Origin: an uncultured Armatimonadia bacterium
GTDB taxonomy: Bacteria > Armatimonadota > Zipacnadia > CAVVLO01
DNA length: 64,000 bases
Assembly: GCA_963749155.1 (NCBI GenBank)
Contig: CAVVLO010000003.1
Span: 96,001 to 160,000 of the forward strand
Direction of reading: 5' to 3'
Shown here: positions 1 through 64,000 of the stretch, in pieces
How positions within the stretch are numbered: the stretch's first letter is position 1
Layout: every line of letters begins with the position of its first letter
Program-made: the position numbers and the translations under genes
Notes under the pieces: model-generated
Database searches by the model: none
Seen by the model: the letters and a program-made list of their open reading frames with translations, nothing else
What the model was told of the DNA's origin: nothing

Positions 1-523
1 CCAGCACTTCCTCGGGGGGAAGAAAGCCGCTTTGGCAATAAGGGCAGGTCGCGCCCTGGTAATCGGCGCCTCTTGCGCCAGTTGCGCCGTGAGTGCCAGC
101 GGGCGCAAGGCGCGGCCGGCTCGGATTGGCGCCCGAGGGGTGCAGGATGATCTCGCCATCGTCCTCATCCCAAAAATCCTCGGGGCTTTCGCGCTGCCAG
201 TATTCCTCAGGCGTTTCGGTTGAAGTGTCTCGCTCATACCGCGAGGTGTAAGTGGATTGCCTGGGGAATCGCCGATTCCCAATTCGTCCCAGCCAGTCAT
301 ACCAGGGGCGCCATATCGCCGCGCTGATGATGAGACCGGTTACGAAGCCGGCAACCCCGCCCACATCGCCTCCAATCTCGGCGCCGAGGGCCATCGTGGC
401 AAAAGGCAGGACGAGGGGCACCATCAGGAAGACGAAGTAGAGCGCCAGTAGCAGCGCATACATCGCCAGGACCCAAAGCGCAAGTCCTATCACAATCGCA
501 AACAAGGTGGCGCAGCAGTCCAA
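1..523 (-). CDS. Membrane protein followed by a CPYC zinc-finger start (prokaryotic RING-like); runs off the window edge
   Basis: Translated by hand; absent from the ORF track. TTG at 523 follows a GAGGAG RBS. MDCCATLFAIVIGLALWVLAM...GGVAGFVTGLIISAAIWRPWYDW, then an acidic linker, then GATCPYCQSGFLPPEEVL; open to position 1. Confidence 0.7.
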   Translation of the reverse strand, partial: MDCCATLFAIVIGLALWVLAMYALLLALYFVFLMVPLVLPFATMALGAEIGGDVGGVAGFVTGLIISAAIWRPWYDWLGRIGNRRFPRQSTYTSRYERDTSTETPEEYWQRESPEDFWDEDDGEIILHPSGANPSRPRLAPAGTHGATGARGADYQGATCPYCQSGFLPPEEVL

Positions 524-564
524 ATTTACTCCTCACCCAAGTTCTGGGACGCGTTCGGCCTGCG

Positions 565-807
565 CTACTGTAACGCTCGGTACCAGCTTCGACGGAAGAG
601 CGCAAAGCTGATCGCTCCAATTATGAAACCTGCCACGGCGCCCCACTGCCCACCCGCTTTCATGCCGATGAAGCCCAGCGCCAAGGGCACGATAACCGGC
701 ACAATTAGCACTGCCACGTAAGCCAGCGTCATCAGCAGCATGTGAAACACCACTGCGACGAAGAGCAGGCCGAAAATAACAGGATCCAGCGCGCGTCGCC
801 AGTTCAA
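565..807 (-). CDS. Small membrane protein, paralogous to the N-terminus of the adjacent gene
   Basis: 80-aa hydrophobic ORF; VPVIVPLALGFIGMKAGGQWGAVAGFIIG...WY aligns with the neighbouring protein. Confidence 0.6.
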   Translation of the reverse strand: MNWRRALDPVIFGLLFVAVVFHMLLMTLAYVAVLIVPVIVPLALGFIGMKAGGQWGAVAGFIIGAISFALFRRSWYRALQ

Positions 808-816
808 GCGTCCACC

Positions 817-3663
817 TTACTTGGCAGGCTGTGCTTCCTCGGTCAGCAGCCTCCTGAAAGCTCCCTCGCGCAAGCTCGTGACCGTATCGCGGGCTTCGGG
901 GCCATCGGGCAGCACGTAGAAGACTCCACATGTGACGCCTGGCAGCGAAAGCTCAACCGATTTGTCGGCTGATACCTGCTGCACTGTGTCCGACAGCAGT
1001 TCATAAACAACATACTGGCCAGGCTGTTCAACAGGTACCGAGGCTGTTGCGGCAGCGCCCTCAGCTTTATACTTCAGCCTTTGCTCGCGATTGCCGTCGT
1101 AGATGAACTCCCAGCTCTCGACGAGGTGGCGGTTCCAAACCACGCTGACCTGCCCGCTCTCAGTCTGGTAGGAATGCACCAGCGCCTGGTCTACGGAATC
1201 AGCGACCTTCCCCGCACCAAGCCAATCGGCGAGCGCGCCGGCGATGCGCCGATCGAGCTCCACAGTGTCTGGCTCACCCGCCCGGTAATGCAGGTAGAGG
1301 ACCCGGCTTCCGCCAGGCCCCTCGAATTGGCTGACAAGCGGCCGGCCATCAACCGACAGCAGTGGAGCGCCACCCTCGCAAACGTAATAGCCAGCGGGAA
1401 AATCAATCCGTTCTCCAACCTGGAAGACGCCCTCGAAGGGCGCCGAGATTTCACTCACAGCCCCTGAGAGGAAGCTCTCGTCCTTCTCGATGGTCATAAG
1501 GCCCCAGGCTGCCCCGCCGCCCGGATACTCGATAAAGTCTTGCTTCCAGTTCCAGGGATTGTAGCCTGTCCCGCTTATGCGCCGAGTCGGCTGATAGCTG
1601 TTGCAGATGAGCGTGCGGGCTGGGTCGGCTTCGAGCCAGGCTGCGATGCGCCCGATTGAGGTCTCCGGCGCCTCAGCGAAGCCCCAGATTAGCGCTTGAT
1701 AGTCCTCCACCGGGGCGAAGCGACTCGTGTCCATCGCATCGAACGCATAGCCCTCGCGCGCCAGCGCCTCGGCCAGGCAGCCATCCCACATATAATTGGT
1801 CGCGCCGAAGCCATAGAAGAGGCTCCCCCGGTACCGGTTGCTGTTCCGACTGGTCAGCACTGCAAGTGGCGAAGCGGCGCGCAGCGGTTTGTCAGCCTTG
1901 AACTGGTCGAAGGCCCATACCTTGGCGATGTTATCGCGAAAACGGTCATGCTGGGAGTTCGACTTGTCGGTCAAGGTCTCCCAGGCGCTCTCATCCAGGA
2001 AGTCATTCTTGATATGGTCGGCCTGCATCGCCGCGCACAGGTCATAGGTGACCGCGTAAGCGACTTCGGTGTCGTAGTACGACCGCCCGTGCCCGCCTGC
2101 GTTTATCTCGAGCTGCGGCCCGATGTAGTTGCCCGCCTCGTGATAGGCGCTGGCCAGGTACCCCCCGCTTCGATACAGGCCTTCTGTCCAGCCGGGATTA
2201 CCGAAATACTCGGGATAGTTGCCTTTGAGATTCGCGAGCCGGCCCGCCCAGACATAATCCGAGGCGTTGGCGAGGTCTTCGGGGTTGGGGATGATGAACA
2301 GATGCCCTCCCCGCTCCTCCAGATACCCGCCCAGATTGTTCAGGAAGCGCAGCCAGCAGTAGTGATACAGTGTCGTGAAGAGATACAAGTTACGCATCGT
2401 AATATCGGTGCGCGCCGGCCCGAAGGCTACCTCTTCAGTGGTCGGAGTATACTCTTCCCACGAGGCAAGCCCCAGGTCTGCCGGCTGCATCCGGTAGCCC
2501 GCGTAGTCCTCGAAATAGTCCCAGAAGGTGACCTTGAGCCTCTGGCCCTCCTCGACAATCATCAGGCCCTCGTCCTGCTCGAGCAGGGCCCTGCGATATG
2601 CCTCGAAGTCCGCCGGCGCGTAGCCCCAGCGCCCGCCCCAGTACGGCCAGACGAAATCCACCAGATTGAGATTGGTCACACCCGCCGCCAGGCAGGCATC
2701 TGCCCGGCGCTGCTGGCACTCCAGGATCTTCGGGTGGTTGAGGCATACCGAGTGCATCTGGTCGAACTTGCCGGGTGTAAGGTTATTGCTCTCCCCGTCC
2801 CAGCGCACGCCCCAGGCCTGGGCCTCGGTCAACTCGACGACGAAATCTATGGCGACGGCGTTCTCCTGCATCGCCGGACGGCCGAGGGATGCCAACCGCT
2901 CGGAATACTCTGCCACCAGATCAGGCTCTGAAAACCCATTGCCCGAATAAGCGACCGAAGGCGACAGCGCCGCCAGTTGCTCGACGATAGAAGCGTTGGG
3001 CGCATGGGTCCAGCCTGCCATTGAACCGGCCACGAAAGCAAAGCCCTTTGGATCCACCGGATTCAGCGCTACTGGGCGAGTTGGCTTTTCAGAATACGAG
3101 CGCGGGAGGTTGTCCGGGTCCAGCAGGTCTTTGGCTCCCGCGGCGCCCGCCAGCTCGATATTGGCAACCAGGAAGGCCAACTGGCCACCGGGCCCGCTGG
3201 GTTCGAGGTTCACCCCCCCGATGGTGTCCCACTCTTTCTGGTTGTCTCCGAGAGCCCAAAGGGCGAAGTCCTCCTCGGAATAACTGTAATGACGCCACTC
3301 GCCCACTGGCGCCTCAGCCAGGCTGAAGGGCGCAAGCCACCTGTCGCCGTCCGCTTCGGCCAAAAAAATCGCCAGGGCGCCAGTCTCATTACGCTCAAGC
3401 AGCATAAAGTCGAAGCTCAACTTCGAATAACCCTTCGCAGGGGCGCTCCAGCCGAAATGCCAGAAAGGATAAGGATCGCCTTCGTGGTCCTGCCATTCAA
3501 GCTTCAGCCCATACCCAAGCTCGGCGCGCGCCTCTTCGAGGAGGGTGGCCTTGCCCCCATCGCCCCAACCGCCCAGGGCGCTCTGCATAGCCGCCATCTT
3601 CGGCGTCATCGCCCAGCTACCGACCGCCAGAAGCAGTACCAACGCGCTCACCAGACTTTTCAT
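817..3663 (-). CDS. Secreted putative glycoside hydrolase (N-terminal CBM-like domain, GH42-like barrel, trimerisation-like domain)
   Basis: 948 aa with a signal peptide; DFVWPYWGGRWGY motif; paralogue of 20005..22251. Confidence 0.6.
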   Translation of the reverse strand: MKSLVSALVLLLAVGSWAMTPKMAAMQSALGGWGDGGKATLLEEARAELGYGLKLEWQDHEGDPYPFWHFGWSAPAKGYSKLSFDFMLLERNETGALAIFLAEADGDRWLAPFSLAEAPVGEWRHYSYSEEDFALWALGDNQKEWDTIGGVNLEPSGPGGQLAFLVANIELAGAAGAKDLLDPDNLPRSYSEKPTRPVALNPVDPKGFAFVAGSMAGWTHAPNASIVEQLAALSPSVAYSGNGFSEPDLVAEYSERLASLGRPAMQENAVAIDFVVELTEAQAWGVRWDGESNNLTPGKFDQMHSVCLNHPKILECQQRRADACLAAGVTNLNLVDFVWPYWGGRWGYAPADFEAYRRALLEQDEGLMIVEEGQRLKVTFWDYFEDYAGYRMQPADLGLASWEEYTPTTEEVAFGPARTDITMRNLYLFTTLYHYCWLRFLNNLGGYLEERGGHLFIIPNPEDLANASDYVWAGRLANLKGNYPEYFGNPGWTEGLYRSGGYLASAYHEAGNYIGPQLEINAGGHGRSYYDTEVAYAVTYDLCAAMQADHIKNDFLDESAWETLTDKSNSQHDRFRDNIAKVWAFDQFKADKPLRAASPLAVLTSRNSNRYRGSLFYGFGATNYMWDGCLAEALAREGYAFDAMDTSRFAPVEDYQALIWGFAEAPETSIGRIAAWLEADPARTLICNSYQPTRRISGTGYNPWNWKQDFIEYPGGGAAWGLMTIEKDESFLSGAVSEISAPFEGVFQVGERIDFPAGYYVCEGGAPLLSVDGRPLVSQFEGPGGSRVLYLHYRAGEPDTVELDRRIAGALADWLGAGKVADSVDQALVHSYQTESGQVSVVWNRHLVESWEFIYDGNREQRLKYKAEGAAATASVPVEQPGQYVVYELLSDTVQQVSADKSVELSLPGVTCGVFYVLPDGPEARDTVTSLREGAFRRLLTEEAQPAK

Positions 3664-5605
3664 TGGGCCTCTCCCAGCGCAGCTTTGGCTGCCGCAAGCT
3701 CATCGCGCGTAACGTAGAAGAAGGTGCCATGCCTTGGCCCTGGCGGAAACTCTACTCCCGTTATCTCATCCCACGAAAGCAGGTCTTGTGACAGACTGAA
3801 GCTGTAGCGCTCTTCCGCAAAATGGTCATAGGCGAGGTACCACTTTTCGCCCCACTGGAAGAGGGCCGGCCCCTCGGTGAGTGGAGGCGTCACAAGCCCG
3901 CCCACAGGCTCGTATGGCCCGTGCAGCGACTCGCTGACCGCAACGCGCATCCCCTTGTTGTCGGTGCCCTTGCGATTCTCGCCGCGTTCGTCCTTGTAGA
4001 GGCAATACCAGCGCTTGCCATCGGTTTCGAGGGTGCCGTCAATTATTGTATAGCCAGGATAGAACAGCACCTCGGGCTTGGAGAAGTGCTCAAAATCAGG
4101 CGTCGTCGCGTGCCAAAGCTTCTGGTCGGGCGACCCCTCGGTGATGGACGACCAGTAGACGACCCACTCGCCGCCGACCTCATCCCAGATTGCCTCAGGC
4201 GCCCAGACGTTCTGGCAGCCTGGCACCGATTCCATAATTGGCACAATCCGGGCTTGCTCCCAGTTGACCAGGTCTCGGCTGCGGGTCCCTTCGAAGCTCT
4301 TGCCAGTCCAGCCGCCCGTGTGGATTAAGTAAAACCAGCCATCCGGCCCTCTGTCTGATGAAGGGGTCTCTGATAGTGGAGTTGGCGTAAGGGGTGCGAT
4401 AAATCGGCTTGTTGCCGTTCAAGGGACGCCAGTGATAAAGGTCCTCGCTCCACGCGAGGTGCAGCGCCTCGGCGCTCGTGCGGAAGTAGCAGAACAGCAG
4501 CACTTCATCCATCCCGGGTTTCACTCCTGCTACCGACTCGCTGGCCGGCTGGGATTCAAACAGGCGGAAGAGCGGCGAGCCTGCGTCGAGGGCCTGCCCG
4601 GCCGCCTCATCGTCCATCAAGCAACACTTAAAAAACGCCAGGCTTGTCACAACAATCGTCTGCAGTTTGGTATCGCCCGCGAGGGCTTTCTGGATACTCC
4701 CCCAGGGCACGATGGCACTACCGCCGAAGGTCCCGTGAGTTGCGCCTGCCAGTTCCGCCAGGTATTTTGGGCCTGGCACGTGGTCGAAAATCCAGCGCAG
4801 ATTCTCGGCCCTGCTGGGCGGCCCGCCTCCTGCTTCAAACTGGCCGTAGAGAAAGTACATCGGCAGCTTCATCTGGGCAAGCTATGCCAGGCTCCCAGGT
4901 GCCCTCTCCCCAGAAGGGACTCGAGAGGCAAAGCCCCGCCTTCACGCGGTCATCGGCATAAGGCGCGCCCAGGCCTCCGCACAACACAAAAGTTGTATAA
5001 GCTCCGTAGGAATGGCCTCCGGCGGCGATGCGCTCGGGATTGATTGCGTCCTCCAGCCAACCTCTTTCTGTTGTGTTCAACACCAGCAGGTAATCCAGGA
5101 GAGCCTTTGCCTCAGGCACGCGCCGGTCGAAAAGGTCAGGCCACTGGCGCACCTTGCGCAGCGCATCGCTGAGCGCGCGCGCGCCAACCAACTCGTTTCG
5201 TATATCGCTCAAATCAGGGCTGGCCGACCCATCGGAGCGTTCCATCTGGACGCTATCGAGGTGGTCAACCCCCGCCGCGATAAAGCCCTGAGAGGCCAGC
5301 GCCTCACCCAGGTACGCCAGTCCTGCCGCGCTGCCGCCAAATCCGTGAGAGAGCAGCACCAGAGGCCTTCCGCCCTCCTCGGAAGAGAGGGGCGCGTTGA
5401 GGGCGACCTGGGTCTGGATCCCACGGCGGATGGGATAGGTGTAGGGTTTGGTCTGGGCCTTCGTCGGATACCACACGAGCGCTGTCAGCGCGCCGCCGGG
5501 CGCCGCTTCATGAGGCACCTCGAGTACTCTGAGGCCCACGTTGGCAGCGCTTGCGAGTCCTGCCAGCAGCACCAGCATCCCAAATACTGCAATTAGTCTT
5601 CTCAT
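3660..5605 (-). CDS. Secreted alpha/beta hydrolase fused to a GH43-type beta-propeller glycosidase (frameshifted)
   Basis: Three consecutive ORFs. Esterase motifs: SHGFGG, GHSYG, GATHGTF. GH43 motifs: LHLAWSEDLYHW, IRDPFI, NVWAPE, TIIDG, TEGP, GPRHG. Frame breaks near 4870 and 4350. Confidence 0.7.
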
Positions 5606-5612
5606 TCCGCCC

Positions 5613-6467
5613 TCACTTGCGCGCGCAGGTAGCCCCTGGAGCAGTTGTCCTGACCACGTAGACCGAGGTGGTCGCTGTCATATAGAAATCGCAACCATCG
5701 GTCCCTCCAAAGGCGCAGTTGGCTGTCACCTCGGGCATATCCAGTCTGACGATCAAGGCGCCCGAAGGTTCGAAGACCCATACGCCCCCCTGGCCAGTCG
5801 AGAAGAGCCGCCCTTCGGCATCTACTTTCATCCCATCCGCGGCGCCTGGCAGGTCAGCTTTTACGCTGGCGAATACCTCGCCACCGGACAGCGTCCCGTC
5901 CTCTGCCACCACGAAACGCCTTATGTGGTGTTCAATTGAATCTCCGATGTAGAGAACGCGCTCATCCGGCGAGAAGGCCAGGCCGTTCGGCCCTTCCATA
6001 GAGTCCACCAGCAATTCGGGCTCCCCGCCAGGCTTCAGCCGGTAAACGCCCTGGAAGCCCAGTTCTGCCTGCTCGGGCGAGATGCCATAAGGGGGATCGG
6101 TGAAATAAATCACCCCGTCGCTCTTCACTACGATGTCGTTGGGACTATTGAGTTTTTTGCCCTGATAATGGCTGGCGATGCTCTTAACCGAGCCATCGGC
6201 CTCGGTCAGTGACACTCGCCGGTTGCCGTGTTCGCAAGCGAGAAAGCGCCCTGCCAAATCCAGAGTGAGGCCATTCGAGTTGCCACTCGGAAAGCGGAAG
6301 ACGCTTACTTTCCCTCCAGGCGTCGCGCGGTAGACGGTATTGGCGGGTATGTCGCTGAAGAGCAGCGAGCCGGCCTGGGGTACCCAGACAGGCCCCTCGG
6401 TAAACTGGAAGCCTGTTGCGAGGCGTTCGATCTCGCCAGTAAAGATGCCTGCTAGTGACTTGTCCAT
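5613..6467 (-). CDS. SMP-30/gluconolactonase family protein
   Basis: FTEGPVW, LNSPND, FTDPPYG, PNGLAFSPD and DGMKVD motifs; start MDKS follows an AGGAG RBS. Confidence 0.9.
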   Translation of the reverse strand: MDKSLAGIFTGEIERLATGFQFTEGPVWVPQAGSLLFSDIPANTVYRATPGGKVSVFRFPSGNSNGLTLDLAGRFLACEHGNRRVSLTEADGSVKSIASHYQGKKLNSPNDIVVKSDGVIYFTDPPYGISPEQAELGFQGVYRLKPGGEPELLVDSMEGPNGLAFSPDERVLYIGDSIEHHIRRFVVAEDGTLSGGEVFASVKADLPGAADGMKVDAEGRLFSTGQGGVWVFEPSGALIVRLDMPEVTANCAFGGTDGCDFYMTATTSVYVVRTTAPGATCARK

Positions 6468-6501
6468 ACTGATATTCTCCTTGGCTTGAGTTAGGCCAAA
6501 C

Positions 6502-6527
6502 TTCGCGCTGCCGACTCGCTTCCCTGC
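6502..6527 (-). promoter_or_regulatory. SigH-like promoter GCAGGG-N17-GAA
   Basis: Motif with exact spacing upstream of the gluconolactonase operon; a divergent GCAGGA-N17-CAAT variant lies at 6532..6558 (+). Confidence 0.55.
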
Positions 6528-6582
6528 GTCGGCAGGAGGACGCCCTTGCCCGTGCAATATGCGTTGAGTCCAAAGCTGGGAG

Positions 6583-7713
6583 ATGCTGATGACTTCACGA
6601 GAACGCTTGCTGGCTGCGCTCAGGGGCCAGCTGCCTGACCGAGTACCTGTCTGTTGCAGCGAACTGCAGGCTTACAATCCCTATTCCTGGGAGAACCAGG
6701 AGCCCTCTTTTGCGCCGCTGATGGCTTTTATCAAGCAGCACTGCGATGCCGTGCTTACTCTTGGCTGCCCCTGGTACAGCCTGGGCGAGGGGCAGGTCGA
6801 ACAGACGACCTGGGAGGAGGGCGACTGGCATCACGCGCGCCTTGTCTACCACTCTCCCCTCGGCGACCTGACCCAGCAGCAGCTCTGGAAGCCCTCTCAG
6901 AAGACCATCTGGACGACCGAGCATATGCTCAAAACGCCCGACGACATCGCAAAATACCTGGCCCTGGACTTCCACCTTAACGAGCCGGACCTTTCGGTTC
7001 ATCTTGAATTACGCGAGGCCCTCGGCGAGGCCGGCCTCCTGATGCTTGGGCTGCCTGATCCGGTTTGCCTTGCGGCCGAAGCCTTCGATATGTGCGATTT
7101 CCTCCAGTATTACCTGACCGACCAGGCCGAAGTGCTGCGGCTGATGGACGCCCTGGGAGAACGCGTGCTCGAACAGGTCAAACTTGTCTGCAAGGCGGGA
7201 CGCGCCGCGCTTGGAGAGGCCTGGGGCGAAGTGCTGCTTGGCATCTACGGGCCAGAATACGTCACTCCGCCCTATATGGCGCCGGCGCATTTCTCGCGCC
7301 TGGTGACTTGCTACATCAAAGCCCTTGGAGAGGTCATCCACGCCTCGGGGGCGATGCTGCGCGTCCATTCCCACGGCAAGGTTGCCCAGGTACTTGATGA
7401 TTTGGTCCATACCGGGATGGATGCCCTCGATCCGATTGAGCCTCCGCCCGATGGTGATATCGAACTGGCCACGGCAAAACGCCTGATAGGCGGCCAGGTC
7501 TGCCTTTTCGGTAATCTCCAGGTACGCCTGATGGACCATGGCACCCAGGATGAAGTGCGTCAGGCTGTCACCGCCTGTATGCGCGATGCGAAAGCGGGTG
7601 GACGCTATGTGATAATGCCCACCGCCGCGCCTATCGACGTGCCTCTCAGCCCCCAGACCGAGGCCAATTACTACGCCTTCATCGAGACTGCCCTCGAACT
7701 TGGCGTTTACTGA
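6583..7713 (+). CDS. Uroporphyrinogen decarboxylase/MtaA-CmuA family protein
   Basis: MTSRERLLAALRG-PDRVP start, HSHGK, LFGNLQ, GGRYVIMPT. Confidence 0.85.
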   Translation: MLMTSRERLLAALRGQLPDRVPVCCSELQAYNPYSWENQEPSFAPLMAFIKQHCDAVLTLGCPWYSLGEGQVEQTTWEEGDWHHARLVYHSPLGDLTQQQLWKPSQKTIWTTEHMLKTPDDIAKYLALDFHLNEPDLSVHLELREALGEAGLLMLGLPDPVCLAAEAFDMCDFLQYYLTDQAEVLRLMDALGERVLEQVKLVCKAGRAALGEAWGEVLLGIYGPEYVTPPYMAPAHFSRLVTCYIKALGEVIHASGAMLRVHSHGKVAQVLDDLVHTGMDALDPIEPPPDGDIELATAKRLIGGQVCLFGNLQVRLMDHGTQDEVRQAVTACMRDAKAGGRYVIMPTAAPIDVPLSPQTEANYYAFIETALELGVY

Positions 7714-7772
7714 GGGCAGGAAAGCCGCAGTTATTGTGCAACTTTAGCCAATCACCATTTGGAGGGGCCTGG

Positions 7773-8897
7773 ATGACCTCACGAGAACGCTTGCTTGCAG
7801 TGTTGAAGGGTGAGTTACCGGATCGTGTGCCGATTAGCACTTATGAACTACAACCCCAGAGTACCGCTTCCTGGGAGAACCACGAACCTTCGTATGCTCC
7901 ACTGATGGCTTTTATCGAGCAGCACTGCGACACGATGATGTTCGCCGGCACGGCGGGTTGGCGGTTCGCCGAAGGGCAGACCGAAGTCGAGACCTGGACC
8001 GAGGGTGACTGGACTCACCACCGCACCCTTTTGCACTCTCCCCTGGGCGATCTGACCACGCATCACGCCAGCAAAGCCGATGTGGTGACCACCTGGACGC
8101 TGGAACACGCGCTCAAGACGCCTGATGACATAGACAAGTATCTGGCCCTCGATTTCCAGCTTGGCGATGTTGATATGAGCGGCTTCTTCGCGGAGCAGGA
8201 CCGGCTGGGCGAGGCTGGTATCCTGCTGCCTGGAGTTGCCGACCCCGTCTGCATCGCGGCTGAAGCCTTCGAGATGAGCCAGTTTTTACTTTACTCCATC
8301 ACCGACACGGACAAGATGCTCTACTTCCTCGATGCCCTGGGCGAACGCCTGATTGAACAGCTCAGGCTGGTGTGCGAGGCGGGCAAGCAATCACGCGGAG
8401 AACGCTTCGGCGAGGTGCTTTTCCGCCTGTGCGGGCCCGAGTATGTCACGCCACCTTACCTGTCGCCGAAATACTTCAATCGCTTCGTGACCCGCTATGT
8501 GAAGCCGATGGCCGACCTCATCCACGAGGCCGGCGCGATGATGCGCTACCATAGCCACGGGAAGATACGCCAGGTGCTGGATGAGATTATGGCCACTGAA
8601 CCTGATGGGATTGACCCGCTGGAAGGCCCGCCCGATGGCGATATCGACCTTGCAGAGTTGAAGCGCCTTATAGGCGATCGGACCTGCCTTTTCGGTAATC
8701 TCCAGCTCAAGCTGCTGGAACACGGCACGCCTCAGCAGGTGCGCGAGACCGTTATCCAGTGTATGCAGGACGCCAAGGAAGGCGGCCGCTACGTCATAAT
8801 GCCGACCGCCGCGCCCATCAACATCCCGCTTGCGCCCCAGACCGACACCAACTATCGCGTATTTATCGAGACCGCACTCGAATACGGAGGCTACTAA
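7773..8897 (+). CDS. Uroporphyrinogen decarboxylase family protein (tandem paralogue)
   Basis: Co-linear with and highly similar to 6583..7713; GGAGG RBS. Confidence 0.85.
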   Translation: MTSRERLLAVLKGELPDRVPISTYELQPQSTASWENHEPSYAPLMAFIEQHCDTMMFAGTAGWRFAEGQTEVETWTEGDWTHHRTLLHSPLGDLTTHHASKADVVTTWTLEHALKTPDDIDKYLALDFQLGDVDMSGFFAEQDRLGEAGILLPGVADPVCIAAEAFEMSQFLLYSITDTDKMLYFLDALGERLIEQLRLVCEAGKQSRGERFGEVLFRLCGPEYVTPPYLSPKYFNRFVTRYVKPMADLIHEAGAMMRYHSHGKIRQVLDEIMATEPDGIDPLEGPPDGDIDLAELKRLIGDRTCLFGNLQLKLLEHGTPQQVRETVIQCMQDAKEGGRYVIMPTAAPINIPLAPQTDTNYRVFIETALEYGGY

Positions 8898-8899
8898 CG

Positions 8900-9994
8900 A
8901 TGTACGAGCGCCCAGACCTGCCGATCGCCGACAATAAGAATCCGCGCCTGAAGAACTGGCTTAAGGCCGTCTATTTTGACTCACCAGAGTGGATCCCCTT
9001 CTCGGTGGGCATTTTGCCAGCGGCCTGGATGAAGCGCCGCGAGAGCCTCGAGGATGTGCTGCTCGCCCATCCGAAGACTTATCCGAACTTCGAGAAGGGC
9101 AAGACTGACTTTGACGCACTGCCTGGGCATCCGCTCTACCGCCTGGGCCGCCACACCGATTCCTGGGGCATCACCTGGGAGAACATCGAGCCGGGGATGG
9201 ACAGCATCCCTGTCGAGCATCCCCTTGAAAACTGGGATGATTTCGAGGCCTGGAAGGCCACCGCGCCCGATGCCAACACGACCAATGACTGGGGGCCCCA
9301 GCCCGACTGGGAGCAACTCGCCAAACACTTCGAGGCCGTGAAAGCGGAGGGCAGGCTTTGCGTTGGTGGAGTCACCCACGGCTCGGTCTATATGCGCCAA
9401 TATTATCTGCGCGAGTTCGTCAACTATATGATGGACGTGGGCTCCGATGACCCGCGCCTCGACGAGCTGGTCGAGATAATTCTCGAATACAACCTGACCA
9501 CGGTCAGGCGCTATCTCGACGCCGGGATGGAGTTTATGTTTTTTGCCGACGACCTGGGGATGCAGCATGCCCTGCCGATGAGCCCTGCCAAATGGCGCAA
9601 GTATGTCGGCCGGTGCTACAAAATCTTGATAGGCGAGTGTCGCAGGCGCCAGTGCGGGACCTTCCTGCATTCGGACGGGCGCATCGTCGAGATAATCCCG
9701 GACCTGGCCGATTATGGCCTCAATGTCATCAACGCCCAGTATCGCGCCAACTCGCTGGAGGGTCTGGTCGACGTCGCCAAGGGGCGCCTTTGCGTTCACC
9801 TCGACCTGGACAGGCAGCTCTTCCCCTTCGCCACGCCCGCGCAGCTCAGGGAACATGTCCTCACCTGTGTTGCGGCGATGGATGACCCTCGCGGAGGCCT
9901 CACGTTATCGTGCGAGATAGGCCCCGATGTGAATCCGGAGAACGTGGACGCGTTGCTCTCAGTGCTTGAAGAGGTGGGTGGACCGTGGATGTAA
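8900..9994 (+). CDS. Uroporphyrinogen decarboxylase family protein
   Basis: DSWGITW, FADDLGMQ, HSDG, DLDRQ-LFPFATP. Confidence 0.85.
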   Translation: MYERPDLPIADNKNPRLKNWLKAVYFDSPEWIPFSVGILPAAWMKRRESLEDVLLAHPKTYPNFEKGKTDFDALPGHPLYRLGRHTDSWGITWENIEPGMDSIPVEHPLENWDDFEAWKATAPDANTTNDWGPQPDWEQLAKHFEAVKAEGRLCVGGVTHGSVYMRQYYLREFVNYMMDVGSDDPRLDELVEIILEYNLTTVRRYLDAGMEFMFFADDLGMQHALPMSPAKWRKYVGRCYKILIGECRRRQCGTFLHSDGRIVEIIPDLADYGLNVINAQYRANSLEGLVDVAKGRLCVHLDLDRQLFPFATPAQLREHVLTCVAAMDDPRGGLTLSCEIGPDVNPENVDALLSVLEEVGGPWM

Positions 9995-12900
9995 GACTGG
10001 CCCTTCTGGTTGCCATACTGCTGCTACTCGCTGGCTTGGCTTTCGCCGCGCCCAGGGAGTTGCTCTCCAACGGCGACCTGGCGCAGGGGCTGACCGGCTG
10101 GAGCCAGAACCACACCTGGTACGAGAACCCACCAGGCTCTGGCCTTTCCGAGATAACGCTTGAAGAGGGCGCCGGGCCTGAGGGCGAAAACGCCATACGG
10201 ATCACCGGTCACGACAACCGGGGCATCACGATGCAGGTCTTCCCCATCGGCCCGGGTACCTATCTGGCCAGCGGCTGGCTGAAGTGCGAGGGGATGGGCG
10301 ACCAGACGGCTTCGATACTGGCCGAATACATCGACGCCTCTGGAAAATGGCTGCGCGGCGACACTATCGGCTCTGTGAAGGGCGATTCGGACTGGCTACG
10401 CGTGGAGGCAGAACTCACGCCGCCGCTCGAGGCGCGCAGTCTGCATCTGGACTTGCTCACTAGCGGCCCTAACACCGGCAGCGCCTGGTTCGCAAAGCTA
10501 TCCCTGGCCGATGTGACACCGCTTGGAGAACCGCCTTCTCCGCTGGACTGGCAGGTAGACGAAACTTCTGGTGGAGAAGGCACTCTGGCCCTCACCTGGT
10601 CGCCGGAGGCTCTTCCTGCCTCTACCTGGCGGATGGTGGTCTACGTCGAGGAGAAGCCTTTCACCAGCCTGAAAGGCCTTGTGCCCAGGCTCAGAAGCGA
10701 CCTGCTGGTTCCTCCCCTGCAAATTGGCGGGTTGAAACCAGGCAAGTCCTATCATGTAGCGCTAATGCCGATTGACTTTCGCGGCCAGCGCCCTGAAGAA
10801 CTCCGAGTGCAAAAGGTGACAGTTATGGACAGAAGTGGCCCCGCCGCTCCACTTGCCTGGAGCAGTCCAATTATCTCTTCCACTGGCGCAGTCTGGCTGC
10901 ACTGGCAACCGCTGCCCACCGCCGAAGACGCCGCCGAATGGATTATCCGGCGCGTAGATGAAGAGCGACCCAGGCAGCTTGCCAAACTTGCGGCTGACGT
11001 TACCGAATACGCCGCGCTGAATCTCGGCTCGGGCCCGAAGCTTCTTGAGGTCGTCCCTGTAGATGCCGCTGGCAACGAAGGCGCGTCCGCAGTCATAAAG
11101 GTGGACATCCCGGTCGCCGAGGCTGGCGAAGGCTCTGTCTCGGGCCTTGTGCTACAGGATGGCAAGCCGGCAAGGGCTGATGTAGTCGTGTTGGGGCAGC
11201 CTCTCGCGCCGTCCCGGGGTGGCGTTGCCGATGAAAGCGGGCAGTTCAGCTTCAGCACCCAAATCAGAGAACCGCTGCTGCTGGCCGCGCGCAGCAAGGA
11301 CCTCACGGGCCCACCGATGTGGGTCGTCCCGGGTGAGCCAGGTCCCAGCATCACCCTCAACCTGCCTTCCTCGAAGCCGTGGCGTCTGTGGACCTTGCCG
11401 CCGACCGCGCAGGTCTTCCAGGACACTCCCGCACCCATGGCGAGTGACTTCCAGCCTGTGCTTCAAGGCACGCGCGACGGTACTGAAGGCTTCCAGTTCG
11501 CAATCCGCCCGGACGCCGATCTGCACAACGTGCGTTTTGTGGTGCCTGACTTTGCCAACCGGGATACCCAGCAGTTCGTCCCGTTCGACGTCACCTGCAG
11601 CTTCGTGGACTATGTACTGGTAGAGCAGAACAGCAAAGCCACCCCGCCGAACGAGTTGCTGCGCCAGGCCCCTGCAGAGTTTCCTGACAAGCTTTCTGGT
11701 GATGCTTCACGTGACTTGAAGGCCGGCGTTACCCAGCCCGTTTATGTAACGGTGCGTATCCCATCCGGTGCCGATTCCACTCGCTACCGGGGCTGCATCT
11801 GGATGGTAAGCGACGAGGGCTGCCAGCCCGTCGAGTTCGACGTAGATACCTTCCCCGTAGCGCTGGACCCGAACCCGCAACTCAAGTTTGTCTACTGGTA
11901 TAGCTGGAGCGACCTGGCCAAAGAGTTCGACGTCGCGACCGAGAGCCCCGAAGGCTGGCAACTGCTGAGGCATCTCTTCCGCAAGATGAGGGAATACCAC
12001 CAAAACGTCATCGTTGTGCCCAAAGAGCTGGCCGAGGTGTGGATCGAGGACGACGGCAGCGCCATTGCCAACTGGAATCGCTTCGATCGGTACTGCGAGC
12101 TGGCGATTGAAGAGGGCGTCGGAGAGCTGCTCTGCCTGTCGCACTGGGGCGGTCGCACCGACGGCAGGTGGGAATGTCCCACGATGGACTTTGGGCAGTA
12201 TTATGCCACGCGCTCCTCGGATGGCCAGCAGGTGGCTATTACACCCGAGCAGTTCGCGAAGACTATCTACGACCACCTGATAGAGCGCGACTGGCTGGAC
12301 CGGTTCGCTACCCACATCGCCGATGAGCCCATCCCGGTCAACGAGGCCAGCTACAAAGTGATGTCCGAGCGCATCCGGGCCGTCGCGCCGAAGCTCCGCC
12401 AGATGGACGCCATCCACGTGCCTGACCTGGTCGGCTACACCGATATAATGGTGCCGCAGCTCAACTATTTCGAAGAGTGGCTGGACGGCTTTATGGACGC
12501 CCAGGCCAAGGGCCTTGCAGACGCCTGGTTTTACATCGCCTGGGTGCCGCAGGGCGTCTACCCCAACCGGATGATAGACAGCAGCTACATAAAGCCGCGC
12601 GTCCTGCACTGGTACAACTATCTCTACGACACCAAAGGTTATCTGCACTGGGCCCTCAACCAGTGGAGCGTGCCCTTCCTGACCTTCTCGCCGGGCGACA
12701 ACTGGATAGTCTGGCCGAGCAAGACGCGCGTTTTCGACTCCTCTCTGCGTTATGAGGCGCAGAAGTCGAGTCTCGAGGACTGTCAGTTGCTCTTCCAGCT
12801 TGAAGCGGTCCAGCGCCAGATGGCAGAGCAGCTCGGGGTGGAAGACTTCGACGCCAAAGCCCTGCCCAAAGCCATCGCGCATACCATCATCAAAGACTTC

Positions 12901-13203
12901 GCGACCTATGCGCGCGACTGGAGTCAGGTGCAGGAGGCACATCGGTTGTTGCTGGAGAACCTGTGGCTCGCGCAGGTGGGCCCGCCGGTTCTGGTCAGCG
13001 TCCAGCCGACCGAGGAAGGCTTCCTGGTGAAGGTGCAGTCCGAGGCCGACGCAACCCTGACCGTCGCCGGCAGCGACCAGCGTGGCCAGGGCAGCCTCGA
13101 AGTCCTGCTGCCCGCGACGACAACTCTGGTTGAAGCAAGCGCAGCCGTGGACGGCACGACTTCAACCGTGAAGTATCCGGTTATAGGCTTCTCGCCAGAC
13201 TAG
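9985..13203 (+). CDS. Secreted multidomain glycoside hydrolase (CBM4/9-like, Fn3-like and GH123/DUF4091-like domains)
   Basis: Signal peptide; ELLSNGD CBM start; HIADEP, GYLHWALNQW, PGDNWIVWP, SSLRYE. Confidence 0.75.
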   Translation: MDVRLALLVAILLLLAGLAFAAPRELLSNGDLAQGLTGWSQNHTWYENPPGSGLSEITLEEGAGPEGENAIRITGHDNRGITMQVFPIGPGTYLASGWLKCEGMGDQTASILAEYIDASGKWLRGDTIGSVKGDSDWLRVEAELTPPLEARSLHLDLLTSGPNTGSAWFAKLSLADVTPLGEPPSPLDWQVDETSGGEGTLALTWSPEALPASTWRMVVYVEEKPFTSLKGLVPRLRSDLLVPPLQIGGLKPGKSYHVALMPIDFRGQRPEELRVQKVTVMDRSGPAAPLAWSSPIISSTGAVWLHWQPLPTAEDAAEWIIRRVDEERPRQLAKLAADVTEYAALNLGSGPKLLEVVPVDAAGNEGASAVIKVDIPVAEAGEGSVSGLVLQDGKPARADVVVLGQPLAPSRGGVADESGQFSFSTQIREPLLLAARSKDLTGPPMWVVPGEPGPSITLNLPSSKPWRLWTLPPTAQVFQDTPAPMASDFQPVLQGTRDGTEGFQFAIRPDADLHNVRFVVPDFANRDTQQFVPFDVTCSFVDYVLVEQNSKATPPNELLRQAPAEFPDKLSGDASRDLKAGVTQPVYVTVRIPSGADSTRYRGCIWMVSDEGCQPVEFDVDTFPVALDPNPQLKFVYWYSWSDLAKEFDVATESPEGWQLLRHLFRKMREYHQNVIVVPKELAEVWIEDDGSAIANWNRFDRYCELAIEEGVGELLCLSHWGGRTDGRWECPTMDFGQYYATRSSDGQQVAITPEQFAKTIYDHLIERDWLDRFATHIADEPIPVNEASYKVMSERIRAVAPKLRQMDAIHVPDLVGYTDIMVPQLNYFEEWLDGFMDAQAKGLADAWFYIAWVPQGVYPNRMIDSSYIKPRVLHWYNYLYDTKGYLHWALNQWSVPFLTFSPGDNWIVWPSKTRVFDSSLRYEAQKSSLEDCQLLFQLEAVQRQMAEQLGVEDFDAKALPKAIAHTIIKDFATYARDWSQVQEAHRLLLENLWLAQVGPPVLVSVQPTEEGFLVKVQSEADATLTVAGSDQRGQGSLEVLLPATTTLVEASAAVDGTTSTVKYPVIGFSPD

Positions 13204-14360
13204 TCAGGCTCGGGCACAAGCACGATTGAGGTCTGCTCCTGCAGCCAGCCATAGGGGTCGGCGTCCGGCATCTGCCTGAAGTTGGGCACATGCAGCGGGA
13301 CGCCGCCCTTGAGGATTGACTGCTGCGACACCAGGCCCGGCGCGGTCATATCGAGCGACTCGTAGACGTCGAAGGGTGGCTTGCTGCCCTCCAGCACGGC
13401 CTCGAGGAAGCTGCGGATGACCCAGTAGTCGCTTATGCCGTGCCCGGCCATCGCCTCGGGCACTGGCGCCAGGTATTTCTTAGGCAGGAAGTCCTCTTTC
13501 AGCTCGGCAAGAGGTCGCCAAACTGGCGCTGCAGAGTGTTCTTTCAGCCAGATTCGCGGCGCATCGGTCGGCCCTCGCCCACTTTCGTAGCAGCCTTCGG
13601 TCCCCTGCAGGGTGAAGAGATTGCCTGCCGGCGGGCGGTTGGAGATCAGGTCCAGCCTCAGCTTCACCAACTTGCCGGATTCGGTCTTGCCCAGCGTCAG
13701 GTTGGTGTCTTCCTGGATATATTGAGGCACTGTCCAGCGACCCGAGCCAGCGCAAGAGACCCACTCAATCCGCTCGCCAAGCCACTGGAGGCAAGGCCCC
13801 AGGCTATGCGTGCAATAGGTATTGCCGTCCACCCCGGCCGCCCAGTGGGCGCGCCAGGTAGGCGTGCCATCGGCGTTGGTGAAGAGGAAACGCACCTCGT
13901 GCACATACTCGCCCTCGGCGAAATAGGTCTCTCCGAACAGCCCGCGTTTCACGAGTTCGGTCACCAGCAGGTTATCCTCGAAGAAGCAGGTGTTCTCGGA
14001 GAGCATATATTGCTTGCCCGACTCGCGCACCGCCCGGACCAGCTCGACACACTGGGCCAGGTTTACCGCGCCCGTCACCTCGGAGAGCACATTGGCCCCT
14101 GATCGCAGGGCCTTGGCCGCCATATCGGCCTGATAAGGCATAGGCGCGCCGATGCCTACGATGTCGAGGTCGAGCGCAAGCAACTCTTCGTAGCTTGCCG
14201 GCCGATGTTCCACTCCCAGCGCGTCGGCCAGGCGATTCATCGCCTCGGGATTCACGTCATAATGCGCGACCAGTTCGACATCTCCGCCGAAATCCTTGAA
14301 GCCTGCGCCCATCACAGAGCCACGCCCGGCTCCAACGAAGCCCGCCCTTAGCTTCTTCAT
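13200..14360 (-). CDS. Gfo/Idh/MocA family oxidoreductase (GH109-like)
   Basis: GFVGAGRG, VLSEV, AEGEYVHE, YCTHSLGP, GHGISD. Confidence 0.9.
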   Translation of the reverse strand: MKKLRAGFVGAGRGSVMGAGFKDFGGDVELVAHYDVNPEAMNRLADALGVEHRPASYEELLALDLDIVGIGAPMPYQADMAAKALRSGANVLSEVTGAVNLAQCVELVRAVRESGKQYMLSENTCFFEDNLLVTELVKRGLFGETYFAEGEYVHEVRFLFTNADGTPTWRAHWAAGVDGNTYCTHSLGPCLQWLGERIEWVSCAGSGRWTVPQYIQEDTNLTLGKTESGKLVKLRLDLISNRPPAGNLFTLQGTEGCYESGRGPTDAPRIWLKEHSAAPVWRPLAELKEDFLPKKYLAPVPEAMAGHGISDYWVIRSFLEAVLEGSKPPFDVYESLDMTAPGLVSQQSILKGGVPLHVPNFRQMPDADPYGWLQEQTSIVLVPEPD

Positions 14361-14373
14361 TTTTGAGCTCCCC

Positions 14374-15081
14374 CTAGAGCCTGTCTTTGGTCTCCAACAC
14401 TGTCTTGATGACCTTCAGCCGCGCCCAGCGCTTGCAGTTGCCCTCGACCAGAGTCCAGGGCGCCCACGCTGTATGGGTTCTGGCAAACATATCCTCGGCG
14501 GACGCCTGGTAGTCTTTCCATTTGTCCCGGTTGCGCCAGTCATCTTCGGTCAGCTTCCACTGTTTGAAGGGATTGGCCTTGCGCTCTTCGAACCGCTTGA
14601 GCTGCTCGTCCTTGTCTATCTGGATCCAGAACTTGCACAGAATGGTGTAATCGTCAGCCAGAGTCTTCTCAAAGGTGTTTATCTCCTCATAGGCGCGAAG
14701 CCACTCTTCTTTGGTGGCAAACCCTTCGATGCGCTCCACGAGCACTCGGCCATACCAGGACCGGTCGAATATCGCCATACGACCGCGGGCTGGCAGCCTG
14801 TCCCAGAACCGCCAGAGATAGTTGCGAGCCAGTTCGTCGGGCGTCGGCGGACCAATAGGGTGAACGTAAAAGCCGCGCGGGTCCAGGTACCAGGTAAGGC
14901 GTTTTATGGCGCCGCCCTTCCCTCCTGCATCCACTCCCTCGAACACGCAAATGACACTGGCCTTCGACTTGCGCAGTTTACGCTGGTAAGTCATCAGGCC
15001 AAGCGACAGCTCTTCGAGTTGCTGCTCATAGTCTTTCTTCTTCGCGCTTACGCTGAGGTCCAGCTCGTCAAGTCGTCCCAT
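14374..15081 (-). CDS. ppk2: Polyphosphate kinase 2 family protein (single domain)
   Basis: FEGVDAGGKGG Walker A motif, FDRSWYGRVLVER, WKLTEDDWRNR. Confidence 0.92.
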   Translation of the reverse strand: MGRLDELDLSVSAKKKDYEQQLEELSLGLMTYQRKLRKSKASVICVFEGVDAGGKGGAIKRLTWYLDPRGFYVHPIGPPTPDELARNYLWRFWDRLPARGRMAIFDRSWYGRVLVERIEGFATKEEWLRAYEEINTFEKTLADDYTILCKFWIQIDKDEQLKRFEERKANPFKQWKLTEDDWRNRDKWKDYQASAEDMFARTHTAWAPWTLVEGNCKRWARLKVIKTVLETKDRL

Positions 15082-15153
15082 TTCTCCTCCTTGAGTAGCT
15101 CTCCTCCTGCTGTTTTCGGCATATATCGACTTCGCCTTTAGGCAGCCTGTCTC

Positions 15154-16159
15154 CTACTGGGACTGGAGGACTTCCAGCATAGCGATTATATTCTCTACCT
15201 TCGCATCAGCGGGTATGGAATGGGCTGGTGCGGCGATATATCCACCCCCACTGCCGATCTCATCTACAAGTCGCCGCACTTCGGCTTTGGTCTCCTCGGG
15301 GGTGGCATACGGCAGTGTCCGCTGGGTGCTGATCCCGCCGTAGAAAGTTCAGCCGGTCGCCGAACTGGCGTTTTACTTCGTAGACATCCATCACTTCGGG
15401 CTGGAAAGGATTGAAGCAATCCACCCCTGCCTCCAGCAGGTCAGGCAGCAATTCCTGGATACGCCCGCAACTGTGGATGAACACCCACTTGCCACGCGCT
15501 TTGGCCGCCTGATACATCGCGCGCGCCCTGGGCAGGATGAACTCACGCCACAGCTTCGGGCCCATCATCACGCCTTGCTGACAGCCCCAGTCATCTCCGA
15601 ATAGCAGAGCGTCTATATCGAGCTGGCAGGCGCGCTCGATTACTTGCATGTTGTATTCGAGGATGCGCTCCATCAAGCGGTGGACGAAGCGCGGCTCTGC
15701 GACCATCCCGCCCAGCACCTGTTCCATCCCAGCCAGGCCCCAGGACCGCTCGAACAGGCTGAACCCCAGGCTCGCGACGATGAACTGGTCCCCTTTGGCT
15801 GCCACTAGCGCCTCGAAGGCGCGCCAGATGGTCGGATTGGCCGGATCGGGAAACTCGAATTCCTCCACCTTGGCTGGTGTTACCTGGCGATTGGTTATGA
15901 TGCCGATATCTTTGTCAATCGTTCTATCGAAGACCATCCCGAAATGGTCTCGCACAATTGTCGGCGTAAGCCACTGCCAGTCAGGCTTTGGGTGGCAAGT
16001 CTGAACGATGAAACAGTTGCCAAGCTTGCTCTCGAAATCTGCATCCCCAAGATACTTGGCCATTTTTTCAGCGGCAGGTATGGTAAATTGCACGTTGTAG
16101 GGACACTTGTCTGGCTGCCTGTGGTTCAAAGCCGCCGATACTCGTTCTCGGTTGGTCAT
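15154..16159 (-). CDS. Uroporphyrinogen decarboxylase family protein (frameshift near 15345)
   Basis: MTNRERV, FGDDWG, HSCG, NPFQPE; the C-terminus APAHSIPADAKVENIIAM..Q* is in another frame ending at 15154. Confidence 0.85.
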
Positions 16160-16195
16160 CGCGCGGCGCTCTCCCGGTTAAAGACTGCCGCTAGT

Positions 16196-16267
16196 TTCCG
16201 TAGTGGCCCTCGTCTTCCTGCCAGGCCTCTTGCCAGGTGGGGCAGGAGAACTGCCTTCGCTGCCGAA
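16196..16267. promoter_or_regulatory. Back-to-back SigH-like promoters
   Basis: GCAGGA-N17-GAA at 16196..16221 (-) and at 16242..16267 (+). Confidence 0.6.
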
Positions 16268-16302
16268 AACTGGAAAAAGTACTGCTTCAAGGAGGCCTTG
16301 GT

Positions 16303-17253
16303 ATGCAAGATTCGACTCGTAATAAAGTGGTTATCATCGGCGCCGGGACAATTGGCTCGACTTACGCCTATACCCTTATGCTCACCGGTACCGCTTACGA
16401 GCTTGTGTTTATTGATGTGAACCGGGAACTTGCCGAAGGCAATGTGATGGACCTGCAGCATGGCGCCTATTTTGTGCCCCCCGTAAACATACGCGCCGGT
16501 GATTACAGTGACTGTGCCGATGCCGATATCGTGCTCATCGCCGCCGGTAGCAAGCAGCGCCCGGGTCAGACGCGCCTCGAACTTGCCAGTACCAACTCGT
16601 ATCTCGTGCGCGATATCGTGCGCCAGATAACCCGCTATACCAGCGATGCCATACTGCTGGTGGTCACCAATCCCGTCGATGTGATGACCTGGGTCGCGCT
16701 GAAGGAATCTGGTTACCGTAAAGAACGGGTCATCGGTTCGGGCACTTTGCTGGATTCGGCGAGGCTGCGATATTTCCTGAGCGATGAGTGTGGTGTGGAC
16801 GCGCGCAATATCCACGGCCAGGTGATTGGTGAACACGGCGACACCGAGGTCATCGCCTGGAGCCTTACTCACATTGCCGGTGTAGATGTCGATTCCTTCC
16901 GTGACCAGTGCAAACCCGGTACTGGCCAGGAGTCTCATCAAAGCGCTCTGGCCGCCAAAGTCAAAGACAGCGCGTACCATGTCATCGAGTCCAAAGGCTT
17001 CACGAACTATGCTGTGTCACTCGCTTTGCAGCGGATCACCACTTCCATCCTGCGCGATGAGCGCAGCGTGCTGACTGTTTCGACTTACCTTGAGGGCGAG
17101 TATGGCCTCGAAGATGTCTGCCTCAGCGTCCCAGTGCTGGTGGGCAGGCACGGCGCCGAGCGAGTCATCATCGCTGACCTGGCCCAGGAAGAGCTGGAAG
17201 GCCTGCGCGCTTCTGGCGCCAAGCTGAGGAAACTGCTTGAAGGACTGCCCTGA
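16303..17253 (+). CDS. ldh: L-lactate dehydrogenase
   Basis: IIGAGTIG, KQRPGQTRLEL, VTNPVD, GTLLDSAR, GEHGD; AGGAGG RBS. Confidence 0.92.
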   Translation: MQDSTRNKVVIIGAGTIGSTYAYTLMLTGTAYELVFIDVNRELAEGNVMDLQHGAYFVPPVNIRAGDYSDCADADIVLIAAGSKQRPGQTRLELASTNSYLVRDIVRQITRYTSDAILLVVTNPVDVMTWVALKESGYRKERVIGSGTLLDSARLRYFLSDECGVDARNIHGQVIGEHGDTEVIAWSLTHIAGVDVDSFRDQCKPGTGQESHQSALAAKVKDSAYHVIESKGFTNYAVSLALQRITTSILRDERSVLTVSTYLEGEYGLEDVCLSVPVLVGRHGAERVIIADLAQEELEGLRASGAKLRKLLEGLP

Positions 17254-17267
17254 GGGAGGAGTACCTG

Positions 17268-18503
17268 GTGAGAATCCTGTTGGCGCTAGCCGCCTTGATT
17301 GTGCTCGCTAGCTGGGCTTTCGCCCAGCAACCCACTTTTGCGCCTGTGCTAAACATCCGGGACTTCGGTGCGGTCGCCGATGGAGTAGCGGATGACACAG
17401 CGGCTTTCCAGGCGGCCCTTGAGGCAGGCCGTCAGCAGCAACTGCCCGTCTACCTGCCGCGCGGAGATTATCGCCTGACTCAGACCATCCGGGTGGAGCA
17501 ACAATTGCTGCACCGGCGAGTTCGTGGGAGGCTGGCCTGCTGATGGCGCCCCCATCGCCAAGCTGTGGATCGATCACTCGGAAGGGCCAGGTATTCTGCT
17601 AACTGCCGGTGGGTCGCTCAATGGCTTTGGGCTTTTTTACGACTGGACCAAACATGAGGACTTCGCCCCTGCCATCCTGCTCTCCAGCGCCAATGGCACC
17701 TCTATCACCAACCTGCGCCTGCAATATCCCAAAGACGGCATCATAATGGACGAGACAGGCCACGGGCGCAACCAGTTCCGGGACATCTTTATGGTAGACC
17801 CGCGCGGTGTCGGGATGTATGTCCGCAACACTTTCGATGTGCCTTACCTCTCCAATATCGAGGTCTGGTGCAATGGCGGGATGCGTCCTGGCCCGGCCTT
17901 CCAGTTCGGTCGGAACGATGAGATTCAGCTGCAATTCGCTCTTCGCCTTCCAGACCAAAATCGGCTTGCTGTTTGGGCAGGAAGAGACCGAAGACCTGGC
18001 TGGAGGCGTTTCTGCTTCGCGCGGCGCCTACGGCACCTTCGTGGACTGCGCCACCGATGCCTGCGAGTTCGGCATCGTCGTGCGCGATGATTGCTCGCTC
18101 AACTTCGTGGGCGGCGACCTCTGGAACCACTGGGGCGGGCTTGATTGTCGAGCATCCAGACGCTCATATCCGCTGTACTGGCCTCTCCTTCAGCACCAAT
18201 GGTGACTCCTCTATCGTTGTAAAGGAAGGCGGCGAGTTGATATTGAGCGGTTGCCGAATTGGCCGCGCCTTCAGCAATGGCGAAGTAGTATCGAGCCAGT
18301 TTGCCAACCTGAAGTCCCTCGTGATGGCCGGCTGCAGCTTTACGGACCAGGGGCCCTGCGTTGCTTTGGGCGCCGGGCTTGGGCAAGTCAGCCTGCTGGG
18401 CAACACCTTCGCGCCTTCCCAGTTCGATAAACTGCGCAATAACTGCGACCCTGAGACCGAACTTGCCCTCACCGGCAATGTTGGCCTGGAGCCAAAGGAG
18501 TGA
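17268..18503 (+). CDS. Secreted pectate_lyase_3/GH28-related beta-helix protein (about 3 frameshifts)
   Basis: Signal peptide, NIRDFGAVADGVADDTAAFQAAL, VYLPRGDY; continues through overlapping ORFs to 18503. Confidence 0.7.
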
Positions 18504-19045
18504 CCGTGGAAAATATCCGGATGGATTTCCCGCTTGCGACTGCAGATTTGCCCCTTCCGCAGGTGGCAAAGGGCTACGAGCTGGTCACGGTGAACGCAGA
18601 GCGCGTCGAGCTATGGGCACAGGCGCTGAGTCTGGCTTTCCCCGACCACCCTTTTACCGCGGCCAAATTGGAGGAAGAGTTCATTAACAAGCCCCAGTTT
18701 GACCCGAAAGGCGTCTTCCTCATCCTGAAAAAGGACAAGCCTGTCGCGACCGCTTTCGCCTGGCTGGACAACCCCGAAGAACGTACCACTGGCCGCTTGC
18801 ACTGGGTGGGCTGCGATGAGTCGCACCGAGGCAAAGGGCTGGGCCGAGCCGTCGTGGTAGCTGTGCTGAACTACCTCAAAGTGAAAGGCCTGACGCGCGC
18901 CACGCTGGACACCCAGACTTTCCGTCTGCCTGCCATCCAGCTCTATCTCGACCTGGGCTTCGTGCCTTATATGGAAAAGAGCTTCGAGCAGCTCGAGGCC
19001 TGGTCGGGTGTCTTCAAGGCCTTCGCCAACGCTCGTAAACGCTGA
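18500..19045 (+). CDS. GNAT family N-acetyltransferase
   Basis: HRGKGLGRA acetyl-CoA-binding motif, AIQLYLDLGF. Confidence 0.9.
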   Translation: MTVENIRMDFPLATADLPLPQVAKGYELVTVNAERVELWAQALSLAFPDHPFTAAKLEEEFINKPQFDPKGVFLILKKDKPVATAFAWLDNPEERTTGRLHWVGCDESHRGKGLGRAVVVAVLNYLKVKGLTRATLDTQTFRLPAIQLYLDLGFVPYMEKSFEQLEAWSGVFKAFANARKR

Positions 19046-20008
19046 TGCGCGTTATCTCGGCAAGCCGCCGGACCGACATACCGGCCTTCTACGGCGACTG
19101 GCTTGAGAATCGCGTTGCTGCCGGCTGGTGTGCAGTGCCCAATCACATCGAGCCGGAAATATTACTGCGTCTCTTTGCGCCCCGAGGACGTGCTGGCCTT
19201 CGTCTTCTGGACGCGCAACGCTACGCCCTTTCTCCCCAGTTTGCGCAGGTTGCTGGATATGGGTTATCGCGGCTATTTCCAGTATACAATCACCCCTTAC
19301 GGCAAGCCTTTCGAGCTTTCGGGGCCATCAGAGGCCCAGGCTCTCGAAGGCCTTGCGGCGGTTTCGGATTTGCTGGAACCTGAGTTTGTCCAATGGCGCT
19401 ATGACCCGATAATTATCTCCGATGTGACCCCCTGGTATTGGCACCTGGCCCAGTTCGAGCGCCTCGCTGAGGAGCTGATGGGCCGTACTACCACCTGCGT
19501 TATCTCCTTTGCGCAGCTTTACGCAAAAAATCGCAGCGCGCTGGATTCTCTCGGCTGCGCTTATCGCTACGTGCCAGTAGCCGAGGGACTGAGGCCCAAA
19601 CACGGCACTGTGCTACCTGCCGCAGAACGCAGGACGCTGGCTGCCGAGCTTGCGCGCATCGGCGCGCGCTATGGTCTGCGCGTTGCAGCCTGTTGTGACA
19701 GCGCGCTTGTAGATGAGTCCGCTGGGGTTTTTCAGAGCCATTGCCTTGACCGCGACCTGATAAGGCGCCTGCGGCCTGAGGTTGCATATTCTGCTGCCAG
19801 GCTGCGCGAAAAGCCAACTCGCGCGGGTTGTGGCTGTTTCGAGTCGGTGGACATCGGCGCTTACGACACCTGCCCTTTCGGTTGTGTCTACTGTTATGCC
19901 TCAAAAAGTCAGGCCAGCGCGAAAGCCAACCTGGCTCGCCACAATCCAAGGCGCCCAGCGCTGTTTGAGTTCAAGGGCAAGCCCTGTCCAGACGAGGAGC
20001 TGTTATGA
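19045..20008 (+). CDS. DUF1848 domain protein (frameshift near 19150)
   Basis: VISASRRTDIPAFY, WRYDPI, CGCFESVDIGAYDTCPFGCVYCYA. Confidence 0.88.
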
Positions 20009-22251
20009 GCCGGCTGCTAGCTTGCTGTCTGCTGTTGGCACTTATGCCAGCCTGCCTGCCTGCGCAAACCGAAGCGCCGTGGGTTGGTTTCGGTGTGTTC
20101 GGCGGTGAAGAAGACCTGATTACCTCGATGCAGCCCTGGTTTTCGCGGCTGAGCCTCTGTCGCGCTCTGGCTCCCGACCAGACCGATTCGATGCGCGCCC
20201 TCGCTGAGGCGGGCAAAAAACACGGAGCGCGTATCACGTTCCAGTCCATCAATGTGCTCGATTTTCCTGGCGGAAGCGAATATGAAGCCCGTCCAGACTA
20301 TTACGCTTTGCGCTCTGATGGTTATAAAGGCCAGGACTGCCCCGACGGTCTTATGCGTTGCCATCTGCTAGACTTCACCAGCCAGGCGGTCTGGGAAGCC
20401 ACTCGCGCCCAACTGCGCTACTGCATCACAGAGCTTGGCGGAGAAGCCTTCCGCTATTCCGACTGCGTGTGGCCCTGGTGGGGAGGCTTCTGGGGTTACA
20501 GTGAATCTGCCCTGGCCGCTTACCGCAAAGCGTTACTAGGCCAGGATGAGGGACTGGAACTCTTCATCGCGCCTGGTCAAACGCGCCAGTACCAGTTCTG
20601 GGACTGGTTCGAGGAATACACCGGATTCCGCTTCACGCCCGAGCAGCTTGGACTGACAAACTTTGCGGAATATGTTCCTCCCCCTCAACCTGCGGCGGAC
20701 AATACTGATGAGCTGGCCTGGAAGCGTCATTTTGTGTATCTCTTCCTGATGCACTGGGAGTTCGGTCGCTATCTGCAGCAGCTTGGCCTGGAGGCCGAAC
20801 GCCTCGGAGGGCGTTTCGAGGCCGTGGTCAATCCTGAAGCACTGCACAATGGCACCAGCTATCGCCTCTTTAGCCGGCTTGCGCACGCGGGGCCCTTCTT
20901 CCTCGAACTGTGGTTGGGCCCAGAAGTGGCAGTGGCGACTTATTATAACCTCGCTTACGATCTCGAGCAGGCCCTTCGCTTCGGAAGGCCTTTCTGCCTT
21001 CAGGGCGAGAGCGGCTTGCAGGGGGCTTTCGAGGGCTTTAACAACCTGCCAGCGCGGCCTTTCTATTGGGACCGAGAGGCCAATCGGGCGCTTACCTATG
21101 CCCTGGGCGCCACTGGGAAATTCCAGGAGCGCGAAGACGATTATCTCTTCTATGGGCCGGACGTAATGGCCAAGCCCTTCACTGGGTTCACGCACACCTG
21201 GGAGGCATTAATCCAGTCAGGCAAAGCCTTCGAGCAACAGGCGCTCGATGGCGCGCGCAGGCCACCCACCCGCCTTGGGGAGGTACATCTGGCCTCAGTC
21301 TTCCACTCCGACGTGATGGCCGACCATTCCTGGAGCCAACTCCACAGCCTTGCGCCAGCCGTGGTAGAGAGCCATTTCGTCTTTGATGGAGTGGATTTTC
21401 CGCTTACAGACGATTATCTCGAGGCGCACGACGTGCTGTTATGGAATGCCTGGGAGTCGCCGGTTGGCTTCACAGAGCGTCTTGGCAAGTGGCTCGAACA
21501 GCCTGGCAAAACGCTTATAACGCACTCTTTCGTGCCAACTCGAATAATGGAAGGGCTGCATCACCTGACCTGGGGGCGGCAGGTGGCTTTCTTCGATGAG
21601 GCAGGGGCAGAACTGGCGCGGCCACTTGGCCTGGGCAAGCTGACCGAGACCGAGGTAAAAACTGGCCAGGTTGATTTCATCGCACCAGAACTGGCGCCTT
21701 TCTTAGCTGAGATCAAGCTCGGAAGCCCCTGGGAAAGCGTTCTGCCCCTGTGCGCGTGCGAGCTTGGCAGGCCTCTGATTGCCAGCAATGGGCAAAGTCT
21801 TGTGACCGAGGCCTTTGTCCCAGGTGGCGGCAAGGTCCTTTATCTCAATATCGCGCCTCCCTCCGACTGGACAAAGGCTAGCTCGGAGCAACGCGCCTTC
21901 CTGGCTGACTTGATGCAGGCGCTTTTACGCTACGCTGGCGTTGAGCCCGTTGCCAGAGGCAACTCCACCGTGCGCGTGCTGCCTTTCACCACGAGTGCAG
22001 GGCAGGTTTTTGTCCTGCTGGACCTTGGTGACACGGCCGATTCGTCAGCCCCTCGTCGGTTCACGGCTGAACGCCAACACTATGATCACGTGCCGCGCCT
22101 CGAGCTGAGAGTGCCCGCTTCGACCACTTTCAACGTCACCGATGCGTTGATTGGCGAAAAAGGCCAACTAACGAGCGATCCAGCAGGCTGGCTTGCCATC
22201 CCTATGACCGAAAGGGCCTGCAGACTGCTCTATGTAGAGCCTCTCGACTAG
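20005..22251 (+). CDS. Secreted putative glycoside hydrolase, paralogue of 817..3663
   Basis: Signal peptide; DCVWPWWGGFWGY, FWDWFEEYTG, NPE. Confidence 0.6.
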   Translation: MSRLLACCLLLALMPACLPAQTEAPWVGFGVFGGEEDLITSMQPWFSRLSLCRALAPDQTDSMRALAEAGKKHGARITFQSINVLDFPGGSEYEARPDYYALRSDGYKGQDCPDGLMRCHLLDFTSQAVWEATRAQLRYCITELGGEAFRYSDCVWPWWGGFWGYSESALAAYRKALLGQDEGLELFIAPGQTRQYQFWDWFEEYTGFRFTPEQLGLTNFAEYVPPPQPAADNTDELAWKRHFVYLFLMHWEFGRYLQQLGLEAERLGGRFEAVVNPEALHNGTSYRLFSRLAHAGPFFLELWLGPEVAVATYYNLAYDLEQALRFGRPFCLQGESGLQGAFEGFNNLPARPFYWDREANRALTYALGATGKFQEREDDYLFYGPDVMAKPFTGFTHTWEALIQSGKAFEQQALDGARRPPTRLGEVHLASVFHSDVMADHSWSQLHSLAPAVVESHFVFDGVDFPLTDDYLEAHDVLLWNAWESPVGFTERLGKWLEQPGKTLITHSFVPTRIMEGLHHLTWGRQVAFFDEAGAELARPLGLGKLTETEVKTGQVDFIAPELAPFLAEIKLGSPWESVLPLCACELGRPLIASNGQSLVTEAFVPGGGKVLYLNIAPPSDWTKASSEQRAFLADLMQALLRYAGVEPVARGNSTVRVLPFTTSAGQVFVLLDLGDTADSSAPRRFTAERQHYDHVPRLELRVPASTTFNVTDALIGEKGQLTSDPAGWLAIPMTERACRLLYVEPLD

Positions 22252-25200
22252 TCTTCGACCAGGTTAGCGAGAGCCTGAAGTGGCGATGGCACCTCCAGTC
22301 CTGCGCCTGAAAGCGCCGCAGTGCTGCCCCCAAGCAGCAGGGCGCTGCCTCCAGCTACGTTGTAGCTTGCTCCCGGTGCAAGCTCGACGGGGGTGGCAAG
22401 CTCGACCCGCGCGTCCGCATGGAAGCTGTTGTCGTTTTTGTCCTTCCAGAAATAGCCCTTCAACTCGGAGCGCGGCGTAGGCAACAATACCTCTGCCAGG
22501 CCCGCTGTTTTGTCTTCCCAGCCAAATACTGCCTTGTAATACTGCGGCACGCCTGGGCCCCAGACCTCATCTCCTTCTCGCGAACCCCCAAGATTGGGCA
22601 GGAGATACTCGAAAATCGCGACCAGCGTGAGTAGACGCTCATCTGTATTGGTGACATCGACCAATTCGACCAGGCAGCCTGGCCGCCCGGAGAAGAAAGT
22701 GAACCTGTGGCGAGTCTCAAAGGCGCGCTCACTCGAGCCTGCCGCTGGCGTATAGGCGCCGGTTACAGTCACCTGAGTCACGAGAGGCCCTTCAGCCAGT
22801 TCATAACCGACCACCGAATTGGTGCCAGGCCAGGCGTTAGCTGGATTGCGCTGCTGGATGACGCCTTGGTAGAAACCCAGTTCCTGGCCTTCCCAGTAGA
22901 GGCGCATCATCGGGCCTTCGCCCTGCTCGAAGCTGCAGCGCAAAGCCCCCTGTTCGATTGTTAGCTGCGTCCCGGTATCGTTTATACGCAAGTCCGCTGC
23001 CGGAGTGACGGGAGGCGTTGCTCCTGGCGCCCAGTAGATGGTCTTCGCGGAGCAAGCCGCAAGTTCTTCCAGTTGCAGCCAGAGGAGGGGTGGCTCTCCT
23101 GGCACGAACTGCGCAGTGACTGGCGAGCCGTCTGCAAGGAAGGCCGCGCCGGGCTTTGCGAAAGCGGCAGGCAACTCGACACTTGCCAGGGGCTTTATTA
23201 CTGCCGCCGGCTCGGGATTGCTGACCACAAGCTTCTGGACAGGCTGGCTTGTGAGGGCCGCGAAAGGTTGCTCAGGTTCAGTCCAGGCGCGCGAGGCAGT
23301 GTTGTCTGCGCGGTTTGCCTCTGGAAGCGTTGCATCAGGATCGACCACGACTCGCGCGCAGTGACCCCCGGGCGTAGCAGGCAGCTCTAGCCCCAACTGC
23401 GCGGAACTCTGAGCAGGAATCTGGAGGCTCAGTCGCCTCTCATCAGCGCCATCCAGCCAAAAAGCGCAATCAGCGGTTACGGCAACGCCGCCCTGGTTCT
23501 CTACGATACAGGCGGCTTCAGCGCCCTCTCCCTCGAAACGCACCGAGAGAGCCGGTGCCTCCCCTGAGTGCAATCCATAGGCCATTGCGTTCACACGCGC
23601 TGCCGTCTCGGTCAGCGTCGTATATACCTCATCCTGCTCGGTTACCAGGCCGTAGTTGCTGTCCTCCGGGAAGGTGCTCGAGATGCCAAGTGCCGGCTCA
23701 TCCACCCACATAAAGTAGTCGGACCCCACCATAAAGGGCAGACTGAAAAGCGTTTTCTGGAAAACCTCATAGCACTTGGCCTTCTGCTCCTGGGTGTCGA
23801 CGCGCATCCCCGCGCCGTGCATACATGGAAGCCCGCTATCGAGGGCCGGGAAAGACCATTCGGTCAGCATCATCGGCTTGCCGCCGCAAAGTTCGTGATA
23901 TTCCTTCCACATCTCGGCCAGTTCGGGAGCCGCGCCTGACTCGAAGTCGATGGTCGGATAATAGTTGAAGGTGACGATGTCCGAATAGCGTCCGCAAGCG
24001 CGCCAGGCGGCATCAGGAGCGTTGCCTGCGAACCTGCTGCCGATAATCATATGATTGGGATCGTGTTTGCGTATGGCCTCGCAAGCCCCTTTGAAATAGA
24101 GCTCCGCGACCAAATCAACATAGGCAAGTTTGTCTCTTAGCACCGCATCGGCCCTGGGCCCTGACAGCTCTGTCCGCTCCAGAATGTCGTCCCAGGAGGC
24201 AAACTGGCTGCCCCAGGCCTCATTTAGGGCCTCAACCTGGCCATATTTCGCCTGCAGTTGGGCAACCAAAGCCTGCTTTGCGGAATTGTCAGCCGGCAGC
24301 TTGGCTCCCTCGTCGAAGAGAGCTTCCTCCCGGTAGGTCTTACCGTACCACTCCAGCTCGTTGTCGAGGAAGTACCCGAAAAGCCAGGGATCGTCTTTGG
24401 CCTGGTCACAGGTCTGCTGAGCCCGCTTGTCGCAGTAGCGCGCCCAGTCGGGGCTGAATACGTTGGGGAAACCCGTCCAGGTCGTCTTGATGACCAGCGG
24501 GTCATAGTCCGAGAAGGCCGCGCCGAAGCTGATGAATTCGACATGGGCAAGCCCCTGATAACGCAGGGGGACATCAGCGCCGGCCGAAAGCAGATTGAAG
24601 TTCCATTGCTTCAGCCGTTGAAGGGTCTGCTGATACCATTCTTCCCGGCTTGAGTATTTGGCGTCATTGTTGCGCTCGTAGGGGGCGTACGCGAGCTTCT
24701 CGCACCAGTGGCCCGAGTATCTGCAATGGTCGGTGCCCAGGGCAAAACAGGCCTCTCCGTTGGGCGCGAAGCACCACCAGCGCCCCTCCTGTTCAGCCAC
24801 GGTAAAGAAGCCGGTAGGCGTCTGGCTGACCTCGGTAAAAGTCGGCATGGTAACGGCTGGATAACTTCTGGCCTGCGGTGGCTCTGGCATAACCTCGTCC
24901 CTCCCCTCGGCCCTTGCATCATCAAACAAGGTGCGGATCCCGCTGACATCGAAAGCTGGTTTGCCCCAGGTGACAGCTTCGGCGTTAAAATCGCGCCCAA
25001 GGCGGGTGACTTCCTGCCCGGCCTGGGTCGAGACAACACCTGTTATGCCCTCCGGCGTGACCTCGAGCCTGAAGCGATAGGTCTGCCCATACTGCCAGTT
25101 GTAGTCGAAACCAAAACCAGGTCTTTCGTGCAGGCTGTTCTGGGACAGCCAGACTCCTTCTAGCGACTCGCTCAGCTCGATGAAATGGCGCGCGCCTTCG

Positions 25201-25550
25201 GCTACGGGCGATTCGACGAAAGCCAGATGCCAAAAGTTCGCATCGTTTTGGTAGAGAGCTATACCTGCTATCTTCCACCCTTCGCCGGAGCTTTCCAGAG
25301 GGGTAATCAGCGCCTCGAAGTCAAGCTGCCGATAACCCGCAGGCTCGGCGAGCAGGCAGAAGCTACGCTCCCCGGCAGCCTTGCAGAGGAGCTGGCCCTG
25401 TTCAACCGACCAATAGATATCTCGCGTCGCCCACTGGGGGGCTGGTTCTGCACCCTGAGGGTAACTCGAAAAATCATCTGTCAAGTCTAGTGGAGCCGCC
25501 CAAACCTGGGCAGCCACCAGCGCCAATATCAGTATCAAAAAGGTCTTCAT
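22248..25550 (-). CDS. Secreted GH50-like (beta-agarase-like) glycoside hydrolase with CARDB domain
   Basis: GFFTV..GRWW..PNG, DPWLFGYFLDNELEW, MLTEWSF, EDSNYGLV; VVDPDATLPEANRADN (CARDB). Confidence 0.75.
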   Translation of the reverse strand: MKTFLILILALVAAQVWAAPLDLTDDFSSYPQGAEPAPQWATRDIYWSVEQGQLLCKAAGERSFCLLAEPAGYRQLDFEALITPLESSGEGWKIAGIALYQNDANFWHLAFVESPVAEGARHFIELSESLEGVWLSQNSLHERPGFGFDYNWQYGQTYRFRLEVTPEGITGVVSTQAGQEVTRLGRDFNAEAVTWGKPAFDVSGIRTLFDDARAEGRDEVMPEPPQARSYPAVTMPTFTEVSQTPTGFFTVAEQEGRWWCFAPNGEACFALGTDHCRYSGHWCEKLAYAPYERNNDAKYSSREEWYQQTLQRLKQWNFNLLSAGADVPLRYQGLAHVEFISFGAAFSDYDPLVIKTTWTGFPNVFSPDWARYCDKRAQQTCDQAKDDPWLFGYFLDNELEWYGKTYREEALFDEGAKLPADNSAKQALVAQLQAKYGQVEALNEAWGSQFASWDDILERTELSGPRADAVLRDKLAYVDLVAELYFKGACEAIRKHDPNHMIIGSRFAGNAPDAAWRACGRYSDIVTFNYYPTIDFESGAAPELAEMWKEYHELCGGKPMMLTEWSFPALDSGLPCMHGAGMRVDTQEQKAKCYEVFQKTLFSLPFMVGSDYFMWVDEPALGISSTFPEDSNYGLVTEQDEVYTTLTETAARVNAMAYGLHSGEAPALSVRFEGEGAEAACIVENQGGVAVTADCAFWLDGADERRLSLQIPAQSSAQLGLELPATPGGHCARVVVDPDATLPEANRADNTASRAWTEPEQPFAALTSQPVQKLVVSNPEPAAVIKPLASVELPAAFAKPGAAFLADGSPVTAQFVPGEPPLLWLQLEELAACSAKTIYWAPGATPPVTPAADLRINDTGTQLTIEQGALRCSFEQGEGPMMRLYWEGQELGFYQGVIQQRNPANAWPGTNSVVGYELAEGPLVTQVTVTGAYTPAAGSSERAFETRHRFTFFSGRPGCLVELVDVTNTDERLLTLVAIFEYLLPNLGGSREGDEVWGPGVPQYYKAVFGWEDKTAGLAEVLLPTPRSELKGYFWKDKNDNSFHADARVELATPVELAPGASYNVAGGSALLLGGSTAALSGAGLEVPSPLQALANLVED

Positions 25551-25678
25551 TCAATCATCCACTCCTATATCGGCAGCGTATACTGAAAACTTAAGGGCTG
25601 AACAAAAATATCCTGCGTCCTTTTCCAAGGGGCGCTGCTCAGGTAGAATCTCACGAATCCAGTTGAGGAGTGTTTGTT

Positions 25679-25963
25679 ATGTGGGCAGTTGTGCTTCAGA
25701 CTTTCGTGCTGGTCTTTCTGGCTGAGCTTGGCGACAAGACTCAGATGGCGGTATTGCTTCAGGCAGGACAAAGCAGGCAGTGGATTGCTGTGACTCTCGG
25801 TGCAATGCTGGCTTTTATGCTGGCTACTTTGATGGCGGCTGTGATTGGGCAATTGCTTGGGAAATCGCTTCCCGAAAAACCCTTGCGGCTGGTAGCGGGC
25901 GCTTTGTTTATCGTGCTTGGCGCCTGGGTAATCTGGTCGACCTTAAGTGGGAAAGCCGACTAA
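25679..25963 (+). CDS. TMEM165/GDT1 (UPF0016) Mn/Ca transporter, single-repeat form
   Basis: FLAELGDKTQ motif, about 3 TM helices. Confidence 0.9.
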   Translation: MWAVVLQTFVLVFLAELGDKTQMAVLLQAGQSRQWIAVTLGAMLAFMLATLMAAVIGQLLGKSLPEKPLRLVAGALFIVLGAWVIWSTLSGKAD

Positions 25964-25985
25964 GCCTTTTCTGATTAGGGCTGTT

Positions 25986-26019
25986 AAAAGACGAGCCGGT
26001 CTCGAAAGAGACCGGCTCG
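25986..26019 (-). terminator. Intrinsic terminator
   Basis: Perfect 12-bp stem CGAGCCGGTCTC/GAGACCGGCTCG with a 4-nt loop, between convergent genes. Confidence 0.85.
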
Positions 26020-26049
26020 CTTGCTGTTCGCGTTTGGATGACTGCTGAT

Positions 26050-26760
26050 TTAGAGCTGGGTACAGGTCGGCCTGACGATTGGGTTCTGGCGAACATAACC
26101 GTCGTTCCGGATTGCGCCGAAAGGCACGAACTTGGTGTGGCCATCGCCGAAGGTAACGTTGGTGCCTTCATGGCGAGGAGTCCAGCCATCCCAGGTGCCG
26201 TAACGGATGCGGTCCATACCATCATTATAGACATTGGCGTCGTTGGTCCAGTCGTTGTAAATGCCAGTTGCCCACGTATCGAGTACGAGAGAGACTCCAG
26301 CAGGCCCAGCGGGTGCCTTGGCCAGAGCAGCCAGGCTCGCGTAGCCATTGTTGTAGTTGTACATAAACTCGTTGTAGCCGTAACCTACTTTCTCGGGGAT
26401 GCCCCAGATAGTACCCCAGTTGCTGCCGGTCTGACTTGGGCAGGTCCAGATCTGGGTGTTCTTGATATAAGGCTGGATGGCGCCCGGGAAGATAGCTACC
26501 CACTGATAAGCTGCGTAGGTAGCCCAGGTCTGCCAGGGCCAATAACCATCTTCAAACCGGCATGCGGGCAAAGTCTCGTCATAATCCTGAGCATACATCT
26601 GAATGCCCATGCCGATCTGCTTCAGGTTGCTAAGACAGGCTGAAGCGCGTGCCTTCTCGCGAGCGCGAGCAAACACGGGGAACAGAATTGCTGCAAGGAT
26701 CGCGATGATCGCGATTACGACAAGCAACTCAATCAGGGTGAAGCCTTTGCGTGCCCTCAT
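26050..26760 (-). CDS. Prepilin-type N-methylation / DUF1559 protein with H-X9-DG motif
   Basis: [48 protein letters not shown]. Confidence 0.92.
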
Positions 26761-26863
26761 AAACTACTAACCTCCCTTCGTTAATTTAAGTTGCAACTAA
26801 CGGATGAGCTAGTACGTGAGACGCGAACAGCAGAGGAAAACCAGAAATATGTTTTCTTCGCAC

Positions 26864-26892
26864 ATTATATACCCCGCATGCAAGGCAGGCAA
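26864..26892 (-). promoter_or_regulatory. Sigma-70 promoter
   Basis: TTGCCT-N17-TATAAT upstream of 26760. Confidence 0.7.
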
Positions 26893-26917
26893 CCCAAATT
26901 CAGTGTAATTTACAAAT

Positions 26918-26955
26918 AAAAAAGAGAGCCTGCTCCTCAAAGGAGCCGGCTCTCT
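26918..26955 (-). terminator. Intrinsic terminator
   Basis: 15-bp stem with one mismatch, followed by U6 on the minus strand. Confidence 0.85.
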
Positions 26956-26981
26956 CTGTTCGTTTCGCACGGACTTATACG

Positions 26982-27716
26982 CTAGAGCTGGAGTGACTGA
27001 GGCCAGACAATTGGATTTTCGCGCCTGTCCGCTAGACCGAGCGTGCCAGTTGCTTTTACGCTTCCAAAAGGCTGGAACTTGGCGTGGCCATCGCCATATG
27101 CCACGTTTGTGCCTTCGTGCCGCGATGTCCAGCCATAATCCCAGGTGCCGTAGCGTATTCTGTCCATCCCATCCATCCACAGCCCCGAGCTGTCGTCCCA
27201 GTCGCAATAGATACCACTTGCCCACGTATCCAGTATGATAGAGACTCCTGCTGGTCCGGCTGGCGCCTTCGCCAGCGCTGCCAGTGTGCACCAGCCGTTG
27301 TTATAGTTGTACATGAACTCGCTATAACCATAACCGATTTTACCTGCTTCTGGAATTGCCCAGCCAGATGACCAATTGCCCCCCGTGGCACTTGGACAGT
27401 TCCAGATCTGGTTGTTTTTGATATACGGCTGGATCCCCCCAGGGAAGATCGCTGCCCACCAGTAGGCTGCATAGGTCGGCCAGAACTCCCAGGGCCAACT
27501 GCCATCCTGGAATCTGCAGGCGGGTAAAGTCTCATCGTAATCCTGCGCGTACATCATAAAGCCCATACCGATTTGCTTCAGGTTGCTAAGACAGGCGGAG
27601 GCCCGGGCTTTTTCTCTGGCACGAGCAAAGACCGGGAAGAGAATTGCTGCCAGTATCGCGATAATCGCTATCACGACAAGCAGCTCGATCAGTGTGAAGC
27701 CAGTGCGTCGTTTCAT
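26982..27716 (-). CDS. Prepilin-type N-methylation / DUF1559 protein (tandem paralogue)
   Basis: [24 protein letters not shown]; co-linear with 26050..26760. Confidence 0.92.
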
Positions 27717-27927
27717 TGCTTTCCTGCCCCCCGAAAGGTATTTGGAGGCCCAGGTCAGCAGCCCAAAACGCCTGCTTGTGATGGAGGAACTGGATGTAAC
27801 AGATGTGTCTTTGGCAAGCGGATTGGGGCCGCACGACCTTGAGACACTCCTGACAAACTTATATTACCCATCTATTAAATAATCCCTGCTCCAGTTGGAT
27901 ATTTTTTTGAACTTCTTGCTGCAAGCC

Positions 27928-27956
27928 TTGTCCCTCTGGGGTGCTTGGGGTATAAA
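27928..27956 (+). promoter_or_regulatory. Sigma-70 promoter
   Basis: TTGTCC-N17-TATAAA, followed by an AGGAGG RBS. Confidence 0.55.
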
Positions 27957-27975
27957 GAGAAGCAGGAGGTCTCGG

Positions 27976-30408
27976 TTGCCTTTGTCGCCCTTGCGCCTGA
28001 TTCTGGTCTTGCTGATTGCGTTCTTCCTGGCTTCCGCTGGCTTCACCGAGAAGCTTAAGCCCTGGGAAGAGCGCGGGCTTAGCCTGGCTGGCTCTCCCTA
28101 TGGAGGAGCCGCAGAAACCCGTTATTCCACCGATAACCTTCCCGATGGCACCTTGCTTATCCGGTGGACCAGCACCTGGCCTGAGGAAGCCGGCTTCCCT
28201 CAGCTTGTCGCGCCGGAGCTTACTGCCCTCGCGCCTCTCGAGTTATGGCCCGAGGTCTCCTCGCCCAGCTTGCTGGCGGGCACTCTCGGAGGGCAATACT
28301 CAACCAGCTTCCTTTATTTTCAAGAGCTGGAGGCAGTCTCAGAGCTGATAGAAACGGCCGGTGACCTGCCCTGGCCTCCACTTGCGCGCGGGCCTGCAAA
28401 CTATGGCTGGAAGGGTGTCACACTGCCCTCATCCACTCCCCCGCGACGCAACCTGCCGGTGAGTGTTGGTTTGCTTTTTCTTACCGATAAGCCTCTTGCT
28501 CAGAAGGCAGACCGCGCGAACTGGCTGCTCGGTTGCCTTGCAAGTCTCTATAAGGAAGTCGATGCCCGCCCTGCCCGGGCTGACGACTGGAACAAGCTGC
28601 AGGAGCGCGTTGCGGATTGGCTCGTTACTTCCGGAGGCCTTGTCGAGGCGGGAGCTGGCGCTGTGCTTCCTGACCGGCTTGATTTGCTGGCCGAGGGCCC
28701 CTTCCGCCTGGCCACCTGCCTCGAGGTCGCCCTGCCTTATGTAGAACTCGAACGCAAGGAGAAAGACCGCCCCGAGGTTGTTGGCCAGTTGCTGGCCTCT
28801 CTGCCTGCTTTCTATCGCCCGGTACCCGGCACCTTATTGCCTGAGCTCGAAGATACCCCAACCGTTGTTCTGGAGGATTATCTCCTCACCCTTGCCCTCG
28901 TGGCCGACCTGGCCCAGGCAGGCTACGAACCTGCCAGAACCTTCCTGCTGCCCTCGACAAGTTATGCCCAGACCCTTGCCCGGAAGGCTCAGTTGAGCTT
29001 CAAAGAGACGCTTGTCCTCTCTGACGCCAGTCTCCTCGGAAAGCCCTCGGAAGATCGCCTGCTGGATTACGCCTATGTCACACTGGCCGCATATGGGCTA
29101 TATGGGGATGAAGCCCTCCTGCAGGAGGCGCGCAAAGCGCTGATAACGCATACTTCGCTCACCCCAGCTCCCCTTAGCGCAGCGCTTGGGTTTGCGGCTT
29201 GCGGGCGGCTTTGGCGTCTTTCGAACGAGACGCGTTATATGGAGCAAGGCCTCAGTTTGCTGACTGGATTGCTTGGCAGCCTGTGGTGGGCCGAGTCAAG
29301 TTGGGGCAATGCGGCTTCTCTCCCCACTCGCCTGGCGCTGCTGGAACCTGCCGCTTCAGGGCTTGCCAGCACCGAGCACCAATATCTGGCCGCGCGTTTC
29401 ATCGCAACTGGCCTCGAAGCTTTTGGGCGGTCTTTGCCCGAAGAGGCAAACAGGCTGGCCGTCGCCTTCATCAGCCATTCCTCTGGCCTGGTGCGTTATG
29501 CCTGGCCGGAGCAGCGCTGTCGTGCCGCAATGGCCCCTAATCCCTCTCTTGTGCGTCCAGAGCGCACTAATGATCCGCTGTCTCCCCTGCCTTGCGCTGA
29601 TCTGCCCCTGGCCTGGACAAGGCCTGGCCTGCTGGGTCAGTTATATGGGACCGCAGGCGCAGCGGCGACCTTCGCGCGCCTCTCGAATATCTACGGCAAG
29701 GGCGATGCGCGTCCCCAGTCCCCTCGCCTCCTGCTTCAACCGAGGGCTTTAAGTGTTCCGGCAGGGGGCTACGCCAGCCTGATGGCCTGGAGCCAGTCCT
29801 CTTCGCTGCCAGTGGATTTTGAGCTTCCCGCTGGATTCAGCCTGCAATATATTCCAGCCGAGGAAGGCGCCACCGAGTTGCTGGTACAGGCTGATCCCTC
29901 TCTTGTGCCAGGCTTTTACTTTGGCGCTGCGCTGCTGCAATCCGGACAACCTGAGCGGCTTGGGCTTACTCTTGAGGTTGCCCCTTACCTTAAGGGCGAA
30001 GGCAATCTGGCCGGTGCCGGGCGTGTCTGGGAAGGCGATTCGTCCACCAGGCTGGTCTCGGGAGCCCGCGGCGTGGCCTTTGATGTGCCAGCCGGCGCGA
30101 CTTCGGCGCTTGCCCAGTGCCCTCACGTGCTGCTTCCAGCCGGAGGCCTCTCCGAGGGGAGTCTTGAGCTCCCTCAGCTTTCCGAAGGCGCCAGTTTGTC
30201 CCTAGTCCTGCGCCTCGACCTCAATGAAGATGGTTGGGCGAGGGAGGAACTGCCTGTGGTTAGCGGCATCGCATCGACTGGGGTCCATACTTTCCCCCTC
30301 CCCGCTTTGCTCCAGGGCGCCTCGCCCCTGGCTCTGGCCGCTGTGGTGTTGCGCCTCGAAGGGCCGGCAGGGGCGCACGCGCTTATCTCCGACTTGTCAC
30401 TGCGCTAA
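27976..30408 (+). CDS. Secreted hypothetical protein (possibly a degenerate alpha/alpha-barrel glycosidase-like fold)
   Basis: Long ORF with signal peptide and a TTG start after the RBS; helical Leu/Ala-rich core. Confidence 0.6.
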   Translation: MPLSPLRLILVLLIAFFLASAGFTEKLKPWEERGLSLAGSPYGGAAETRYSTDNLPDGTLLIRWTSTWPEEAGFPQLVAPELTALAPLELWPEVSSPSLLAGTLGGQYSTSFLYFQELEAVSELIETAGDLPWPPLARGPANYGWKGVTLPSSTPPRRNLPVSVGLLFLTDKPLAQKADRANWLLGCLASLYKEVDARPARADDWNKLQERVADWLVTSGGLVEAGAGAVLPDRLDLLAEGPFRLATCLEVALPYVELERKEKDRPEVVGQLLASLPAFYRPVPGTLLPELEDTPTVVLEDYLLTLALVADLAQAGYEPARTFLLPSTSYAQTLARKAQLSFKETLVLSDASLLGKPSEDRLLDYAYVTLAAYGLYGDEALLQEARKALITHTSLTPAPLSAALGFAACGRLWRLSNETRYMEQGLSLLTGLLGSLWWAESSWGNAASLPTRLALLEPAASGLASTEHQYLAARFIATGLEAFGRSLPEEANRLAVAFISHSSGLVRYAWPEQRCRAAMAPNPSLVRPERTNDPLSPLPCADLPLAWTRPGLLGQLYGTAGAAATFARLSNIYGKGDARPQSPRLLLQPRALSVPAGGYASLMAWSQSSSLPVDFELPAGFSLQYIPAEEGATELLVQADPSLVPGFYFGAALLQSGQPERLGLTLEVAPYLKGEGNLAGAGRVWEGDSSTRLVSGARGVAFDVPAGATSALAQCPHVLLPAGGLSEGSLELPQLSEGASLSLVLRLDLNEDGWAREELPVVSGIASTGVHTFPLPALLQGASPLALAAVVLRLEGPAGAHALISDLSLR

Positions 30409-30412
30409 CCAG

Positions 30413-30439
30413 GCAGGAAGCCCCTGCTTCAGGCAGAAT
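30413..30439 (+). promoter_or_regulatory. SigH-like promoter
   Basis: GCAGGA-N17-GAAT. Confidence 0.6.
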
Positions 30440-30473
30440 CCTTTCTCCATAAGTGTTGGGGAGGTCTGCCACT

Positions 30474-31574
30474 ATGCGCGATCCACTGCTTTGGCTCCTG
30501 GTGATTGTTATCCTCTGTCTGGCCTTGCCCGCAAGCGCCGGCAAGAAGCTCATCGAGTTCGGCTGGGACGTGCCTACGCCCACCTATCTGAAAGACCATA
30601 TCAAAGAGATGGAACAAAGACCCTTCGATGGCGTCATACTGCGCCTGATAGGCGACTTTGAGGGCAAGCATTATGAGGCCTACCAGGCCTGGGCGAAGGT
30701 GCCCTTCGCCGAAGAGGCCATCCCCTTCTTTGTAGAGGAACTAAAGGCCGTCAAGTTCGACAAATTTACGGACAATTTCCTCCTTGCCTGGAGCACGCCC
30801 GGTGACACCGACTGGTACAGCGATGAGGAGTTCGGCGTCTTCGTCCAGAATATGCGCCTGCTTGCGCGCGTGGCCAAACAGGCGGGGCTGAAGGGGATCT
30901 GTTTCGACAACGAACCCTACAGCGATAAGAAACCCTGGCTATGGATGGACCAGCCAGGCCACGAAACACGCTCCTTTTCGGAGTATTCCGCCAAAGCGCG
31001 TATGCGCGGCCGCGAGCTTATGAAGGCCATCGGCGAAGAATATCCTGACATCACTTTTATGACCCTCTTCGGCTTCACGTCCTCGCAGAATGTCTGGGAT
31101 CAGAAGCCCTTCCAGAAAGCCCTCTCGGAATGGTGGCTGGGAGGTCTCTACCCCGCTTTCCTCAATGGCGTAATTGAGGCAATGCCGAAGGGCGCCAGGT
31201 TCCTCGATGGGCACGAATGGGGCTATTACTATGGCTCGAAGACCGAGTTCCTTCAGGGCTACTGGAATATGGTCAGTGGCTGCAAGCACCTGGTGCTGCC
31301 TCAGAACTGGAAGAAGTACCGCGAAGTGCTTTCGGCGGGTTTCGGCCTGTATATGGACCGCAACTGGCGCACCGAACCCTACACCTTCAAAGCCGACGAC
31401 ATAAGCAAGAATTTCTGGAGCCCCGAAGCTTTCGAGGCGCGCGCGACCGAGGCCCTGACCATTTCGGACGAATATGTCTGGGTCTATACTGAATGCCTCA
31501 ACTGGTGGACAGGCGATAACCTGCCCCTCGAGTATCAAGAGGCGCTGGAGAGGGCCAAAAAGGCCGTCCCGTAG
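30474..31574 (+). CDS. Secreted hypothetical protein, probably a TIM-barrel GH-like fold
   Basis: Signal peptide; KKLIEFGWD, PFDGV, GICFDNEPY, DEYVWVYTE. Confidence 0.7.
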   Translation: MRDPLLWLLVIVILCLALPASAGKKLIEFGWDVPTPTYLKDHIKEMEQRPFDGVILRLIGDFEGKHYEAYQAWAKVPFAEEAIPFFVEELKAVKFDKFTDNFLLAWSTPGDTDWYSDEEFGVFVQNMRLLARVAKQAGLKGICFDNEPYSDKKPWLWMDQPGHETRSFSEYSAKARMRGRELMKAIGEEYPDITFMTLFGFTSSQNVWDQKPFQKALSEWWLGGLYPAFLNGVIEAMPKGARFLDGHEWGYYYGSKTEFLQGYWNMVSGCKHLVLPQNWKKYREVLSAGFGLYMDRNWRTEPYTFKADDISKNFWSPEAFEARATEALTISDEYVWVYTECLNWWTGDNLPLEYQEALERAKKAVP

Positions 31575-31595
31575 GCGGGCCGGCCCTCGCAGCCG

Positions 31596-32108
31596 CTAAA
31601 CTGTCATCTCTTTGAGCTGCTTCACCAGGTCGTCGAGATCTTCGAGAAGGGCCTGCAGGTCCTCTTCGTGCTCGACCTCGTCGGTCAGGATCTGCAACGC
31701 GGTGTTATACGTGAGCTGGTCCTTGCCCGAGGTCAGCTTCATCAGCGAATCGTAGACGCCGATGGCGCATTGCTCGCCCTTGATGTTCTGGGCAAGGATC
31801 TTGCGCACGACCGGATCCTCGGGCGCGTCATAACCACAGTTGGTCAGGTCATACCACTGCTTCGGTTCGAGCACCGGCGTGCCGCCCAGCTCGATTATGC
31901 GCAGGCTGACCATCTCGGCGTGCCGCAATTCGTCCAGCGAATGTTGAAGCAGCTCCGCCGCGACCGCGTCCTTCATCGGCCCTTTGACCACTTTGGCCCC
32001 GAGCCAATACTGGTAGTAGGCGAGCCACTCATCGGAAAGCGCCCGATTCAAAGTAAGAACAAGCTCCTCCACATCCAGCCCTACAATAGATCTGCCTTTC
32101 GTACCCAT
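31596..32108 (-). CDS. DPS-like (DPSL) ferritin-family protein
   Basis: ALSDEWLAYYQYW, DELRHA, NCGY, GEQCAI, DEVEHEEDL. Confidence 0.9.
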   Translation of the reverse strand: MGTKGRSIVGLDVEELVLTLNRALSDEWLAYYQYWLGAKVVKGPMKDAVAAELLQHSLDELRHAEMVSLRIIELGGTPVLEPKQWYDLTNCGYDAPEDPVVRKILAQNIKGEQCAIGVYDSLMKLTSGKDQLTYNTALQILTDEVEHEEDLQALLEDLDDLVKQLKEMTV

Positions 32109-32186
32109 CTTCGTTGCCTCCTTGAGACACGACTTGCTGCCTGCTTCTACGTGTTAGTTGCAGGCACCTGCCGAGATCCTGGGAAG

Positions 32187-33588
32187 CTACTTCTGCTCTT
32201 CGTGGTATTCCGCGTCGGTGTTGACGGCCCAGGGGTCGTAATTCTTCCCCTCGGCGATGTTGCGCGCCGCCAAGCAGCGCCGTCATCATCGAGTGGTCCA
32301 TATTGTTGTATCTGTGCTGCCCGTTGCGGCCGATACAGTAGAGGTTTTCCAAGGAGTCCAGGAAGCCTCTCAGCACCCCAAGCCGCGCCTGATAGGCATC
32401 ATCGTAGACTGGATAAGCCTTCGGCACGGGCACAACGTGGCCATCTTCAACCCAGTCCTCTTTCAGCAGGCCGAGTTTGGCGACCTCAGAGGCGCCCAGC
32501 TCAATCAGTTTCTCTTTGGGCCACTGGTAAAGCTCATCGGTGTCCCAAAGGAAGTACTCCAGCCCGATGCAGCTCTTGCTTGCGTCAGGCACCAGGTGAG
32601 GGCTCCAGTTGCCGAAGTTCTGCAGCCTGCCGACCTGCACCTCGGGCGAGTGGATGTAAATCCAGTTGTCGGGGAAGAGGTTCGGCCGGTCGACGATCAG
32701 CGCCACGGTGAGGAAATCGCGATACCTGAGCGCCTTTGCGGCCTCGACCACCTCGGCGGCGGGCGCAGGCTCCATCATCAGGATAAGCTCCCGGATGGGC
32801 AGCGTGGAGAGGAACCAGTCTACCGGCAGTTGCTCTGTGCCTTCTGGCCCCTCGACAGAAATACCAGCTACTCGCTTGCCCTCGAGGAAGAGTTTCGTCA
32901 CTTTTGTCTCGCGCTTTACCAGGCCGCCAGCGACTTCAATATTCCCCGCCGCCGCCTCCCAAAGCTGGCCAGGCCCAAGCGGGGGATATTTGAACTCTTC
33001 AATCAACGTCTTCACGGTGCCGCCGCGCTTCGGTATCAAGGCTTTGAAGAGGGCCGTCGAGAGGGAAAGCCCCTGGATGCGCTGAGCTGCCCAATCGGCC
33101 GAAAGCTCCGTGCAGGCCATCCCCCAGACTTTTTCGGTATAGGTCTTGAAGAAGGTGCGATAGAGCCGCCGGCCGAACCGGTTGGACACCCAGTCCTCGA
33201 AGCTGACCTCGGGGCGGATGGGCGCTACTTTCGACCAGAAATAGCTGGCGACCGCCGCCAGAGAGGTGAAAGGGCCAAGCTGCATAAAGGCATCGAGCGG
33301 CTTCAGGGGATAGCGGAAAAACTTGTTGCGATAATAGATGCGCGAAAGCCGCTCGCGCGTCATAAGCGGTGCGCCCAGCAGCTCGGGCCAGAGGGCGTTT
33401 ATCTCCTCCGACTTGCTGAAGAAGCGATGGCCGCCCAAATCGAAGCGATAGCCTTTATATTCCTCGGTGCGCGCGATACCGCCCACGAGGGGCAGACTCT
33501 CGAAAACAGTCGGCGCCAGCCCGTGCCTTGTTAGTTCATATGCCGCGGTGAGGCCAGCCGGCCCGCCTCCGCCAATGGCGATTGTCAC
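32187..33588 (-). CDS. FAD-dependent oxidoreductase (UDP-galactopyranose mutase/HemY-like); frameshift near 32270
   Basis: GGGPAGLTAA, FDLGGHRFF, GRNGQHRYNNMDHSM; the C-terminus YDPWAVNTDAEYHEEQK* is in another frame. Confidence 0.85.
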
Positions 33589-33656
33589 TTGCGCTGCCTC
33601 CTCCTGATAGAAGTAATATTATACAACCATCTGAGGGCCACTTCTCCTTCTTTAAG

Positions 33657-33683
33657 GAAGGACAGCAAGCCTTCGGCGCGAAT
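33657..33683 (+). promoter_or_regulatory. SigH-like promoter
   Basis: GAAGGA-N17-GAAT. Confidence 0.5.
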
Positions 33684-33726
33684 TCAGTTCAAACCCACCC
33701 TCTACCGGATGCACCAGGAGGAAACT

Positions 33727-35255
33727 TTGCACCAGTCACAGCCTGCTGACCAGGAACCATCATCTGCCATCCAGGCGCAAACAGACGCCCCTGCCAGATG
33801 GGGTTGGCTAGCTCTGAGTAACGGCCCTCGCACTGGTTCTTCGCCTCTACAGGCTTGCCTACTGGGGACTTTGGGCAGATGACGGAAAGTCTACCATATG
33901 GTATCGGCTCCGAGCGCTTGCAGCTCTGCTCGACTGGAATCAGTCCACCACTCTTCCTTCTATCTGCTTTTCGGTATTGGAATCAAGTTGGCCAAGCCTC
34001 TTTGGTGGCGCCTGCTGCCCGCGCTGCTTGGGACACTTACAGTGCCCCTGCTCTACTTTATGTTCCAGCGCACTGTTGGTTCCAGAGCAGCCCTGTTTGC
34101 TGCCTTGTTGCTGGCTGTGAGTCCGCTTCATACCGGAGAAAGCCAGGATCTGCGTATGTATACTCTGCTTACGCTCGAGTTTCTCGTGTTGTTTTGGGCG
34201 GCTGTGAAGGTCATATTGCAACCGCAAAAGCCCTTTCTTTACGCTGTGCTGGCGGCCATCTCGGCGCTAGCAATGCTCTATACCCAGTATGTCAGCGTAG
34301 TCTTCCTGGTCAGCCCTTCTACTGGCTGTGCTGCCCTACTGCTGGAAGAGCCGCCGGGCTCTCACTGCGCCTGGTTCTGGTCCTTCTTATAGTATTTGCA
34401 GGCTTTGCCCCCTGGATTCCCCAGCTCAAGCCGCTCCGACTTCCCAATGGGTGCTTTTACCGAAGAGGAACGTCTCATTAGCAGCGCTTGGCCGCCACTC
34501 TGGTTGTCTTCTCGGCGGGGCAGGTGCAGACCCAGAAAGCCGTCCGCAGCCCATCTGAACGCCTGGATTTGGTGACTCTGGCGGGCGGGGCCACCCTTCT
34601 GTTTGGGCTCGCGGTCTCCCTTGGCCTCAGACGTAAACACCGGCTGACCTGGCTGCTCGTCGCTACAGGCTTCGGCCCAATGCTCTTGCTTTATACCGCC
34701 TCTTACATAAAGCCTTTCTATCAGACTTATCCCCTGATGCCCTCCCTGATACCCCTCTGCCTGCTTGCCGGACTGGGACTGGCCCAGTTGAAGTTGCCCT
34801 CCAGGGCTGTATCTGCTCGGGTTGCTCTGTCTTGTCAGCCTGGCTCTCATCACCTATGGCTATTATGATCCCACTCTCCAGCGCAATCGAGGGCTTGGGC
34901 GAGTGGCTCAGGCAATCTGGGAGGAGTCCGGCCTGGCGATATCGTCCTCTGTGATGCGCTGATGGTTTGGCCGTTGCAGGCCCATCTCCAGGCCTTGTTG
35001 CCTGATAAGCGGCTGCGTATAGAAGCAGTGTCTCCTGACCGGTTCGAGGCTACCAGGCGCTTCTGGCTGGTTAGTCGCGTTCACCGGACCGAGGTGCGCG
35101 CGGAGATCCCCGCTGACAGGAAACAACTGTGGGAGTGGCATCAGCCCTTCGGCAGCCTGCTGATAGGGCGCGTTATGCTGGCGCTGTATTCGACCGACCT
35201 ACAAGACGAAAAACCCGCCGCCACGCCTGATTACTTGCTGCTGCCTGATAGCTAG
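33727..35255 (+). CDS. GT-C membrane glycosyltransferase (GT39/PMT-like), multiple frameshifts
   Basis: Fragments RLLPALLGTLTVPLLY, AALLLAVSPLHTGESQDLRMYTL; many TM segments spread over 5 or more ORFs. Confidence 0.65.
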
Positions 35256-36779
35256 CTCGCTGAAGTCAGACCTGGTTCGACCTGGGGAGCAGCCGGAGCG
35301 GGTCTCCTCGCTGCTTCGTCAGCTTCCGCCAGGATCCGGCTGCGCTCTGCAACCTGCAAGCAGACGGCTGACCACGCGAAGGGCAGAAAGATCGTAGGAT
35401 AATCGAGGCTTCCGCCGATCAGCCAGGCGGCAACCCACAGCCAGAGGTTAAGCCTGAAGGCATAGCAGATACCAACAAGCTCCGAGTAAGCATGGGTAGA
35501 GTTACTGATCGCTTTTTTGAATAGAAAATGCGCATACCAGATCAGAAGAATAAAGAGCCCAAACCCCAGAAGCCCCAAGATCTGCCGCGAGTCAGAAACA
35601 GGTTGTGCGGCTCGCCCCCCACCTCGGTAGCGCCAGCCTTCGCTTGCATACTCTCCAAGCTGAAGCGCACATTGCCGTATCCTATCCCCATATCGGGTGA
35701 TTAAGAAATACGAGCCAGGTCTGCTGGTTTACAGACAAGCGATAATGCTCATATGTGGGGCTGAAAGTGGCGCTCATCCTGTGACCTGTTGCAGCTCGGT
35801 ATTCTGGGGGCAGTAAGAAAGAACGCCAGCGTGCCGATTAGCGCCAAGCGCCAGGTAGGCACCAAGAAGCTTGCTGAAGCTTTTGCCTGAGTAGTTCCAG
35901 AGCAACCAGAGCATCGCCATGGCAGCAAAGAATATCTGCGCCCTGGCAAAAGTCGCAAGCAAACCCATTACCATAACGGTAGCCAGCAGGAAGCCCCAGG
36001 TTGGCATCCTCTTGCGCCCAATCAGAAGCAGCCCAAGCAGGAGGAATAGCCCAAGCGCTATCAGGAAAGCAGCGCCCGCCGGATGCTTGAAGGTCCCAAA
36101 AGCGCGCGGGATGGGTCCGAAGTAATAACCCCACGGCACCCCTTCTGCAGTAGGAAGGTGCCGCTGCAAGTAAGCGATCGGCCCGAGGACTGGCTGCACG
36201 ATACACATAAAGGCCTGGATAGACGCAATCACGACCAGGAGCCAGGAGACAAGTACGAGCCGCGCGCGCGTATTGATAAAAGCCTCAAACGAATAGGCAA
36301 GCGCGAAGGCCTGGAACAAGGGCATAACTGCCCTGAGCGCCTCGTGCCTGGGTTGTCGCGCCTAACGCGGAAAGGGTCGCCATAAAAATGAAAGAGAGCA
36401 TCACCCATTGAAGTGGAGATACAAAACGTTGCTTGCGCACGGCTTTTATGCCAATAGCCAGGCCCATCGAGACGAAGGCCAGCAGTCCAATGGCATAAAG
36501 CGGGCCCCACGCAGGAAGCCAGTCAAGGGGGATGAGGAGGATCTCGGCCAAAACTACGTAGAAAGGACTTGCTGCCACAAGCAGCGCGCCCATCCCTGCG
36601 CCAACCAGAGTGGTGTTCACCTTGCCGGGCTCCACTATGAGCCAGGCGGTGAAAAGTGAGCCCAGTATAATTGTTACTATGAGGAAGAGAGGCAGATAGG
36701 GCGATCTTCCCTGGACTGCGGCCACGTTGCGCTTGATCAAACGCTTCCCCTCCGGCACTCGGTAACTCGATTTTAACAC
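35252..36779 (-). CDS. O-antigen ligase (Wzy_C) family membrane protein, multiple frameshifts
   Basis: RAFGTFKHP, LLATFARAQ; GIGYGN and PHNLFL readable in an intervening frame; GLLGFGLF. Confidence 0.7.
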
Positions 36780-36842
36780 ACCCTCTTTCTGCCGGCATCC
36801 CTGGAAGGCCTTTTTTTAGGAAGCCTTTGATGGATTATGACC

Positions 36843-36869
36843 GCAGGATATTTCCTCTTTCTGGTGAAT
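36843..36869 (+). promoter_or_regulatory. SigH-like promoter
   Basis: GCAGGA-N17-GAAT. Confidence 0.6.
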
Positions 36870-36905
36870 CTAAGCCTGGACTAGCTGCTCTTCAAGGAGG
36901 CCTGG

Positions 36906-38771
36906 ATGCCCAACTGGACTTGCCCTGCGGCTCATCCCTTCCTGGTCGCCAACCTGGCCCAGCTGGAAGCCGCGCGCCGCAAACTGGCAGAAGGCTTCGA
37001 GCCGGTTGCCAACGCCCTTGCCGAACTGGAGAAGCTCTCTGGCCAGGCCGCCGACCTCGAGCTACCTGGCTTCGATCACTCCTGGTTCGCCGGCAAGACG
37101 CGCGCCGACTGGGCAGCCATCTATCCTGAAGTTTTTCGCGACACCTCGCAGGGGCCAGGTCGCTATGCGATGCCCGCCCTTGGCGCCGCTCTCCACTGGG
37201 CGCTGACAGAAGAAGCTACCAGCCTCGCGGCGGCGAAGCGCATTTTGCTCCATATGCAGGCTGAATATCCCTTCGACATCGAGCACTACGATGTGGGGAT
37301 GAACTACACTGGTTTCTGCATCCCCCTGCTGTGGGCATATGACCTGCTTTATGAGACTTTTACCCCTACCGAGAGAGGCTTGCTGGACGAATTTTTCGCG
37401 CGCGCCTATTCGGCTATCGCCGAGAACGATGCTCTCTGGGTGCGCGAGGGCATCGGAGGCGCCTACAACAACCATTACGCCTGGCACAAGTTCTTCATCG
37501 CCAGCTACGGCGCCTTCTACGGGCGGGGAGAACTGATCGACTTCGCCCTCACCAGCCCGATGGGCGTTGACGACTTTATGGCGCACGGCCTGGTGGACGA
37601 TGGCCTGTGGCTTGAGAGCGCCACCGGCTACAACTTCGTCGCCGCCCACGCTCTGCTGCCGCTTGCCTGGACACTCCGCAATGCCGGCTGGCCGGAGGAC
37701 CTCTTCGAGCGTGATTTCGGACGCGGCAAACGGCTGAGACAGCTCTTCGACGCCGCGCTGTACTTGCTCTTTCCCGATGGCTCTATGCCGGCGCTTGGCG
37801 ACTGTTATGGCCGCCTGCCCACCCTCCCTGGCGACCAGTACGAGTACGCCTGGGCAATCTGGAAAGCGCCCGAATACGCCTGGGTCGTCAGTCAGCGTCC
37901 GCGGCGGTACTCTGGCTGGGGCCTGCTGCCTGCCCTGTTCGTCGCAGAGCCTGTCTCTGGTCTGGCAGAGCCCCCTGTTGGCACCCGCAACTGGCCCGAA
38001 CACGGGCTGACGCTGCTCGCGAACAATGCGCCAGGCCCGTACTTCTCCCCCACCACGGCGGCCTGTTTCATCACCTGGGGCTACAGTGGCATCCACGGTC
38101 ACGCCGACAAACTCGGCTTCGAGCTTGCGGTCGGCAAACGCCGCTGGCTCGCTGATGCGGAAGCCACCTCGCCTGGCCACAGCTTCAGCAGTGACGTGCA
38201 AGGCCAGCTCAATCGCACGAGCCTCCCCCACAGCCTCGTGACAGTGGACCATAAGCCCCAGCGCGGCCTGCGCGACAATCTCACCGTGGTCGAACTCGAT
38301 GAAGTCCGCCGGCGCCTGGTGCTGCGCGATGAGGGAGCGCTGTATGAGGGCGTGACCCAGCAGCGCGCCTTCCAGCTCGGAGAGACTGCTCTGACTGACC
38401 TCTACGAGCTTTCAGCTGATACCGACCACACTTTCGAATACCAGCTCGTTTTCTGGCCGGGGACAGAAATCACCCTTCCGATGCCTCTCTCCCCCGCCCC
38501 GCCCATCAAGGCCGGCGTGGAATACACCTGGTTGCGCGACCTGGCCAGCGCGCCTCTGCCGGCAGGGACGTTCAGCTTCGAGGCGAAGCAGGAAGAGGCC
38601 ACGCTGAAAGTTGAGATGGTCGCACCAGAGGGCTCCGAGGTGCTACTCGGCAGCCTGCCACGAACGCAGGACTGGCAGCCGCCTCACTTCCCGCTGCTGC
38701 TGGTACGCTACAGAGGGAAGCAGGCCCGGTTCGAGGTCACCTTTACCTGGGCCAAACCAACTGGCAGTTGA
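36906..38771 (+). CDS. Heparinase II/III / oligo-alginate lyase-like polysaccharide lyase
   Basis: NNHYAW, DGLWLESATGY, FPDGSMPALGD, HGHADKL, HSLVTVD. Confidence 0.8.
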   Translation: MPNWTCPAAHPFLVANLAQLEAARRKLAEGFEPVANALAELEKLSGQAADLELPGFDHSWFAGKTRADWAAIYPEVFRDTSQGPGRYAMPALGAALHWALTEEATSLAAAKRILLHMQAEYPFDIEHYDVGMNYTGFCIPLLWAYDLLYETFTPTERGLLDEFFARAYSAIAENDALWVREGIGGAYNNHYAWHKFFIASYGAFYGRGELIDFALTSPMGVDDFMAHGLVDDGLWLESATGYNFVAAHALLPLAWTLRNAGWPEDLFERDFGRGKRLRQLFDAALYLLFPDGSMPALGDCYGRLPTLPGDQYEYAWAIWKAPEYAWVVSQRPRRYSGWGLLPALFVAEPVSGLAEPPVGTRNWPEHGLTLLANNAPGPYFSPTTAACFITWGYSGIHGHADKLGFELAVGKRRWLADAEATSPGHSFSSDVQGQLNRTSLPHSLVTVDHKPQRGLRDNLTVVELDEVRRRLVLRDEGALYEGVTQQRAFQLGETALTDLYELSADTDHTFEYQLVFWPGTEITLPMPLSPAPPIKAGVEYTWLRDLASAPLPAGTFSFEAKQEEATLKVEMVAPEGSEVLLGSLPRTQDWQPPHFPLLLVRYRGKQARFEVTFTWAKPTGS

Positions 38772-38786
38772 GGAGGAGAGGTAGCC

Positions 38787-40934
38787 ATGCGCGCGCCTCG
38801 GGTTGGACTTTTGCTGGTTTGCTTCGCGCTAGGGTTGGCTTGCTGCTTGTGCGCTTTAGCGTCGGCCGACCAGTATGTCGCCTACTCGCTCAAGGCGGCT
38901 CACGAGCAAGTTGCCGCGAACACTGACTTTCGCGCCGACAAAGCCCTGTTCGAGTTGGGCGGAATCACGCGCCCCGCTGGGCTGCTGGTTGACACTGCCT
39001 CGGGCGACCTGATGCTGGTAGGCCTTGCGGAAGAAGGCCCTCCCCTGACCCTCGACGACCTTTCTCTTGCGCTCAGGGCCAGGTTCATCTATGGGAAGGA
39101 TCCCGATGTACGTTACCGGCCTCCCCTCAAGGAGGGCGCGCCTGCCAGCGTAAAGCTGCGAGGCGGGGTCGAGGGCACTCCCTTTGGGGAGGCGCTGACA
39201 GCCGGAGGCGCCTGGCTCGCCAAGCGCGCCCAAGCCGAGCAGGACCCCCCCGTCGTCTTGTGGCTTTATGTGACCTTGCCAGATATACAGGCGAACGAGG
39301 GCGCCGTTGCGCTTGGGGCGCTGGACTCTATCACCTGCGCGCTACCGTCTGCTCAGGACGGCTCCTCTGCGCCTTCAAGACTCGATGTCGCCTTGGGAAA
39401 CCGCATCACGTCAGACTTCGTCACTGCCCAGGCGCAGAACGAACCGCTAGCCCGGCTTGAAGGATTGGCGGGTCTGGTTGGACTCGGCGCAGGGCTTGAA
39501 TTGCTTCCCCTGTCCGAGCTCTCCGACCTGGCCTGGTGGCTGTCTTCGTACCCCTTGGACTTGCCACCGCCTGTCTTCCCTCTTGTCACCCCCGATACCC
39601 CGCCTGAGTCCGATATGCTGCGAGCTGGGCTTTGCCTTGCGTCCTTTGCGTCAGTCAGCAATTCTGCCGAGGCTCTTGCGCCTGCAGAACCTGTCCTCGC
39701 TGCCCGGCCAGACTCCAGCGCGCTCAGGTGGACCTTCGAATACTCGGACTGGGGCACTCGGGCAGACCAGTCCCCTGACCTGGGAAAGCTGGCTGCCCAG
39801 GCGCTCTTCCTTGCGGGAGAAGGGCAATCTGGCCCCGCTGTTTCGCTACTTGACGATTACCTTGCCCTCCGGCCTGAGAGCGCCACCGCTGCTTACCAAT
39901 ACCCCAGCCAGCTATTTGGCCTGGGCCAACTGGAATTGGCTGCCTCCAAGACTGATGAGTTGGTCCGCATGACGCCCTTCTGGGGCAAAGCCAAGACTCT
40001 GCAGGCGTCCTTCCAAATCATGCTGGGCGAACCTGAGGCGGCGCTGCCCCTCTGTGAGGCTGCCCTCGAGCTTAATCCTGTGCTCGCAGAAGCGATGGCG
40101 CGCAAAGGGATAGCCTACCGCGACCTGAACGATGCAGAGTCCGCTCTGGAACCGCTCACCACTTCGCTCCAGCTCGATCCGACGAGTTCGATCGCCTGGG
40201 ATGCGCTTGCTGCCGTGTTGGCTAGCCTTGGGCGTCTTCCAGAAGCTGCCGACGCTGGACGCAAAGCAGTATCGCTCGAACCCGACTCGTCCATCAACTG
40301 GTACAACCTGGGGCTAACTCTGTCCGACCAAACCAAGTACAGTGAGGCCGTTCGCCACTATGAGAAGGCGGTTGAGCTCGATCCTGAGCTGGGTTTTGCC
40401 TGGAACAACCTGGGCATGTGTCTCGACCAGCTTGGGCGAAGCGAAGAGGCTTTAGTCGCCCTCGATCGCGCCCTTGCGCTTGACCCTTACATCGTTGCTG
40501 CCTGGCACAACAAAGGCCTGGCTTTCTTCCACCTGGGCCGGGTGGAGGAGTCGCTTGCCTTCTACGACCGGGCACTTGAGTTGAATCCAGATCATGGGGA
40601 CGCGCTGACGAACAAGGGCGTTGCTTTGCTTGCGCTTCAGCGGAATCAGGAGGCTTTGAGCTACCTGTCCAAGGCCGTGCAACTGGATCCCGAAAACGTG
40701 ACAGCGTGGGCTAACGGAGCCGTGGCCTTGCTAGCCCTTGGTCAGCCTGCCCAGGCCCTCTCCTGTGTGGACAAGGCACTGGAAATTGATCCTGACGAGC
40801 TTACCGCGCTCACAAGCAAGGGGCTGGCACTGGCTGCGCTTGGCCGAACTGATGAGGCCAGAGCAGCTCTCCAACGCGCCGTGGACCTTGGGGATGATCG
40901 CGCCCGCGACTTGCTTAACCAGCTTGGGGGCTAA
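38787..40934 (+). CDS. Secreted TPR-repeat protein with a DUF1598-like N-terminus
   Basis: Signal peptide; GDLMLVG..PLTLDDLSLALRA; about 9-10 TPRs (AWNNLG, ALELNP). Confidence 0.8.
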   Translation: MRAPRVGLLLVCFALGLACCLCALASADQYVAYSLKAAHEQVAANTDFRADKALFELGGITRPAGLLVDTASGDLMLVGLAEEGPPLTLDDLSLALRARFIYGKDPDVRYRPPLKEGAPASVKLRGGVEGTPFGEALTAGGAWLAKRAQAEQDPPVVLWLYVTLPDIQANEGAVALGALDSITCALPSAQDGSSAPSRLDVALGNRITSDFVTAQAQNEPLARLEGLAGLVGLGAGLELLPLSELSDLAWWLSSYPLDLPPPVFPLVTPDTPPESDMLRAGLCLASFASVSNSAEALAPAEPVLAARPDSSALRWTFEYSDWGTRADQSPDLGKLAAQALFLAGEGQSGPAVSLLDDYLALRPESATAAYQYPSQLFGLGQLELAASKTDELVRMTPFWGKAKTLQASFQIMLGEPEAALPLCEAALELNPVLAEAMARKGIAYRDLNDAESALEPLTTSLQLDPTSSIAWDALAAVLASLGRLPEAADAGRKAVSLEPDSSINWYNLGLTLSDQTKYSEAVRHYEKAVELDPELGFAWNNLGMCLDQLGRSEEALVALDRALALDPYIVAAWHNKGLAFFHLGRVEESLAFYDRALELNPDHGDALTNKGVALLALQRNQEALSYLSKAVQLDPENVTAWANGAVALLALGQPAQALSCVDKALEIDPDELTALTSKGLALAALGRTDEARAALQRAVDLGDDRARDLLNQLGG

Positions 40935-41081
40935 CGCTTACTTGGGAGTGCCAGTTGATGCAACCTGACGACTAGTGCAACCAGTCGGACATGCCGCCCG
41001 AACTTGGTGTCAAGAACGATGAGCAGCGTTCTGAGGCTGCCAAAGCCGCTTTCCAAACGCGCTTTACCTGGGGGAGAACTA

Positions 41082-41801
41082 GTGGAGCCTGACGACCAGA
41101 CCGAGCAAGACCTTATCGAAGCTGAAGGCCTCTCGCGCCAGTCTACGGAGTCTCAGGCCTTCCTCAAACAGCTTGACGAGAAGACCCGCTTCACTCTCTA
41201 CGAGCTTATGGCGGTCCAGTTTGGCGGCGGGTGCGTGGGGGCAATCCTGGCTTTGGTCGTCATCGGCACTGATACGCTTGCCTGGCTGGTGCGTTACCTC
41301 CACGGCAAGCCTGAGCCTCTCTTCCTGGTCGGCTGGGATACGATTATCTTCGCCCTACCACTCTTCATCGTCGGACTGTGGTTCGGTGGCTGGCTTGGGA
41401 AGCGCCTTGCAGAGCGTTTCAGCGGGAAGGTAAACAGCCAGTGGATGGGTATGCAACAGGCCTGGCAGCGGGAGGCAGAGCGCAAAGGCGGCTTCCGCGG
41501 CTGGACTGCGGTGAATATCGTGAGCCTCATCGTGCTTTTCTTCGCGCTCAACAGCTTCGTCGCGGTGGATGATTCGGGGATAAGCTACGCCAGGTTCGGC
41601 AAGCTGAAGCCTGTCACCTATACCTGGCAGGACGTTTCTTCGGTCTGGGAAGGCGAACTAACTGGCGGTATCAGAGCCTTCCGGGTGGAGTTCTCCGATG
41701 GCCAGGTCTGGCGCTCGAACGAGCTTGTCTCGATGCGCCACTGGGAGCAAGCCCGGGACGCCTTTGATTTCGTCGTCGCAAGAACGAAGCCGGCGCCCTA
41801 A
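41082..41801 (+). CDS. Hypothetical membrane protein (about 3 TM helices plus a PH-like C-terminus)
   Basis: GTG start after a GGGGAG RBS; hydrophobic helices; VDDSGISY..TWQDV. Confidence 0.65.
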   Translation: MEPDDQTEQDLIEAEGLSRQSTESQAFLKQLDEKTRFTLYELMAVQFGGGCVGAILALVVIGTDTLAWLVRYLHGKPEPLFLVGWDTIIFALPLFIVGLWFGGWLGKRLAERFSGKVNSQWMGMQQAWQREAERKGGFRGWTAVNIVSLIVLFFALNSFVAVDDSGISYARFGKLKPVTYTWQDVSSVWEGELTGGIRAFRVEFSDGQVWRSNELVSMRHWEQARDAFDFVVARTKPAP

Positions 41802-42914
41802 TACCTCCCATACTTCTCCACCAGCTCGCTGACCAGGCGGACGCGCTCCATATCGCCGTCTGGGGGCACCTGATCGCAGGTGCCGATCAGCACTTTGCCC
41901 TCCTCCATCAGCTCTTCGAGTATCTCCCTGACGCAGCGCTCGACTGTCTGAGCGGGATAGAGAGGGCTGAAGAGCGCCCCAGGCACGCCAGTCCAGAGCA
42001 GCACCTCGGGCCCGGCAAGCTCCCTCATCTGGCGAGGGGTCAGATCGCCGACCGGCGCGGGGGTCAGCGATTGCGCGCACTGGATGCCCGAGGCCGCGAC
42101 TTGCTCCAGCACGCCGCGCATCGTCCCATCGATATGCACAAGCGTATGCTTGCCCGCCTTCCGCACCTGCGCTGAGCGCTTGATATGGTAGGGCAGGTAG
42201 TAATCACGAAACACTTTTGGCCCGACGACCTCGGCCGAGATGTTCTCCCCGAAGCACACGAGCGGCGCTGGCGAGTCGCACACGATGGGATAGAGTCGCT
42301 CGTCCCGCTCGTCCAGCGCATCCAGTGTGCGGTGGACCTCTTCGCGGTCGTCCAGCAGCGCGTAGACGGTATTGGTGACGCCCATCCAGATGACCAGCAG
42401 GTCCGCCATCGGCATCCGCGGGGGGATGGTCCCAGGGATACCCTCCCCGCCCCACTTTTCAATCTGCAGCAGCTGGTGAGAGTAGTCGGCCTCAAACTGG
42501 GTGTGATGACAGAGAAACTGCAGCGTCCTGAGGTCGGCGCTGGTCTTGCAGGGGTATTCGAGATAGGCCCAGGTGTAGCCAAGTGGTTCAAACTGCTGCA
42601 CCTGATGGAGGCTGCCGACGGGGGTCGTCCACTCGACGTGAATCAACCGCTTGCCCTCGCGCTCCTCCTCCCAGCTCTTTACGGCAATCTCGTCGGTGTC
42701 ATAGGTCTGGCGCCAGGGGTTGGCGAGCACCTGTTCCATCCCGCCGATGCCATAATCGCGGTAGAGGTCGACGACTCCCCAGCCCTCATACCGCTCGGGG
42801 AGCTTGCCCGGCCTGCTGCATCGCGCTATACCAGTAGGAGAGATCACCCGCCCACGGCACAACATCGGGCCGCCGCCCCTCGAATACTGCAATGATGCGC
42901 TCAAGGTGGGTCAA
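41798..42914 (-). CDS. Uroporphyrinogen decarboxylase family protein (frameshift near 42810)
   Basis: TTG start MTHLERIIAVFEGRRPDVVPW is in a different frame; HIDG, TCDQVPPD. Confidence 0.8.
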
Positions 42915-42929
42915 GTGGGGCGGGCCTCC

Positions 42930-43616
42930 TTAGGTAGTGCGCGAAACCTCGCTGTGCCAGCGGTCTGCAAGCAGGAGTGCCAAAGCCGCAGCCCCTATCA
43001 CTCCGAAGCCAGCGGTAAGATATTTGGGAGACACGGCGAAAGCCAGTATGCCCCCCGCAAGGACTGGGATGCCATATTTGACAAACTGCAGCGCCACCTG
43101 GCCTGGCAAGGGTGCTTTTTCAGCAGACTGCTCGGACCAGCTCTTGAACATAAGAGAGAAGACGACAATATATGCTAACATTGCAAGCAGCAGCCAGTTG
43201 CCCGGGCTCAGTCCCCAGTGCCACAGCACCCACCACCCCACTGCCCACACGCTAACACCGAGGGCTACGTACCTCGCAAGGCTTAGGAGATTGCGCTTCT
43301 CGGCTGTAGTCTTGCAAATATAACGGAGGCACAGCCAGTGCCCACTAAAAACAAGCAGCACGCCAAGCGCGAACGTCGCAACCCTCCACTGCATCCCGAG
43401 TGGCTGCTCAGGGGCAACCGCCCAGGCACAAAAGAAAAAGCCAGCATAATCCAGCAACTGTGTTACCGGATATAGAGGGTTCACAGACCTAACATAGGGA
43501 TTGACCTGGTGCTCCGGATGAATCTCCGGCCACGGTGTCCCGCAGGCAGGACAGACGTCCAGCTTGCCTGAGTAAACGGTATAGCAGTTGGAGCAGATTC
43601 GCTTGCGACCTGTCAC
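42930..43616 (-). CDS. Membrane protein with an N-terminal zinc ribbon
   Basis: CSNC..CPACG, about 6 TM helices; GGAGG RBS. Confidence 0.7.
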   Translation of the reverse strand: MTGRKRICSNCYTVYSGKLDVCPACGTPWPEIHPEHQVNPYVRSVNPLYPVTQLLDYAGFFFCAWAVAPEQPLGMQWRVATFALGVLLVFSGHWLCLRYICKTTAEKRNLLSLARYVALGVSVWAVGWWVLWHWGLSPGNWLLLAMLAYIVVFSLMFKSWSEQSAEKAPLPGQVALQFVKYGIPVLAGGILAFAVSPKYLTAGFGVIGAAALALLLADRWHSEVSRTT

Positions 43617-43712
43617 GAAGCTCCCTCCTGGCTAGAACCAAATCTCATTGATCCGAACCCGAAAGCCTTTGGTAACCTGCTCGTAGCACCTCGAAACAGC
43701 CTCGTAGCCTCC

Positions 43713-43780
43713 CGCTCTGTTGCGGTCTAGCTACCTCCTCCCTAACCCCCACCCTCCCGGGGGTGCAAGCAGCGTGCCAG
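43713..43780 (-). repeat. Dispersed element copy 1: sigma-54 promoter followed by G-tracts
   Basis: CTGGCACGCTGCTTGCA followed by CCCCCGGGAGGGTGGGGGTTAGGG; 43740..43780 differs from 50409..50449 at one base. Confidence 0.85.
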
Positions 43781-43850
43781 AACCTGGCCAGGAAGGCGCT
43801 CCAGACAAAAGATTTTCGAAAGGTTTACACGGTGGAAACCCGCTTCACCT

Positions 43851-44451
43851 CTAACCCGGGGTTTCGCGCTCCTCGGATCTTGCCCCAGTCAGCAGCTCCC
43901 CACTAGTGAAGGCCAACTGGCTGCCCACCACTGCTGGCACGAGCCAAGGCTGAGCGAGCGCGAGGATGACCACGGGCAGCGCCACGGCTCCGTAACAGCA
44001 GGAAGTAGTGAAGTGCGCCTCCCCACTCGGTTCCGGACGCATACCTCGGGCAACGCAAGACCGTCAGGGCGAACCAGGCCAGGTAACTGTAAAACGCTAT
44101 CATCAACCAGAGTGAGTAACTGAGCCGCGCCACGTAAAGTAGCAGGCCCCCAGCCACCGCAAGCGCCAGTATCCAGAGATAGGCAACCGCCGCGCGGCGC
44201 AACTCGCCTGGGTCCGCCCGGTCCCGCAGCCCGAACGCAGCAGCGCAGAGGCCGGCAAGCAGGAGGAACACAAAGGTCACGGCGAGAGAGGCTAGTTCCA
44301 GCGGGAGACTTAGCTCCGCGTGAAGAATAACGGCCACGAGCAACCCCGCCAGTCCCACCACCAGCAGCAGCACTTCCAGTGCATAGGCAAGCCCTCGCAC
44401 TAGCCACCGGTGCTCGCTTTCGGACTGCTCCCCAGACTCAGGCTCTGCCAC
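43851..44451 (-). CDS. Hypothetical membrane protein (probable frameshift near the 3' end)
   Basis: Hydrophobic ORF 43903..44451; the hydrophobic sequence continues in the 43851..44042 frame. Confidence 0.6.
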
Positions 44452-44473
44452 GGCAGATCGACCTCCGCTCCCC

Positions 44474-45590
44474 TCAGTACCTCCCGTGCTCTTCGACCAG
44501 CTTCGTAATCAGCTCGCACTTGTGCGGCTGACCGTCGGGAGGCATCTGGTCGCACACTCCAATTATCAGTTTAGCACCTTCCATCAGGTGTTCGAGACAT
44601 TCCATCACGATTTTTTCAACCGCGGAGTCCGGATAAAGATTGCTGAAGTAGGCGCCAGGCACGCCCGTCCACAGGATTACATCCGGCCCGGCCATTGCGC
44701 GCATCTCGCTTGGGGCGACATCTCCCACCGGGTAAGGTGTCAGCGACTGGGCGCACTCGATGCCTCCCAGATGGAAAAGCTCCAGCACGCCGCGCATCGT
44801 CCCATCAATATGCACGAACCCATGCTTGCCCGGCCTCGTGGATCTGCTTGCCGCGCTTTTGGTGGAAGGGGATGTAAAACTCCTTGTACAGCTTCGGACT
44901 CACGACCTCGGAGGTGATGTTCTCCCCGAAGTAGACCATCGGCGCCGGGGAGCCGCAGACGATTGGGTAGATCTTCTCGTCCAGCTCGTCCAGCGCTTCG
45001 ACCGTCCGCCAGACCTCGTCCGGATCGTCCGCGAGGGCATAAGTAGTGTTCATAACGCCCATCCAGATGACTATCAGATTGGCCAGGGGGATGCGCGGCG
45101 GGATGCTGCTCGCGATGCCCTGCTCTCCCCACAGCTCGATCTGGCGCTCCTGATGGATATAGTTCGGTTTCACCTGGGTATGCCGGGCGAGAAACTGCAA
45201 AGTCCGCAGGTCGGCTGCATCTTTGACAGGATAATCAAGGTAAGCCCAGGTGTAGCCCATCGGCTCATACTGCTGCACCTGATGCAGAGTGCCGACAGGG
45301 GTGATCCACTCGGTGTGAGCGATCTGCCGGTCGCCCTTCTGCTCCTGCCAGCCCTTCACCTGGATCTCGTCGGTGTCATACCACTGCTCCCAGGGCTGGG
45401 CCAGCACATGCTCGTGCGCTCCGACGCCGAGGTCTTTGTAAAGCTGCACGACGCCCTCGCCCATATATTTCTCGGGCATCTGGCCGGACTGCGCCATCGC
45501 GTTATACCAGTAAGTCAGATCGCCAAACCAGGGCACCACATCAGGCGTGCGCCCCTCGAAAACGGCGGTTATGCGTTCTTTGGGTGTCAT
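44474..45590 (-). CDS. Uroporphyrinogen decarboxylase family protein, close paralogue of 41798..42914 (frameshift near 44820)
   Basis: MTPKERITAVFEGRTPDVVPW, HIDG, VCDQMPPD. Confidence 0.85.
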
Positions 45591-45603
45591 TTTGAGCTCC
45601 TTC

Positions 45604-46623
45604 CTAGTCAGCGCGCCAGGCGCGTCCAGCGGCAATCATCGCTTCGAGATTGGCAATAGGGGTCTCGGCTGGCAGGTCGCAGCCCGTGCTAAGTACAAAA
45701 TTGGGATAAGGCGCCATCTTGGCGAGGAGAGCCTCTGTCTCCGCCGTCACAGCCTCGGGCCTGCCGCGCAGTATCGTCCCCGTCGGTGACAGATTGCCAA
45801 CGATAAGCACACCCTCTCCGGCCTGGTCGGCTGCCTCGGCCAAATCCAGTCCAGTCTCGGGAGAATCAAGGCTCAGCGCGTCCGCGCCTGTGGCCACCAT
45901 AGATTTGATGAGGTGAGTGGTGTTGCCGCAGATATGCAGCACCGCCGCCGCCTCGCGAGAATGCACCAGGTCTGTCAGCCTGGCGCACCACTTGCCTGAA
46001 AAGCCTTCGAACTGGCGCGGCCCCAGCATTACAGCGCTCGGTTCGAGCAGGCAGATGACCTCAGCGCCCGCCTCGAGCAGCGCCTGGGCGAAGAGGGCCA
46101 GCTTGCTCGTAGCCAGCTCGCACAGTTCCTCCATCCGCTCAGGCTCTTCCAGCGTCAGCAAGGCGGCTTCCTCAGCGCCAACCAGCAAGCCAACAAGCGA
46201 GAAGGGGCCGATCATATACGCCCCGCAGAGGACAGACTTGGGCAGCAGTCCACTCATCCGCCTGACCGCTTCCAGGTACGCCATCACGCGGCCATCCTGC
46301 AGCAGCTCAACGCCGGCGATGCGCTCAAGTTCACCCGGCTTCAAGGCAGAATGGCGCACTGCGCCGACATCATCAACAGGATAAACTGTAAGCTTGCCCA
46401 GCGCATTGGCCTCCAGCGTCAGGTCCATCAGCGGGAAGAGGAGATCAATATCCAGCCTCTCCACAAGCGCCCGCAGCACTTTCTCATGCTCGACAGCGTT
46501 TTGCTGCGCCAGTTTCATCGTCGTATCTACAAGTTGAAGGCCAGGAGCCCCGGCCAGCGGCACGATGAGTCTGCGCCCCTCAGCTAGTGCTTGCTCCTGC
46601 GCCTTTGGCAAGGCCTTGCTCAT
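45604..46623 (-). CDS. MtaA/CmuA-like methyltransferase (UroD family)
   Basis: MDLTLEANALG, GPFSL, LHICG, GNLSP, LSTGCDLP (His-x-Cys...Cys zinc ligands). Confidence 0.85.
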   Translation of the reverse strand: MSKALPKAQEQALAEGRRLIVPLAGAPGLQLVDTTMKLAQQNAVEHEKVLRALVERLDIDLLFPLMDLTLEANALGKLTVYPVDDVGAVRHSALKPGELERIAGVELLQDGRVMAYLEAVRRMSGLLPKSVLCGAYMIGPFSLVGLLVGAEEAALLTLEEPERMEELCELATSKLALFAQALLEAGAEVICLLEPSAVMLGPRQFEGFSGKWCARLTDLVHSREAAAVLHICGNTTHLIKSMVATGADALSLDSPETGLDLAEAADQAGEGVLIVGNLSPTGTILRGRPEAVTAETEALLAKMAPYPNFVLSTGCDLPAETPIANLEAMIAAGRAWRAD

Positions 46624-46635
46624 CTGAAAAGCTCC

Positions 46636-48114
46636 TTATAACTCTGCAACTTGCAGAAAGGTCTTGTACGCCTCATCAAAGGCCCCGGTATCTTCAGGTG
46701 TATACGTTTCCAGGCCAAAGGAATCCCGGATGACTTCGCGAGCCTCACTGAGGCCGGCCAACTCGCCCGTCGCGATGGCCTGCATCAGGATATTTCCGAG
46801 TGCCGTCGCCTCGTAAGGCCCGACGATGACCGGCACGCCGCAGGCATTGGCCGTGAACTGCGAGAGCAGCCTGTTCTGCCCACCGCCACCGACGATATGG
46901 ATAGTGTCCAGCTTGCCGCCGCGTATCTCCTGCAGCTTCTCGAAGGTCCACTTGTACTTCAGAGCGAGACTCTCGAGCGCCACGCGCACCAGTTCGCCCT
47001 TGCTGGTCGGCACCTGCTGGCCGCTTTCCTGGCAGAACTGCGCGATACGGGCCGGCATATCGCCAGGCTTCAGGAAAAGCTCGGCGTCCGGATCAATGAC
47101 CGCGAGGAAAGGCTTCGCCTCGGAGGCCATCCGGGTAATGGTGACATAGTCCAGCACCTCGCCCTCGCGCTCCCAGGTGCGGCGACACTCCTGGATCAGC
47201 CACAGGCCCATAACATTTTTGAGGAAACGGAAGGTCCCGTCCACACCGCCCTCGTTGGTGAAGTTGTACTTCAGCGCTGCCTCGGTCACCAGCGGCTCCT
47301 TCACCTCAAGGCCTGGCAGCGACCAGGTGCCGCTGCTGATGTAAGCATGGTTGGTGCCCCGCGCAGGCACTGCGGCTACGGCCGAGCCCGTGTCATGCGT
47401 CGCAGGCGCGATAACGGGCACAGCGCCCAGGTTGGTCTGCTCCTGCATCGAGGGATGCAGCGGCCCAAGCAGCGTGCCGGGCGGGACGATCTCGCCCAGG
47501 AACCCGCTCGGGATGCCCAGCTTGTCGAGCAGCTCCGTCGCCCAGCGCCCCTCGCGCGGGTTGTAGAACTGCGTCGTCGTCGCGTCCGAGAACTCATTGG
47601 CCTTTACGCCCGTCAGCCAGAAGTTGAAAAGGTCGGGTATCATCAGAAGTCGCTTGGCATTGTCCAATAAGGAGCTCTGCTGCTTCACCATCGCAGCAAG
47701 CTGGAACAGCGTATTGAGCTGCATAAACTGGATGCCCGTCTGGTTGAAGATCTCCTCGCGCGGAACGAGGTCAAACACATAGTCCAGCATCCCGTCGGTG
47801 CGCGCATCGCGATAGTGCCAGGGGTTCGAGAGCAGCACATCGTCCTTGTCCAGCAGGCCGAAGTCCACCCCCCAGGTGTCGATACCTATGCCTTTCAGCT
47901 CTTCGACCTCGGCGGCGGCCATCCGGAGGCCGTTGCGTATCTCGCCGAAGAAGCCAAGCACGTCCCAGTGCATTCCGGTGGGCAGTATGGTACCGCCGGT
48001 TGGGAACCTGTGGATCTCGCGCAGCGAGACCTTGCCTCCGGTGAGTTCGCCGATTACCGCGCGACCACTTTCAGCACCGAAATCAAAAGCCAGATAGGTA
48101 GCGGATTTCGCCAT
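46636..48114 (-). CDS. rhaB: Rhamnulokinase (FGGY family)
   Basis: LAFDFGAESGR, IGIDTWGVDF, HDTGSAV, SSGTWS, FLKNVMGLWLIQE. Confidence 0.88.
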   Translation of the reverse strand: MAKSATYLAFDFGAESGRAVIGELTGGKVSLREIHRFPTGGTILPTGMHWDVLGFFGEIRNGLRMAAAEVEELKGIGIDTWGVDFGLLDKDDVLLSNPWHYRDARTDGMLDYVFDLVPREEIFNQTGIQFMQLNTLFQLAAMVKQQSSLLDNAKRLLMIPDLFNFWLTGVKANEFSDATTTQFYNPREGRWATELLDKLGIPSGFLGEIVPPGTLLGPLHPSMQEQTNLGAVPVIAPATHDTGSAVAAVPARGTNHAYISSGTWSLPGLEVKEPLVTEAALKYNFTNEGGVDGTFRFLKNVMGLWLIQECRRTWEREGEVLDYVTITRMASEAKPFLAVIDPDAELFLKPGDMPARIAQFCQESGQQVPTSKGELVRVALESLALKYKWTFEKLQEIRGGKLDTIHIVGGGGQNRLLSQFTANACGVPVIVGPYEATALGNILMQAIATGELAGLSEAREVIRDSFGLETYTPEDTGAFDEAYKTFLQVAEL

Positions 48115-48303
48115 CCAGATCACCTCAACGAGACCTTGATAGGGCGGCGCAAAGCCCTCTTGGGAAGAGGCTTGCGTCGGGGCTAGCAACCCTTTCGGGC
48201 CGCAGGATACCTGCCTGGAAGCCACTTGGCAATAGAAAAAGGACAAGCGCCTGCGATGCATACAAAAGTTCTGTCAAAGTGACGCGCTTCCTCCTAGTCC
48301 AGG

Positions 48304-48329
48304 GCAGGAACCGCCTTCCCTTCAGCGAA
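48304..48329 (+). promoter_or_regulatory. SigH-like promoter
   Basis: GCAGGA-N17-GAA. Confidence 0.6.
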
Positions 48330-48370
48330 CCTGCGGCAAGTCAGAAATTAGCAGTCAGGAGGCGCGTCCA

Positions 48371-49384
48371 ATGCGCAACGCCACAATCGTTTTTCCCGCC
48401 AAGGGAGAAGTCATACTTGAAGATCGTCCCATACCCGCCGTCGCAGAAGGCATGCTGCTTGTAAGGACCTTGAAGACCCTAATCAGCACGGGCACCGAGA
48501 GCATCTGTTTTCTATCGAAGTTTACTCCTGACACCCACTGGGCCAACTGGGTGAAATATCCCTTCCAGCCTGGCTATTCTCAAGTGGGCATCGTTGAAGA
48601 AATCGGCGCCGGTGTGACTGGCTTTGAGGTTGGCGAGCTTGTCGCGACCGAGACCCAGCATCAGGCCTGGGCCAATATCTGGCCGCCCTCGGCTATCAAG
48701 GTGCCTGAGGGAGTAACGCCGACTGACGCGACCTGGCATTCACTGGGACGCATCGCACAGGTGGGCGTAAGGAAAGCCGACCACGAGTTAGGCGATGCCG
48801 TGGTGATTATCGGGCTTGGGCTGCTTGGCCAGCTTGTCACCCAGTATGTGCGACTGATGGGCGCGCGGCAGGTCATCGCGATAGACACTTCGGATTTCCG
48901 CCTCGAGCTTGCCAAAGAGCATGGCGCCACCCACTGCCTGCTGATGCCTGTGCAGGACGCGAAAGACACCGTATTGGAACTCACCGGTGGCCGCGGCGTG
49001 GATGTGGCCTACGACATCACGGGCGCCTGGCAAGTGCTGCCCCACGCGCTGCCCCTGGTCTGCAGGCATGGCAAGGTGCTGATACTCGGAGACACGGGCC
49101 ATCCAGAGAAACAAGTGCTGACTGGTGATGTCGTCTGTCGCGGCGTGAGCATCATCGGCGCTCATGCTGTGCTGCCCAGTTTCGAAGTTACAGACAAGGA
49201 ATACTGGAGCCGCGGCAACATCGAGAGCCTCTTCCTGGAGTATATCCGACGCGGCGATATGGTTGTCGAAGACCTGGTTACGCATATCTTCTCGCCTGCC
49301 GACTGCGCGGAAGCCTATGGCGCGCTCGAAGAGCAACGCGAGACGATGATGGGCGTTGTTTTCGACTGGGAAGCTGACCTCTAA
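48371..49384 (+). CDS. Zinc-binding (MDR) dehydrogenase family protein
   Basis: LISTGTE, YPFQPGYS, IIGLGLLG. Confidence 0.88.
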   Translation: MRNATIVFPAKGEVILEDRPIPAVAEGMLLVRTLKTLISTGTESICFLSKFTPDTHWANWVKYPFQPGYSQVGIVEEIGAGVTGFEVGELVATETQHQAWANIWPPSAIKVPEGVTPTDATWHSLGRIAQVGVRKADHELGDAVVIIGLGLLGQLVTQYVRLMGARQVIAIDTSDFRLELAKEHGATHCLLMPVQDAKDTVLELTGGRGVDVAYDITGAWQVLPHALPLVCRHGKVLILGDTGHPEKQVLTGDVVCRGVSIIGAHAVLPSFEVTDKEYWSRGNIESLFLEYIRRGDMVVEDLVTHIFSPADCAEAYGALEEQRETMMGVVFDWEADL

Positions 49385-50253
49385 TCAGCTTTTGGTTTTA
49401 GTCGCGCGTCAAGCCATTCGACAATTACCTCAGTTGGGGTGGGCATGCCAGGCGTAGTGAGCTGGCCATGACCTGCCCCTTCATAGGTTACGAGTTTGGC
49501 TTCAACTTTGGCGGCTTCGAGCCTCGCAAGCAAATCAACTGACTGCTGGTAAGGCACCAACTTGTCCGCGGTGCCGTGCAGAATCAGCACGGGCGGGTCG
49601 GCTTCATCTACCCATAATATCGGAGAGGCTTGTGTGAGGCCTTGCATGACTTGCTCCTCAGGGGTGCCTGCGGGGAAGAAACCGAGTATCTCGGGCCTTT
49701 GGGCAATAGAGCGCAAGTCGGTCGGGCCAAAGAGGGAGACCACTGCTTTGATGCCCAGATTGCTGGCCTTCCAGACCTGCGAGTCCCCGGTATCGGCCAT
49801 ATCGGACAGGCCTGTCATAAGCGCCAGATGCCCTCCGGCGGAGCTTCCCATCACAGCCAGGCGATCGGGATCGAGTTTGGCGCGAGTCGGAAGCTGGGCG
49901 CGCGCGAACTTCACTGCCTGGAGGCAATCGTAGAGGTTCGCGGGCCAGATCATATTGGGCGTCAGGCGATACTGGATGCTTATAACAACGTAGCCGGACT
50001 GCTTCAGTTGGGCCCAGGCGCAGGGGCTTTTATCGCCGTTGCGCCAGCCGCCCCCGTGGATGAAGAGGACTCCTGGGAAGGGCCCCTCTCCCTCGGGGAT
50101 ATAAACATCGAGCCTCAAGGGAGGCTCGGTATAGTCGGCGAATACTAGATCCGACAGGTCGGGCTGGATCGGGGCAGGCCTGGCAATTTGTGCCTGAAGA
50201 GCCAGGGCTGAGCAAGCCAGCAAGAGTAAAACAAGCGGTAGGATTTTTTGCAT
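49381..50253 (-). CDS. Secreted alpha/beta hydrolase (BD-FAE/acetyl esterase-like)
   Basis: IHGGGW, GSSAGGHL, HGTADKLVP, GAGHG; signal peptide. Confidence 0.88.
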   Translation of the reverse strand: MQKILPLVLLLLACSALALQAQIARPAPIQPDLSDLVFADYTEPPLRLDVYIPEGEGPFPGVLFIHGGGWRNGDKSPCAWAQLKQSGYVVISIQYRLTPNMIWPANLYDCLQAVKFARAQLPTRAKLDPDRLAVMGSSAGGHLALMTGLSDMADTGDSQVWKASNLGIKAVVSLFGPTDLRSIAQRPEILGFFPAGTPEEQVMQGLTQASPILWVDEADPPVLILHGTADKLVPYQQSVDLLARLEAAKVEAKLVTYEGAGHGQLTTPGMPTPTEVIVEWLDARLKPKAD

Positions 50254-50380
50254 TGGTAAAGCACCCCCCTTGGGGAGATAGACGCCCAGAAGTGGCGAGC
50301 TGTTCACCTGGACTGTTAAGAGATTTGGGAGTGATACTCTGGCAACACTTCAGAGCAACGGTGTCACAAGCCTGCAACCG

Positions 50381-50449
50381 CGCTCTGTTGCACTTCTAGT
50401 TTCACCATCCCTAACCCCCACCCTCCCGGGGGTGCAAGAAGCGTGCCAG
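50381..50449 (-). repeat. Dispersed element copy 2: sigma-54 promoter followed by G-tracts
   Basis: CTGGCACGCTTCTTGCA CCCCCGGGAGGGTGGGGGTTAGGGATGGTGAAACTAG..GCAACAGAGCG. Confidence 0.85.
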
Positions 50450-50560
50450 AAGCGGGGCAAAAGGAGAGCCAGGATGAAAGGTTTACGGAAGGTTTACGTT
50501 TTAGATACGCAAAAGGCCAACGCCAACGGGGACCAGTCTGTAGAGAGTTGCAGCCTTCGA

Positions 50561-51913
50561 GTGCTTCCTCTCCCCTCGATTTGGGCTTTGACGCTTGCGT
50601 GCCTGGTAACAGTGATTTCCCTTCCTCCTTCGCCTTCCCCGCCTCGGAGCGGCCTTTTGCCCCTTGTCTTGCGGATTTTCTGGCAACTGTCTACGCCCCG
50701 CCAGACCAGTTCGACGCGGACCTCGGCAATGGGATGATCCGGCTCTGGCTTTCGAGTGCGACTGGAGCACCGTCGAGCCGCAGCGGGGCGAGTGGCATTT
50801 CGAGGCGATGGACAAAGTGGTTCTCGCCCTGCACGAGCGCGGTATGCAGGTCGTGCCCCTGCTTGCTTACACCGCCGGATGGGCCTCCAGCGCGCCCGAT
50901 GGCAACGGCAACGCTCCCCCGCGCGAGGTTGCAGACTGGGAGAACTACGTCGAGAAGATGGTCGCTCGTTATTCACGCCCGCCCTTCAACGTGAAGTACT
51001 TCCAGCTCTGGAACGAGCCCAAGTGGAGTGTCGATACTGGCTTCTGGACTGGCACAGGCCCCGAGTGGGTGGATATGATTTTCATCCCAGGGGCACGTAT
51101 CATCCGCAAATATGGCTGCAAGACCGTCTTCGGCGGTTGGCCTTGCAACCAGCCGCAGGACCTCGACACCGCTCTCGAATACAACGACTGCTGGCGCTGG
51201 GTGGATATTATCGACGTCCACTATTTCCCCGTCGACATCTTTCAGGATATGTGGGACAAATACCTCTCTACTGGGCGTTGCGAGGGGCTTTGGCAGACCG
51301 AGATCGGCTGGCTTACTTTCCCGAACTACCTGCCCAACTGCTATCTGCGCGCGCTCTACTGGGCGCTTGGACACGGCTGGGAGGAGGGTTCGGACAGGTA
51401 CAAGCTGTTCTGGTTCGCTTGCTGGGGAGCTGGACCGGATGGGCCAGCCAGCCTTACTCAACCAGGGGAAGGCGGCAATGTCCTCTCCCAGCATGGGCTG
51501 CGGCAGAAGGTTCTGAACGAAGTGCTCGGGGGCGAGCAGCTTGCCAGGTATGACGATTACACTACCAGCCTCAATCTGCAAGCCGAACTTACCGAGGAGA
51601 AACCCACCGGACTCGGCTTCCAGGTAGGAGAAGCGCGTCGAGTGGTGGCGCTGCTCCTCACGCCCGACTTGCTGAAAGCTAACGCCTCAGTGGTCGTTAC
51701 TCTGGGAAGTCTCTCCAGACAGCCTGCCTAGCGTACGCCTTCTGGATGTACTGGGGAATCCCCTGACGGTTGACTCCTCCTGGGCTGATGGGAAGCTGAC
51801 CTGCACCTTCCCAACCGACCAACTGAAAGCCCGAGACTGCCCGAAACTATGGCGTGGACTTCCCCATCGCGCCGGCTTATCTGGTGGTGGATTGCGCCAA
51901 TCCTGAGCCCTGA
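50561..51913 (+). CDS. Secreted GH39/GH5-like (clan A) glycoside hydrolase, several frameshifts
   Basis: DWSTVEPQRGEWHF, LAYTAGWA, FQLWNEP, IDVHY, LWQTEIG; the signal peptide and the C-terminus (..YGVDFPIAPAYLVVDCANPEP*) are in other frames; start approximate. Confidence 0.7.
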
Positions 51914-52170
51914 GACTGGACTCTCAAACAAATCTTGGCCAGTTTTCCGCAGGTTAAGCGCCTATTTCACCTTGCTGGCACGCTTCTTGCTTACCCCGGG
52001 TGGGTGGGGGCTAGGGATGGTGTAACTAGCGCGAACCGCGTAACTGGAGTGTTACCGGGTTTTTAGGAAAAGGCTGCAACCTGTGGAATTGCTACCAGCA
52101 CCTTCAGCTGAATAAAGGAAAAGTCGCTCTCGACTCCGCAACCGTTCTTCCCCATCGCGCCGGCTTATCT
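51859..52170 (+). repeat. 24-bp perfect direct repeat CTTCCCCATCGCGCCGGCTTATCT at 51859..51882 and 52147..52170
   Basis: Direct comparison; both copies continue 2 nt later into TGGTGGA. Confidence 0.9.
51975..52029 (+). repeat. Dispersed element copy 3: sigma-54 promoter followed by G-tracts
   Basis: CTGGCACGCTTCTTGC TTACCCCGGGTGGGTGGGGGCTAGGGATGGTGTAACTAG. Confidence 0.8.
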
Positions 52171-52257
52171 ACTGGTGGAATTAAAAATGCAGAAAAATAA
52201 TCCTTCGTCCGGCTAAAAACCACTAACAGGTACGAAGATTGCATATGTATAATAAGT

Positions 52258-52392
52258 GTGAGAGATTCAGGATTCGCGTTTAGGTGGAGTATTGCTGGGG
52301 TAGATATAAGTTAGGTCGCAACCTGCACGCTGGCTCTTGGCTTTGTCTCCACCCGAAAAGGGGCGCTGTCAACTTCGACAGCGTCCCTTTTT
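52258..52392 (+). ncRNA. Candidate small RNA
   Basis: TATAAT at 52248..52253, GGTGGAG/CTCCACC enclosing stem, terminator with U-tract; no convincing ORF. Confidence 0.3.
52356..52392. terminator. Bidirectional intrinsic terminator
   Basis: AAAAGGGGCGCTGTC-aacttc-GACAGCGTCCCTTTTT. Confidence 0.85.
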
Positions 52393-52408
52393 CTTTGAGC
52401 CAGTCGGC

Positions 52409-54718
52409 CTAGATAGCCCGCAACACCAACAGCTGACCTGGTTCGGTATCAAACTCCAGATAGCCAAGCTCGTTCTGTTCTACACGTACCGGTTCATCTG
52501 CGAGATAAGCCTCGCACGCGACATCGGGCGCCATTATCAAGCACTTCCCCCCCTTGCGAGAGAGGATACTCGCTTCGACAAATTCGTCATTGCGCCAGGT
52601 GATATCGACGACGAAGCCGCCCCGCGCGCAAAGTCCCGTCACCTTGCCTTCGGACCAGGCCTCGGGCAGTGCCGGCAGCAGATGGATAAAGCCCCGCTGG
52701 CTTTGCAGCAGCATCTCGGCCATCGCCGCTGTCGCTCCAAAGTTGCCATCTATCTGGAAGATATGCGGCGGGTGCAAATCCAGCAGGCTGGGCGTCGTGA
52801 ACTGCCGCAGCAGCTCCTGGATATGTTCGAAAGCCAGGTTCCCTTCGAGGAAACGAGCCCACAAAGCGGCAGTCCAGGCGCGACTCCAGCCCGTATGCCC
52901 CCCGCCCGCTGCAAGTCTGAGCTCCAGCGAGACGCGCGCCGCTGTAAACAACTCCGGTAGCCTCTCAGGGGTCATCAGCTCGCCGGGGAATACACCGACC
53001 AGATGGGAATAATGCCGATGACCTGGCTCTACTTCCTCGAAATCTTCCAGCCACTCCTGAAGCTGGCCCTTCCGGCCAATGTGGAAGTCAGCCAGGTGTT
53101 CGAGCGCATATAGCCAGTCCGGACGCAGTGGATCATCCAGTCCAAGCAACTGGCTTGCCGCAAGGCAGCGCTCGAAAGTCTCGCGTACAAAGACCAGGTC
53201 CATTGTCGAAGCGACACCGATACTGACAGGTTCCGCCCCCCCTCTGAACCGGTTCTCGGGCGATTGACTCGGCACGGTAACCAGTTTCCCGTCCTCGGCT
53301 TGCACCAGGTAGTCCAGGTAGAACTCTGCCACCAGTTTGTAGAAGGGATAAGCCTGCTCGCGAAGGAATTCCTCCTCTCCCGAAAACTCCCACCGCTGCC
53401 AGAAGTGCTGCGCGAGCCAGGCCGCAGCGCCTGTCCAGATGTCCCAACCAGGCGACTCAGGGGTGCACCGGGCCCAGACATCATCGGTGATTGGGAAGCA
53501 CACTCCCTTGCACCCGTAGAGCTTATTGGCGGCATCCTTGGCATAGGGCACGGCGCGCCAGACGAATTCGAACAGCGGTGCGGTGCATTCAGGCAGGTTG
53601 CAGATCTCGGCCAGCCAGTAGTTCATCTCGAGGTTTACATCCTGATGGAAGTCCGCATCCCAGGGAGGCGCAAGTTCGGCATTCCAGAGGCCCTGCAGGT
53701 TGGCGGGCTGGTCCGAGTTGCGGCTCGAGGCCATCAGCAGGTAGCGCCCGTAATTAAAGTAGAGCGCCGGTAGTGAGGGATCGTCTTCGCCAGTCCTGAC
53801 TCGCGCCAGGCGTTCCTCAAGGGGCAGAGATTCAAGTTCCTCATCGCCCGGTAAATCCAGGCTGACGCGTGTGAAAAGCGTCTTGTGCTCTCTGGTATGA
53901 GCTTCCAGCACCTCATCGAAGTCGCGCGACAGCAGGTCGAGTCTTTCGGTGCAGCATGAGACAGGATCAGGACACTCGTAGTTGGTGGCCATCGTCAGGG
54001 CAATCCAGGCGGATTTTGCCTCTCCGACAAGCACTTCCCTCTCGTGGCCCGAGGTGTAACCTCCCTCGACGAACAAACGCGCTTCCGCTGCGAAGGCGAT
54101 GCCTTCTTCGAACAAGCCCTCAAGCCCCAGGGAATGCGGGCTGGCCCAGGTGGTCAGCTTGCAGTCGGGATCCAGTGTCCGAGTAAGCTCCGCGGTAAAG
54201 GCCAGAGCGCCTTCGGTATCCGCTTCAAGCTGCACCGACTAGCACGTTGTCAACCGCCGAAGCGAAGACTCGCCTGGTGTAGCCAACTCCCCCCGCCTCA
54301 TAGCTGACCTCAACAACGCCCTTCTTCCAGATACAAGACTCGCGAATAATCACGCGGTTCAGGCTGGTCAAGCAGGTGGAGCACCAATTCACCCAGCGGG
54401 TTGATAGGGCTCTACCCTCCGGTCGTGCCCTGACAGGTGTTCAGTCGCAAGCGCCGCGCCTTCGAGCCATTCTCCAGCAAGGAGTTTCTCTCTGATTGCT
54501 GGCAGGTGGCCTCGCACCATCGGGCAGCTTCGGTCATTGGTACGCCCGCGCCAAAGATTCTCGTGGTTGAGCCAAAGTCGTTCTTCCGGCACGCCTCCTG
54601 CCACCATCGCACCTAACTGGCCATTGCCGACGGGCAAGGCTTCAAGCCACTCTTCGGCTGGCGAAGCTAGCCAAAGCTCGGTTAATATCCTCTCGGCGTC
54701 TTCCATATGCGCCGTCAC
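52409..54718 (-). CDS. GH95 alpha-L-fucosidase-like glycoside hydrolase (frameshifts around 54240-54390)
   Basis: EALPVGNGQLGAMV, FNYGRYLL, PANLQGLWN, PSQSPEN, HRHYSHL, FQIDGNFG. Confidence 0.9.
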
Positions 54719-54736
54719 CTGCCCTTCCTGCGCCTC

Positions 54737-55636
54737 TTAAGGCGTTGATACGCTCCCGACCGCAGCGCCTTTCACATAGAAAGTCACCGTATACTGCCCG
54801 CTACCGCTAGTCTGCCAGGTGTGGTTGGCCCCCCAGGAGCAGACTCCAGTTGTGCCGTTCACCACGCCCAGATAACCGATTTTCTGCTTGCCGCCCCCGG
54901 TTACGCCTTGCCCAGTGCAGGAAGCCTCTATATCCACTGTGCCGCCTGGACTGAAAAACTGCCCCTCGCCCCGGTTGTTCAGATACCAGAGGGGATAGTA
55001 GAAGACCTCGCTAGGGTTGAACTCAGTCTCGGCCAGGGTCTCCTCGCTCATCCTCAGCCAGCCGAATACCGAATTGCCCTCTTTGCTCACTGTCATCTCG
55101 GCGGTGCCCCCTGCGATAAGACAGGTACCCGCGCCGACCGCACCGCCAGTGGTCTCGGTAGTGGTTTCTGCAGGTCCTGTTGTCGTCGAATCGCTGGGAG
55201 TGTAATCTCCAGCGGGAGGAGGCGTTACCTGATGCGGCTGGAAGCCCGGATTCGCAGCCTCCTGCTTCACTTTGGCAAGTTCCGCCGCCAGGTTGCCTTC
55301 GCCTCCGAACAGGATATTGGAAAGGTCCACTGCGCCAGCGCCAATCCCAGCCCCAGGCAGCGGCGCCAGTACGGCCTTCAGTCCTGACTGGACGCCCACA
55401 GCGCCCAGTTGCTGCACCGCTTGATACTCTTCACCGCGATGCTGCTCGAAGGGATCCGCCGAGGCCGGATCATAGGCCGGATCCTGCATCGCGCGTTCGG
55501 CCTGGGTAAAAATAGCATCCAGGTGTTGTTTGTCAGTCATCGCGTTCTTGCTCAACGCATAAAGCCCGCCACCGACTGTAACTGCAAGCAGCAACCCCGT
55601 CACTACAAAGCCCGATTGCTTGCGCGAAGTCTTCAT
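54737..55636 (-). CDS. Hypothetical exported protein with a pilin-like N-terminus
   Basis: MKTSRKQSG|FVVTGLLLAVTVGG; Thr/Pro linker; Gly/Cys-containing beta-rich C-terminus. Confidence 0.65.
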   Translation of the reverse strand: MKTSRKQSGFVVTGLLLAVTVGGGLYALSKNAMTDKQHLDAIFTQAERAMQDPAYDPASADPFEQHRGEEYQAVQQLGAVGVQSGLKAVLAPLPGAGIGAGAVDLSNILFGGEGNLAAELAKVKQEAANPGFQPHQVTPPPAGDYTPSDSTTTGPAETTTETTGGAVGAGTCLIAGGTAEMTVSKEGNSVFGWLRMSEETLAETEFNPSEVFYYPLWYLNNRGEGQFFSPGGTVDIEASCTGQGVTGGGKQKIGYLGVVNGTTGVCSWGANHTWQTSGSGQYTVTFYVKGAAVGSVSTP

Positions 55637-57204
55637 CTGATTATCTCCCCCTCCGCCAGGCTCTTCTCGGCGCTCCACAGCTTGCCGTCCTTGAAGCCAA
55701 GAATCAGACAATCGTCGAAAAGCAGATACACCAGTTCTCCAAGCACTGGAGAAGAACGCGTATAAGTCACCTTGGGTGGCCCGAAGATGCGCTCCGCCAT
55801 CGTCTGAGTCCAGTTCTGACTCAGCTTCCAGGGCTCGAGCAGCAGGGGATGAGTCGCTGCATCGCCCTCAAGAGGGTCCATCTCGAGCGCCCCAGTGAAG
55901 ACCCCATTACGGAAGTAGAACTGCCTGGGCTGATACCTGCCGAACACCTTGCCCCCGGCGCCCGTGTAGTAATAGCCATAGACCTCGCACCACACCTGCT
56001 GCTCCTCGTCGAAGACGATTGTGAAAGTGTTTGGCATCCCAAGGTCGGCTACCAGCTTCGCCTGGTCGCTCGAAGGGGGCCGAAGCGTCGGCAGAAGCCG
56101 CCAGTCCACCTCGGTATATTGCATCTGGAACGACCAGTTGGTATTCCACGTGCCGGCTGAGCCTTTGCGCCAGCGCCCTTTCAGCCACTGGCCATCTGCC
56201 GAAAGACGTAGTTCGAACTGCCCGGCGTCGTTCGGCTCCTGATAGCTGGGCGCCTGACGCCAGGTGCCTGAGAGCAGATCTCCCACCAGGATGCCTTCGA
56301 GTTGCCCCTTGTTCTGAGTGTAGACCCCTGTGATACGGTCGCCATGCTGGGTCAGGGTCAGTTTGTTGGTCTCGCCCTGCCACCAGGTGCCAAGCAGGGG
56401 GCCGCCAGGTGGGATATCGTTCAGGATAAGGTCACTTGGCACATCGCTTGCGCCAGTAGTCGTGCCAGAGGTATCGGTCCAACCGCCAGTAGCGCCGCCC
56501 GGGTCGGTAACGTCGCCTCCAGTGTCAGACGTACCGCCTCCAAGCCAGGGGGGAGCAAGTGGTGTAGTGCCTTTGAAGTAGCTCTCATCCGAGAACCAGG
56601 GCTCGGTGGAAGGGATATTGAAAGATTTCGGCGGCGTTGGAGGCAGCTTGTCTACGGTCTGAGAGGTCTGCCCTGCGCCGACAGTCACTTCGCTCGCGCC
56701 GAGCATCCCGCCTAAAAGGCCACCGCCTGGCTGCCGGAACACGACCGAGCCTTCGTAGCATCGCACTGTGCCAATCTGGTCGGCGGTAATCAGCTCTGCT
56801 CGCGCCGAAACCAGCTCGGACACGCCTCGGGCTGTCTTGATGAAGAGCGCTGGCGAGCAGCCTTCCGCCTTCAAGAAAAGGACGCCGGACTTCACCTTCC
56901 AGCTTTCCTTGCCCGCATCACTTTGAGGGCCGAGGTACTGCACCTGGGTCGAAGGCCCAAGCCTCAGCCAGGCGCCTTCAATAAGGGCGATCTCGCAAGC
57001 CCCATCGAGGCCTGTAGCCAGCGTCGCGCCAGGCAGGATACCTTCCCCCGCCCCCAAATCGGCCTTGGTGCCATCGCCATAATCAACGGTGACCTGGCCG
57101 CGCGCATAGGTAACGAAGGGCCCCTGGGGCAGCGGGGTCAGGGCGACCAGTAGCAGTCCGGCAAATGCAATCCCAAGTAATACTAGAGGCTTGGTTGGTC
57201 TCAT
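55633..57204 (-). CDS. FecR-domain exported protein
   Basis: GATLATGLDGACEIAL..LRLGPSTQV, VRCYEGSV, VTVGAGQ; Gly/Thr linker; further beta domains. Confidence 0.75.
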   Translation of the reverse strand: MRPTKPLVLLGIAFAGLLLVALTPLPQGPFVTYARGQVTVDYGDGTKADLGAGEGILPGATLATGLDGACEIALIEGAWLRLGPSTQVQYLGPQSDAGKESWKVKSGVLFLKAEGCSPALFIKTARGVSELVSARAELITADQIGTVRCYEGSVVFRQPGGGLLGGMLGASEVTVGAGQTSQTVDKLPPTPPKSFNIPSTEPWFSDESYFKGTTPLAPPWLGGGTSDTGGDVTDPGGATGGWTDTSGTTTGASDVPSDLILNDIPPGGPLLGTWWQGETNKLTLTQHGDRITGVYTQNKGQLEGILVGDLLSGTWRQAPSYQEPNDAGQFELRLSADGQWLKGRWRKGSAGTWNTNWSFQMQYTEVDWRLLPTLRPPSSDQAKLVADLGMPNTFTIVFDEEQQVWCEVYGYYYTGAGGKVFGRYQPRQFYFRNGVFTGALEMDPLEGDAATHPLLLEPWKLSQNWTQTMAERIFGPPKVTYTRSSPVLGELVYLLFDDCLILGFKDGKLWSAEKSLAEGEIIR

Positions 57205-57239
57205 ATTCTCCCTCCAAGCGAGTCTTGGCCGGGCCAATA

Positions 57240-57265
57240 TTCGCCGCGAAAACCTCTCCTCCTGC
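57240..57265 (-). promoter_or_regulatory. SigH-like promoter
   Basis: GCAGGA-N17-GAAT. Confidence 0.6.
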
Positions 57266-57278
57266 CTGCCCCAGACTC

Positions 57279-57307
57279 TTGCGCGGCCCTGCGCGATGCG
57301 TTATACT
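57279..57307 (+). promoter_or_regulatory. Sigma-70 promoter of the tRNA
   Basis: TTGCGC-N17-TATACT. Confidence 0.7.
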
Positions 57308-57325
57308 CCATCCGCACTGAGGCGC

Positions 57326-57401
57326 TCCTTGGTAGCTCAATCGGCAGAGCGGATGGCTGTTAACCATTAGGTTGTAGGTTCGAGTCCTACCCAAGGAGCC
57401 A
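57326..57401 (+). tRNA. trnN: tRNA-Asn (GTT)
   Basis: Acceptor stem TCCTTGG/CCAAGGA, D-arm AGCTCAATCGGCAGAGC, anticodon loop CTGTTAA, GGTTCGAGTCC, encoded CCA; 76 nt. Confidence 0.97.
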
Positions 57402-57593
57402 ATCTTCCCCTATTTCCCTATCAACAGTTACAGTTTGTTCTAATCATGCTTCACAGACTAGGCCCTTCTTTGTCGTTCTGGGAGTGTGCGCAAGTCTATG
57501 GCAGACCGAAGTCCATACGCAGCCCTTGCCGGGTATTACTACCAGTTTGACCATACGATTCTGTTGCCCTCTGGCGGATAGCGCTCCTGGGCG

Positions 57594-59396
57594 CTAGCTG
57601 GGTTCTGGCTTTTTTGCGTGTATGCTCACCCCAGAGAGATGGGGCGCGCGGCTCTTGCCGGTAACTTCGACCTTCAGTTCTCCATCACTGACCCTAACTT
57701 CGAAAGGGCCATACTTGCGCCAGTCCCCAGTTCGTAGTGCCCCCAGATTACGCCCTGCCAGGACGTCTTCCAGCATCACGTCGAAGACACGCTCGAAAGA
57801 CCAGTAGAAATCACCCCACTCGAAAACCCACAGGTAGACGTCATAGAGCCCCTCCTCCAGCGGTTGCCGAAGGGTGAAGGCGGCCTCTGCTGTAAGGGTA
57901 CTCTGAAGCATCGCGCTTAGGTCTTGCCCTGGAAAAGGAGCCGGTGCCTCGGGTCTCGTTAGCGCAGAGGCGCCTTCGACTCGCAAGCCTTGCGCCTGGG
58001 CTCTCTCCATCCCCAGCCACGGGTTGCCTTCGATGACCGCATCTGGACCGCCCAGGTTGATGCCCAGGACGAAGGGTCGCTCCTCCCTTGCCTGCCCACT
58101 CGCTACTCTCACCATAATCTGGGCATACCTGGTCAAAGCCGGCTCTCCACTATCGGTCACCTCGCATACAAGACATATTTTATCTCCATAACAAGCCTTT
58201 TCCGGTACGATCAGCAAGGCTTCTCGCCTGGTGGCGTTTTCTAGCTGGGGCGGTTCCTCACAACTACTGGGCCCAGCATAATACCACCAGCGATAGGCCA
58301 ACTCGTCCCCATCGGCATCACTGGCGGTCACGCTCAGGTGAAGACGATCTCCTTGCCTGGCGATGAGATCAGCCTGGCCTTCCAGTTGCACAACGGGAGG
58401 GTGGTTAGCCTCTTCCGGGCCCCTTACGCACCAGTCGGCCCGGGCGGCAAGCTCTCTCTGGAAGGCTGGTGTCCAGCGCCAGACAGGCTTCGTGACGTCA
58501 AAATCGTCCAGTGTGTCCTGCCAGTGCACCTTGCTGCCAGGCTCAAGCTCGTAGCGCCCGCCCCAACTGCCGAGGTCTGGCTCGGACAAGCCGCGGAGGC
58601 CAACAGGTAGTGCATGCAGGAAGGTGACCGAGTCGCCTTCCCCGATGAACAGGCCCCCCGAGGCGCCTGGCCGGTACGAGCACAGCGCTCCGTGGCCGAC
58701 CGTAACATGCTCCATCATCCAGCTTGACGCGTAGTATTCGTTTTGCTCGGGCGGCACAAAGAGCGACGTTGCGTAGCCGATGCCCTTCCAGCCACCGTAC
58801 GCCCCGATGGTCACCAGGTCGGGCCAGTTGGGCCAGATAGAGTCCTCCAGCGAGCTGTCCTGGTTTAGGGTAAACACGAGACGCGCTTTGCGGCACACTT
58901 TTGCCATCTGCTCCGGCTGATGTTTCCGGATATGCTCCAGCGCCCGGGCAATCGTATTGTTGCCGCCCCATGACAGCAGGAGCACAGGACGCTCATCTTC
59001 ATCCAGCAGCACCTGGGCAAGGCGATCGGCGCCCGGCGTGTCAGTGCTCATATCTCCTGTGGAGGCAATGTTGCCAACAAAGACACGCTGCAGCAGTAGC
59101 TCGGGAGCTGGGTATGCGCCATCGTGTTGCGCCAGGCTGGGATAGACCTCCGCATAGCGGGTCAGGGTGGCCTGGATCCAGTCAGTGCCAGCCCAATTGC
59201 CGTTCGCCACCGAGTGGAAGACTGAGCTTGTATAGATGAGCCCTTCCAAATCGAATTCGTTGGCGCAAAGCAGCAACCGCACCAGGGAGCATTGGTCATC
59301 TACCTCCCCATCGGTGGTGACTAGCGCCCGGGGCTTTTGACACGCTGCGGGAAGAGCCAGCAATATGACTATTGCTCCCGGCCAGTACGCAAGCAA
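57594..59396 (-). CDS. DUF1593 (nucleoside-hydrolase-like, Sde182 type) protein with Ig-like and malectin-like domains
   Basis: VTTDGEVDDQCSLVRLLLCANEFDLEG, WGGNNT, EGDS, WGGRY, ARADW, ANHPP. Confidence 0.85.
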   Translation of the reverse strand: MLAYWPGAIVILLALPAACQKPRALVTTDGEVDDQCSLVRLLLCANEFDLEGLIYTSSVFHSVANGNWAGTDWIQATLTRYAEVYPSLAQHDGAYPAPELLLQRVFVGNIASTGDMSTDTPGADRLAQVLLDEDERPVLLLSWGGNNTIARALEHIRKHQPEQMAKVCRKARLVFTLNQDSSLEDSIWPNWPDLVTIGAYGGWKGIGYATSLFVPPEQNEYYASSWMMEHVTVGHGALCSYRPGASGGLFIGEGDSVTFLHALPVGLRGLSEPDLGSWGGRYELEPGSKVHWQDTLDDFDVTKPVWRWTPAFQRELAARADWCVRGPEEANHPPVVQLEGQADLIARQGDRLHLSVTASDADGDELAYRWWYYAGPSSCEEPPQLENATRREALLIVPEKACYGDKICLVCEVTDSGEPALTRYAQIMVRVASGQAREERPFVLGINLGGPDAVIEGNPWLGMERAQAQGLRVEGASALTRPEAPAPFPGQDLSAMLQSTLTAEAAFTLRQPLEEGLYDVYLWVFEWGDFYWSFERVFDVMLEDVLAGRNLGALRTGDWRKYGPFEVRVSDGELKVEVTGKSRAPHLSGVSIHAKKPEPS

Positions 59397-59436
59397 TCCT
59401 TGAGAGTCGGCCCACTCGATTCACCTCAGGTACGTC

Positions 59437-59506
59437 TTCTACACCAGCTTCCCGCTTCCTGTGCCCCGCCTTCACTTGCTGCAGGGAACCGCAATCCGGT
59501 GCCGAA
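59437..59506. promoter_or_regulatory. Back-to-back SigH-like promoters
   Basis: ACAGGA-N17-GAA at 59437..59462 (-); GCAGGG-N17-GAA at 59481..59506 (+). Confidence 0.6.
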
Positions 59507-59543
59507 AAGCTGCTACACCTGGCCTGGCGCCCTGGAGGTGTCC

Positions 59544-61848
59544 GTGAGAGGACTGCTGCTTGCCCTGGTCCTTCTGCTCTGCCTGCCCCAACTGGTGCGA
59601 GCAGAGACACCGCTTGACCGCTGGCGGACGATGAAGTATGGCTTCTTCGTCCACTACGTCTGGGATGGTGTCGGCGGGGTCACCCGCAATCCCGACGGCA
59701 GCGCCCCGGCCTCGATCGACGCCCTGTGCGACAGCTTTAACGCCCAGGCCTTCGCCGACGATCTGGCTTCTATGGGCGTCGAGTACCTGGTCTTCACCGC
59801 CTGGCACTCCAATATGTACCCACTCTACCCAAGCGCTGCCATTGACCGAGTACAGCCTGGCCGCTCCCCCAAACGTGACCTGCTGGGCGACGTCCTGGAC
59901 GCTGTAAAGGCCAAAGGGCTTCGCGTTTTCTTCTACACCCATCCCGAGCAGCCGGTCTTTGGGATGCCGAACGCCGAGTGGAATGACTTCCTCAAGGAGC
60001 TTTACGGCGAACTCGTGGACCGCTACGGAAGTCGCCTCGATGGTCTGTACCTGGATGAGAACAGCATCTGGGGAGATATGAACCTGCGCGAGGACTTCCC
60101 CAGGCTGGAGCGCACCATCCGCAGCCGCCAGCCCCACCTGCTGCTCATGCAGAACTTCTACGGCAATATGTATGTCGCCGACGTCGGCGTGGCCGAATAT
60201 AACTCCTTCCAGCCTAAGGATCCGTTGACCTGGGGCGTCGGCTCCTATCAGGGCGTCGCTCATGTGATGTCCCGCACTTGGGCCGCCCAGGTGCCCCTGG
60301 GCACGCTGGCAACTCCCTTCACGCCGGAAGGAATCTTCCGCTTCACCGTGCTGCAGGCAGCCACGAACCTTGATGGAGGGGGAGTCTTCTGGGCGGCTGG
60401 CCCCTATGCCGGTGGCGGATGGGAGAGCGGTATCCTGACCACGATGCAGCAGGTCGGAGCTTATCTTGCCCCCATATCGGCGTCCATCAAGCACACGCTG
60501 GCCAGTCTCTCCTGGCCGACTCCGACGGGCACCGCCATGAGCTCTCTGGCTTGGGGAGTGGCGACCAGGGCGCCGGATGATAACCTTGAATATGTGCACG
60601 TGCTCAAGCCTCAGTTGGGAACTGCACTTCATCTGCCGCCCCCGGCTGATGGCAAAATCTTCGACTCGGCACGCCTGCTCTCCTCGGGCAAGCCCGTCGG
60701 TTTCAACCAGGACGTGGCCGGAGTTCACCTGCTGCTTCCCCCAGGCACGGACTGGGATCCTCTGGACACGGTGATCGAGTTTGACCACCCGGTGCCAGGG
60801 CGGGCCAGGCCTTGTAAACGACACCAGCTCCGCTTTCACCTACACCGGCAACTCCTGGGTTCACCTCCCAGATCGCGGCCTGGGCGAGTTCCAGAACGAC
60901 GTTCACGAAGCCACGGCAGACGGTGATGGGTTCAGCCTCGCTTTCAACGGCACTGAAGTGGAGTTGCTCGCGAGTGGAAGCGGAATTCAGTGTCAGCTTG
61001 GTCTCTACCTCGATGGCTCGCTCTTGGAGCCTGTGGAGGTGCCAGCGGGTGCTCCTCCGCGCCAGGTCGTCTTCGGTCGCACTGGGCTGGCGAGGGGCGC
61101 GCACGAGTTGCGCGGCGTCAAGCTGGGTGGGGGCTCTCTCCTTGTGGATGCCGCCCGGGTGGTCGAGTTTGTGCCGGGAGACGACTCAAGTCTGGTCGCC
61201 TCCGGCCTGGTGGAGACGCTCAATGACACCGACCCGCGTCTTACGTACTCGGGGCCGAGTTGGGCCTACCAGCCCAATCGCGATCAGGGCGAACTCGGTG
61301 CCGACATCCACTATGCGACCCATAACGGCGACTTCTTCACACTTGCCTTCACCGGCTCCGGCGTAGAGTTCCTGTCCAACGCGGGTGAGAATCGCGCGGT
61401 CATCGACTTCTACCTGGATGGGGTCTACCGCGCTACCGTGGATATGCGCGCCGGCCAGGGCAGTCGGCAGCGGATGTTCTCGCTACTTGGCTTGCCCACT
61501 GGCCCTCATGTGCTGAAGGGGGTCAAGACCTACGGGACCTGGATGGAGATCGATATGTTCCGAGTCTATGAGCCTGCCCCGGACGCCAAGGGCCCAGGCA
61601 GTTATGTAGAGCTTTCATTCACCGGCACAGGGGTAGCGCTGATCGCCCCTCGCAGCCCTGATCAGGGCACTCTTGAGCTCTACCTCGATGGCGCGCTCGT
61701 TCGCAGAGCCAACCACTACAGCTCGGCAAGCCTGCCAGAGGCCGCCACCTTCCAGCTCGCCGGTTTGGCCTTTGGCCAGCACGTGCTGACAGTGGTAAAC
61801 AAGACCGGTGACGTGCTTGCGGTGAGTGCCTTCCGCGTCTACAAGTAG
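59544..61848 (+). CDS. Secreted GH29-like alpha-L-fucosidase with C-terminal CBM-like repeats (frameshift near 60785)
   Basis: KYGFFVHY, YLVFTAWH, RDLLGD, ELVDRYG, GLYLD; repeated ND..Y.G.SW modules. Confidence 0.75.
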
Positions 61849-61876
61849 AGACTCTGCGTCAGCCTGGGCAGCCTGC

Positions 61877-61902
61877 GCAGGGAAACCGCTCTCCAGTTCG
61901 AA
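61877..61902 (+). promoter_or_regulatory. SigH-like promoter
   Basis: GCAGGG-N17-GAA. Confidence 0.55.
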
Positions 61903-61939
61903 CCTTTCTCAAGCCTTGGCTCGAACTCGGAGGTTCCTT

Positions 61940-63163
61940 ATGAAAGCTCTCCTGCTGCTCGCGATACTGTTCGTTGGTCTGTACAGGGCCAGTCTGGCCC
62001 AGGGTTTCGTCACCGCTGATGGTCCCAGGTTGCTGCTTGACGGCCAGGAATATCGCGCTATCGGCGTGAACCTTCCCCATCTCCACACCGCCTACAACGG
62101 CACCTGGCACCATAACGCCGAAAAATATGGCACTCCCGAGAACGCCCGGCAGGCTGTGATTGATGCGATTGAGGACGCAGAGCGAAGCAAAGTAGCCTTC
62201 ATCCGATTTTTCGCGAATCCCGGCTATCCAATCGATATAGACAAGCTGTTCACCAGAGACAACGAGGAATACTGGCGTCAGTTCGACGAGGTCGTCGAGC
62301 TATGCCGCGCGCACAATCTCAAGCTCGTGCCCTCCTTCAATATGATGAGCACCTGGCACTGGTACTTCAACGAGCCCAGGCAGGCTCTGCTTGATCCAGG
62401 TTCAAAGACCCATAAAGCCTCTTACGACTATATCCGGCAGCTTGTGACCCGCTACAAAGACGACCCGGTAATCCTGATGTGGGAACTTGCCAACGAGGCG
62501 ATGCTAGGCTGTGATGTGGATGTCGCAGGGCAGCCTGGAATGAACGCTGGCCTCTTTTCGCCGGGAGTCGAACCGCGCGAGCTCCAGACCCGCGAGGACT
62601 GTTTTACCTGGGACCTCTTGCTGCGCATCTATAAAGAACAGACCACTTTCATAAAGGCACTCGACCCTAATCATCTCGTGACCAGCGGCGATGCCAGCGT
62701 GCGCGCCGAGTGCACAAGCCGACGCGAGACCTTCCCCGATTTTAAATATCGCAGCGACACCTATCGTGAATGGATTGCCAACAACCTCGCCTCGCAGCCG
62801 GAGCCACTCGAGGTCGCCAGTTATCATATCTATGGCGGCCCTTCGGACACGACCTCCTGGGATGGCGCCTTCAAGCTGCCCCCGCTCGAGTTCTACAGAG
62901 GCCTCATACGCGCAACTCACGCGGCGCAGATGCCAGTCTTCATCGGAGAGTTCGGCCAGCACAATCCTTCCTTCCTGGAGGACCCGGAGGCTTCTTTCAC
63001 GAGGGCGCTGATTGATCTGTTCGAGCAGGAAGAGGTTTCACTGGCGGCGCTTTGGGTTTGGCATTTCAACTGGCAGCCCGACCTGACCGTCAGCAGCGCC
63101 ACCCACCCGCTACTCACCGAGCGCATCGCCGAGTTCAATCGCAAATATGCGGGGCTTGAGTAA
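61940..63163 (+). CDS. Secreted GH5 glycoside hydrolase (mannanase-like)
   Basis: RYKDDPVILMWELANE, DPNHLVTSG, SYHIY, PVFIGEFG. Confidence 0.85.
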   Translation: MKALLLLAILFVGLYRASLAQGFVTADGPRLLLDGQEYRAIGVNLPHLHTAYNGTWHHNAEKYGTPENARQAVIDAIEDAERSKVAFIRFFANPGYPIDIDKLFTRDNEEYWRQFDEVVELCRAHNLKLVPSFNMMSTWHWYFNEPRQALLDPGSKTHKASYDYIRQLVTRYKDDPVILMWELANEAMLGCDVDVAGQPGMNAGLFSPGVEPRELQTREDCFTWDLLLRIYKEQTTFIKALDPNHLVTSGDASVRAECTSRRETFPDFKYRSDTYREWIANNLASQPEPLEVASYHIYGGPSDTTSWDGAFKLPPLEFYRGLIRATHAAQMPVFIGEFGQHNPSFLEDPEASFTRALIDLFEQEEVSLAALWVWHFNWQPDLTVSSATHPLLTERIAEFNRKYAGLE

Positions 63164-63232
63164 CTGGCCAGGCTACTTCAAAATGGCCCAGCTCTGCAGA
63201 AGAGCTACTCCGAGAAGAAACTGAGTGCAGTA

Positions 63233-64000
63233 CTAGAAAGCAGGATAGTAACTCAGAGGCCCGTCCTGAGGACTTATCCCTGTGATCTCATCTCCGCGCC
63301 ATCGGAAGATGTAGACGCGCCCTGAGGGCATACGCTCGACACTTTCCCTCTCGGGCAGACTGTAGGCAAGCACAACCTGGCTTTGCGCAGTCAGTTGCTT
63401 TCGCGCAATCGAGGCATACTGGCCAACGCGTTCGAGGGGCTGCTCAATACCGTCGATGGTCAGCTGCAGGATGACTCAGGCGCCCAGCCAGGCAGCCTGA
63501 TCATCAGATTGGTTGGCTGGACAGGGACGACTGTCAACTCGCCGCGCTCTGCCCTGCGACTCGTCAGCGCAAGGTGGTCATCGGCATAATCGAAATGCAG
63601 ATTGATCCAGCTTGTGCCTGCGGTGTGAGTGCAGATATGGTGATAGACATCACAGAGAGTATGAGTTACGGCGGCGGTAATATCTGGAGTGCAGCCCTTC
63701 CCCGAATGACATTCTCCATGGACACCCCAGGCCCCCAGATCGCGTCGCATAAAAGTGCCTTCGGGATATGCTTCGAACTCTTCCTGGCTCATCTGCATTG
63801 GAAGTAGTCGGCAGCGAACCAGGCGCTCCACATCGTCCAGCAGGTCTTTCTGGCCCGCGCGCAAGGCAAGCCAGAGCGCAAGCTGCACCGAATCGCCGGT
63901 GCTGGCAGGTTCTCCGACAGGATCGCCGTGATTATTGGGGAAGCGCATCATGCCCAAATCATGGGGAGCCCAGCCAGATTCTCTTACGATCTGCCCGCGC
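63233..64000 (-). CDS. C-terminal part of a GH127-like protein (5' end outside the window; frameshift near 63460)
   Basis: DDVERLVRCRLL, INLHFD, LMIRLPGWAP; continues in another frame to ..RWRGDEITGISP..YPAF* at 63233. Confidence 0.6.

Follow-up and report, generated by a model that had tools for sequence, protein, structure and literature searches.

Promoter-linked G-tracts in the window

The window, by which we mean the whole 64,000-nucleotide stretch of DNA analysed here, contains three exact copies of the promoter motif TGGCACG-N4-TTGC (Table 1). Each has (A)CCCCC or (TTA)CCCC behind it, with GGG[A/T]GGGTGGGGG[T/C]TAGGGA next; on the sense strand, 2–4 nt separate the promoter motif from CCCC-GGG-N-GGG-N-GGGGG-NTN-GGGA-Y-GG, referred to below as the module. 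The sequence at all three sites bears out the original prediction, in which an exact promoter motif was joined to a G-tract. Copies 1 and 2 have in common GTAAACCTT upstream and CTAG..GCAACAGAGCG downstream, and copies 2 and 3 have in common GGGATGGTG.AACTAG. The phased repeats upstream of copy 1, about −60 to −30 from the promoter, are probably a binding or bending site. The ORF downstream of copy 1 has a Cys-rich N-terminus with hydrophobic stretches after it and, on our own reading of the sequence, may encode a membrane protein; copy 3 has no co-oriented gene with a Pfam family downstream.

Table 1. Features at the three window sites (positions in the window).
Feature	Sequence	Positions	Strand	Remarks
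Gene downstream of copy 1		42930–43616	−	228-aa ORF, no Pfam family
Copy 1 G-module	CCCCCGGGAGGGTGGGGGTTAGGGAGGA	43736–43763	−	3′ AYGG degenerate (AGGA)
Copy 1 sigma-54-type −24/−12 promoter	TGGCACGCTGCTTGC	43765–43779	−	
Copy 1 phased upstream repeats	GTAAACCTTTCGAAAATCTTTTG	43806–43828	−	
Gene downstream of copy 2		49381–50307	−	308-aa BD-FAE/alpha-beta-hydrolase esterase; PF20434, 162.5 bits
Copy 2 G-module	CCCCCGGGAGGGTGGGGGTTAGGGATGG	50405–50432	−	
Copy 2 sigma-54-type promoter	TGGCACGCTTCTTGC	50434–50448	−	
Copy 2 phased upstream repeats	GTAAACCTTCCGTAAACCTTTC	50476–50497	−	11-bp period
Copy 3 sigma-54-type promoter	TGGCACGCTTCTTGC	51976–51990	+	
Copy 3 G-module	CCCCGGGTGGGTGGGGGCTAGGGATGG	51994–52020	+	G-runs intact, loops unlike copies 1 and 2
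Next real gene after copy 3 (GH95)		52409–54235	opposite to copy 3	

Taken alone, the promoter motif is not beyond chance within the window: with up to one mismatch it matches four times, where the expectation is 1.86, and 11 of 100 shuffled sequences have at least as many matches. The combination of promoter and tract does exceed chance. The strict pattern occurs three times in the 4.17-Mb genome, always inside the window, and never when read backwards, and a relaxed search placed a tract within 40 nt of 16 of the 64 TGGCAY-N5-TTGY sites in the genome. TGGCAY-N5-TTGC itself is found 45 times genome-wide, compared with five for the reversed control.

A family of cassettes in the genome

The three copies originally counted are the short-spacer subfamily of a family with 16 intact copies in this genome, to which nhmmer added two degenerate ones; the copy 1 module is the lowest-scoring of the 16 nhmmer matches (24.3 bits). 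The cassette spans about 105 bp and consists of two phased GTAAA-N-CTT repeats at about −60 to −30, the sigma-54 promoter and the 27-nt module, which begins 2–12 nt past the −12 element across the family. A GTAAA-N-CTT-type motif lies at −75 to −15 at 14 of the 16 module sites, compared with one of 48 other sigma-54-like sites. Inverted repeats of the form GTTTCGG...CCGAAAC also occur as pairs in some cassettes, near −100 and −200.

The idea that the cassette precedes unrelated genes has held up; homology between copies is limited to about −50 to +55, with non-homologous genes beyond; the exception is one duplicated pair (708 nt). Most cassettes have a gene within 50–280 nt, the genes in this genome including esterases, a GH3, a fucosidase and a pectate-lyase-like protein, and several cassettes precede esterases or glycosidases. 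Window copy 3 and the copies at C1:394737, C1:416941 and C6:40266 have no co-oriented gene within 600 nt.

The −24/−12 geometry at the sites is canonical and rpoN is present and intact, as predicted, with the activator-interacting domain of RpoN included. No enhancer-binding protein (EBP), the partner to which the original prediction had also looked, was detectable in the genome: the best match to PF00158 (37.8 bits) is ClpB-like, GAFTGA-type motifs in all six frames gave no convincing case (two loose regular-expression matches in unrelated context), tblastn with the EBPs of two relatives recovered receiver domains only, and no HTH_8 domain was found. Among 25 relatives, 20 have an EBP above 190 bits and none has rpoN without one.

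The module in other genomes

The supposed bond between the tract and sigma-54 did not survive a wider search. The contigs of other genomes hold at least 122 loci that match the pattern, and none of the 122 matches listed has a sigma-54 motif within 45 nt upstream; in some Actinomycetota and Planctomycetota, and in a 0.8-Mb MAG, the same 27-mer stands directly after non-sigma-54 promoters. Twenty-five of the 122 matches listed are coding sequence for the C-terminus of HyuA (PPGWVGARDG), so other causes can also produce the pattern. The distribution is patchy and all-or-nothing, a genome having either 3–54 copies or none (12, 54, 5–7, 13 and 3 in carriers, with the reversed pattern absent). The same class, searched in 78 further genomes, gave no real match, the single hit being a poly-G run; 400 genomes of the same phylum gave one GC-rich, chance-like match; of 150 further Planctomycetota, one carries the module, at seven sites; and a viral collection gave only three matches to the pattern. 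The genes downstream in other genomes encode enolase, Tmk, PurF, IDH, carbonic anhydrase, endonuclease V and Pta, as well as tRNAs.

Conservation, pairing and position of the module

The tract is G4-capable, as originally claimed: it fits the definition of a G4 motif and scores 2.1 in G4Hunter. Of 36 short-loop G4 motifs in the genome, 16 are modules. The retention of G-runs while the loops differ, first noticed in copy 3, also extends across phyla: in 49 sites, with up to three mismatches allowed anywhere, 64 of the 90 mismatches tallied from the listing fall at loop positions 8, 12, 18, 20 and 25, 21 in the C-run and only four at the 16 G-run positions (none in runs 2–4), while T19 never changes and A24 changes once. 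GGGAGG or GGGGG stands 6 nt before an AUG in 102 of the 122 matches listed, and ACG takes the place of AUG in 16% of module copies.

For the ACCCCC/GGGGGT hairpin that had been proposed, the Watson–Crick pairing exists but the sequence folds no better than when shuffled (z-scores for the window copies of −2.0, −0.7 and −0.9 as RNA and −0.9, −0.4 and +0.4 as DNA); the strength of the G4 prediction depends on the rough G4 energies of ViennaRNA. In subfamily A of this genome, the G-runs are enclosed by a 6–10-bp helix in which one position varies between G.U, A-U and C-G. A complementary C-tract lies within about 40 nt at 7–8 of 24 Glycomyces-type loci, and two of these loci show a compensatory change of the RNA type (GGGCGGG/CCCGCCC in L155 versus GGGTGGG/CCCACCC in L159), G.U pairs also being present. 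Over 110 diverse sites the closing clamp shows no excess length over permuted controls (4.31 versus 4.24 ± 0.09), and no covariation was found in it across lineages.

That the tract covers the predicted +1 is right for the three window copies, where the −12 element abuts the C-run, the module spans −10 to +17 and the predicted +1 falls in G-run 2, so that neither the C-run nor run 1 would be part of the RNA. In the other 13 of the 16 copies, however, the first base of the C-run lies no more than one base from the predicted +1, and the whole tract would therefore be transcribed. From our reading of promoter-like hexamers, the predicted +1 may also lie inside the module in the planctomycete G043, in Glycomyces and in the 0.8-Mb MAG.

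Interpretation

The module is probably a general-purpose leader element, because a few distant bacterial groups also have it, placed after unrelated promoters; we found no paper that describes it. Our preferred account, offered tentatively, is that it is a transcribed 5′ leader which, as a G4 or a clamp hairpin, serves as a generic expression element and not as a gene-specific switch. Self-contained and compatible with any promoter type, it would be transcribed as roughly the first 30 nt of the mRNA, and the RNA would take on a compact, G-rich fold. One of its forms may be a three-tier G-quadruplex that the C-run closes by pairing with the GG(GG) behind AY, in competition with a hairpin between the C-run and G5 and, in some genes, also with a downstream anti-G tract. 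The element would act in cis after initiation, through 5′-end protection or as a docking site for the ribosome or for some other conserved factor. In favour of this account are the promoter-linked family, the occurrence of the module without sigma-54 motifs, the all-or-nothing distribution, the pattern of constraint, the RNA-type pairing at some loci, the start of the C-run at or next to the predicted +1 in 13 of 16 copies, the retention of modules in a genome otherwise poor in G4 motifs and the unrelated genes downstream.

Some observations sit awkwardly with the leader account. All elements of the module are conserved where the predicted +1 falls inside it, which fits a role at the DNA level better; neither the clamp nor the hairpin surpasses its controls; and a generic stabiliser would have no obvious need for an invariant T19 and A24. 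RNA G4s in bacteria are also reportedly mostly unfolded and selected against.

It is conceivable, if rather doubtful, that the module works as DNA: a G4 on the non-template strand, or a hairpin of C-run and G-run, at or just past the melting region would help or gate promoter opening, escape or promoter-proximal pausing, and in this genome might be part of an unusual firing of sigma-54 without a classical EBP. The module does always lie on the non-template strand directly past the promoter, with all its elements conserved even where the predicted +1 is inside; the intact RpoN without a detectable EBP is unmatched in the 25 relatives; and AYG with GG 10–11 nt upstream would fit the consensus elemental pause, G−11G−10...Y−1G+1. 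However, lineages and subfamilies differ by up to about 14 nt in where the module stands with respect to the predicted +1, a large spread for an element fitted to the polymerase, and its pairing with a downstream C-tract in Glycomyces, with a compensatory change and G.U pairs, points to RNA. The roughly 48 sigma-54-like sites without a module imply that an activator is needed anyway, and wild-type sigma-54 holoenzyme is reported to require ATP hydrolysis by an activator even on pre-melted templates. There is only one NusG gene, with no paralogue that might read the non-template strand.

We consider it unlikely that the module is an aptamer-like RNA, in which a stem-closed G-quadruplex would switch expression on binding a small ligand or a conserved protein, the C-run and downstream anti-G tracts being alternative pairing partners. 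Such a receptor would be in keeping with the near-invariance of the non-G residues T19, A24 and Y25, the fixed lengths of the G-runs, the predicted helix-enclosed G4 and the competing pairings, and the all-or-nothing multi-copy spread across phyla would suit a patchily distributed partner. Yet the downstream genes have no functional theme, which argues against a metabolite riboswitch, the clamp does not covary across lineages, and the leaders of the window copies contain no expression platform such as a terminator.

Still less probable is a selfish or recently duplicated promoter unit, akin to a mobile promoter or MITE, with the G-tract as a functionless passenger. It would account for the 105 bp common to copies before non-homologous genes, for the grouping of copies in pairs 3–5 kb apart, for the 54 near-identical copies within a repeat unit of more than 350 nt in the 0.8-Mb MAG and for weak copy-specific inverted repeats around the cassettes (mean best length 9.56, against 8.58 ± 0.20 in shuffles). 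Against this, phyla have the 27-mer alone in common, without its flanks, and the G-runs are invariant while loops and flanks diverge. Modules are retained in a genome depleted of G4 motifs (169, versus 421–446 in composition-matched shuffles). Related species also keep them at orthologous loci, one instance being the site upstream of endonuclease V in two Glycomyces species. Terminal inverted repeats and target duplications of the kind typical of a REP or MITE were not found in common among the cassette copies.

An independent family of small non-coding RNAs starting with the G-tract, as the original prediction had allowed, is very improbable because at least ten copies precede a gene, mostly at close range; copies without a co-oriented gene and a second motif, AAGTGTT[TG]C, in seven of 16 leaders (0.06 expected) would suit it, but similarity between copies stops about 10–30 nt past the module, no terminator follows the window copies and no Rfam family was found for the module.

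Comparison with known systems

The cassettes resemble canonical sigma-54 (RpoN) promoters with upstream activator sites in their exact −24/−12 motif, in the intact rpoN and, for some, in GTTTCGG...CCGAAAC pairs reminiscent of enhancer sites. They differ in the lack of a detectable EBP in this genome, in the 11-bp-phased direct repeats at −60 to −30 and in the conserved G4-capable module at the transcript start, which we did not find described as part of sigma-54 promoters in the literature searched.

Known 5′ mRNA stabilisers include the STAB-SD of Bacillus cry3A and the 5′ hairpin of ompA. Like these, the module is portable, sits on or close to the 5′ end, with a spacing to the true start codon that varies, and is G-rich and Shine–Dalgarno-like; it is, however, much longer, far more strictly conserved and G4-capable, and a stabilising role is only proposed for it. 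G4 elements near transcript starts are represented by mitochondrial CSB II and by engineered and natural RNA G4s that mask ribosome-binding sites. Like the module, these place a G4 motif with short loops directly past the promoter, in the nascent RNA or on the non-template strand, and subfamily A (GGGTGGGAGGGGGTTTGG) is similar to CSB II in sequence. The module, in contrast, is bacterial and multi-copy, is conserved across phyla as a single specific 27-mer that has a C-run partner, and shows no sign of termination or priming.

REP elements and MITEs are, like the cassettes, short, GC-rich, structure-prone, intergenic and multi-copy, but the module is in every case attached to a promoter that points the same way, and there are 16–18 copies, not hundreds. 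In a 2012 study of promoter propagation in prokaryotes, Matus-Garcia et al. reportedly described closely similar promoter segments of 50–100 nt before non-homologous genes within one genome, and some of these putative mobile promoters are said to be common to distant genera. The cassettes are likewise highly similar promoter segments before non-homologous genes; what phyla have in common here, however, is only the 27-nt core, behind different classes of promoter, and its position-specific conservation points to function over recent copying.

Sigma-54 promoter cassettes in the window and in the source genome

As originally predicted, three sites in the window carry exactly the sequence TGGCACG-N4-TTGC, with GG at −24, GC at −12 and the TGGCAC-N5-TTGC spacing of a sigma-54 promoter, and each is followed by a tract of the form A+CCCCC or TTA+CCCC and then GGG[A/T]GGGTGGGGG[T/C]TAGGGA; the sequence likenesses described between the copies are real. 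Taken alone, the promoter consensus is not beyond chance inside the window, where, with at most one mismatch, it gives four matches when 1.86 are expected, a number that 11 of 100 shuffled sequences also reach. The combined pattern of promoter and tract is beyond chance: in its strict form it has three sites in the whole 4.17-Mb genome, all of them in the window, and none when read backwards.

Although the three sites stand, the family is larger than three, with 16 intact and two degenerate copies in the genome. The relaxed pattern GGGNGGGNGGGGG lies within 40 nt of 16 of the 64 TGGCAY-N5-TTGY sites genome-wide, and an nhmmer profile recovered the same 16 copies plus the two degenerate ones. 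Subfamily A (nine copies) has a spacer of 14–15 nt between TTGY and the first G-run, subfamily B (four copies) one of 16 nt and subfamily C, the window's three copies, one of 6–7 nt. With the C of the GC set as −12, the tract does cover the predicted +1 in the window copies, where it falls in the second G-run, whereas in the 13 copies of subfamilies A and B the C-run begins at the predicted +1 ± one base. Similarity between copies is confined to the region from about −50 (sometimes −113) to between +53 and +85, except in one locally duplicated pair (708 nt).

Upstream of the promoter, two phased GTAAA-N-CTT repeats occur at −75 to −15 in 14 of the 16 module sites, compared with one of 48 other sigma-54-like sites; in geometry they recall the boxes of winged-helix response regulators, or the bends made by phased A-tracts, and not classical enhancer sites. 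GTTTCGG/CCGAAAC half-sites are found in eight of the 16 cassettes (29 in total against 0.87 expected), six of which have paired inverted repeats, GTTTCGG-N12-29-CCGAAAC, at two places, about −100 and about −200. Around +74, in the leader of those cassettes, the half-site is present once more (AAGTGTTTCGG). From their placement, these look like multiple putative sites of one regulator, flanking the promoter on both sides. A leader motif, AAGTGTT[TG]C, is present in seven of the 16 leaders against 0.06 expected.

Each window cassette is flanked by its own inverted repeat of 11–13 nt, with arms 120–170 nt apart, that differs between copies. The mean length of the best such repeat is 9.56 nt over all 16 cassettes (8.58 ± 0.20 for shuffles), and these repeats are only weak and copy-specific. 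Several sigma-54-like sites that lack the module, three of them tabulated below, show a C-run near +1 that is matched by a G-run 12–25 nt further on, and hairpins of this C/G kind at the 5′ end may be common to sigma-54 transcripts of this organism in general. The RNase P RNA gene ends about 270 nt upstream of one cassette (C3:42726); this RNA and the tRNAs found nearby by Rfam are neighbours only.

Coordinates of the cassettes and associated features (plain numbers, window positions; G000, the whole source genome, with contigs C1, C2, C3 and C6)
Feature	Location	Strand	Remarks
Sigma-54 site, copy 1	43765-43779	−	
Sigma-54 site, copy 2	50434-50448	−	
Sigma-54 site, copy 3	51976-51990	+	
Fourth sigma-54-like site, TGGCACATCGCTTGC	56437-56451	+	One mismatch to the predicted pattern; no G-module downstream
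Bracketing inverted repeat	43685-43697 / 43861-43873		
Bracketing inverted repeat	50368-50378 / 50547-50557		
Bracketing inverted repeat	51945-51955 / 52078-52088		
Phased GTAAA-N-CTT repeats	43806-43828	−	Two direct repeats, 11-bp period, −60 to −30
Phased GTAAA-N-CTT repeats	50476-50497	−	Two direct repeats, 11-bp period, −60 to −30
Cassettes with paired GTTTCGG/CCGAAAC repeats	C1:429905, C1:434757, C2:1354456, C2:1359603, C6:40266, C6:44950		Outside window
Module-free sigma-54-like site	C1:203912	−	
Module-free sigma-54-like site	C1:931780	+	
Module-free sigma-54-like site	C2:1237871	−	
RNase P RNA, class A	L012:828-1227 (G000:C3)		309.8 bits; outside window
rpoN	G000:C1:910320-911726		Outside window

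Sigma-54 and the undetected activator

The predicted promoters presuppose sigma-54, and the genome has an intact rpoN, an ORF of 468 aa with activator-interacting, core-binding and DNA-binding domains; its neighbours encode an HDOD/HisKA protein and a hybrid REC-histidine kinase. TGGCAC-N5-TTGC-type sites number 45 genome-wide against five in the reversed control, the best signal-to-control ratio among 26 genomes. The AAA+ (GAFTGA-type) enhancer-binding protein (EBP) that would accompany such promoters was not detectable in the genome, an assembly of seven contigs, 100% complete by markers and with no N, in which one EBP gene could sit in a gap. The best matches to PF00158 (37.8 and 32.8 bits) are both ClpB-like proteins, six-frame searches for a GAFTGA-type motif gave none that was convincing (two loose regular-expression matches lie in unrelated context), tblastn with the EBPs of two relatives returned receiver domains only, and no HTH_8 domain was found in the genome. 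An EBP is present in 20 of 25 relatives from the class; scored jointly, 17 have rpoN and an EBP, four lack both, four have an EBP-like gene but no rpoN, and in none does rpoN occur by itself. The activator required by the sigma-54-dependent class is absent here from what could be detected.

Sequence constraint and G-quadruplex capacity

Constraint on the 27-nt module (a C-run, four G-runs with short loops, and a final GG) was counted over all sites found at up to three mismatches, wherever placed, in the source genome and in four other carriers. There were 49 such sites, and none for the reversed pattern. Hand counting gave 90 mismatches, of which 64 fall at positions 8, 12, 18, 20 and 25, 21 in the C-run, mostly as a register shift at the border with run 1, and four in the G-runs (three in run 1, one in the final GG), as expected from the earlier observation that the loops vary while the G-runs are kept; copies within one genome are related, so these counts are not independent events, and the pattern is repeated across the five genomes. 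Over the 49 sites A24 is changed once and T19 never.

All 16 copies in the source genome have the predicted form of a G-quadruplex (G4) motif, four tracts of G3+ with loops of N1-3, and G4Hunter scores of 2.08–2.17. Canonical G4 motifs number 169 in this genome against 421–446 in composition-matched shuffles, making them about 2.6-fold rarer, and 16 of its 36 short-loop G4 motifs are modules.

Distribution of the module in other genomes

The pattern of promoter plus tract was absent from 40 relatives. The module was absent from the 78 other genomes of the class, the sole match being a poly-G run, and gave one GC-rich, chance-like match in 400 genomes of the phylum. A search for CCCCGGGNGGGNGGGGGNTNGGGA in one genome per species returned at least 122 loci; the matches listed are labelled mainly as Actinomycetota (Gaiellaceae, Thermoleophilia and several Glycomyces species, among them G. 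artemisiae, G. paridis and G. harbinensis) and Planctomycetota, with two ‘Holosporales’ MAGs. The fusion of tract to sigma-54 promoter holds in this genome but not elsewhere (none of the 122 matches listed, with 45 nt upstream searched), and the module is not a sigma-54 feature. We read the loci in other genomes as directly following other promoter-like types, apparently actinobacterial TAnnnT hexamers and, in one planctomycete, GCAAC-N15-17-GTCTT.

Copy number across genomes is all-or-nothing, with 12, 54, 5–7, 13 and 3 copies in five carriers and none of the reversed pattern. Among other Planctomycetota, one of 150 genomes has the module, at seven sites. A viral collection held only three matches and the module is therefore not a phage element. 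A metagenome scan for sigma-54 promoter plus tract gave 119 loci, mostly poly-G runs because the N of the pattern also matched G, and no clear relative of this genome. Nine of its loci (L206, L211, L254, L256, L264, L275, L289, L301 and L304) have a sigma-54 promoter, 12–18 C, G7AG5 and GTATCCCCTTGGGATACCCCATTGTAC; this class, on several unrelated contigs, would place a long C/G hairpin where the transcript is predicted to begin and is different from the module.

The 54 copies belong to a 0.8-Mb MAG labelled Holosporales (L035-L038, L144, L149, L154, L158 and L162), where they lie within a near-identical repeat unit of more than 350 nt, which holds the module together with a terminator-like hairpin, promoter-like hexamers and a shared leader. 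These units precede tRNAs, enolase, tmk and a phage portal gene, frequently in divergent pairs whose members are separated by about 470 nt; it looks as if a single promoter cassette served a large part of this reduced genome.

At 25 of the 122 listed loci (e.g. L018, L026, L033, L042 and L057) the 27-mer is coding, specifying PPGWVGARDG at the C-terminus of hydantoinase A (HyuA) just before hyuB in Gaiellales-type genomes; these 25 were assigned by eye, a regular expression having caught 13, and were excluded from later comparisons. The 27-mer in hyuA may be a coincidence or a module embedded in the gene end.

Genes behind the module

The genes downstream of the cassettes are unrelated, as had been noted: by Pfam they encode a BD-FAE esterase, another alpha/beta hydrolase, a GH3 protein, an alpha-L-fucosidase and a pectate-lyase-like protein, and the other nine of the 14 downstream ORFs tested have no Pfam family. 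Copy 3 likewise has no co-oriented gene behind it, the end of a GH95 gene lying opposite. In other genomes, with the HyuA loci excluded, the module precedes genes for enolase, thymidylate kinase, PurF, isocitrate dehydrogenase, carbonic anhydrase, endonuclease V, phosphate acetyltransferase and HemD, as well as tRNAs and a phage portal gene.

Among the matches listed, the module contains ATG at 102 of 122 loci and ACG at 20; an open frame runs from the ATG at 33, ten of which continue in frame into a Pfam domain. A ribosome-binding site with a start codon is nevertheless too simple a description of it, because the domains begin 16–24 residues in, downstream starts are present, ACG loci exist and the mini-ORFs of the source genome are unconserved.

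RNA-level or DNA-level action

We read the module as an undescribed promoter-proximal leader element, and tentatively favour, as the most likely of the readings considered, a transcribed module that would influence expression generically, through its structure. For action as RNA, 7–8 of 24 Glycomyces-type loci have, within about 40 nt, a C-tract complementary to the G-tract. The covariation envisaged at the outset is found in part, with a compensatory variant pair and G.U pairs in the Glycomyces-type C-tracts, but the clamp over 110 diverse sites is no better than permutation. Subfamily A could form a 6–10-bp helix around the G-runs, AAG, AAA or AAC plus CCCC pairing with GGGG plus UUU, with G.U, A-U and C-G variants at one position. 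A G4-aware fold (ViennaRNA) predicts a three-tier G4 closed by pairing of the C-run with GG(GG), which would explain the conserved GG after AY.

Action of the module as DNA, at the melting or escape step, is the strongest rival, although we consider it unlikely. Against RNA, or in favour of DNA, the closing clamp at the 110 sites does not exceed permuted controls in length, Watson–Crick hairpin folding is no better than for shuffled sequence, and the window copies have no terminator after them. In addition, the window promoters abut the C-run, which would leave part of the module outside the transcript, and the same appears to hold in several other lineages; the whole module is conserved even there. 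Set against it are the potential pairings just described.

That the module is a specific aptamer-like G4 is less likely again. The invariance of T19 is of the kind such an element would show; riboswitch features are lacking, the genes being unrelated, the window leaders having no terminator and Rfam giving no match (tRNA only over the whole window with Rfam 15 at gathering thresholds, and no family at the module in 14 loci with E-values up to 1). In the parts of the literature that our searches reached, module sequence strings matched only human, aptamer and nanotechnology papers, and nothing relevant appeared on bacterial G4 riboswitch candidates or on sigma-54 with G4. A reader of the ops/RfaH type, a NusG paralogue, was dropped, each of five carriers having one NusG gene. 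It is improbable that the module is a passenger of a mobile promoter; it lies behind apparently different promoter types in different lineages. Least probable is a small-RNA family, for which the geneless copy 3 might speak and the many genes behind other copies would not.

A broader reading, which we also think unlikely, is that the module is a new, scattered bacterial class of structured nucleic-acid element: a natural three-tier G4 with a C:G clamp at the transcript start, compatible with any promoter class and recognised by some conserved partner, be it RNA polymerase, the ribosome or a protein or ligand of patchy inheritance. On that reading it would here, where no classical EBP was detected, be wired to sigma-54 promoters and might take part in an activator-independent or otherwise novel initiation route. 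Bacteria are generally held to avoid stable G4 motifs in transcripts; yet four distant lineages keep one G4-capable 27-mer where transcripts are predicted to start, and in each it forms a multi-copy family. Since cultured Glycomyces species carry the module, the idea of a natural bacterial G4 under selection can be put directly to the test. Should the module prove to be a portable expression element, it could also serve synthetic biology as a useful part.

Comparison with known systems

Sigma-54 always needs an enhancer-binding protein, by the accepted rule. An intact sigma-54, about 40 promoter-like sites above control and enhancer-like repeats in a genome with no EBP detected challenge that rule, and we file the three window sites as sigma-54-type promoter cassettes. 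They do not fit REP or MITE ends, an identity raised at the outset: no family-wide terminal inverted repeats or target-site duplications were seen, homology is limited to the promoter unit, and the module is always joined to a promoter. Putative mobile promoters are defined by at least 80% identity over 50–100 nt upstream of non-homologous genes, and the cassettes of this genome resemble them, many pairs being 84–94% identical over 54–118 nt.
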